DNA of 63,686 nucleotides, the filler included, from Octopus bimaculoides (lineage: Eukaryota): assembly GCF_001194135.2 (NCBI RefSeq). It is 6 parts of 4 records of this genome, joined end to end, with 100 filler letters (N's around TTAATTAATTAA, not from the genome) between each part and the next. Parts side by side here need not be neighbours in the genome. Positions count along the whole stretch, not along the records: positions 1 to 17,613 come from NC_068982.1; 5 more parts are not named here. The stretch is one strand, 5' to 3'. The position numbers and the translations under genes are program-made. Below the pieces are notes generated by a model. It was not told the origin of the DNA, made no database searches, and worked only from the letters and a program-made list of their open reading frames with translations. This document shows, piece after piece, positions 1-63,686 of this stretch. Position 1 is the first letter of the stretch. Each line of letters opens with the position of its first letter.

Positions 1-35
<35 letters not shown>

Positions 36-745
36 GGCAAATCCAAATAAAAGCATCGAAAGTCAAAAGGACGTTGACAGTGAATATCTTAGGTTTGCAC
101 TTGGTTCAAGATGGAAAAAAGACGGCGTGTGTGACATTTTGAGCATGGTTCTTTGTCACAGGGCTTTTACTATTATTTCCACAATTTTACTATGCAGGTA
201 TGACATATGTATTAAACTCATTGAAAACCCAGTGCATATAGAGGTTTTTATTTTCTACTTAGTTTCATTTAAATGTTCCGTTGTAATTAATCTATTTCGT
301 AGTTCCTGCATTTCCTTTTTGATGTCACTCAACATAATATATTAATTTTCATTCCTTAAGGAATCGATTCTCCTGTTATTTGAAACACCTTACTTCACTG
401 TTGAAAAGGTTTAACAATATATACATGTATATATAAAATTTTATTTTTCCATCAGTTTCAACCTAAAGGATGTGACCATGCTAATCGTCGCCAGGATCAT
501 CATCTTTTCAATGGCCATTCCTATATGGTTGGCTTTTGGCAGAGGAGTGAACTTGATATCGCTGCCCTCATTTGAGTTTCTTACCATGATGTATATACGT
601 ATATCTGTCTGCTATCCACACACAAACACACACACTCTCTCTCTCTTTCTCTCACACACACGCATGTATATAAACGCTCGTACACGATTGACCTCTTATT
701 TCCAGATAACGAAGCTGTCCTTTTCCTCAATGGCATGTCAACGTT

Positions 746-1115
746 GGCTGTGTGGTAAGTAGCTTGCTTACCAACCACATGGTTCCGGGTTCAGTCCCAC
801 TGCGTGGCACCTTGGCAAAGCCTTGTGAGTGAATTTGGTAGACGGAAACTGAAAGAAGCCCGTCGTATATATGTATATATATGTATGTGTGTGTATATGT
901 TTGTGTGTCTGCGCTTGTCCCTCCAACATCGCATGACAACCGATGCGGGTGTGTTTACGTCCCCGTAACTTAACGGTTCAATAAAAGAGACCGATAGAAT
1001 AAGTACTAGGCTTACAAAGAATAAGTCCTGGAGTAGATTTGCTCGACTAAATGCGGTGCTCCAGCATAGCTGCAGTCAAATGACTGAAACAACTAAAAGA
1101 ATAAAAGAATAAATG
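746..1115 (+). mobile_element. tRNA-derived SINE, family A, near full length
   Basis: Head GGCTGTGTGGTAAGTAGC..GGTTCCGGGTTCAGTCCCAC (A/B-box-like), central (TA/TG)n tract, tail ending AATAAAAGAATAAA; the same sequence recurs many times in the window. Confidence 0.9.
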
Positions 1116-1772
1116 AATTTGAGATTATCTCCCGTCCCATGAAGAGCTGATTTTAATTGCCACTTGGTAATTATCACAAATTTTCTAGAGACGGGGACAA
1201 TTTTAATAAATCAAGATTTTGTGTTGTACACCGNNNNNNNNNNNNNNNNNNNNNNNNNNNNNNNNNNNNNNNNNNNNNNNNNNNNNNNNNNNNNNNNNNN
1301 NNNNNNNNNNNNNNNNNNNNNNNNNNNNNNNNNNNNNNNNNNNNNNNNNNNNNNNNNNNNNNNNNNNNNNNNNNNNNNNNNNNNNNNNNNNNNNNNNNNN
1401 NNNNNNNNNNNNNNNNNNNNNNNNNNNNNNNNNNNNNNNNNNNNNNNNNNNNNNNNNNNNNNNNNNNNNNNNNNNNNNNNNNNNNNNNNNNNNNNNNNNN
1501 NNNNNNNNNNNNNNNNNNNNNNNNNNNNNNNNNNNNNNNNNNNNNNNNNNNNNNNNNNNNNNNNNNNNNNNNNNNNNNNNNNNNNNNNNNNNNNNNNNNN
1601 NNNNNNNNNNNNNNNNNNNNNNNNNNNNNNNNNNNCTGTTCTAACGGCGTTTCTGCATTCGAAAAAAACAAAACAAAAACAAAAAAACAAAAACAAAACA
1701 AATTATCATCTTATTTGTATCGTACAATAAACATTTCGACACATAAAAAAACACAAACGTTAGCTTGTTTAT

Positions 1773-1830
<58 letters not shown>

Positions 1831-2071
1831 GAAACAGGCATTACATCATCTTTGGTCACCTCTAAGGTAAAGAGAACACAGTACAGGTTAAATGTAGAGT
1901 AAGAACTTTATTGAGGTAATCGACGGGTCAATGCTTCATATTGACGATTTGTTTCATCCTGGTAAGAAATCTGGGATGCGGAAATATGTCTTTATACGTT
2001 CAGCGATGGTAATGTGTGTATAAGAGTGGTTTCCTAATCGGAGTGTGGGTGTTTTTTTTATCTCAACTTCC

Positions 2072-2285
2072 TTTTTTTTATTTACTTGTTTCAGTCATTT
2101 GACTGCAGCCATGCTGGGGAACCACCTTGAAGAGTTTTAATAGAAAAATCGACCCTAGGACTAATTTTTTAAAGCCTAATACTTATTCTGTCAGTCTCTA
2201 CACCAACGCCGATTGTCAACCGGTGGTGGGGGAAAACACTGAAGCCGGAACTATATGGTTGAGAAGCAAGCTTCTTATTACACTT
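2072..2285 (-). mobile_element. SINE family A, rearranged/truncated copy
   Basis: Reverse complement of the family A tail (TTGTTTCAGTCATTTGACTGCAGCCATGCTGG) joined to a short head fragment. Confidence 0.75.
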
Positions 2286-2468
2286 ATCACCTAACATATT
2301 TAGGTTTTTGTTTGGTTTATTTTATTTTTCTATTCTATTTAGAGAATTTGAGTTAAATTGTTATTTGGCTGTGTATATATGTAATAATACAAATGATATG
2401 TGAGCATATGCATATATACATACATATATGTACATACCTACATCTACATGTATATATATATATGCATA

Positions 2469-2825
2469 TCCGGGTACAGGACGTCAAAAAAACGTGGACA
2501 AAAAAGGAACGGGAACATAAAGCACAAAAAACGAACTTTGTTTTACGGACAACAGAATAAACACATAGTAAAACAGACAAGCCACATATGGAACTTTTCC
2601 TTCATCAGCTGCCTCTATTCTAAACTAGGCGTTTCGAAGATGAGGCAGAACGCGCTCTTAGAATAGCTCTTCCCGCAAAGCAAAACCTGCTGTGCGGAGG
2701 ATTCCAAAATGGCAAACAGAAACGAAGGCAGGGAAAACTAAACAGGTAAACAAACGTTGAGGGCCGTTAAGCCGAACGAGATGAGATACTGAACGCTGTG
2801 ATGTGACGAACTTGAGCAGAGATGT
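2469..2825 (-). mobile_element. Dispersed repeat carrying the permuted hammerhead motif (possibly Penelope-like terminal repeat)
   Basis: Homologous to 9240-9581 in opposite orientation (shared AAGTTCGTTTT, CTTTATGTTC, CACGTTTTTT(G)ACGTCCTGTACCC); Penelope link is inference. Confidence 0.65.
2599..2653 (-). ncRNA. Non-circularly permuted hammerhead ribozyme motif, copy 1 (best preserved)
   Basis: Minus strand GCG-TT-CTGCCTC-AT-CTTC-GAAA-CGC-13nt-GAGGCAG-CTGATGA-AGG; stem I 7 bp perfect, stem III CGC/GCG, both core motifs intact. Confidence 0.7.
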
Positions 2826-3333
2826 ACGTATGTATGTATGTATGTATGTATGTATGTATGTATGTATGTATGTATGTATTATGTATGTATGTATATATGT
2901 GAGCGTGTGTGTAAGCGTCTGCGTGTCAACTGATGCAGCAGGTCTATGATGAATTTGAAGCAAATTCTGTTTTTTTTTTCTGGAAATCAAATTTGAACAA
3001 ATTTCTTTAGGCTGCAGTCGGAGTGTTGTGTGTGTATGTGTGTGTGCGCGCGCGTGTGCGTGTGTACGTGTGTGTGTGTGTGAAAGAGAGAGTGTGTACG
3101 CGAACATGTGTGGCTTAGTGAATGGTAAATTAGAAAAATGGGATTTTAATGGATTTTATAGAATAATAGAAAATGGCATTGAAGCATTGTTGGCAGTGGG
3201 GTCAAACGGTGTCAGTTAGCTGTAGAATTTAGGGTAAAGATCAGTCGGGTATGAATGTTAGCGAAAACATATCTGAATGTAAGCGTATGTGTGTGTGCGC
3301 GCACACGAGTGTGTAAGTATGTGTGTGTGCGTC

Positions 3334-3366
<33 letters not shown>

Positions 3367-3507
3367 ATGTGTATGCGCGTATGTGGAGAATGATAGTTTT
3401 GTGACTATGTTCACTTCATTATTTTATGACCAGGAATCTTTTGTACTTATTTCCAGGCTAAATTCAATTGAGACTTCTATTGAAAAAGAAAAAGAAAAAA
3501 AAAAGGG

Positions 3508-3996
3508 AGATTATAGAAATATGTTGTTGGAAATAACTGAATAACGAGAATACGTTGTTTTTAGTCATTGGATTATCAAAGTATGTCTCTTGGAAGTCTA
3601 AATTTATAGCAATATGTTGCTGGTTGTCAATTTATTACAAGAATATATTCCTTATAGTCGCTGGATTATAATATGTTTGCAAATTCTGGATTGCAGGAAT
3701 ATAGTTGCTTGAGATCACTGAATTATAGGAGTATGTTGTTTGTAATCTCCGGATTGCAGGAAAATATTACTTATAGTCACTGGATTATAGTGATAAGGTG
3801 TTTGTAGTCTGTTTATCAGGAATATGTGGTTTATAATCCATAGCTTATGAAAATATGTTAGTTGTAATCCAACAATTTTAGGAATATGTTGTTTACAGTT
3901 TCTGATGTATAGGAATATGTTGTTTGTTGTTGCTAGGTTACTGAAATATAATTTTTGTAGTGTCTAGGTTATAGGAGTATGTTAGTTACAGTAGCT
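3508..3996. repeat. Degenerate 31-bp minisatellite, 16 units
   Basis: Consensus approx. GGATTATAGGAATATGTTGTTTGTAGTCACT; 13 of 16 units are exactly 31 bp (others 25, 32, 29). Confidence 0.9.
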
Positions 3997-6379
3997 ATTT
4001 TCAGGTGATACAGTTTCACTTAAAAACACGAGAAAGATGATTGGAAGAGAACTGGAGATTGCCTTATCAGATATTGTCTTTACTCTTTACTTCATCTCTG
4101 GCAATACTAATTCAAATCAGCGTGGCTGTTTTTTATTGTTGTTTTTTGTTTTAGTTTCAAGTCAACCTTTATTCGTCAGACTTATCTTCAATAGCATTCC
4201 ATCTCTAAAAATTCTCCTATTTTTCTGGTGTAGTATATCCAGGAATACATTATTCACTGCGTCCGTGCCTATGATAGATAGTCGGAAATCAAAATTTATT
4301 GTCCTACTTAATCTGGAAACAACACTTAGATGTTTACTAGACGTCCATCAGGGTAGAATGTTGCTAGCAGATTCCAACTCACCTGACAATTACGTTGTAC
4401 AGCCAATCATAGTTAATGAGCATGAAGGAAATAGTTACTTGGTTTAATGAGGTCATGCACTGGTGATGGCAAATTTACATACCTATAACTTTTATGTCAA
4501 GATGATATACTCTATAATTAGGGACTGTGTTATATACTAGAAGAGTTATCTGGCGTTGCCCGGATGTCGATTGTGAAGAAGCATTTTTAAAAAACTTACC
4601 TTATAGCATGTTTTTTTTGGCATGTAATTATATTTGCATCTATTTTTTTATTGTAAAGCATATGTCTAAAGTTGAATTTCTCTTAGTTTCTCTGATGTGC
4701 AAAGCTTTTAAGATTGTATTTATTAAGAAATTTAAATATTCCCTTTACGCTTCTTGTAATACTAAATTAATATGCAACGCATAAGACAGAAACGACTTTT
4801 TATTCAATAAGAGTTTTGGTGAAGATAATAAAAAGGCTCAACTCTAGTAACCGCAAGGCATTGTCCCTGAGAATTGTTGATGGTCATATAAAAAGAGAGT
4901 TTGATTGGAAGCTAAAGGCGCTTGAAGAGAAATTGTATATTTGATGGAATGATGGAAATGTGTAGCATTAAAATATCTTCCTTAGCAAAACCTGCCATAC
5001 GGTGGTTTCCACTACATGGGAGATAAGAATTTTGACAGCTACTCTTGTAATGTTATAGAGTTTTGCTGCATCCAAATTTCGTAGCAACCTAATAAGTACT
5101 CATTTTGTGTTACGTATTGTAAAGAAGGACACTAGACTGGGGAAGAAAAGAACTGAGGAACTGTTTGATAGCTGACAGCATCGATAACGCCAACTACAGT
5201 GTGAACTGGTTTGTATAATCTTGATTAGGCTGGTATTTGTTTAATGATAGAGGGATTCATGCGAAATGATATTTTTGGGAGCAAGTACGGCACGTTTACA
5301 AAGTCAGTTGTAATTTCTATATTTCTGTAATAGGCTAGGGATAAATATTCAGTAGCATTTCTTGCGAAGTGCTGATTTATTATTTCCCATTTTTTTACTC
5401 GTCTGATAGCTGACTATTGCACGAATCAAATAAAACTTTTCCAAACAGGGTTGCTGAAATATTTTATAAAGTCTAGTTCTCATGTTGGTAGAAGGATGAT
5501 GATTTCCCCATTCGTGTTCAAGTACAGGAGACTTTGAGTCATTCTCTCAACTCATCAACAGGTATATTCTTTAGAATGACTGGCAGTGTTTGCTTGAAAT
5601 CATCAGAGAGAAAGACTGTAATTTGACCCATTCAGACAATATAAAACAGCTCTATCTTTAGAGCAGAGCATAAAACCCCATACTACTCTCACTATACTAT
5701 CACCTTATTACAACTATTAGTTTTTCAACATCTTTTTTTTTTTTTAATCGTCACTGTTTTACGCATTGGGGGACCTCGCAACTGATATTTTTTCTTCATG
5801 CATTATTTAGTGACGATTTTGGATTTCTGTTCTACACTTACACACACTCGGTGCGTGCGTATATATACACTATGTGCGAGTGTGTGTGTGTGTATATTGT
5901 TGACATATTGAATACGTTCCAATGTATTCGAACGGGATGAGACCTTTAGCTGCGAAGATAGACAAAATTCTCCACTGAGGTATGTGTTAAAATACATTTG
6001 TCATGGATTAGGGATGACGTCATTGGATTGTGTAATGCATGCGTTTCTACGTCGTTCGCTTCGCCAACTACAAAAATCAGATCAGTCTCTCACATCCTGT
6101 TAGAAACAAAATCATTCTTATTAATTCAAGTATACAAAACGTTTGGTGATTTGTGGAAAGCTCGGTCGAGCTGGAATTGAATAAATAATGTTGCACGAAA
6201 CAGCATGAAGTTATATGTAGTACGTTTCGGGTGTGATTAGGCCTTCATGTTTTTACACATGTGTAGGTAGAAAACTATTCCCCGAGATTATCGCCGTAGT
6301 TAAATGTCTAATCACACCTGAATAAATTTGAACGTGTTAACTTATATAACTTAGATATGTTTCAGTCAAAGATTGGCCC

Positions 6380-6820
6380 AGGCCATGTCTAACTTAATAG
6401 CACCACCTGACAGGGCCTTTAGAGTTACTTTTAAGCCAAGTTTTGTGGCATTATGATCAATTCAAGCAGGTAATTTGTCCAGGTTTCCTTTAAAGGTGAT
6501 GGGATCTTTTTCTTCTTTGATTTGTTTAGGGATATTGTTAAATAAAGCAGGGTCCGCTGATGAAAACTAATTGTGTTGCAGTGAATTTATGTGGTGTGAT
6601 CCTGAATTGTGTAGAGGGAGTATGGCACGTGGCTCCAGCCTTGAAGGAATTCTGAATATAATATTAAGGTCTTTTGGGTGATGCTAGTGGTATATTCTCC
6701 ACATTGTGTAAATCATGTAGTGCTCAGGGCAGCGCTGGAAAGAATACAGTTTCAATGTTTTAAGGCAGTAGCAATAATGAAGACCAGTCACGTCTTTAAT
6801 TATTTAGTGAGTGCTCTCTA
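6380..6820 (-). mobile_element. CR1/L2-type LINE, 3' end remnant
   Basis: Minus translation LKTLKLYSFQRCPEHYMIYTMWRI..DPALFNNIPKQI..FKGNLDKLP resembles the C-terminal tail of CR1-group ORF2. Confidence 0.7.
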
Positions 6821-6888
6821 GGGTAACTCAATTCTCGTAATGTTTGTTTTGTGAGGGGAGACCACAGGGGACAACAGTATTACAGTAT

Positions 6889-6920
<32 letters not shown>

Positions 6921-7079
6921 NNNNNNNNNNNNNNNNNNNNNNNNNNNNNNNNNNNNNNNNNNNNNNNNNNNNNNNNNNNNNNNNNNNNNNNNNNNNNNNN
7001 NNNNNNNNNNNNNNNNNNNNNNNNNNNNNNNNNNNNNNNNNNNNNNNCACGCACACACATACGCACGCACACACATACG

Positions 7080-7150
<71 letters not shown>

Positions 7151-8164
7151 GACTGTTTAGGTAATTAAAATTGTAAATCTTTAATAAAAGACAATTTAGC
7201 TGAGCTGTGAAAAGTAAACATAGAAGTCACACCGAAGTCTTATCTCTCTATAAACAGAAGAAAGAATCGACCTGATTAGATACAAATTCTGTTAAGAACG
7301 CGTACCCATTTCTTGTTCTCAGAGAGAATTTTAGCTTTTAGCTATTTATAATGTATGCAACCTCGGAGATAACTAAGTTGATCTATTTAATTTTTTGTTA
7401 CTGTGCAACCATTGACAAAACGAATTAATTAATAAATTCCTATCGCACTATACAGTGTTTTTGAAATTAATTTCAAAGATAAAGTAAAACTGCTGCGTAA
7501 TGCACTGTTAATTGATTAATTAGATAATTAATTCATGTTTGTTTACATTTCTCGTATGAGATTTATTCTTGGCAATTTTCGGTGTTTAGAAATGTGGGAG
7601 CAGCCAGTGTGAGTGTAACAAAATACGAAACACGTGTCGACGGATTCCTTGCTCTCAACTAACGAGGACTCGGTGATTGCATCAACAGGAAGAAATGCGA
7701 CTATTAAAGAGTGAAAACTATTCCGTGTTCTAACATAACATCCACTTTAACTGGCGTTAAATATTATCTTTTGGTATTAACCTTGCTTCAGTCGCTAATA
7801 ATAACTTTTTTAATTATCCCATTGGCTATTCGTGACACCAGTGCCTCATAGTGCTCTGGGATTCCATGTACATCGCTAGCGGAGATATCACTGGTATTTG
7901 CAGCGGTCGAACGTCTACCATTGACAAGGCCAGGTAAGGCCAAAATCATGTGGTCTAGCAGTCGTTGCGGCGGAAATTGCGTTTTTTTTTGTATCTCCTA
8001 CTAGGGATCTAAGTAAGATTGCATTTATGACCTACAAATCTATATATGAGGTTCTCTCATTGCAATTATCGAAGTATTCTGTGTTCTTACTCAATATCCA
8101 GTTTTAAGTGAGAATAAACATCTGTTGGTATTAATATTGCTTCTGTCGCTAATAATTATTTTAC

Positions 8165-8230
<66 letters not shown>

Positions 8231-8319
8231 GTCTGTCTGTCTGTCCGTCGTCCGTCCGTCCGTCCTCTGCCTGTCTGTCTGCCTACCTGTCTGCCTGTCT
8301 GCCTGCCTGCCTGCCTGCC

Positions 8320-8392
<73 letters not shown>
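8165..8392. repeat. Compound tetranucleotide microsatellite (ATCT/GTCT/CCGT/GCCT)n
   Basis: Direct reading. Confidence 0.95.
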
Positions 8393-8994
8393 GAGTGTGT
8401 GTGTGTATATGTATGTATAGTGACACTAACCTATTAATGAAATTCAACATTATCTTATTAAGTACATTAATACTAAATCAGTGATTGAATATTTTAATAC
8501 TAACCTATTAAATATATTAGCGCTAACATTACTCTGAAATATATTACCTCTTATTTCCTACTTACGTTAACATTAATTTACCTATTAAGTATGTGAACAA
8601 TAATTTTAGTNNNNNNNNNNNNNNNNNNNNNNNNNNNNNNNNNNNNNNNNNNNNNNNNNNNNNNNNNNNNNNNNNNNNNNNNNNNNNNNNNNNNNNNNNN
8701 NNNNNNNNNNNNNNNNNNNNNNNNNNNNNNNNNNNNNNNNNNNNNNNNNNNNNNNNNNNNNNNNNNNNNNNNNNNNNNNNNNNNNNNNNNNNNNNNNNNN
8801 NNNNNNNNNNNNNNNNNNNNNNNNNNNNNNNNNNNNNNNNNNNNNNNNNNNNNNNNNNNNNNNNNNNNNNNNNNATATATACACACATATATATATGTAG
8901 GTATGTACATATATGTATATATGCATATATATATATTATTTATATTATTATATATCTTATATTATTATATATTATATATTATTTATATTATTAT

Positions 8995-9581
8995 ATGATC
9001 GAACGCTACGCATTTATTTCCAAGTAAGTTTTATCTTAATAATCCAGATGCGCACTCTACAGTTTCTATTCTCCCTTCACTTCTTCTTTCTCTTCCTTTC
9101 TCTCCCTCACTCTCCTCCTTGACTCTCTCGTTGCTCACACGTGACCAGCGGCTATCGTTCTTTTTTCCTCTTGCTTTACTAGAGATAAGATCTACTTTTT
9201 CCCGTCTCTTGTCACAGCTCCTTTCTCCAGCGTTCACCACTTAACCTCGTTGTGGCTTAACAGCCCTCACCGTTTGTTTTACTGTTTTGTTCTTACTGGC
9301 CTGTTTTTGTTACCACTCTAACCCTCCGCAAAAATCCCAAATTTTATTTAATTTGCTTTGCGTGAAGGTTTGTTTTAACGAAGTCGCGTCTTGTCCTAAC
9401 CTTCAAAGCGCAGAGTAGATAAAACAGGGGACAACTGATGAAAGGATTGTTCTTTATGTTGCGTGTCTCGTTTCTCAATTTGTTTCTTTCGTTGTCTGAA
9501 AAAAAGTTCGTTTTCCATGTTTTTGTTGTTTCTTTATGTTCTCAGTTTTCATTTTGATCACGTTTTTTACGTCCTGTACCC
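8995..9581 (+). mobile_element. Dispersed repeat with CT-rich 5' part, permuted hammerhead and T-rich 3' part
   Basis: Homology to 2469-2825; ends ACGTCCTGTACCC before (TA)n. Confidence 0.65.
9386..9445 (+). ncRNA. Permuted hammerhead motif, copy 2 (GAAA decayed)
   Basis: GCG-TC-TTGTCCT-AA-CCTTC-aaag-CGC-16nt-GGGACAA-CTGATGA-AAGG; GUC triplet, stem I 6 WC + 1 GU. Confidence 0.6.
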
Positions 9582-11770
9582 ATATATTCATGTATATATA
9601 CATATATATATGTAGGTATGTACATATATATATATATATGCATATATATANNNNNNNNNNNNNNNNNNNNNNNNNNNNNNNNNNNNNNNNNNNNNNNNNN
9701 NNNNNNNNNNNNNNNNNNNNNNNNNNNNNNNNNNNNNNNNNNNNNNNNNNNNNNNNNNNNNNNNNNNNNNNNNNNNNNNNNNNNNNNNNNNNNNNNNNNN
9801 NNNNNNNNNNNNNNNNNNNNNNNNNNNNNNNNNNNNNNNNNNNNNNNNNNNNNNNNNNNNNNNNNNNNNNNNNNNNNNNNNNNNNNNNNNNNNNNNNNNN
9901 NNNNNNNNNNNNNNNNNNNNNNNNNNNNNNNNNNNNNNNNNNNNNNNNNNNNNNNNNNNNNNNNNNNNNNNNNNNNNNNNNNNNNNNNNNNNNNNNNNNN
10001 NNNNNNNNNNNNNNNNNNNNNNNNNNNNNNNNNNNNNNNNNNNNNNNNNNNNNNNNNNNNNNNNNNNNNNNNNNNNNNNNNNNNNNNNNNNNNNNNNNNN
10101 NNNNNNNNNNNNNNNNNNNNNNNNNNNNNNNNNNNNNNNNNNNNNNNNNNNNNNNNNNNNNNNNNNNNNNNNNNNNNNNNNNNNNNNNNNNNNNNNNNNN
10201 NNNNNNNNNNNNNNNNNNNNNNNNNNNNNNNNNNNNNNNNNNNNNNNNNNNNNNNNNNNNNNNNNNNNNNNNNNNNNNNNNNNNNNNNNNNNNNNNNNNN
10301 NNNNNNNNNNNNNNNNNNNNNNNNNNNNNNNNNNNNNNNNNNNNNNNNNNNNNNNNNNNNNNNNNNNNNNNNNNNNNNNNNNNNNNNNNNNNNNNNNNNN
10401 NNNNNNNNNNNNNNNNNNNNNNNNNNNNNNNNNNNNNNNNNNNNNNNNNNNNNNNNNNNNNNNNNNNNNNNNNNNNNNNNNNNNNNNNNNNNNNNNNNNN
10501 NNNNNNNNNNNNNNNNNNNNNNNNNNATATATAACACCCACTTAATTCTTATGTTTTTGTGGTGCAGCAATTTTTATACTCTTATAAAAACAGTTCTCAC
10601 ATATCTGTTACCAAGTGACTTTTGACAAATTTGGAAGTTACAACATTGCATTAATCTTTTCTGAAAATCTGACCTTGTGATTTTTATAAATTTAATCTTT
10701 TATTGGTTACAGCTAGTTGGCTGTGTCCTTGCTGGCATTTACGAAGTTTCTGTCTGTTCTTCTCACTGGAGAGTGTCGGCAAATTTTTAGTAAAACAGTA
10801 TTCTGCAACCTTATTTCAACATTTTAATTAAAGCCATCGAAAAATGAATGAATATCACCACAATTTAATAGATATTCTCTGTTGAAAGCATTTGTAGAAT
10901 CATGTCTGTTTGAGAAATTTATATAGCTTTGTGAAGCTGGTCGTAGTTATTGGACTATAAACGCGTGCTTTAATAGATTGAATTCAAGCAATTAATAGGT
11001 ATTGAAATGTTAACGAGCTATATCGAACTAATTAGAAAAGTAGTCATTGGTCTTTATATGCATGTATGTACCTAATAAGAATCTAGGCTAAGCTCTATAG
11101 TATACATGAATAGGAGAATAATAAAGGTAACCGTTGAATAATCACTACTTTCACATAGTGAGATTTATTCTATAGCCAGCAGCCTCTGTAATTTGGTGTA
11201 TTTTCTCGGTATTACAACCATGAAAGACTAATACATTGGCACTATTCCCGAAAGAGTTGCTGCTGAAAAAGAAATGCGTATTCTGAAGTTTTCATGCTTC
11301 TGTACATTCGGAATACCTTGACAGTTTGAGGAATTTCGAAATAATTGTTTGTCCATTTTATCAATTCATGTTTTTAAATCTACTACTTTCTATCATTCGA
11401 CTTGAGACTTTTAATATCTTTATGGAAATAAACTGTTTGCTGTTCAATCCTCGCTTTGTAGAGGTGAAATAGAGTGCAAGTCTCATCAACCAAATCCAGC
11501 TGAGTATCATACGGTAGCTACTTTATCAACGCCCGAGGCTGAAATGATGCAGAAACCTCAATGTGGTTTAAAATAAACTGAAAACAGTCTACTGGACTAT
11601 CTGAAAGCATCTAGTGGACTGTCACGATCAAGAATTCGATTATATGCTTACTCGATGAGGGATGACCGGGAACTACACAATGACAATAACACTCGAAACC
11701 ACTAAAGGACGTGAATTCAGAGCATCGAGGCAACATAATAACATGAACTTACATATATCCCTATACTTAT

Positions 11771-11985
11771 TGGTTTCAAATTTTGGTACAAGGCCAGCAA
11801 TTTCGTGGGACGGGGTAAGTCAACTACATCGACCTCAGTACTCAACTAGTACTTATTTTATCGACCCTGAAAAGATGAAAGGAAAAGTCGACGTTGGCGG
11901 CATTTGAACTCAGAACGTAAAGTATTCTTTACTCTTATTGTCGCTAAGCATTTCGCCCGGAATGGTAACGATTCTGCCTGCTCGT
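11771..11985 (-). mobile_element. tRNA-derived SINE family B (Nin/Deu-like body), tail type 3
   Basis: TTTATCGACCCTGAAAAGATGAAAGGAAAAGTCGAC..TTGAACTCAGAACG body; tail TTTCAAATTTTGGTACAAGGCCAGC. Confidence 0.85.
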
Positions 11986-12091
11986 TACTTTATATATCAC
12001 TGTACATATCAGATATAAAGCATATATGTTGCATCGTATTAACATATGTTAACAAGTAGCTTACATTTAGTAAAACATATCTTACAATATT

Positions 12092-12144
<53 letters not shown>

Positions 12145-12560
12145 TTTAGTTTTCAGTTAACAATAACCACAACTCGGATAACCTTCATTAGTCACGCTAC
12201 CGCGAAATTAGTACATATCTTCTGAAACAGTGACATATGCCTTACATATATATTTTACATTTATTGACATATCTACAATGTAACAACATATACTTTAGAC
12301 ATATTAACATGTATTCTACATTTATTTATTAACATATCATACAATATAACAAGACATTTCATACACATAACAACATACATCTAAATATAGTTAGATAAAG
12401 CTTATATACAATAAGTTATACTCTATACAACGTATCATAAAAAACCCAACTTATATCTTAAAATATAATAACACATCTTATGATATAATTAACACACACA
12501 CACACACACATAATAAAATAGCATATATCATAAAACATAGAAACGTATATTACATATAAA

Positions 12561-12758
12561 TCTTTTCTACTCTAGGCACAAGGCCCGAAATTTTTGGGGA
12601 AGGGACCAGTCGATTAGATCGACCCCAGTACGCAACTAATACTTAATTTATTGATCCCGAAAGGATGAAAGTCAAAGTCAACCTCAGCGGAATTTGAACT
12701 CAGAACGTAAAGAGAGACGAAGTACCGCTAAACATTTCGCCCGGTGTGCTAACGTTTC
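12561..12758 (-). mobile_element. SINE family B, tail type 1
   Basis: Family B body; tail TCTACTCTAGGCACAAGGCCCGAAATTTT. Confidence 0.9.
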
Positions 12759-25003: not shown

Positions 25004-25727
25004 TGTACTGTCGTAACACTGCGTTATATCTTCTATCCAAAATAATACAGCTTTTTACAATGTTTCTACATCCTTATTGNNNNNNNNNNNNNNNNNNNNN
25101 NNNNNNNNNNNNNNNNNNNNNNNNNNNNNNNNNNNNNNNNNNNNNNNNNNNNNNNNNNNNNNNNNNNNNNNNNNNNNNNNNNNNNNNNNNNNNNNNNNNN
25201 NNNNNNNNNNNNNNNNNNNNNNNNNNNNNNNNNNNNNNNNNNNNNNNNNNNNNNNNNNNNNNNNNNNNNNNNNNNNNNNNNNNNNNNNNNNNNNNNNNNN
25301 NNNNNNNNNNNNNNNNNNNNNNNNNNNNNNNNNNNNNNNNNNNNNNNNNNNNNNNNNNNNNNNNNNNNNNNNNNNNNNNNNNNNNNNNNNNNNNNNNNNN
25401 NNNNNNNNNNNNNNNNNNNNNNNNNNNNNNNNNNNNNNNNNNNNNNNNNNNNNNNNNNNNNNNNNNNNNNNNNNNNNNNNNNNNNNNNNNNNNNNNNNNN
25501 NNNNNNNNNNNNNNNNNNNNNNNNNNNNNNNNNNNNNNNNNNNNNNNNNNNNNNNNNNNNNNNNNNNNNNNNNNNNNNNNNNNNNNNNNNNNNNNNNNNN
25601 NNNNNNNNNNNNNNNNNNNNNNNNNNNNNNNNNNNNNNNNNNNNNNNNNNNNNNNNNNNNNNNNNNNNNNNNNNNNNNNNNNNNNNNNNNNNNNNNNNNN
25701 NNNNNNNNNNNNNNNNNNNNNNNNNNC

Positions 25728-26270
25728 TGGGTAAAAGGACGACCGAAACAGTTGTCATACAAGGACGCTGCCACGAACAAAACACAAGTTTACGAGTGGT
25801 TTTCACGTTTTAGGAATGGTCACTTGTTGTTTGATGACCAGCCTCGTTCAGGGCGACCGTCGGCTTCTCGAACGAATGAAAACATGAAAATTCATGAACT
25901 GATCTTGGAGGGATGGCTGTGTGTTAAGTAGCTTGCTTACGAACCACATGGTTCCGGGTTCAGTCCCACTGCGTGGCACCTTGGGCAAGTGTCTTCTACT
26001 ATAGCCTCGGGCCGACCAAAGTCTTGTGAGTGGATTTGGTTGAACTTGTTGATATGACTAATATGTCCTGGAGCTCCTGCCAACGAATTTTGAAATTTTG
26101 AAATTTGCTAATGAAAAGAGTTGCAGCAAAATTTGCGCTTCGCTTGCTCACGGAAGATCAAAAGCAGTCACGACTGAATGAGTGTCGTGAACTGAAAGAA
26201 CGGTTGGAAGTTGATCCGGACACTTTGTCGAAGGTCGTCCTTAGTAACAAAAGCTGGTACTACGAAATTT
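25728..26270 (+). pseudogene. Mariner transposase fragment, interrupted by a SINE A head (25915-26040)
   Basis: QVYEWFSRFRNG..DDQPRSGRPS; then MKRVAAKFALRLLTEDQKQSRLNECRELKERLEVDPDTLSKVV, typical mariner N-terminal and linker motifs. Confidence 0.85.
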
Positions 26271-26789
26271 GAACATATGGAAGAGNNNNNNNNNNNNNNN
26301 NNNNNNNNNNNNNNNNNNNNNNNNNNNNNNNNNNNNNNNNNNNNNNNNNNNNNNNNNNNNNNNNNNNNNNNNNNNNNNNNNNNNNTCTGTGTTGAGCCCT
26401 GTGTGGCTAATAAAGAAACTTATCTATCTATCTATTTATCTATCTATCTATCTAACCAGTGGAAGTTGCAGCTTTTATCTATCGCTTACGCTCCACATCG
26501 TGTAGATCTGCAGCGGGACTGAACAGTCACCTGAGACGTCACGAATGCTAGGTTAAGAATGCCATTGTCAACGATGAAGCTCAGGGAGTTAGCCATCATC
26601 TGTCACACTTCCATAGACCAATTCAAACATTAAGCTATTTTTTTTTCCTTTTTCGTTAGATTCGGATTAACTCAAAACGCTCCTCCTTCCTTCTTGCTTA
26701 AATCTTAAATTCCTAAAGTTTACAATTCATTCCTAGTCATATGAAAATTAGCTGTCTGAAAACCTCACCATCATGATCATTATTATTAT

Positions 26790-27212
26790 GTCTGACTTTT
26801 GCTTTGTATTTGTACAAGTTGGCTCCAAGTCTCACCCAGAGACCTCAAGAGACAACAAGTTAGAAGTTCATGATCGTGTTATGGATTGGGTGCCATATAT
26901 TTGGTTTTGCACAAAGTATTGTTCTGGAGAATGTCTAAGAAAACACAAAATAAAAAAATTACAAGGTTGTTTTAAAATTTGGGATTACATAAACAGTATT
27001 TTTATGTAGGATACGGGCAGTTGCCACGAGCACTATTCGTTTTGAATTTCTGCCATTTTGGGATTTCCTGGTATCTGAGGTAGGTCGCAATCAGCCCCTT
27101 TTGTTATCATTCCAAGGGCACCTATGTCAACAGGTATTGTTTTAGTCTTCAGGTTCCACATTTTTGCCAATTTCTATTTCAAGATCTTTATACTTACTCA
27201 GCTTATCATTAT
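26790..27212 (-). mobile_element. R4/Dong-type (RLE) LINE, 3' end, between trinucleotide tracts
   Basis: KLSKYKDLEIEIGK..TKTIPVDIGALGMI..; 3' UTR followed by TAATAATAA on the minus strand. Confidence 0.8.
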
Positions 27213-27236
27213 CATCATCCTTATTATTATTATTAA

Positions 27237-27303
<67 letters not shown>

Positions 27304-28129
27304 ATTATTATTATTATTATTATCATTATTATTATTATTATTATTATTATCATCATCATCATCATCATTGTTATTATTCAATAATCTTTATTCATAGTAT
27401 TTCACTCCAGAATATTTCGTCATAGCAAAAAAAAAAAAAAAAAGAAACATTCTGTGTGGGATTGCAAATTGTTAACAAAGAGCTACTTACATCATAAAGT
27501 TACTTTCAATTGAAAACAGAGTGACCTTTGAAAAGAGGTCAAGCAATGCCAGTTGTTGTCTGCGGATGTCAACGCCCTTTGGTTATTGTATATTGTACAG
27601 CAGTTGTTTTATTTTTTTCATTTAAGCAGTCGACTGCACCAGCAGGTGCAGCAACAAAATTTAGCTGCGTAGTTGCATACAATAAACTGGTTTCATGGCT
27701 TTGCTATTGTGCTTTTTCTTTTTTTTTCCTGAGTTATATGCGCCAGTGCCCTCATGCGTTACTTTCTGAATTTTTTGTAAGTCATGCTGTTTTGGCTATG
27801 CATTCGTTTGTATCTTCTAAAATCAAACCCCTAAATTTTTTGTTCTACCTATGGACCCCCTTAGATTCCTGTTTTATTTGGGTGGATCCTCGTAGCTATT
27901 CGGTGTTTAATAAAAAATGAAATTATTATATTAGGAGTTTTATACAAAATATTTATACAAAATATTTATTAGGAGTTTTATACAAAAAAAAAAACTTGTC
28001 AAAATAATTTTCTTTTATTCTTTTATTTGNNNNNNNNNNNNNNNNNNNNNNNNNNNNNNNNNNNNNNNNNNNNTTAATTAATTAANNNNNNNNNNNNNNN
28101 NNNNNNNNNNNNNNNNNNNNNNNNNNNNN

Positions 28130-28411
28130 CTCATGTCGATACCCAGGTCTTTCACTGATTTAGGCTCTGGGATTGAAATTCCCTGTGGACCAGTGTACTC
28201 TGTAAGTTTAATATTCAGTTTTGGACGTTGGTAGCGCAGGGCTTGGAATTTTTCAGCATTAAACTGCATATTATTGTCCTCAGCCCATCTGTAAACTGAG
28301 TCCAATTCCTGCTGCAGGTGTGCAACATCACTGGAGTTCTGTATTTTCTGCGAGACTTTTGTATCGTCTGCGTAGCTTGCAAGAGTGGCTATCCGGGCAC
28401 TTGAAGGCATA
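28130..28411 (-). mobile_element. CR1/L2-type LINE reverse transcriptase fragment
   Basis: LASYADDTKV..LQQELDSVYRWAEDNNMQFNAEKFQ..VKDLGI; cut by the linker gap. Confidence 0.9.
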
Positions 28412-29757
28412 TATATTAAATCAACCCTAGTGTTCAACTGGTACTTAATTTATCGCCTCCGACAGAATAAAAGGCAAGTGACCCTCGGCAATATTTAACA
28501 GAGAACATAAAAATAATTCTGTCCGATCGGCGTCTCACTATGATTTCGAATATATCTATACGCTAAAGTAATTCAATATCATCTATGTTAAAATGTATAT
28601 TTGTTCTGATTTAAAGTAAAAGTTTCGAATTTCATTCGTTTACTCGTTGAGTAGAAATACATCAACATTTGAAATATTAATTCCTTCCTTCATCAATCAA
28701 ACAACATCTTGATATCCATTTTATATTCAACTCCTGTAACAGATCAGTTTACGATGTAACTCCAGTTACAATTAGCAAATTAAATTTCCCTTTTTATTGA
28801 CTTTTACTTTTTCATCGATGATGCTGTTAAGAAAAAAAAGAGAACCAATATTCCGGTTACGACCTAAAACTGCAATGTATAAAAATGAATAGATTAAAAA
28901 AAATATTTTCAGAATTAGATTAAGAATGTGTTAAATATGCAAATTGGTGTATCCAGAAGTGGCAAGTAGTTAATAAGTTTCAAAGCTTTCCCGGATTCGA
29001 TCCTAATGAACAACAAATGCGTACTAACATAGCCTTGAGTAGTTCCATGCTTTGCTCAAAGCATTTGCGTGAATAGTTATACACACCATACATAAATAGC
29101 TTATGNNNNNNNNNNNNNNNNNNNNNNNNNNNNNNNNNNNNNNNNNNNNNNNNNNNNNNNNNNNNNNNNNNNNNNNNNNNNNNNNNNNNNNNNNNNNNNN
29201 NNNNNNNNNNNNNNNNNNNNNNNNNNNNNNNNNNNNNNNNNNNNNNNNNNNNNNNNNNNNNNNNNNNNNNNNNNNNNNNNNNNNNNNNNNNNNNNNNNNN
29301 NNNNNNNNNNNNNNATATATATATATATATATATATATATAAGCGTTTGTGTGCATGCGTGCGTTTGTATATGCGTGTGTATACATATGTAATATATATG
29401 CAAATACATATTCGTGTATACACACACACACACACACGCGCATACATAACTATATATTCCCTGTACATTAGATATAGTCAGAATGGATATGATATAATAG
29501 ATTTCTTGATTTCCTTCAACTGGGATTTGTAATTGCTAAACAAAACGTGGTAATGAAAAATGTCAGCTGACAGCTATGTTCTGCCAGCATTTATCATTAA
29601 ATACGTGCTGACAAAATTTGGTCCGTTTCTGATAAGAAGAGATGTGACAGAAACTAATTATTCATTTTATAATTCAGTACTTACATCTACATCGCTTTCG
29701 ACTATTCGAATCTTATACATAAGTATTTACACACACACACACACACACACAAACGCG

Positions 29758-29808
<51 letters not shown>

Positions 29809-31183
29809 ACATACACACATGCACAGTTGTGTGTGTTTGTGCGTTTTATGTATGTATGCAAGAACGTTTGAAACATTTCTATAACTGTCACTTTTGCACA
29901 CACGCACTCACATGCGTGCGTATATATATATGTGTGTGTGTATGTGTGTGTGTGTGCGCATGTGTGTGTATATATATATGTGTGTGTGTATGTGTGCGTA
30001 ATATATGTATGTTTACATAAACATACATTTATATAGATGTATACATACATATATAAACATATATATATATATATATTGTATGTATGTATGTTTATGCTAG
30101 ACTTGAGATTACGCTGCGAATAGGCAGTTTACTTACCATAACTTCACTTATGCTAGTAACCATATCTGTATTCTTTCAGTGTATTACCTCAAGTGTTTGT
30201 CTATATCTTCCTTGGAATTGTTATATTCAGTATAAAGCATTAATTTCTATTTGTTCAGTTTGCAAATCTTATTTTTGCAACCCTTTCTGAGACAAGTACC
30301 TATGAAGTTTAATATCATAGGTTTACCTAAATCCTACGGGATTTTAACAGTCATATATGCATCATGCTAAACTAATCATATCCTGAATGGATCTCTGTGT
30401 CTTCATATTTTAATTCATTTTGTCGTTTGATTTCTTTATATTTCCCGCCCAATGATATATTCTGACAAATCCGAAGGACCCGTAGAGCTAGGGTGTTGCT
30501 TCGTTACTGGAATATGATTTGGCAAATCCTTCACCTTCACTTTTCTTATTTTACGGAAGTTTCGATATCAGATCTCTGATGCGACTATGATGCTTTTTAT
30601 TACTATCACGCTGGTTTTTAATATAGTGATTATGGTTATATCCATAATGCATCAGCAGGATAAAACGGCTCAATAATGCCAAATGGTATACGCCATATTT
30701 GAATGTCATATTCTCAGAATATACTTCAGAAATGTATATCGTTAACAGCAATGACAATCGGCAGCATCACAGTAGCTCCGCTGGCTATGCTTATGGATAC
30801 AACTTCCTTTCTCTCAGATGGAGCCCTAATCTCGTTGGGTCCATTTACATCATCTTGCTCGATATCAGCCTAGCTTTTCTATTTGTCAGTCACGTAAACT
30901 TTCAGGATTAGTCCCAGTTTTTGTTACATAATATAATATCTGTTCTAATGTAGATCAAGTCAAAACGTATTGCTTCAACCACGCAAGCAATAGTGAGGAG
31001 AGTCTTACTGGATTAAACTTGATTTTCACTGCTTCAAAAAAACTGTTCCGATAGTTATATATATATATATATTTATATATATANNNNNNNNNNNNNNNNN
31101 NNNNNNNNNNNNNNNNNNNNNNNNNNNTTAATTAATTAANNNNNNNNNNNNNNNNNNNNNNNNNNNNNNNNNNNNNNNNNNNN

Positions 31184-31245
<62 letters not shown>

Positions 31246-31249
31246 TTTA

Positions 31250-31313
<64 letters not shown>

Positions 31314-31343
31314 CATTATTATTATCATTATTATTATTATTAA

Positions 31344-31470
31344 TGAGTGAGAGAGCAGTGCATGCCATCAAAGTGACACGGGGATAAAATATTCGAAGCC
31401 CATTATGCCCATCATGACTACCCGTCTGATAAGGATACACCAGGCACATGCATCACAACCATATGTGCGC
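31344..31470 (-). mobile_element. 3' UTR fragment of the R4/Dong family seen at 62030-63541, followed by (TAA)n
   Basis: GTGAGAGAGCAGTGCATGCCATCAAAGTGA.. matches 62031-62140. Confidence 0.8.
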
Positions 31471-31479
31471 AATCATTAG

Positions 31480-31665
31480 CACACCGGGCAAAATACTTTG
31501 CGGCATTTCATCTGTCTGTACGTTGTATTTCAAATTCCACGTGGATCGTCTTTGCTTTTCATTCTTTCGGGTCGATAAAATAACTACAGTTGAATACTGG
31601 GGTCGATGGAATTGAATTATCTCCCCACCCCCGAAATTGCTGGTCCTGTGCCAAAATTTGAAATT
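31480..31665 (+). mobile_element. SINE family B, diverged, tail type 3
   Basis: TTTCATTCTTTCGGGTCGATAAAATAA..GTGCCAAAATTTGAAA. Confidence 0.75.
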
Positions 31666-31894
31666 ATTATTTAAGACCTCGCACAATATCTAATATCGTG
31701 ATGTTGTTGATTGAAGATATCTGTCCGTCAAGTCACAACAAGGACCTCATTAACGTCCAAATATTATTCTATCAGCTAATTTTGTTGAGCCACTAAGTTA
31801 TGGGGGACATAATCAAACTAACACCAATAGTCAATTGGTTGAGGGATAAACACAAACATACATACATATGTGTGTGTGTGTGTGTGTAAATGAA

Positions 31895-32800
31895 TCAAAA
31901 ACGCAATAGAGGACAATAAAACATTCGGACAGATAGACGAAACAACAATTAGAAGGACAGGCATAAAAAAGACGGGTCATTCGTGGCCTTCTTTTCTCAG
32001 TCAAGTACCAGAAGTCATGACCGTTTCGGGCAGTTACATTTGAGACAGTTCGATCTGGTTGCCCTGCAAAAAGTCTAAGCTAATAGCATTAGACCCCTTT
32101 GTAAGAAAGCTAGTGTAAGCTAGCCTAAGCTAGCGTAAGCTAGTGTAAGGCAACAAAGACAAGAAAAACTGAGAACATGGTACACAAAAATACAAAAAAC
32201 GGAAAATATGGTACACAATTACGAATACAAACAACAAGAAAATAACAACAGATGTCTTTCGACTGAAAATGAATCTAATTGAACTGGCGTGTATGAAGTG
32301 AAAGCGTAAAGGCAGGAACATAGGAGCTGGACATAAGTGGTGTTGACGGTCAGCAGTCAGGCCAAGAAAGAAAGATCATGGCTGGCCGGACACCGGTAAC
32401 GTGGATGGAGGAGAGATGGATGGGTAGAGACAGCGGGATTGAAGGATTAGAAAAAATTCAGAGACAAAGAGAAAGGTGCAGGGGAGATAAACGAGTGGGA
32501 AATAGTGGGAGTTAAAGAAAGAGAGGGCAAAAAAAATGTGAGAGAGAGAGGGAGAGCGAGAAAAAGGAAAAAGGAAGAAAATAAGAGGACTAAAAGATAG
32601 AGTAAAAGTCGTACAAAATTTAGATATATACCTACTATTAGGAGAGCACAAGTGTGTACATACGCCGCTATATGTATATATAAATATAAAAATGGAACAA
32701 AAACGCAATAGAGGACATTAAAACATTCGGACAGATAGAAGATACAAAGGTGGACAAGAGAAGCAACAATTAGAAGGACAGGCAAAAAAAGACGGGTATG
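31895..32800 (-). mobile_element. Element with about 90-bp terminal direct repeats, purine-rich interior (plus strand) and a permuted hammerhead
   Basis: AAAACGCAATAGAGGACA(A/T)TAAAACATTCGGACAGATAGA..CAACAATTAGAAGGACAGGCA..AAGACGGGT at about 31898 and 32699; resembles the Penelope pseudo-LTR layout (inference). Confidence 0.65.
31985..32049 (-). ncRNA. Permuted hammerhead motif, copy 4
   Basis: ACTG-TC-TCAAatGTA-ACT-GCCC-GAAA-CGGT-12nt-TACTTGA-CTGAgaa; GUC triplet, 4-bp stem III with one GU, one core mismatch. Confidence 0.55.
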
Positions 32801-32804
32801 TATC

Positions 32805-32955
32805 TTTAAATAACGAGCTTTCACACAGTTTCCGTATTTTAAATTCACTGACAAGGCATTAATCGACCGGGCTGTGGTAGAAAACAGGTGCCGTGCTGTG
32901 GGACTGAACCGAATATCACCTGACTGCAAAGAGAGCTTCTTATGCACACAGCCAT
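32805..32955 (-). mobile_element. SINE family A, diverged 5' half
   Basis: rc GGCTGTGTGCATAAGAAGC..GGTTCAGTCCCACAGCACGGCACC. Confidence 0.75.
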
Positions 32956-32976
32956 AATAATAAATTTGCAGAAAAA

Positions 32977-33045
32977 TCATCCGAGTGGATACCGATTCCA
33001 GCAAGTGTAATAGAGCAAGCACTCTACCATCTGAGCAGTCTCCCC
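32977..33045 (-). tRNA. Degenerate tRNA-like sequence (5' half resembles eukaryotic tRNA-Ala), probable pseudogene
   Basis: GGGGAGACTGCTCAGATGGTAGAGTGCTTGCT..GGAATCGGTATCC followed by TTTTT; anticodon arm not readable. Confidence 0.55.
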
Positions 33046-33062
33046 TGCTTTGTGTAAAATGC

Positions 33063-33134
33063 CTCCCAGGTGAGGAGTAGAGCCCCGGTCTACAACATGA
33101 CAGGCGAGGATACTTAGCACTATATTTCCGAGGA
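33063..33134 (-). tRNA. tRNA-Asp: tRNA-Asp(GTC) pseudogene
   Basis: 72 nt TCCTCGGAAATATAGTGCTAAGTATCCTCGCCTGTCATGTTGTAGACCGGGGCTCTACTCCTCACCTGGGAG; ungapped, about 56/72 to a generic metazoan tRNA-Asp recalled from memory; B box damaged; GCATTTT follows. Confidence 0.85.
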
Positions 33135-33155
33135 ACAATTAAAACCTAAGTTTTT

Positions 33156-33268
33156 GATTACAGCACTTAGGTTTCCCAACCGGTTCTTAAGTACTAACGA
33201 GGCTCGACGTTACTTAACTTCTGTGATAGAACGAGAACCGATATTTTCAAAGTGATATTGCAGTAAGT
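33156..33268 (-). rRNA. 5S_rRNA: 5S rRNA pseudogene, near full length, small deletion in box C
   Basis: CTTACTGCAATATCACTTTGAAAATATCGGTTCTCGTTCTATCACAGAAGTTAAGTAACGTCGAGCCTCGTTAGTACTT..TGGGAAACCTAAGTGCTGTA; colinear with eukaryotic 5S. Confidence 0.9.
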
Positions 33269-33745
33269 AGTGTAGGACAATTTTGAAAATATATATTTTT
33301 TTAAATCTGAATTTTATCAAACATGGTAATTTGTCCGTCACCTTTTCCAATCCATACCATTCCAACCACAAAAGTGGAGATGTCTAGTCGCCTCCGCTCT
33401 ACGCATTAGTTGTCTAATGATCCTATCGGTTACTTTCGAGCTCAGGCACTTTTTTACTTCGGTTTACAAGTCGACGTACTATACAGTGTAAACATGTAAA
33501 CATTCAAATATCGTTTCTATCTGTCCAAAAAAATCCTGATGCATTTCACATGGAATTTTTGACCCTCCAAACTCGTCTTTATGTATAAGTCGACCTACCT
33601 TTTTGGGCTGAAAATTCGACTTGAATGCTAGAAAATACATTAATACTAATTTCATAAAATGCTTTTGCCAAAAACGATAATCACCGTTTCATATTCTGAG
33701 GCTTTTCTAATTTAACGATTCTTCTTCTTCTTCTTCTTCTTCTTC

Positions 33746-33788
<43 letters not shown>

Positions 33789-35164
33789 CATTATTATTAT
33801 TATTATTTTTCTCCTCAATCCTTCATTCTTTTCTTTTTTATTCTTCTTTATCTTCGTCTTAGTATTTTCTTCTTTTTTTTTCATTTTCGTTTTTCATTCT
33901 TACTCTCTTTCTTCCACTTCTATTTAGCCAGGTTTTTTTTGTTTTGTTTTGTATTTTTGTCGTCATTGCCCTGCCGACGCCTCTGCTGCTGTTGTCATTA
34001 TCAACATTATTGTTATGATCATCATCGTATCTTTGTTGTTATCGTCGTTGTGTTCGTAGCGACCTCCTCCTCCACCTCCTCCTCATCATTTTCGTCACAA
34101 TCGCCACCCCTACCAAGAACAACAACAACAAGAACAGTTGCAGCAGCAACAACACTGCTACCACCACCAGCACCACCACTATCAGTACCACTGTCAACAA
34201 GTGTATGTAAATTATATATAGGTCTTACAAATTTTATGCTTTCGACCTCATTCACGACGCTGACCTTGTTATAAACACAAGATGAGAATGGCTGTGACAT
34301 AAGGTGGTGGTGATGGTGGTGGTAGCATTTTGGTATGGGATTTTGGTATGGGATTTTGGTATGGGATTTTTTTTTTGTGGAGTGGTCATTTGTTTTTTGT
34401 TGTTTTTTCTTTTCTCTTTTCGAACAATCGTTCTCGATAATTACTTTCATAAAATGTTCACTGGTTGCTTTTGAAAACTGCACAGTTCACAAAAGAGCAG
34501 TATTATTCGCACAAAGACTATTCCAACAAACCTACCAACACAATAGGGTGTCGGCTAAAAGCCGAATAGTTAAGTGCTTGCATCCTGTCATTAGATCGCA
34601 GTAATGTCCGTTACAAGGACACACTTAACTGGATCAATGAGCCACTTCATTTATCTCTAAATATGGGTACTACTTGTAGACATTACTAATCGCTATGAAC
34701 ATCTACGAGCATAACATTCTCGTTTTCGTGCATGGGTATCAAATCTATTTTTTCTTCCATCGCTCGAGTCAAAACGAGGTGTGATGTAGCAAAGTTCATG
34801 TTGTTTTTAAAGATGCAAACAGTACGAATGGATGAAAATCAAAGATTAATTAGCTTAATCAAAGATTAATTAGGTGTCTTTTGTTTTTTGTGTTTGTTTA
34901 CAATTACTGAACCGTATTGAAAAATGATCTTATGGAATTGAAAACATTTTTTTAAAATAGCGTTAAAATGTCAGAGCTGGGAGGTTATGGTCTTGACTCC
35001 TATCAGAGTCTCCCTAACTAGTGGGAGCAAAGGTAGATATTTCCTTCATCTCAAAGGTCTTGCCCCAATACTTTCCAAAGTCAATTATAGGCTAGATAGT
35101 GCAGTCGAACCAGTTGACAGATAAAGTCTATCAACCAGTCTGTGCTATCAACTTATCAGGTCTG

Positions 35165-35386
35165 CTGTAATCCGTCGACTATGGTGGATGTTATGTTGCA
35201 AAATACCCAGCGTTAGGTGTAAGTCCGCGAAGTAGAAACAGTTCTGTACTCTATATTTTTTTTATCATTTTTATAATTTGCATATATTTATTCTATTATA
35301 AATGCAAAACAACACCACGGAGGAATCGATGTAAGCTTAAATAATAAGTTACAATAGGTAAACCGCGATGTGGCGAGGAACTACTG
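35165..35386. mobile_element. Tigger/pogo-like MITE, diverged copy 1
   Basis: CTGTAATCCGTCGACTAT..CCGCGATGTGGCGAGGAACTACTG; colinear with copy 2. Confidence 0.75.
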
Positions 35387-35408
35387 TGCCTATATATATA
35401 TACATATA

Positions 35409-35619
35409 CAGTAATCCCTCGACTATCGCGGGTGTTATGTTCAAACTCCCACCCGCGATAAGTGAAAATCCGCGAAGTAGAAACAGTACCATACTGTATA
35501 TTATTTTATATTATTTTTCATAATTTGTATATATTTATTTTATTATAAATGCAAAACAACACTACAGATGAATCAACATAAGCTTAAATAATAAACCGCG
35601 ATATGGCGAGGAATTAATG
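35409..35619. mobile_element. Tigger/pogo-like MITE, copy 2
   Basis: TA|CAGTAATCCCTCGACTATCGCGG ... CCGCGATATGGCGAGGAATTAATG|TA. Confidence 0.8.
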
Positions 35620-35967
35620 TACCAAGCAGCTTTGAAGTTTGGGCGTTATGCTACCAATCTTTGAGGACTACCAATCAAACTTGGACGATTGCGCTACCAG
35701 TTTACCAGCCAAATTTGAAGACTGAATAAAACAGATTGCTCCCAGGAGACAACTTTATGACAAAGAACTCTTTAAATATCTTTCTGCTCCATAACAACAC
35801 CATCATCTATCAATTAGTTAATAACGAGAAAAAAATAAGGATTAATAATATAAAATTATAAATTTGCAGAAAAAGAATAACAAGGAGTTGACCACATGTA
35901 GTAAATTATAATCGAAATCATGGGAGATTAAATCAGCCCCTATGGGATTTGAACTCTGAACGACGAA

Positions 35968-35998
<31 letters not shown>

Positions 35999-36023
35999 CG
36001 GCGACGACGACGACGACGACGAC

Positions 36024-36061
<38 letters not shown>

Positions 36062-36719
36062 CATCTATAAAACTTCTGACACTCAGAAATGCAGACTCTG
36101 TGGAAAGAGTGTGGAAAATGTGACCCACTTGGTAAGTGGATGTGAGAGCCTTACACAAAAAGAATACAAGCATCGCCACAATAAAGTGTGTGTGTATCTT
36201 CCATTGGATCTGTTGCCGTAAATTCCAATATGAAGTAACAGAGGACTGGTATGAGCATATACCAAGTAAAGTAATGCAGGAGGCTGGAAAAGTAACGATA
36301 CTCTGGGACTATGATTTTCAGACGGATCGTGTAACCGAACACTGTCAGCCGGTTACTGTCATATTGAGTAAGGGAGACAAATACTGTCAGATCATTGATG
36401 CAGCCATACCAAATGACATGAATGTTGTGAGTAAAGAGGTTGAAAAAAATCAACAAGTATTCTGAACTGAAAGTGGAAATGGCAAGACTGTATGGAATGC
36501 GAGAAGGTAATGTAAAAGTGATACCAGTGGTGATTGGAGCGTTGGGCTCAATCCCATTGAAACTTCAAGACTTCTTAAGGCAACTGGAAATCCCATGCAA
36601 GATTGATGTCTTACAAAAAGCAGCCTTATTGAGCACAGCGCACATCTTATGGAAAGTATTATGTCTGAGGTCCTTGTTGTGACTTGACAGATCACTAAAG
36701 ACACCGGTGTTACGAAGGA
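36062..36719 (+). mobile_element. R4/Dong-type LINE, 5'-truncated: CCHC knuckle plus restriction-like endonuclease
   Basis: KCRLCGKSVENVTHLVSGC..YKHRHNKV; ILWDYDFQTDR..QP..IIDAAIP; KINKYSEL..VIPVVIGALG; preceded by (GAT)n, followed by (TAA)4. Confidence 0.92.
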
Positions 36720-37073
36720 ATAATAATAATAAAAAGAAGAGAGAGATAGAGAGAAAGAAAGAGAATGAGAAAGAAAAAGTGAGAGTAAATGTTTGTGAAT
36801 TGGCGAAAAATCCTGCAACAAGCAATGGATTATATCTTTTACTAGTCGTCTGATTTCGATGGATTTCATAAACAATCGAGCAAAGTGACTTATCCACCAC
36901 AGCGTAGGATAAAATGCCTTGCGGTATTTATTACATTTCTCTACGTCCTGCGTTGAAATATCATTAAAATCGTCTCGTCGAGCCTCATCATGCTTCTGCT
37001 ACTTGTAAATAGTTATAAATAACAATGACTAGCGCCGCCGCCGCCGCTGCTGCTCTTGTTATTGTTACTGCTG

Positions 37074-37118
<45 letters not shown>

Positions 37119-37745
37119 ATTGCTTATATATATTCACATAAGCACACTCATACTCATATATATATATATATATANNNNNNNNNNNNNNNNNNNNNNNNNN
37201 NNNNNNNNNNNNNNNNNNNNNNNNNNNNNNNNNNNNNNNNNNNNNNNNNNNNNNNNNNNNNNNNNNNNNNNNNNNNNNNNNNNNNNNNNNNNNNNNNNNN
37301 NNNNNNNNNNNNNNNNNNNNNNNNNNNNNNNNNNNNNNNNNNNNNNNNNNNNNNNNNNNNNNNNNNNNNNNNNNNNNNNNNNNNNNNNNNNNNNNNNNNN
37401 NNNNNNNNNNNNNNNNNNNNNNNNNNNNNNNNNNNNNNNNNNNNNNNNNNNNNNNNNNNNNNNNNNNNNNNNNNNNNNNNNNNNNNNNNNNNNNNNNNNN
37501 NNNNNNNNNNNNNNNNNNNNNNNNNNNNNNNNNNNNNNNNNNNNNNNNNNNNNNNNNNNNNNNNNNNNNNNNNNNNNNNNNNNNNNNNNNNNNNNNNNNN
37601 NNNNNNNNNNNNNNNNNNNNNNNNNNNNNNNNNNNNNNNNNNNNNNNNNNNNNNNNNNNNNNNNNNNNNNNNNNNNNNNNNNNNNNNNNNNNNNNNNNNN
37701 NNNNNNNNNNNNNNNNNNNNNNNNNNNNNNNNNNNNNNNNNNNNN

Positions 37746-37785
<40 letters not shown>

Positions 37786-37789
37786 CTTG

Positions 37790-39660
37790 AAAACTCAAAA
37801 GCGCATGCTCAAAGTAGACCCGTTGAGACGGACCATCTTCGCCACATTCACCGACCGACCTTTTAACAAAATTGCTGGAAGTCAGCATTTCTATCTCAAT
37901 CTTCACTTTCCTTTTCAGGTGGTACTTGAAAAAGTTGATGAGGGGGTAGGCCAAAGAATAAAGTATTTGTCTTCAACCCTTTCAGTCTAGACTACCACAC
38001 AACCTCTTTTGCTACAGCCACAAAACAGATGAAAATTGCCTTTCCTTGCTGGTCAAAGGAAGGCGGTGGGGCAATCTTCATGATGGAAACAGCCGACAAG
38101 CGGAGACGTCCAACACGTGACAGCAGGTGTTCGACATAAACTCATATATCAGATATGCTCGGACACTGGACAAGTGTGTGCAGAACTGTCTCGTCGATCT
38201 ACGCACATCTCGTGCAGGTCCGACTGACGGCATTTCCGTGTCTATAGAATTTATCTCGAACAGGTAACCCCGCCCCTCCTGTAGCACTGCAAGGCCAGGA
38301 ATTTCTGGAAGTTATCCATAGGACCCAGCCACAAAGTCCTCCGGAACAGACTAGTAAGTTGAAATGCCTTGAGTCTCTCCAAGACCGTCATTTCCTTTCA
38401 CCACTAACCCTCTATACAACTCCATAGTAGAACTTTCGCAAACCGCATTGCCTGACTGGCTGAGGAGCGTGAGCGCCTACGCTTGATCCAAGATTGCAGC
38501 TCACTCAAAGAGCTGCGGGAAAGCCAATCTGACACACGGCGACCACACCTGCTTACCGTCGTCGAGGAAACACTGGATGTGTCGCAGCCTCTCCGCATGT
38601 CTGCGCCTCAATAGTCACAGCATACCCAGCCCACCGTTCATAGGGTGTTGATAGCAAATAGAACGCCTGACCAGCGAAGTCCGCCCCTTCCATAAGAGGC
38701 AGAAAAGCAAATGCTCCAGCTTGACCTGGTACGAACTGGGGCAAGGCACGACGGTGGAGCGGTAGTAAATGACTAAGGCAACATATGTATCGCCATCTCT
38801 GCCCGACCTTTCTAGGATAGCTTCCTCTCGGCCCATTTCTGGGTGAGACTGGCTACCCTGCTCGTCACCTCGCTCCAGTTGTTCTCCAGTGGGGGTCCTG
38901 TCCGAACCAGACCCCGAGTAATTTTACAGGCCTGTCCGTCCAACGTCCTACAACGTTATCGGTCGCCATGGATCTGCCTCTCGAGCTGCAGGCCCACCGA
39001 CTTTTCCGGATTAATCTTTACTCCCGTTACTCCTTCGTATTCTTTCACAGTATTGCTGACCAGGTCTATGTGCTTGTCGACCGACACTATGACTGTGACG
39101 TCGACTGCGTATGCCGACACAATTCTCCCACATCCTAGTTCACGCGAGATGCCTCTCAACGACTCCAGTTTCCGAAGTAATGGCTCGGAGGTCAGTACAT
39201 ACAGAAGGGACGAGAGTGGGCACCCTTGACGGGCTGAATGCACGATATTGAATGGTTTTGATAGGTGGTCATTCACCCGGATTACCGAATAGATGTCGCT
39301 GTACATGGCAGCGATCCAACCGCGGAAAACCAGACTAAAACCGCCCGCCGTGAGAACAGCTGACAGATATTGATGGTCAACCCTATCAAAGGCTTTTGAC
39401 TAATCTAAATTGATCAAAGCCCCACCCATGCCAGGTTTCTTAACTACCCGGTCCATAATGTAGCACATGAAGTATAGCTTGTCGTGGGTGTACCTGTTTG
39501 GGACGGCGCATGTTTGTGCGTCTCCAACCAGTTTCTCGACGACTAGCGCCACCTCTTCACTAACAGTTTGGCCAAAATTTTAATGTCTGCATTAAGCAGT
39601 GTGTTGGGCCTAAAATTATCTAATACCTCCCTCTTGTGTGGCTCCTTTCTCGGCAGAAGT
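37790..39660 (-). mobile_element. Tx1/L1-type LINE ORF2 remnant (RT to C-terminus)
   Basis: NFRPNTLLNADIKILAKL; ARQGCPLSSLLYVL; AYAVDVTV; GVKINPEKS; GGLGM. Confidence 0.9.
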
Positions 39661-39674
39661 ACTGCTCCTCGGCT

Positions 39675-39944
39675 CACAGCACACATCTTAAGGAAAGTAT
39701 TATCTGTCTGAGGTCCTTGTGGCGACTTGACAGATGACTAAAAGACTCTTGTGCATTTTTACCTACACTGTGTTACGAAGGAATAATAATAAATCCAACC
39801 CCAAAAAACTCTACCAAGAACTGGGTAAAAATAAAATAGACATTACTTCAGCACCAACAGCAGAAGAACTAGAGAAATTCTGGAAACAAATACGGTCGGT
39901 GAAGCAACAACCCCAAAAAAGGACCATTAAAACAACGAACTTAG
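39675..39944 (+). mobile_element. Two abutting R4/Dong pieces: a 3' end (39675-39779), (TAA)n, then an RT N-terminal region (39790-39944)
   Basis: First part matches 36636-36720; second reads NPKKLYQELGKNKIDITSAPTAEELEKFWKQI. Confidence 0.8.
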
Positions 39945-40361
39945 NNNNNNNNNNNNNNNNNNNNNNNNNNNNNNNNNNNNNNNNNNNNTTAATTAATTAA
40001 NNNNNNNNNNNNNNNNNNNNNNNNNNNNNNNNNNNNNNNNNNNNGCACAGCTTCCTGCTATCCCTTATAGTTTTCAAGAACCTAGTGAAAGGTGTAAGCA
40101 AGAGGATCTCGAATCTAGGTAAGGCTATGTAAGTGCTATGGGAGGACTGTAAGTAGACTCTTGGTTCTATAATTACATGAGTGGGGAGTCTTATGCAGTT
40201 CTTGTGTGAGCATGTATATGTTAAGTAAAATGAGACAACAAAACTAAGGCTGTGTGGAATTTATAGGACATTTATAAAGAGAAAGGTAAAGGGAAATATA
40301 TATATTTCGTCAGTAAATCATATATACAAAAGCACTCTCTAAGATATAGACCAGTAGAGTA

Positions 40362-40578
40362 ATTTGATAAAAATAGTTATAGTCAGTCTGGAGTTACTCA
40401 GGGTTTCATGTCCATAGAGTGCTCAGCTTTATAGCGTCTTTTCAGACCCTAATGGTTAGTGACCTATAACTCTCTACATTAGCCATTAAGGCATGAAGAG
40501 ATGCTGTGAAGCTAAGTGCTTTATAGACGTGATACCCTGGGTAACCTCATAGACCAGCCATAACTATCTTTATCTAAT
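40362..40578. repeat. 217-bp imperfect inverted repeat (about 97-bp arms, 21-nt loop)
   Basis: Arms align along their length with mostly transition differences. Confidence 0.85.
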
Positions 40579-41579
40579 AAATATATATATAATCTTCTTG
40601 AATGTAAAGTAAGATATACTTTATTAGAAGCAATACAAGTTTTCTGTAATCAAATGAATAAATGTAAATGATGCCTTCTTTTATCTTTTCATGTGTGTAT
40701 GTGTGCTTTTGTTAGTATATACACAGGACTATGACAAGCTTCTGTATAGTTGCTATCTTCCAGATCCTACTCAGAAAGTCTTGGTTAACCTGAGGCTATA
40801 ATAAAAAAACACTTGTGTAATGTAACTTGCAGTGGGATTGAACTCAGAATCATGTTGTTTGCAAAGTAAACTTCTTAAACATGCAGCCTTACGCTCTATA
40901 CAATTATGTATTGATTGATGCACAGTAAGAGATTTATTAACATAGGCTTATCATTTGTCATGAATTCAAGACATGGATTGTTAATCATTAGAGTAATGTC
41001 CATACTCAGAAGTATACACCACAAATAAAATGGCTTTCAATTTTACAAAGATTCTTTCTAATGTCCATTTAATGGAGCAATGAATGTACAAAGTAGGATC
41101 ATATCACAATCTCATTCAGAGTTGACAAGATCTAGTGAACATCAGATTATTTTAAAATCTGTAGAATATAACTACCTTCTTTAAGATATATGCATATATA
41201 TTTAACAGAGATTTGAAGAAAACCCAGGAAATCTGAGTCTCCAAAGATGTGTTATTGAATTACTTAATTTCTTTAAATAATACATGTTTTATTTTTAAAA
41301 TCAATTTATTATTTTCCCAGCTTTTAGTTCATTCAATCTTATTACAAATAAAATGATTAATTAGTATGAAGATTCTACTAGTGATTAGAGTAACAAACTG
41401 ACAATCTAACTTTATTGATTAAGTGAAAGCTTATTCTTTGTGTCTTTGTCATTCATGTCATGTGCTATATAAAAGCAACTGCTAAATACATTTAGAGGTA
41501 GAATGCATTTTAATTTTCCCATTGCACAAACATATTTTTGGAAAAAATAAGAGAGGTCTGCTTTTCTGACTTATAATTT

Positions 41580-41950
41580 AATGGTTTCAAATTTTGGCAC
41601 AACTCCAGTTCTTCATGGGAGGGGGTAAGTTGATTACATCAACCCCATTACTCAATTAGTACTTACTTTATCGACCTTGAAAGAATGGAAGATAAAAATC
41701 GACCAAGGCTGAATTTGAACTCAGAACATAAAGATGGACAAAATGCTGCTAAGCATTTTGTTGAGCATGCTAATGATTCTGCCAGCTCATCACCTTTTTC
41801 TGAATTATAATATTGAAAGCATGTTCAAATTTCGCCAAGGCTTTCATTATTTTGGGGTCAATAAAATAAGTACCAGTTAAGTACTGAGGTTGATGGAATC
41901 AACTTATCCCCTCATCTGTAGTTGCTGGCCTTGTGCCAAAATTTGAAATC
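41580..41950. mobile_element. Two SINE B copies in inverted orientation (41580-41795 minus; 41822-41950 plus)
   Basis: Both tail type 3; the plus copy has a 16-bp TSD AATATTGAAAGCATGT (41809-41824 / 41951-41966). Confidence 0.85.
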
Positions 41951-42589
41951 AATATTGAAAGCATGTCCAAAGATTGAAAACTTGCTTCCATTATCCCTAA
42001 TGGTACTGAAACTAATATAATGAAAAACATGAGAAAAAAGCAAGCTATCAAAGTATGTCAAATTCTATTTAATAGAGACATTAGACAGTTTATCTCCTCT
42101 ACCAGAGCAATTATAACTGCTTGTTTAACACAAATTAGTCCCTATCAGTTTTAATAAACTGTTTACAGATGCAAGCATTGTTGTCTGGTTAAGACCTTCA
42201 CTTTACAACCACATAGCTTCAGATTCAGTCCCACAAATGGTACCTTTGGCAAGTGTTCTCTACTACTATAGATGCAGTCAAATTGTGAGTGGTTGACAGA
42301 AACTGTATGGAAGCCTGTCAAATATATAAAAGCCTTTGACTATTTTTATCCAAAAGGGATTTTCAACTTAATGTTTACATGATACTGTTTATAGCTTTAT
42401 ATGTACTTCGAGATATGATTCTAAAAAAGGATTATTCCATGTTCTCTCAAAAGTTCGTAAATTCTTATGATGCTAGCATTAAAAGTGCACATGAGTGTGC
42501 GTGTGTGCATCTGTGTGTTTGTGTGTGTGCATCTATGTGTGTACGTTTGTGTGACTGTATCAGTGTGTGTGTGTGTGTGTGTGTGATGC

Positions 42590-42930
42590 CATTACTATCT
42601 TCCCCTTCTTATCTTCTTCAGCCATGTATCTTCTCTATAACAAGATGCCTATCCTTGTCCCTCTGTCACACTTTAGCCTTTCAATGCCTGGAATAAAGCC
42701 ACCCACCTCCACCTTCCCCTCTCAAATACTTCCTCTTGTTAGCAGGAGCTTTTTCCCTTTCTTTTTCCTCTCTGCTTTTCTATGTTTCAAGTGACATGGC
42801 AACCTCACTAGTGCCAGTAGTATGAAAAAAGCATCCACTATACTCTGTAAAGTGGTTGTCATTAGTAATGGTATTCAACTATAGAAACCATGCCAAAATG
42901 ACACTGCAGCTCAATACAGCTCTGCAGCTC
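42590..42930 (+). mobile_element. Non-coding element sharing the RTE 3' tail; second copy at 44395-44778
   Basis: Two colinear copies (TTAGCCTTTCAATGCCTGG..TTTCAAGTGACATGGCAACC..AAAGTGGTTG..TATAGAAAC); tail matches 48185-48310. Confidence 0.75.
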
Positions 42931-42931
42931 A

Positions 42932-43383
42932 CCTGATATAGAAAGTCTTACAAATAAATCTATTGTTCAGGCTTTGATGTGAAGCATTTTACAGCAGCGC
43001 TTAGCCATATTTCTTTGGTCTTTCTGATATTGTTACAGAATTTTATCATTCATGCCTTCTATATTAAGTTAAAGTCAAAATATATACAAAGTTTCATTCT
43101 GCAATCATCAGTTGATGTGCTTTTCCCAAGTGGTTACCCATCTAAACACTAACTAGGCTCTTAAATTTATCCTCATAGTAGTGTTGAACATTTCCTGATA
43201 TAGGAGGCCTTAAAGATAAACCCATTGTTCTGGTTTTGATGTGAAGCATTTTACAGCAGCGCTTGGCCATATTTCTTTGGTCTTTTTGATATTGTTACAG
43301 AATTTTATCATTTATGCCTTGTATATTAATCTAATGTCAAAATATATACAAAGTTTCATTCTGCAATCCTCAGCTGATGTTCT
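42932..43383. repeat. About 190-bp direct repeats offset by 262 bp, with a 5S rRNA relic between them
   Basis: 42932-43121 vs 43194-43383; 43123-43160 is 30/38 identical to antisense 5S recalled from memory, all differences transitions. Confidence 0.8.
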
Positions 43384-43915
43384 ATTCTTTATGAGTTGGA
43401 TGGGATATAAATACTAAATATGCGAAAAAAAAAATGATGAAGGAAAATAATCTTAAAACAAATTAATTATATGTTAGCCATAATATTCAATCTTCAAAAA
43501 AAACCACAAAAGAAAGGAAAAAAGGAACCCATAAAATGCCAATTTTACTAGCTTTCATATATATAACCTTATTAATAACTATTATTATACACCAACAAAA
43601 GGCAAATAAATTCATTATATCATAACTTTTTTAATCTGAATAGTTTTCAAAATAACTTTTGTTTTACTTTGCATTTCTTCTCTTTTTTTTTTTTTCTCGG
43701 AAGTTTCTTTATCTCCAGTCCATTGTGTTTGTTGTGAACAGGTTTAGATATTGTATTTCTGCATGCAATTCTGTTCTTCCATAACCTCATAGTAATTTCT
43801 AAATGACTTGTGGTGATGTGAGACTTTTCTGTATTCATTGAGTATATTATATTGAGACATATTTTCTGATTGGACAACTACACTGATGGAATTATTTTTT
43901 TAGTTGAAAGGTGTA

Positions 43916-43990
<75 letters not shown>

Positions 43991-44159
43991 TGGGATGTTG
44001 GGATATAATGATACATGAATTTGAATTAGCTGTGTGTGTATGTGTATATATCTAAAAGTGTATATCAAACTATCGATATCTTCATCTGATACTTACATAC
44101 ATACATGCATACATACATACATATATATATACATACGTACATACGTACGTACATAGATC

Positions 44160-44385
44160 ATTATCATCATCATCATCAACAACAACATTTAACATCTGTT
44201 TTCCATGCTGGTATGTGTTGGATGGCTTGACAGGAAATGGCAAGACCAGGAGTTGTACCAGGTTCCATTGTCTCTTTTGGCTTGGTTTCTTCTGCTGGAT
44301 ACCCTTTCTAATGTCACCCACTTTACAGGGTGTACTGGGTGCATTTGACATGACACATTCACCAGTGCTTTTTATGTAACATCAC
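44160..44385 (-). mobile_element. RTE-type 3' tail fragment
   Basis: rc of ..CCAGCATGGAAAACAGATGTTAAATG followed by (TGA/TGT)n. Confidence 0.7.
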
Positions 44386-44903
44386 ATTACCTCTCCCTTA
44401 TCTCCTTCAGCCATGTCCTTGTCCCTCTGTCACTTGTTCTTGTCATTCTTTCATACTTTAGCCTTTCAATGCCTGGCATAAAGCCACCCACTTCAACCTT
44501 CCCCTCCTGAATACTTCTTGTTAGCAGAAGTTTTGTCCCTTTCCTTTTCCTCTGTTCTTTACTATGTTTCAAGTGACATGGCAACCTTGTTACTGTCAGC
44601 AACACGAAAAAAGCACCCAGTACACTATGTAAAGTGGTTGGCATAAGTAATGGCATCCAGCTATAGAAACTATGCCAAAGTGACATTGGAGCTTGATAGA
44701 GCTCTGTAGCTCATCAATTCCCAGTCAAAACATGCAATCCATGCCAACATGAAAAGCGGATGTTAAATGGTGATGATGATATATATATATTTGTTTTCCA
44801 AGTTGGACAGCATTTCTTAAGGCAGTATTCAATAGCTGGATACCCTTCCTGACAACAACTCCTACTTGTTTTGTAAGTTGTCTTACAAAATGAGCTGCTA
44901 CAA

Positions 44904-44935
<32 letters not shown>

Positions 44936-45074
44936 GTACTAGTGTACATACTTATAAAATAGGTTTTGATATAGTTTCTGTCTCCTTAATTTCACTCACA
45001 AGGCACTGGTCAACCCAAGAAAATAGAAGATGGTATCTATTTAATATGTAACACAATGTGAATGAAACTAAAAC

Positions 45075-45216
45075 ATACATTATTTACATTTGATGGATAT
45101 TTGTCCACATCTTGTTTGTTGTTAACACAACATTTCGGCTGATATACCCTCCAGTTTTCATCAGTTGCCTTGGGGAAATTTCGAACCTGGGTTTTCATTC
45201 CTAAGGTATTTTTTGA

Positions 45217-45260
<44 letters not shown>

Positions 45261-45358
45261 TCACTGCCTGGAATCGAACTCGGAATCTTGGAGTTAGTAG
45301 CCCATGCTCTTAACCACTACGCCATATACCCGTGGCATAGTGGTTAAGAGCGCGAGCA
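45075..45358 (-). mobile_element. tRNA-headed element: inverted head copy, tRNA-like head, (TAA)n, minimal type-I hammerhead
   Basis: A box TGGCGTAGTGG, B box GAGTTCGATTCC; GGCAA-CTGATGA-A-AACTG-10nt-CAGCC-GAAA-TGTT-GTGTT at 45169-45124. Confidence 0.75.
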
Positions 45359-46934
45359 TTTGATATGTTGAAAATATTTCTAACCACACAAACACACATA
45401 TTTTGACATAGAACTCAAGATTTTCAATCTTTGGCTTAAAAAATGTTTGGAAAATAGATTCTTTATTCTTTTGTTATTTTCATTTTGGCATATTTCTAAG
45501 ATTTCAATAGACTTTTCTATTCTGAGAAATTGAGCAAAAGTGAATATTTAACAGTCTATTCAGATATAAATGTGGAATGTATTTTATTGTCTGGAAAGCT
45601 TGACTTATGAAAGAATAACCAACTCCAATCATTTCACCCGTAAACAACTTTCTTTTATGAATTATTACTTCCATGTGTATATGTAATAGTTGTTGTTCTC
45701 AATGCTATTTTAAGGTATGAGAACACTAGACCCATAGACCTTTGAGGGCTAGGGCCCCACTATGGTTTGCTGTTAATAAAAAGTATAGGGTTAGTGCATT
45801 GATTAGCTCAGGTGTCTATAATGATTTGAAGATAGCCCAAGTTGTTGTTGGTGGTTTAGTTTCAATTGCTCCTCATCTAGTAAGACCTATGATTAAAGGC
45901 AATCCTGGCATGGCCATCCCAGCTTAATTATTTTGTCAGATATAGTCTACACCTCACTATATTAATCAATTTGTCCTTTTCAGAGAGGATAAAACATGTT
46001 TTAAGAAAAAATTAACTGCTATTTCTAGTAAACTGAGTGTCCACACAAAGGATCCCCTCAGTTATTTTTAGCTTGCATTAACTAAAACATGAATCGAATT
46101 ACACAATGTTTAACATCCTTATAATTTTCTCTCGCCCACCAGTAAACTGTTTGACTTCTGTTCATTCTGATAACCCTTGAAATCATCTATTTTCAGATAA
46201 TTTTCTTTCAAATCTCTAAATCTATTTACTGAAAGTAATTTTGCATACCTAATAATTCAAATACTTTATTACTTTACTACTTTACAAATAACATTAAATT
46301 TCTCCCGTTGCCAATCACATTCCTCTGGTGAATAATAAATTCTCTTGAATATACAGAAATTACAACACAACATATAGATAAAAATGTAAGCTTTGCCACC
46401 AGAAACTTATCCCTCTAGACTTACTTTCAACAAAACAGAAGATCTTTCAATTTTCCTGTATCATTACTGTATTAACATAGGTCATGAGCTAAATCAATTA
46501 TTAATTGTTAACCCCTAGTGAAGCAATATCTAAGGATTAAGGCATGGTTGTGTGATTGAGAACTTCATTTCCCAACCATATGGTTTCTTATTCAGCCCCA
46601 CTGAATGGCTCCTTGGGCAAATGCTTTTTTTACTATAGCCCTAGGCCAATGAAAGTTTTGTGAGTGGATATGGTAGTTGTGTGTGTATGTATATATATGC
46701 ATACACACACACATACATACGTATATACAAATGTACATAAATACACATATCCATATATACAAATGCATATTTATGTTGTATGAATACATACAAGCATAGA
46801 CGCATACATATACACAATAGTCTTTCAGTTTTCAACCACCATATACACTCACAAAGCTTTGGTTGGCCTCAAGATTATTTTTTATTTTTAAGATTATTCT
46901 TTGAGATTATTCTTTATAAACTTTATAAACTCCA

Positions 46935-48314
46935 TACGATGTACCTGGTGTAAGCTATGGACACAAAAACGGTGCAGCAACATCAAAGGAAGGTTAACCA
47001 GGAAAATATTTTTTTGTGTTTGTCAGATGCACCAGGGCAATAAATACTGAAGATGTACAGAAAACAGATTCCATCACATGCCAGGGGAAGAAACTAGAAG
47101 TAGTTAATAGCTTCTGCTACCTAGGTGACCAAGTCTGTAATGAGGGTGGTTGCTCTGAGAGTGTAGCAACTAGAGTAAGAATAGCCTGAGCAAAGTTCAA
47201 GGAGCTCCTACCTCTGCTGGCAACTAAGGGCCTCTCATTCAGGGTGAAAGGTAGACTGTATGATGTATTTGTGCAAACTGCCATGCTATACAGCAGTGAA
47301 ACATGGGCCATGACTGCTGAGGACATGCGTAGGCTTGAAAGAAATGAAGTTAGCATGATCTGCTAGATGTGTATTGTCAGTGTGCATACACGACAGAGTG
47401 TGAGCACCCTGAGAGAAAAGTTGGGCATAAGACGCATCAAATGTGGTGTGCAAGAGAGATGACTGCACTAGTAGTCATATATTACAAATGGATGAGGACA
47501 GCTGTGTGAGGAAGTGCCACACCCTAACTCTAGAAGGAACCTGTGGAAGAGGTAGACCCAGGAAGACATGGGATGAGGTGGTGAAGCATGACCTTCGAAC
47601 ATTGGGCCTCACAGAGGCAATGACAGGAGACCTGCACCTTTGGAGATACGCTGTGATTGAGAAGACCCGGCAACTAAAGTGAGATCGCAGCCACACACAT
47701 CCAGCCCTGTTAAGAATACTCCTAATGTGTTGGGCTATATGACATGCTTGAGAAGACCTGTTGAGTCAAGTAAAACCAATATCGTAGCTGGGGCTGGTGC
47801 CCCCTGATTGGTTTCCATGCCGATGGCACGTAAAAAGCACCATCCAAACATGGTCAATGCCAGATCCGCCCAACTGGCTCCTGTGCCGGTGGCACATAAA
47901 AAGCACCAACTGATCGTGACTGATGCCAGTACCCCCTAACTGGCTCCTGTGCCGGTGGCATACAAAAACGACCTTTCGAACTTGTTTCTTTGCCAGACCC
48001 ACCATACTAGTTCCAGTACTGGTGACACATAAAATGCACCAACTGATCATGACCGATGCCAGTATCCCCTGACTAGCTCCTGTGTCGGTGTCATATAAAA
48101 AGCACCATCTAAACGTGATTGTTGCCAGGCCTGTCTTATGGGGACCCTGTGCCAGTGGCACGTAAAAAGCATGCTCTACACTCTCAGAGTGGTTGGCGTT
48201 AGGAAGGGCATCCAGCTGTAGAAGCTCTGCGAGACCAGATTAGAGCCTGGTGCAGCCGCTGGCTCTCAAGACCTCAGTCAAACCGTCTGACCCATGCCAG
48301 CATGGGAAACAGAT
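46935..48314 (+). mobile_element. RTE-clade LINE, 5'-truncated, with tandem repeats in the 3' UTR
   Basis: LEVVNSFCYLGD; TAMLYSSETW; GRGRPRKTWDEVVKHDL; stop at 47682. Confidence 0.92.
47818..48170 (+). repeat. 66-67-bp tandem array (about 6 units) in the RTE 3' UTR
   Basis: TGCCGGTGGCACGTAAAAAGCACC-like cores at 47818, 47884, 47950, 48017, 48083, 48150. Confidence 0.85.
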
Positions 48315-48919
48315 GGCTGGCTGGCTGGCTGGCTGGCTGACTTGGCTGGCTGACTTGGTTGGCTAGGTAGCTGGCTTGGCTGGCTGGCTGGTTTTATTCA
48401 GTTTTATTTCAAGATGTCGTGCCAATAGAGAAAGAGTCGGTTTCTAACCTAGATCGAAGGCTCCTTCGTTGGAATTTCAACATCAACAACAGGCTATTTT
48501 TGTATGTATGTATGTATTTTTTGTTTTATGCATGTCTTCTTATGTATATACATGCATATCTAGACATGCTCATATATCATTAGATGATAAACTTTTGAAA
48601 AGTTTTACAGACTTTTACAGTTCTAGTGATGGCTTGGATCAATAGTCTTCAAGTTAGCTTTCTCCTTTCTGGTTTTGAGAAGCACAATTTCTCAAGACTG
48701 GTTTTTAAGCAGTGCGTTACATATCTTACTGCCCAATAATTACAGGTATGAACCTGAACTTGTAATATGGATAGAGTGACTGCAGATTTCTCAATAGTTC
48801 AGCATAGATATTCCTTTTTTCACTGATCTTCAGCTTTATGTTAACATCTGTTAGGCAACTGATTTTCACAATTGTACAGTTTTTCTTTTCTATCCCAAAT
48901 CATCATATCAGGTCTATTG

Positions 48920-48972
<53 letters not shown>

Positions 48973-49978
48973 TGTATGTATGTATGTAGTCATTCATTCA
49001 TTTGAAATAAGAAGTTTGCTTTCTGACCACATGGTTCTAGGTTCAGTCCAACTGTATGGTACAGTATCATCATCGTTTATCATCATCGTCATCATCATTG
49101 TCATCATCATCATCATCATCACCACCACCACCACCTTTTACTGTGCATCTTCTGTGCCAGTATTGGCTGGATTGTTTGACAAGAACTAATGGGTCTGAAG
49201 ACAGCATCATGCTCCGGAGTCTGCTTTGGTATAATGTCTATGGCTGGATGTTCTTCCTAATACCGCTTTCCAGTGTTTGTATTTTGAATTGACATTTATA
49301 TATACTGTATATATATATATGGTTCAAATGTACAAAAAACAAAAGGCAGAGATAGGTGAGGGAACAACAAACAAGTTTGACTCTTGGAAAAAATGGAGCC
49401 TACCCATTTTAATGAAAAGAGAAGAGGAGAGAACTGGAGAGAGGGGGAAGAAATGGGGAGGATGAAAAAGAAACATGTTGGGATTAAGGTTCTATATGTT
49501 GAAATGACCGGAAGGAAGAGGTCAGTGGAAGGGGAGATAGCTGTGACCTTGCTAAACTGGAGCACACAAGCACATGTGTGTATATGAGGGTGGTATATGT
49601 GAGTGTATATGTGTGTGTGTCTGAGTACATGTGTATGTATGTGTGGGCAAGCATAAGATTATGTAAAACTGTGTCTGCATATGGGAGCATGTGTGTGTAT
49701 GTGATGTGTGAAGCGATGGGGTGATGTGTGCTCCCTGTATTTATGTGCGTGTGAGGGCATGTGTGTATGTATGGGAGTGTGTAAGGCTGTGTATAGTATG
49801 TGCGTGAATCTATCAGATGTGTGTGTTTGTGCAAATGCATGTATGTAGCAGCTAATGTATGCATGTGTGAATAGCATATGTGCATGTGTGTGTGTGTGTT
49901 TATGTATCAGGTGTGTGCTTGTCACACTGTTGTGTATTGTGTGTGTTGGTACTTATGGGAGCAACTGTCTTTGAAAAC

Positions 49979-50039
49979 TCATATTGTCATTCAATGCTCG
50001 AAATGAAGAGTAGATAGACAGCCAACAACTGATGAAAGG
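49979..50039 (+). ncRNA. Permuted hammerhead motif, copy 5
   Basis: TCA-TA-TTGT-8nt-GCTC-GAAA-TGA-AGAGTAGATA..-ACAA-CTGATGA-AAGG; linker start shared with copy 2. Confidence 0.55.
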
Positions 50040-50494
50040 TCATATATAATGCTTACACCTTACCTTTCCTTAAAAGTGAAAGGTTGATTGCCCCCTTATA
50101 CTTTGAACCACTTGATAAGAGACAAAATCAGAAACAGAATTCTACCTAGAATTAATTACTAGCCTGCTAGCCTTGGCTATGTCAAGATGGATTTTTATGT
50201 ATTCTTCTGCCCACTTAAATTTTAAATGTTGCCACAATAGTAATATGTTCATTCTGCTGTAATTTTCTACATTCTTATGCAGCTGAAGATTGCTCTTCAT
50301 TTTGCATTTAATGTAATGCTTGCATTACTTAAATAAATGGAGTAGCATGAAATATGTGTACTGCAATAACCTTTAAAATCCGTGTTGCTTTTTTGATTTT
50401 TGATCACCTTGTTTTTGGAATTGTTTGGGTAATACCATACTATATTCTGGTGTCTAAACTTAAGTACCACATTCAATTTTGAATCTAAATCTTT

Positions 50495-50725
50495 TATATA
50501 TATGTGTGTGTGTGTGTGTGTGTTTGTGTGTCTGTGTTTCTCCCCCCACTTGACAACCGATGTTGGTGTGTTTACATCACCATAACATAGCAGTTTGGCA
50601 TAAGAGACCAATAGAATAAGTACTAGGCTTACAAAGAATAAGTCCTGGGGTCGATTTGCTCGACCAAAGGTGGTGCTCCAGCATGGCCATACTCAAATGA
50701 CTGAAACAAATAAAACAATAAAAGA
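50495..50725 (+). mobile_element. SINE family A, 3' half
   Basis: Matches 890-1110. Confidence 0.85.
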
Positions 50726-50799
50726 TTATAAAATGAAAGAAGGAAAATGCACACAGTTTACATAGTCTTAATATATTTTTTGATATATTTTATAAATGA

Positions 50800-51830
50800 A
50801 AGAGTATTGTGTTTGTCAGTCGGTTTCGCTTTCACTCATGACATTGAGATTATTGTCATTTTCTTAAGAAGATTTTAGTCAATGTTCTTGACAGAAAGTT
50901 TGTGAATGAATCAATAAGTAGAAAAATCTAAGGGGAGGTAATTGGTGATTGATATTATTCGGGACAGGGGAGGTAATTGCTCAATTTTTGTGGGGAGGGA
51001 GGATAAATGAATATAAAAAACTCAAAAGCTAAAGTAGTGAGATGAAATATGTACACTGATGGGTATGTGATCATGAAGTAAAATATATACTGAGACCAAA
51101 GTTGGTTATACATTCATATTTAGGTGTTCTGTATTTTTCGATGAATAAATTTTCTTTATTTAAACGTTCTTGTACAAAAATTGTTTCTTTGCGCTAGTAG
51201 ATGGGGAAAATCTGTGAAAACTGAAGTTTGGTTGGATATTACCTGCACATTTCTGTATGTGATCACTCAAAGGAATATGTTTGTACTGCAGGAACCGGAT
51301 CTGTTCCTTATGTAGTGTGGTTCTCTATCTCAGTGTCATACTTGTTTGTCCTATATAGTTATGTTGACAACCTGAACCAGTTATAACATAAATTAGTTTC
51401 TCGGAAGCACAAGTGATGTTGGTTTTAATTGTGAACCTCTCTCCTTGTTTGAATAGGAATTCTGAGCCTTCCAGTAGGTTGGGGGTATATTTCGTTGTTT
51501 GGAGTTCCACATTTTTTAACCGTTGGTTTCATGGTTGTTGTGTAAAGCTTTTGCATTTGTTAGAAGTCTTTTCAGCAGTTTGTGTTGCGTTTTGCCATTG
51601 ATGAATTTATGTATTTACAGCATCTTGTTCGTTTCTGGGTCCCAAGTGAGCATAGGTAGATTTTGTACAATAGTGTTGCATGCCTCATTGTTTCTAGGAT
51701 TGTGGGTTGATATATATGGTAGTGTTTTGAAATGAACTGTTACATTTTGTTACCCTTAGTGTTTTAATGCCTAATTTCTGAGCTTAATTCCATCACAAGG
51801 GGTGGATATCGTTTTTCAGTTAGTGTTGTC
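50800..51830 (-). mobile_element. Penelope-like element relic (RT linker plus GIY-YIG endonuclease)
   Basis: LPYISTHNPRN..LKRLLTNAK; FTIKTNITCASEKLIYVITGSGCQHNYIGQTSMTLR*RTTLHKEQIR. Confidence 0.88.
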
Positions 51831-52226
51831 AGGAAAATTCACTAAATATTGGGAGGTTTAGCATTTGTAGCAAGATCGATGATTTCAGTTGTGAAGATCT
51901 TTGATAAAGAGCCCTGCGAAGAGAATACTTTTCTATTGACTTTATACATACTTCTTCTTATGTTATATGAACTTAAGATATTTTGCAAGATTTATATATC
52001 ATTAAGTTTCTCCCAATTTCCATCAAGGGCAGTGAGTGAGCAAAGTTGTTAGTGCATTAGACAGAATGTTTTGCAATATATGTTCTGGCTCTACACACAG
52101 GTTTCAAATCTTGCCAAGTTCAAACTTTGTCAAACTTAATTGAACAAATTAAGTACCAAACATATTGCTGGTGTTGATCTGCATCTCTCCCTAAATATCT
52201 ATTTACTTATGTCTCTCTCTTCTTCT

Positions 52227-52269
<43 letters not shown>

Positions 52270-52277
52270 GTTTTATG

Positions 52278-52348
<71 letters not shown>

Positions 52349-52887
52349 CTGCCTGTCTGTCTGTTTATCTATCTATCTATCTATATCTATCTATCTATAC
52401 ACACACACATCCAAATTTAGAGAGTGCAGTTGATAAAATCCAGACTACATGTGTTTCGTTGCTAGCACAATCTTAGAATTAGTAATTACTCAAATTAGGG
52501 GTAATTTGCTTGCTACTCGTAAGACCATGATCAAATCTTCTGTGAGTTAACATAGGATCCCTTGATGACAATATGACCCTCATTTGACTAAAGTATCTTT
52601 GGCCTGATGTGTAGCTAGTGGATTACCCCACATTTGGGTAATTACTACTTCTAAGGTTCTGCTTGCTATGAAATATATGAAACCTGGATTTTTTTCTACT
52701 CTATTCCCTAACATTGGATTTCTGTTCTCATACACAAGCTTATCAAACTTTGATATGAGAAAAACTTACAACCTTCTATGTCAATAAACCACTGCTGTTC
52801 CTGAAAGTTGTTTTTTATACCTTGTTCGGACTGCTTGAAGCTTACTAACTTCCTACACTTTGATCCTTAGATCTTACATTTACATAT

Positions 52888-52955
<68 letters not shown>

Positions 52956-53127
52956 GTATACACACACACACACACATATATATAGTTCACAGATGAAATG
53001 CAGGTATTCTCCATTTAGAAGACATTTAGTAGTGCTCAAAAGATTCAAACTTAGACTCCAATGTCCTTACAGGGGATCATTCTACAAGGTAAAGAAAGGC
53101 TATAGGAGGGATCAGGTTGAGTGGGTA

Positions 53128-53533
53128 TAGAAGCAATTATGCAAATAAACAAGTTAGACATCTCAAATATATCAAACATATTAAATACATCAAATACTGA
53201 TATTATATGCATCAAATATGTATATATGTATACATGCAAAACAAGAAAAAGCAAAAGGTGGAAACTTTCACATGATAAATTTGTGTCTATAACTATATAG
53301 ATATTTTTATTATTAGGTGTGACTTACACAGAGTACAAATGACAGAAAATTAAAGGGCTGAATTGCTGAGCCCACAGAAACAGCTGTCTGTTGGACTTAT
53401 AATACCTTTCTTCCACTCTTCAATTTTCTCTGTCATTTGTACTCTGTGTAGGTTAGGCCTACTAATATTTATATATTTATACTTAAAAATTCATCATGTG
53501 AAATTTTCCACCTTTTACTTTCTCTTGTTTTGC

Positions 53534-53585
<52 letters not shown>

Positions 53586-53649
53586 TGTGTATTTGATGTA
53601 TTAAATATATTTGATGTGTATAACTTGTTCATCTGTATAATTGCATCTA
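53128..53649. repeat. About 520-bp foldback (about 230-bp arms, 62-nt spacer)
   Basis: 53128-53355 is the reverse complement of 53418-53649; 22-bp perfect core TACACAGAGTACAAATGACAGA. Confidence 0.9.
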
Positions 53650-54246
53650 GATATATATAACTGTAATCAGACATGGAAATGATTGCGTTTCAGCCCAAAG
53701 CATACCATATGCTATGATGGGACCCCTGCAGCTTTGCAAGAAAGGAAAGAATTTCCATTAACAATAGAACAAACAGTTATTGTTTGTAACAATAACTTCA
53801 ATGAATTAAGTCATGAGCTAGTTTATAGTTAAATTGATTAATGATATAATTGGTATATATAGATTTTTATTTATCTATTCATTTTTTTAAAGTTTAGTTC
53901 CACTCCTAATTACATAATCTGTAGTATGGTATTGTATGCTTCATAAGATCTTTATCACAGCCTTAGCATGCTGGACTAGGGAATGGGGAATGCCAAGTTT
54001 CAAGTTCTGGATGGATGTTTCTTGTGTATTTCTGAATTTGATGACAGAAATATCAGTAATGTAATGTGATGTGATGTGATATATGTACTTAGATTTATGA
54101 GAAATAAGACTAGTGCTATGAGTCACTGTTTGTGTCTATTTAGTTGTGTGCTTCTGTTTCATTTACTAATTAATTAACTTTAGAGATAGCTAACGATTAT
54201 TCACTTTGCATGAAGATTATATGACACTAATCACTGATGCTTTGAA

Positions 54247-54283
<37 letters not shown>

Positions 54284-55379
54284 NNNNNNNNNNNNNNNNN
54301 NNNNNNNNNNNNNNNNNNNNNNNNNNNNNNNNNNNNNNNNNNNNNNNNNNNNNNNNNNNNNNNNNNNNNNNNNNNNNNNNNNNATACATATATAAAGTTC
54401 CTGTACATACTTGCATGAATAATACTGGTGTTTAAAATAGGTGTTCATGTAAACATATTTGCATATAAATGGCTCTGTATCAGTCTGTTGATGTCTGTGT
54501 TATTGTCAGTTAATTATAAATAAAATCAGTTAATACACTAATTTATGTACTTTTCCTATGGCAAAGTCTCCATAAGAAAGAAAAAAAAAACAAATAAGTT
54601 GTAGAATTCTTTTTTCCAAAGAGTATTTAAATTTGCAGAACAATTGTTCTCTTGAAATTATTTACATTTAAGAATAGAAAAGAAAGGAAGAAAAAAAATC
54701 AGATCAACTTCATGGAAGTAATTATACATTATACATCTAAATGAATTCACATTTTCCTGCAGATTGAAAAATATAGTTTAACTATTTCTTTTAGAAATAA
54801 AAAAAAATATTTTAAAAAAAAATGTTTTGGTGCTGATTTTAAAACTACTGTAAAAATTTACAATCACATATACTTTATATCAAATAAGAGAATAAAGAAG
54901 GAAATTTAATCTATCTTTTTATTATAACATCATAAGTTATAGTAATAAACATTCTTATTTAAAAATGATGATCTAAATCTCTTATCCTAATACTACACTG
55001 TAAATTATTCAAATGTATAAAATACCAAAAGAAAATCAGAGGACAAATTATGTTTAATACCTGATTGAAATTTGGATATACATAGATTTACACAGAATTT
55101 TAGGCATTGGTTAACCATTATGTTATCTCATTCAACATAGCATTTCTTCAATATGTATATTTACATTAAGTAACGATCTGGAGAAGAAGTACTTAGTACA
55201 AACATAGAGTGTAATACTTCATTTATAATGATCTGGTGGTCTTCTTTGCTGGAGATCTACTTCTTCAGACAAGTGAAACTAGAGGAAAAGATGGTCATCT
55301 GTGTATCACATTTAATGTCATATACACTGTTGACAAGCATGTTATTGCAGATGTCATCTTAGACAAAATCTCTTATAGA

Positions 55380-56400
55380 CACGCTGTGTTTAAAAAATTA
55401 AATATATATCAGAGAGTAACAAAAGATCATCCCAGGGGTGAATAGTGAGAATTCCAGATGCATGCTGGGTTTTGTCAATGACATACTTTCACAACCAGCC
55501 ACATGCCTAGATGAGATCTGTCACCTCCAATGTAGGAAATTGTAAATAATACATTAACCAGGCTAAATGATAATCCATTTTATGCAGCCATCTATGTATC
55601 ATACTTAATGTATATACACCTTGAAGGCAAGTTACTGTAGTTTTCGTTTGAGAAGAATCCCTTATTCATCTGCTATTTGTGAAAACACAATATATTTTGG
55701 AGAGAGAATCTTTGGGACAATGAAATGCCAATGATTTGAGGATTGGTATAGCTCTCAAAACCAAAGTTTACTGGTAAATTTGCAAGTATTTTCTATGTAT
55801 AGATCACTGCATATCTTTCCTGTCTTCCCTCTGGGGAATGATGTTTTAATACCTTTATCTTTTCCAACTAGCTTAATTGTTGAATAGGTGATCTTTGTGA
55901 AGCATCATTGGATTGCTTCTAGACCTGCTGTTAGTTTCATATTATTTGGTGACCATAGTTCTGAGCAGTATTTCTGGTGAATGAGGATAAATGTTATCCA
56001 CCAAAGCAACATAATCTCCTGCTCTCTCAAACTGAATGATCTTAGTATTTATCCTTCCATCTGTTGAACATCATTGCAGTACATTGTTGTACATGAAAAG
56101 ATACATCTATACACAGATTTATCCCCAGGTCACAAACTAACAAGGATTTGGAAATTTCTGTCCCTCCAGATCATTTGTATCCTGCTTGTGAAAGATTTTC
56201 AGGCTGATAGCAAAGAGATCAGAATTTTCCAGTATTAAATTGCATGTTATTTTCTTCAGCTAACTTGTATATCGCATTAAAGTCTAACTGTAAGTTTGCA
56301 GCATTACCAGGATTCCCTATTATCCAAGATATTTTTTCATCATCAACATAACTAGTAAAAGCAGCTATTTATATACCTGCAGGCACGCCTGATAAAGTCA
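55380..56400 (-). mobile_element. CR1/L2-type LINE RT and 3' remnant, heavily decayed
   Basis: FTSYVDDEKI..LQLDFNAIYKLAEENNMQFNTGKF..VCDLGI; same family as 28130-28411. Confidence 0.85.
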
Positions 56401-57201
56401 CCTCGAACAGCTTATATATTAACATGGATAAATATGGATGCATGCATATGGACATAGAAAAGAAAATGCATCTAAGTGGTAGAATCATCAGAGCATTGGA
56501 CAGATTGCCTTGTGGTATTGATTCTGATTCTCTCTGCTCTGCATTCAATTACAGTTGAGGTTGACTTTGCCTTTTATTCTTTCAGGGTTAATAAAAAAAA
56601 TATATCCAGCTGAGATGGTGGAGTGGCATAATAATTAGAGCATCAGATGAAAAGTCTTGTGTTAGTTGTTCTGGTTCTTTGCTCATCAACACTTTGGTGA
56701 ATTTTAATTCAAAATTCTATCCAGATATTAAAGACCAAAGCAAATCAGTCAATTATCAGATCCCTCCACTGGCTACAATTGGTTAGTGTGAGTAGATAGC
56801 TCTATCATTATTATAGATGAACCAGCAACAATCTGCTGTAGCTTTCACATAGAAATGGATAGACAACAACTCAAAATAGAAAACACACATGCACACACTG
56901 ACTAGTATGTATGTATGTATGTATGTATGTATGTATGTATGTATGTATATATATATATATATATATNNNNNNNNNNNNNNNNNNNNNNNNNNNNNNNNNN
57001 NNNNNNNNNNTTAATTAATTAANNNNNNNNNNNNNNNNNNNNNNNNNNNNNNNNNNNNNNNNNNNNGAGCATTGAGATCGATGTAATCGACTAAACCCCT
57101 CTCCCGAAATTGCTGGCCTTATGCCGCAACGACAACAAAAATAATGACAAAATAAGTGGTGGAACGACTCTACGCGTAAGCAATCGTTCACTGGAATGGG
57201 G

Positions 57202-57279
57202 CGAAATCATGTCATCAAGGCAAAACCGTTCGAAATCATGTCACCAAGGCAAAACCGTTCGAAATCATGTCACCAAGGC

Positions 57280-57287
<8 letters not shown>
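57202..57287. repeat. 29-bp tandem repeat, 3 copies
   Basis: CGAAATCATGTCACCAAGGCAAAACCGTT x3, one mismatch. Confidence 0.95.
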
Positions 57288-61660
<4,373 letters not shown>

Positions 61661-61722
61661 AAAACATGTACATGATAACACATCCAATCAGTTAAGGTGA
61701 GAAGCCATGAGAGCTAGTGCCT

Positions 61723-61931
61723 AAGGCGGTGAGCAGAACATTTAGCACGCCGGACGAAATACTTGGCGGTATTTCGCCCGTTGCTACGTTCTGAGTTCAA
61801 ATTCCATCGAGGTCGACTTTACCTTTCATCCTTTCGAGATCGATAAATTAAATACCAGTGAAACACTGGATAGATGTAATCGACTCATCCTCGGCCCCAA
61901 AACGGATACCCCTGTGGCAAAATTTGAAATC
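61723..61931 (+). mobile_element. SINE family B, near full length
   Basis: AGGCGGTGAGCAGAACATTTAGCACGCC..GAGTTCAAATTCC..CCTTTCATCCTTTCG. Confidence 0.88.
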
Positions 61932-61950
61932 ATCATCATCATCATCATCA

Positions 61951-61990
<40 letters not shown>

Positions 61991-62029
61991 CATCATCAAA
62001 TTATTAAATTTGAAATCATTATTATTATT

Positions 62030-63541
62030 AGTGAGAGAGCAGTGCATGCCATCAAAGTGATACTGGGGCAAAATATACGAAGCCACCTACCCGTCTGATA
62101 AGGGTACACTAGGCACATGCATCACAACCATATGTGCGCGACATAGTGATCTCATATCAAGATAAACAGCGCATGACCTCGCAGGTGGGGCCCAGTTAGA
62201 ATTTTCTTCAGGTCGAGTAGCCCATCCCACTCAAAAGGTCTCTGAATAAGGGTTGTTTAAGGATGTCTTGCAGCGAGAATCAGTCCTTCCATTTCAGCTT
62301 TCAGTCCAGAGCTTTTGAGCCTCTCTGTCAAGCCTTTTGGGTATTGGCCACGGAGTGATTTTTCTCTCCATTCTTTCTTCAGTGTCTTTTGTAATTCTGC
62401 TCTCTTTTTGACTATCTCTGCTATGTTGTTATCTGAGGTCAATGTATTAGCGTAGTTTGTTTCTGTTATGTATTTTGTCGTCTCCTTGTATATAGAGAAA
62501 AATGCTTTCTTTCTTTCGTGTTCCTTTGTTTGTAAGTACTTTCCTAGTCCAACTGTTGTTATTTTATAACAGTTCTCTATCTGTATCATGTCACGGCCAC
62601 CATCTGAGCGGGGTAGATATATTCTGTCTACGTCTGCTTTGGGTTGGTGATTTCGGTACGCTGTTAATAGTTTTCTTGTTTTTCTGTCTAGGTTTCTCAA
62701 TTCACTCATCTTTTTATATACATAATACAGTATTATGTTAAAACTGTAAATTATGCTAAAGCTGTTAAAGCTGTAGCGAGTTTATCCCTATTATCTTATC
62801 TTTAGCATTAAGTTCAGTGTTTAATATTAGTCTAACTCTTCTGTAATACTCTCCTGATTTTCTCTTTCATTTCAGTGTATTGTATTTTAGCTGTTTCGTC
62901 TATTCCTAGTTATCTGTATGGGCGGTTGTGGTCTAATTCTCTAATTTTTGTGTCTATGTCGAGTGCAGTGTTTTCAGTGCTGATTAAATTGCCTCGTCTC
63001 AGCCCCATGCTCATTCCGATGTCCTTGCTGAAACTATGAACAATTTTTATAAGGCTTCTCTGTTCCATGGTGCTTTTAGCGAAAAGTTTTAGATCATCCG
63101 TGTACAGGAGATAGTTTATTGTTTGTTCATAGCACCTATAACCCATGGTAGTTTCGTTTAACAAGTTTGTTAGCGGGGTCAGGGAAAAGCAGAAAAGCAG
63201 GGTTGATAGTGAGTCTCCTTGGAAAATTCCCCTTCTTATGGTTTTACCAACTTGTGAGTAATTTTTTAATGTTATACTGGTTTTCCAGTTTGCCATTGCA
63301 TGTTTAATATATTTTAGTAGTGGTGCTATCTTATTTGTGTGGAGAGATTCCAGTATCCATGAGTGTGGAACACTGTCGAATGCTTCCTGGGAATCAATCC
63401 AAGTCATGTTCGGGTTTGTCTTTCTCTTCTTACAGTCCTGTATAATGGCTCGGTTTACCAGAAGTTGCTCCTTACAGCCATACATCCTTCTCTGGCACCC
63501 ATTTTGTTCTTCTGGTAAAGCATTGTTGTTTTCCAGGTGTT
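62030..63541 (-). mobile_element. R4/Dong-type LINE, 5'-truncated, RT retained, endonuclease region apparently deleted
   Basis: EEQNGC..GCKEQLL; [15 protein letters not shown]; [10 protein letters not shown]; LLYTDDLKL; EGLILAA joined directly to non-coding tail, then (TAA)n. Confidence 0.9.
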
Positions 63542-63598
63542 GTTCGATTCCAGGCAGTGACCTGACTAATAATAATGATGATGATGATGATGATGATG

Positions 63599-63686
<88 letters not shown>
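63542..63686 (+). mobile_element. Fragment of the tRNA-headed element (B box onward) plus (TAA/TGA)n running off the window
   Basis: GTTCGATTCCAGGCAGTGACCTGA identical to rc of 45256-45279. Confidence 0.75.

What the first reader, a model, noticed from the sequence alone, without database searches (positions are those of the whole stretch)
2599..2653. Family of hammerhead ribozymes with a scrambled (non-circular) strand order, five copies in 64 kb
Seen: the minus strand reads GCG-TT|CTGCCTC-AT-CTTC-GAAA-CGC-13nt-GAGGCAG-CTGATGA-AGG. Established: a hammerhead has three strands, A (stem III'-UH-stem I), B (stem I'-CUGANGA-stem II) and C (stem II'-GAAA-stem III). Types I, II and III are circular permutations of the order A-B-C. 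Here the order is A-C-B, which no circular permutation gives. The same layout occurs at 9386, 14677, 32049(-) and 49979 with different but still complementary stems. Stem III is CGC/GCG, CGC/GCG, CTGC/GCAG, CGGT/ACTG and TGA/TCA. Stem I is CTGCCTC/GAGGCAG, TTGTCC/GGACAA, TCAA/TTGA and TTGT/ACAA. A UH dinucleotide sits at the expected junction in all five. Inference: either a pseudoknotted monomer (short linker between the neighbouring ends of stems I and II, 12-18-nt linker from stem III to stem I) or a domain-swapped dimer in which strand C comes from a second copy. Stem II is weak in all copies. Natural non-circular hammerhead permutations have been reported as rare; I cannot check whether this family is among them.
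Basis: partly seen in the sequence, partly recalled or inferred. Interest (0 to 1): 0.9.

Follow-up and report, generated by a model that had tools for sequence, protein, structure and literature searches.

The report
Permuted hammerhead-like motif in octopus repeat
An old octopus mobile-element family carries a 70-base motif laid out like the rare rearranged 'type-SGC' hammerhead ribozyme; if it cuts, it would be the first one seen in an animal genome, but only one of four copies is intact and cleavage is untested.

Summary
The string is on the minus strand at 2653-2599, as described. The A-C-B order is not a new permutation. It is the 'type-SGC' hammerhead of Eckert et al. 2023 (PMC10085705), validated in vitro and so far known only from environmental RNA.

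Copies 1 (2400-2822, minus) and 2 (8997-9645, plus) are not independent. They are 70% identical copies of a 5'-truncated, retroposon-like repeat that sits in TA microsatellites of an octopus genome. A fourth copy lies in Octopus bimaculoides (L003 22826-23040).

Only copy 1 has the full core plus stems I (7 bp), II (3 bp) and III (3 bp + A-U). Copy 2 keeps all helices, with compensatory changes in stem I, but has AAAG for GAAA. Copy 3 (14677-14736) keeps core and stems II/III but has no stem I, and its homology is unproven.

Chance is unlikely: a copy-1-grade match arose in 1-10 of 3000 random sequences, and none arose in 135 kb of other real DNA. Four copies cannot give a covariation test.

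Probability of a real, at least ancestral, self-cleaving motif: about 0.5. If real, it is a new member of a known kind in a new setting.

The parts
2400..2822 (-). Copy 1 of the interspersed repeat (5'-truncated, ~420 nt). It is bounded by microsatellites at 2412-2469 and 2822-2900.
   Evidence: 70.6% identity over 428 nt to 9228-9645; alignment; microsatellites.
2585..2653 (-). Copy 1 hammerhead-like motif in type-SGC order; the only complete one.
   Evidence: Descriptor hit with I=7, II=3 (one extra base), III=3, S->G link 3 nt, G->C link 13 nt. Sequence read.
2649..2653 (-). Block S, first half: stem III 5' strand GCG (2653-2651), U16.1 (2650), U17 (2649). Predicted cleavage lies between 2649 and 2648.
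   Evidence: Read directly, with hammerhead numbering by analogy to SGC-1 and SGC-3.
2642..2648 (-). Stem I 5' strand CUGCCUC. It pairs with 2615-2609.
   Evidence: 7 Watson-Crick pairs.
2629..2638 (-). Block G: stem II 5' strand UUC (2638-2636), GAAA (2635-2632), stem III 3' strand CGC (2631-2629).
   Evidence: The CpG at 2636-2635 is CA in copies 2 and 4.
2598..2615 (-). Block C: stem I 3' strand GAGGCAG (2615-2609), CUGAUGA (2608-2602), unpaired A (2601), stem II 3' strand GGA (2600-2598).
   Evidence: An unpaired base after A9 is present in every published type-SGC row read.
2591..2620 (-). Candidate fourth helix: GAAU (2620-2617) with GUUC (2594-2591), enclosing block C. The alternative partner for GUUC/UUCC is the local hairpin GGAA-AAG-UUCC.
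   Evidence: Read directly. Four pairs with free gaps are expected by chance in roughly 1 of 5 cases, so this is not significant.
8997..9645 (+). Copy 2 of the repeat, the longest (~650 nt). It lies between TA-rich arrays at 8875-8996 and 9581-9650.
9386..9451 (+). Copy 2 motif: GCG-UC|UUGUCCU-AACC-UUC-AAAG-CGC-16 nt-GGGACAA-CUGAUGA-AA-GGA-UUGUU. All helices can form, but the core is mutated (G12->A, A15.1->G).
   Evidence: Relative to copy 1, stem I shows C-G->U-A and an inserted U-A pair.
14677..14736 (+). Copy 3 motif: GCAG-UU|CUAUCUC-AAG-GUAUC-GAAA-CUGC-16 nt-AG-CUGAUGA-G-GGUAU. The core is intact, stem III is 4 bp, stem II 5 bp, stem I only 2 bp.
   Evidence: No detectable similarity to copies 1 and 2 outside the motif; flanks are unique.

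Best explanation
The motif is a retroposon-borne hammerhead of the known type-SGC architecture, seen here mostly as decayed relics.

Shown:
- An octopus interspersed repeat of about 0.2-0.65 kb has variable 5' truncation and a common 3' end, and lies in TA-rich microsatellites.
- About 130-215 nt from its 3' end it carries a ~70-nt segment with the block order S (stem III'-UH-stem I), G (stem II'-GAAA-stem III), C (stem I'-CUGAUGA-stem II).

Inferred: RNA read from the minus strand at copy 1 would fold as a double pseudoknot.
- Stem III: GCG+U with A+CGC.
- Stem I: CUGCCUC/GAGGCAG.
- Stem II: UUC/GGA, after one unpaired A.
- Possibly a fourth helix, GAAU/GUUC, clamping block C.

The core would then cleave between U2649 and C2648 by the usual hammerhead chemistry, in which the 2'-O of residue 17 attacks its own phosphate and leaves a 2',3'-cyclic phosphate and a 5'-OH.

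Inferred consequence: because block S comes first, nearly the whole ribozyme stays on the downstream product. The motif could therefore trim upstream read-through RNA from the element's transcript.

Copies 2, 3 and 4 would be dead: core mutations in 2 and 4, loss of stem I in 3 and 4. Copy 1 might still cut.
For: - The layout matches type SGC point by point. This includes a 3-nt S->G linker, a G->C linker within 0-44 nt, G10.1-C11.1, a GUU/GUC cleavage triplet, and one unpaired base after A9, as in all published rows read.
- My descriptor recovers the four published examples. It finds only copies 1 and 3 in the piece.
- Chance is low: copy-1 grade arose in 1/3000 random sequences, total >=13 in 10/3000, copy-3 grade in 8/3000. 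There was nothing above total 8 in 135 kb of other real DNA or in reversed controls.
- Copy 2 was found by homology, not by motif, and keeps all three helices at 30% divergence. Neutral substitution does so in 0.8% of trials. Its stem I changed by C-G->U-A and by an inserted U-A pair.
- The 24 hammerhead-critical columns are 20-22/24 identical between copies 1 and 2, against 60% overall (block-permutation p = 0.065 to 0.009).
- The G12->A changes in copies 2 and 4 sit in a CpG (TCGA->TCAA). Such sites decay fast [general knowledge].
- Similarity of copies 3 and 4 begins within a few bases of the 5' edge of block S.
- Hammerheads are typical cargo of metazoan retroelements.
Against: - Only 1 of 4 copies has both an intact core and all stems.
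- Stems II and III are 3 bp in copy 1, against 5 bp in the published examples. Descriptor totals are 13 against 16-18.
- The fourth helix was required for cleavage of SGC-3. Here it is short, shifts register between copies, and is not above chance.
- With the tree ((c1,c4),c2), plain parsimony allows A, not G, at position 12 in the ancestor.
- In copies 1 and 4 the minimum-energy fold is one long hairpin that pairs GAAAC with GUUU. No copy has a notable z-score (-1.6, +0.4, -1.5, -2.2).
- No Rfam hammerhead model matches, even at E<=10. This is expected for a pseudoknotted order.
- Copy 3 is not demonstrably homologous and lacks stem I.
- Eckert et al. searched RefSeq and reported type SGC from RNA samples only.
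- The window was chosen because of this pattern, so the p-values overstate surprise.
- Several other blocks of the repeat are as conserved as block C.
Confidence: 0.48

Rival explanations
1. Chance look-alike on a real hairpin. The repeat family carries a conserved stem-loop (the 'stem I' hairpin) kept for another reason, or by DNA-level template switching between inverted arms. CTGATGA, GAAA and two 3-bp complementarities happen to lie around it. Nothing cleaves.
For: - Short stems: II and III are 3 bp.
- Copies 1 and 4 fold best as one long hairpin. In copy 4 that hairpin is improved by the same G->A change that destroys G12.
- Two of three clear family members have A at position 12.
- A large genome's TE consensus library (a few Mb) would be expected to hold about one copy-1-grade match by chance, and a high-copy family would then show it repeatedly [my extrapolation].
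- Conservation of hammerhead-critical columns is only borderline (p = 0.065 in the unedited alignment).
Against: - Two outliers (totals 13 and 11) lie in one 16-kb piece, against none above 8 in 135 kb of other real DNA and none above 7 in reversed controls.
- The joint chance under the Markov null is about 6e-5.
- Copy 2 retains stems II and III unchanged and stem I through compensatory changes (0.8% under neutral decay).
- The register with one unpaired base after A9 matches the published class.
Confidence: 0.37
2. A structured RNA element of the retroposon with the same helices but another role, such as a pseudoknot recognised by the partner reverse transcriptase or a stability element. The hammerhead-like boxes would be incidental, and there would be no self-cleavage.
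For: Helices are kept between copies 1 and 2 while two core bases differ. Similarity of copies 3 and 4 starts at the motif border, which fits a discrete module.
Against: CUGAUGA is invariant in all four copies, and G10.1-C11.1, U16.1 and A13/A14 are also invariant. This is unexplained if only the helices matter. No known RT-recognition element has this form [my knowledge]. The motif is 130-215 nt from the 3' end, not at it.
Confidence: 0.1
3. A domain-swapped dimer or trans-acting hammerhead. Block G or block C would be supplied by a second copy or a second molecule, as in the small Penelope-element hammerheads that act as dimers.
For: Weak stems II and III could be reinforced in a dimer. Dimeric hammerheads exist in metazoan retroelements (Lunse et al. 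2017, cited).
Against: The monomeric type-SGC fold is experimentally established for the same order. No palindromic loop or self-complementary segment that would drive dimerisation was seen in copies 1-4. Copies are dispersed, not tandem.
Confidence: 0.03

Closest known systems
Type-SGC hammerhead ribozymes (HRIMA-1 motif and type-SGC variants; Eckert, Friedrich, Weinberg & Weinberg, NAR 2023, PMC10085705)
   Same: - The block order S-G-C is identical.
- The same conserved core: CUGANGA, GAAA, U16.1-H17, G10.1-C11.1.
- One unpaired base between A9 and stem II.
- An S->G linker of 2-4 nt and a G->C linker within 0-44 nt.
- The cleavage site near the 5' end of the motif.
   Different: - Known examples come only from metatranscriptomes (soil, spruce, freshwater, sludge), on contigs that also carry hairpin ribozymes. 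This one is in animal chromosomal DNA, inside a retroposon-like repeat.
- Known stems II and III are about 5 bp, against 3 bp here.
- The known fourth helix is 4-7 bp, covaries and is required for cleavage. Here it is marginal.
- The unpaired base is U in all published rows read, but A, G or AA here.
- Stem I sequences are unrelated.
Canonical hammerheads of metazoan retroelements (type I in Penelope-like elements, retrozymes, Schistosoma Sm-alpha, newt satellite 2)
   Same: The same catalytic boxes, and carriage by high-copy non-autonomous or retro-elements of invertebrate genomes. Most genomic copies are decayed.
   Different: Those are the circular permutation C-G-S (type I), with a nested three-way junction that Rfam models detect. 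The order here is S-G-C with two pseudoknots, and no Rfam hammerhead model matches.
'HHR_core / HHR_half_core' of Naiad Penelope-like elements (Craig et al., MBE 2021, PMC8557442)
   Same: Elements that insert in (TA)n microsatellites and occur as old remnants in Octopus. They have CUGANGA and GAAA boxes that fit no canonical descriptor, with GAAA sometimes on the 'wrong' side.
   Different: No reverse transcriptase or GIY-YIG coding sequence adjoins copies 1-4, so a link to Naiads is only a lead.
HDV-like ribozymes at the 5' ends of non-LTR retrotransposons (R2, RTE, L1Tc) [my knowledge, not checked here]
   Same: A self-cleaving motif that cuts at its own 5' edge, so that it stays with the element RNA and removes upstream co-transcript.
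   Different: A different fold and chemistry context. HDV-like ribozymes need no upstream sequence, whereas a type-SGC hammerhead needs 5-6 upstream bases (stem III strand plus UH), which a copy made from cleaved RNA would lose.

Membership tests
Type-SGC hammerhead ribozyme | 5'-3' block order S (stem III'-UH-stem I), G (stem II'-GAAA-stem III), C (stem I'-CUGANGA-stem II) | tested here: met
   The order is present in copies 1, 2, 3 and (truncated) 4. Definition taken.
Type-SGC hammerhead ribozyme | Invariant core: C3 U4 G5 A6 N7 G8 A9; G12 A13 A14 A15.1; U16.1; H17 not G | tested here: inconclusive
   Complete in copies 1 and 3. Copy 2 has AAAG (G12A, A15.1G) and copy 4 has AAAA (G12A). CUGAUGA, U16.1 and H17 are kept in all four.
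Type-SGC hammerhead ribozyme | Stem I (5-6 bp in known examples) starting right after H17 and ending right before C3, with covariation | tested here: inconclusive
   Copy 1 has 7 bp. Copy 2 has 7 bp, with C-G->U-A and an inserted U-A pair. Copy 3 has 2 bp. In copy 4 the 5' strand is partly deleted.
Type-SGC hammerhead ribozyme | Stem II of about 5 bp with G10.1-C11.1, preceded by one unpaired base after A9 | tested here: inconclusive
   G10.1-C11.1 and the unpaired base are present in copies 1, 3 and 4 (copy 2 has two unpaired bases). Stem length is 3 bp in copies 1 and 2 and 5 bp in copy 3. Published rows have 5 bp.
Type-SGC hammerhead ribozyme | Stem III (A15.1-U16.1 plus 4-5 bp) joining the 5' end of S to the 3' end of G | tested here: met
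   The stem is short but present. Copies 1 and 2 have GCG/CGC plus A-U (G.U in copy 2), and copy 3 has GCAG/CUGC plus A-U. It is broken in copy 4.
Type-SGC hammerhead ribozyme | Fourth helix pairing the G->C linker with the sequence 3' of stem II (required for SGC-3 cleavage) | tested here: inconclusive
   Copy 1 has GAAU/GUUC (4 bp), copy 2 AACAG/UUGUU (5 bp, different register) and copy 3 only AAA/UUU. Such short helices are expected by chance at roughly 7-18%.
Type-SGC hammerhead ribozyme | Statistically significant covariation over many sequences | not testable with these tools
   Only four copies could be gathered. Searches for more failed.
Type-SGC hammerhead ribozyme | Site-specific Mg2+-dependent self-cleavage 3' of H17, abolished by a core mutation | not testable with these tools
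   A bench assay is needed.
Canonical hammerhead (types I, II, III; Rfam models) | Circular order C-G-S with a nested three-way junction, and a match to an Rfam hammerhead covariance model | tested here: not met
   No hammerhead family matched at E<=10 in the piece or at gathering score in L001/L003. The order is non-circular.
C/D-box snoRNA | C box RUGAUGA near the 5' end, D box CUGA near the 3' end, and a terminal stem outside both boxes | tested here: not met
   There is only a weak SNORD127 hit on copy 2 (26.8 bits against a gathering score of 45, E=1.5). Copy 1 has no D box, and there is no terminal stem in either copy.

The most novel reading that the evidence does not exclude
Octopus genomes harbour a DNA-encoded, retroposon-borne family of type-SGC (non-circularly permuted) hammerhead ribozymes. 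It would be the first outside environmental circular-RNA agents and the first in an animal. Because it cuts at its own 5' edge, the ribozyme would act as a 5'-end processing device for the element's transcript, the role HDV-like ribozymes play in R2, RTE and L1Tc elements.
Probability: 0.35. Interest if true: 0.8.

Novelty: new member of a known kind. Interest (0 to 1): 0.6.

Why it matters
Non-circular permutations of a ribozyme have so far been shown only for hammerheads from environmental RNA samples. Their hosts and biology are unknown.

A family written in an animal's chromosomes would bring three gains:
- The permuted fold would get a tractable host: genome, transcriptomes and tissues.
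- It would show that the fold arose or spread in retroelements as well as in viroid-like agents.
- It would mean that standard hammerhead searches (nested covariance models, C-G-S descriptors) miss a class of ribozymes in eukaryotic repeats.

It would also speak to the published remark that some Penelope-like elements have hammerhead boxes that fit no canonical descriptor.

If it is a chance look-alike, the case is a useful warning. A short-stem descriptor hit inside a multi-copy repeat imitates a 'family with covarying stems'.

Tried and rejected
1. Rfam, all families, E<=10 on the piece, and gathering score on L001/L003. No hammerhead hit. The mir-297/466 hits are TA/TG microsatellites.
2. 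tRNA scan for a SINE head: none.
3. More copies through a metagenome scan for GGCTTAACNGCCCTCANCGTTTG: 0 hits.
4. More copies through a concatenated six-frame peptide query of copies 1-3 against 5.8 billion proteins: 0 hits.
5. Look-up of window ORF 16123-16500 and of UniRef-only octopus proteins P0040 and P0041: not on record.
6. Sampling octopus DNA through a mariner remnant and SINE peptides gave L001 (20.5 kb, about half N) and L003 (76 kb), with one further copy. The ENA loci L002, L004 and L005 lack the octopus SINE, so they are not octopus.
7. A profile HMM of the family, and another of the motif alone, found no additional copies. The leave-one-out profile did not recover copy 3.
8. C/D snoRNA reading: rejected, since there is no D box or terminal stem.
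9. Reading the local hairpin 3' of CUGAUGA (GGAA-AAG-UUCC) as a canonical stem II of a type I hammerhead: rejected, because no GAAA follows it.
10. Penelope-like origin: only a lead. No RT or endonuclease remnant adjoins the copies, and the supplement with Naiad consensuses is not held.
11. Thermodynamic support: none (z-scores -2.2 to +0.4).
12. One literature search ('permuted hammerhead' or 'retrotransposon') returned nothing useful.

Full report
**1. What is in the sequence**

The piece (15,823 non-N bases) has only seven CTGANGA sites on both strands.

No Rfam family of any hammerhead type matches anywhere in the piece, even at E<=10. The only 'significant' hits are microRNA models landing on TA/TG microsatellites.

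**2. The order is already described**

A-C-B is their 'type SGC'.

- That class has 583 predicted members.
- Five expected-to-be-functional candidates cleaved at the predicted site in vitro, including SGC-1, SGC-2 and SGC-3.
- In SGC-3 all four helices were confirmed by disruptive and compensatory mutants.
- It is reported only from metatranscriptomic RNA (soil, spruce, sludge, freshwater), on contigs that also carry hairpin ribozymes.
- In the library I could search, no other paper uses the term.

Two details of the published sequences matter here. The linker from stem I to stem II' is about 2-4 nt. There is also always one unpaired base, U in every row I could read, between CUGAUGA and G10.1.

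**3. Re-reading the copies in that register**

I wrote a descriptor with these rules:
- strict core: CUGANGA, GAAA, U16.1, H17 not G;
- helices counted as contiguous Watson-Crick or G.U pairs from the junction outward;
- 0-2 unpaired bases allowed after A9.

It recovers SGC-1, SGC-3 and two HRIMA-1 rows. All four have one unpaired base, a stem II of 5 bp and totals of 16-18 pairs.

In the piece it finds two hits:
- Copy 1: stem I 7, stem II 3 (GGA/UUC after one unpaired A), stem III 3 plus A-U, S->G linker 3 nt, G->C linker 13 nt, total 13.
- Copy 3: stem I 2, stem II 5 (GGUAU/GUAUC after one unpaired G), stem III 4 plus A-U, total 11.

Copy 2 fails the strict core because its G block reads UUC-AAAG-CGC. 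With that relaxed, it has stem I 7 (UUGUCCU/GGGACAA), stem II 3, stem III 3 and a 5-bp helix AACAG/UUGUU in the position of the fourth helix.

**4. The copies are not independent**

Copies 1 and 2 align over about 420 nt at 70.6% identity, in opposite orientation.

- Copy 2 extends further 5', to about 650 nt (8997-9645), between two TA-rich arrays.
- Copy 1 (2400-2822) stops at an (ATGT)n array.

The piece shares other repeats at 75-87% identity with Octopus bimaculoides chromosome sequence, and it carries the abundant octopus tRNA-derived SINE. It is therefore octopus DNA.

In 76 kb of O. bimaculoides (L003) I found one more member, copy 4 (22826-23040). It is 81% identical to copy 1 and truncated within a few bases of the 5' edge of block S. 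It has five bases of stem I deleted and UUC-AAAA-CGC in block G.

Variable 5' truncation, a common 3' end (ACGTCCTGTACCC followed by a TA/TATG-rich tail) and residence in microsatellites point to a retroposon whose sense strand is the hammerhead strand.

Penelope-like elements of the Naiad clade insert in (TA)n and persist as old remnants in Octopus. They were noted to carry hammerhead boxes that fit no canonical descriptor. This is a lead that I could not test.

Copy 3 has unique flanks and no significant similarity to the family outside the motif. A profile built from copies 1, 2 and 4 does not retrieve it. By eye it shares UUCU..CUCA, UCGAAAC and CUGAUGA.GG....UUCCAUA with copy 1. Its missing stem I could be a 4-nt deletion (GCAG) just before CUGAUGA. 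That alignment is my own and unproven.

**5. Chance**

In 3000 first-order Markov sequences of the same length and composition:

| Grade | Sequences with a match |
|---|---|
| Copy-1 grade (I>=7, II>=3, III>=3) | 1 |
| Total of 13 or more pairs | 10 |
| Copy-3 grade | 8 |

In 151 kb of real sequence (the piece plus five fetched loci) the best totals per CUGANGA site were 6, 6, 6, 7 and 8, then 11 and 13. The same sequences reversed gave 7 and 7. Copies 1 and 3 are therefore clear outliers.

Three caveats apply:
- The window was selected for this pattern.
- A multi-copy repeat whose ancestor matched by chance would show the match repeatedly.

**6. Constraint**

Copy 2 can be treated as an unbiased sample, because it is defined by homology over 420 nt.

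- At 30% divergence from copy 1, neutral substitution keeps stems I (>=6 of 7), II and III together in 0.8% of simulations. Copy 2 keeps all of them.
- Stem I differs by a double change (C-G to U-A), by an inserted U-A pair, by one change to a G.U wobble, and by one lost terminal pair.
- The 24 hammerhead-critical columns are identical at 20/24 (MAFFT alignment) or 22/24 (with the 1-nt gap placed after CUGAUGA), against 60% for the whole alignment. Block permutation gives p = 0.065 or 0.009.
- The two core changes in copy 2, and the one in copy 4, include G12->A at a CpG (TCGA to TCAA).

This fits masters under selection followed by neutral decay of inserted copies. It is thin evidence, and other blocks of the repeat are equally conserved.

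**7. What argues against**

- Stems II and III are 3 bp, not 5.
- The fourth helix, which SGC-3 needs for cleavage, is marginal and shifts register between copies.
- Two of three clear family members lack G12.
- Copies 1 and 4 fold best as one long hairpin, in which GAAAC pairs with GUUU of the linker. Copy 4's G->A change plus an extra U improves that hairpin. Fold z-scores are unremarkable.
- Eckert et al. searched RefSeq with descriptors and reported no DNA-encoded type SGC.

**8. Verdict**

The interpretation as a non-circular hammerhead permutation is formally right. The permutation is the known type SGC, and the 'family' is an old octopus retroposon.

| Reading | Probability |
|---|---|
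| The master element carried a working type-SGC hammerhead; copy 1 may still cut between 2649 and 2648 (minus strand) | ~0.5 |
| Chance look-alike on a conserved hairpin | ~0.37 |
| Structured element with another role | ~0.1 |
| Dimer or trans-acting hammerhead | ~0.03 |

If real, it is a new member of a known kind in a new setting: animal DNA, on a retroelement. The S-first order suggests a role in trimming the element's 5' end. The decisive steps are a genome-wide alignment of the family with a covariation test, and a simple in vitro cleavage assay.

Noticed in passing
window 15663-16900 (+): Frameshifted remnant of a Tc1/mariner-type DDE transposase (ORFs 15691-15924, 15839-16126, 16123-16500). 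Its closest named relatives are an Octopus bimaculoides uncharacterised protein and 'Tcb2 transposase' of a copepod. It is interrupted at 16394-16628 by a SINE copy.
   Followed up: partly
window 11774-11997, 12564-12759, 12757-12991, 12817-12998, 16394-16628: Five copies (75-87% identical, two of them adjoining or nested) of the abundant octopus tRNA-derived SINE. The B-box-like GAGTTCAAATTCCGCC lies on the minus strand. There are 18 hits in the 76-kb O. bimaculoides locus L003 and none in the ENA loci.
   Followed up: partly
window 8866-8935 and 9581-9650; also 2414-2490 (inverted) and 14759-14778 (inverted); L003 22975-23030: The same TA-rich sequence, ...ACATATATATATGTAGGTATGTACATATAT...TATGCATATATATA, flanks copy 2 on both sides as a ~50-70-nt direct repeat at 76% identity. 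It also ends copies 1 and 4 and lies inverted next to copy 3. It could be a long target duplication, a preferred target satellite, or the element's tail.
   Followed up: partly
window 3511-3973: A minisatellite of about 31/62-nt units (TTATAGGAATATGTTGTT...), six or more diverged copies, next to GT-rich arrays.
   Followed up: no
window 955-1105 and 2071-2199; L001 11250-11400: Another repeat family. It forms an inverted pair in the window (75% identity) and has an 87% identical copy in O. bimaculoides L001.
   Followed up: no
L003 22826-23040 (+): Copy 4 of the hammerhead-like repeat lies inside the 56-kb span of gene LOC106868243, in the sense orientation. It would therefore be transcribed as part of an intron.
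   Followed up: no
window 2401-2469, 8872-8938, 9582-9653, 17514-17578: Rfam mir-297/mir-466/mir-3149 matches (about 41 bits against gathering scores of 85-100) are artefacts of TA/TG-rich microsatellites, not microRNA genes.
   Followed up: yes
window 1234-1635, 6921-7047, 8611-8874, 9651-10526, 14883-15003: Five assembly gaps (runs of N, 121-876 nt), all inside or next to microsatellites. The 3' tail of copy 2 and the right flank of copy 3 run into gaps.
   Followed up: no
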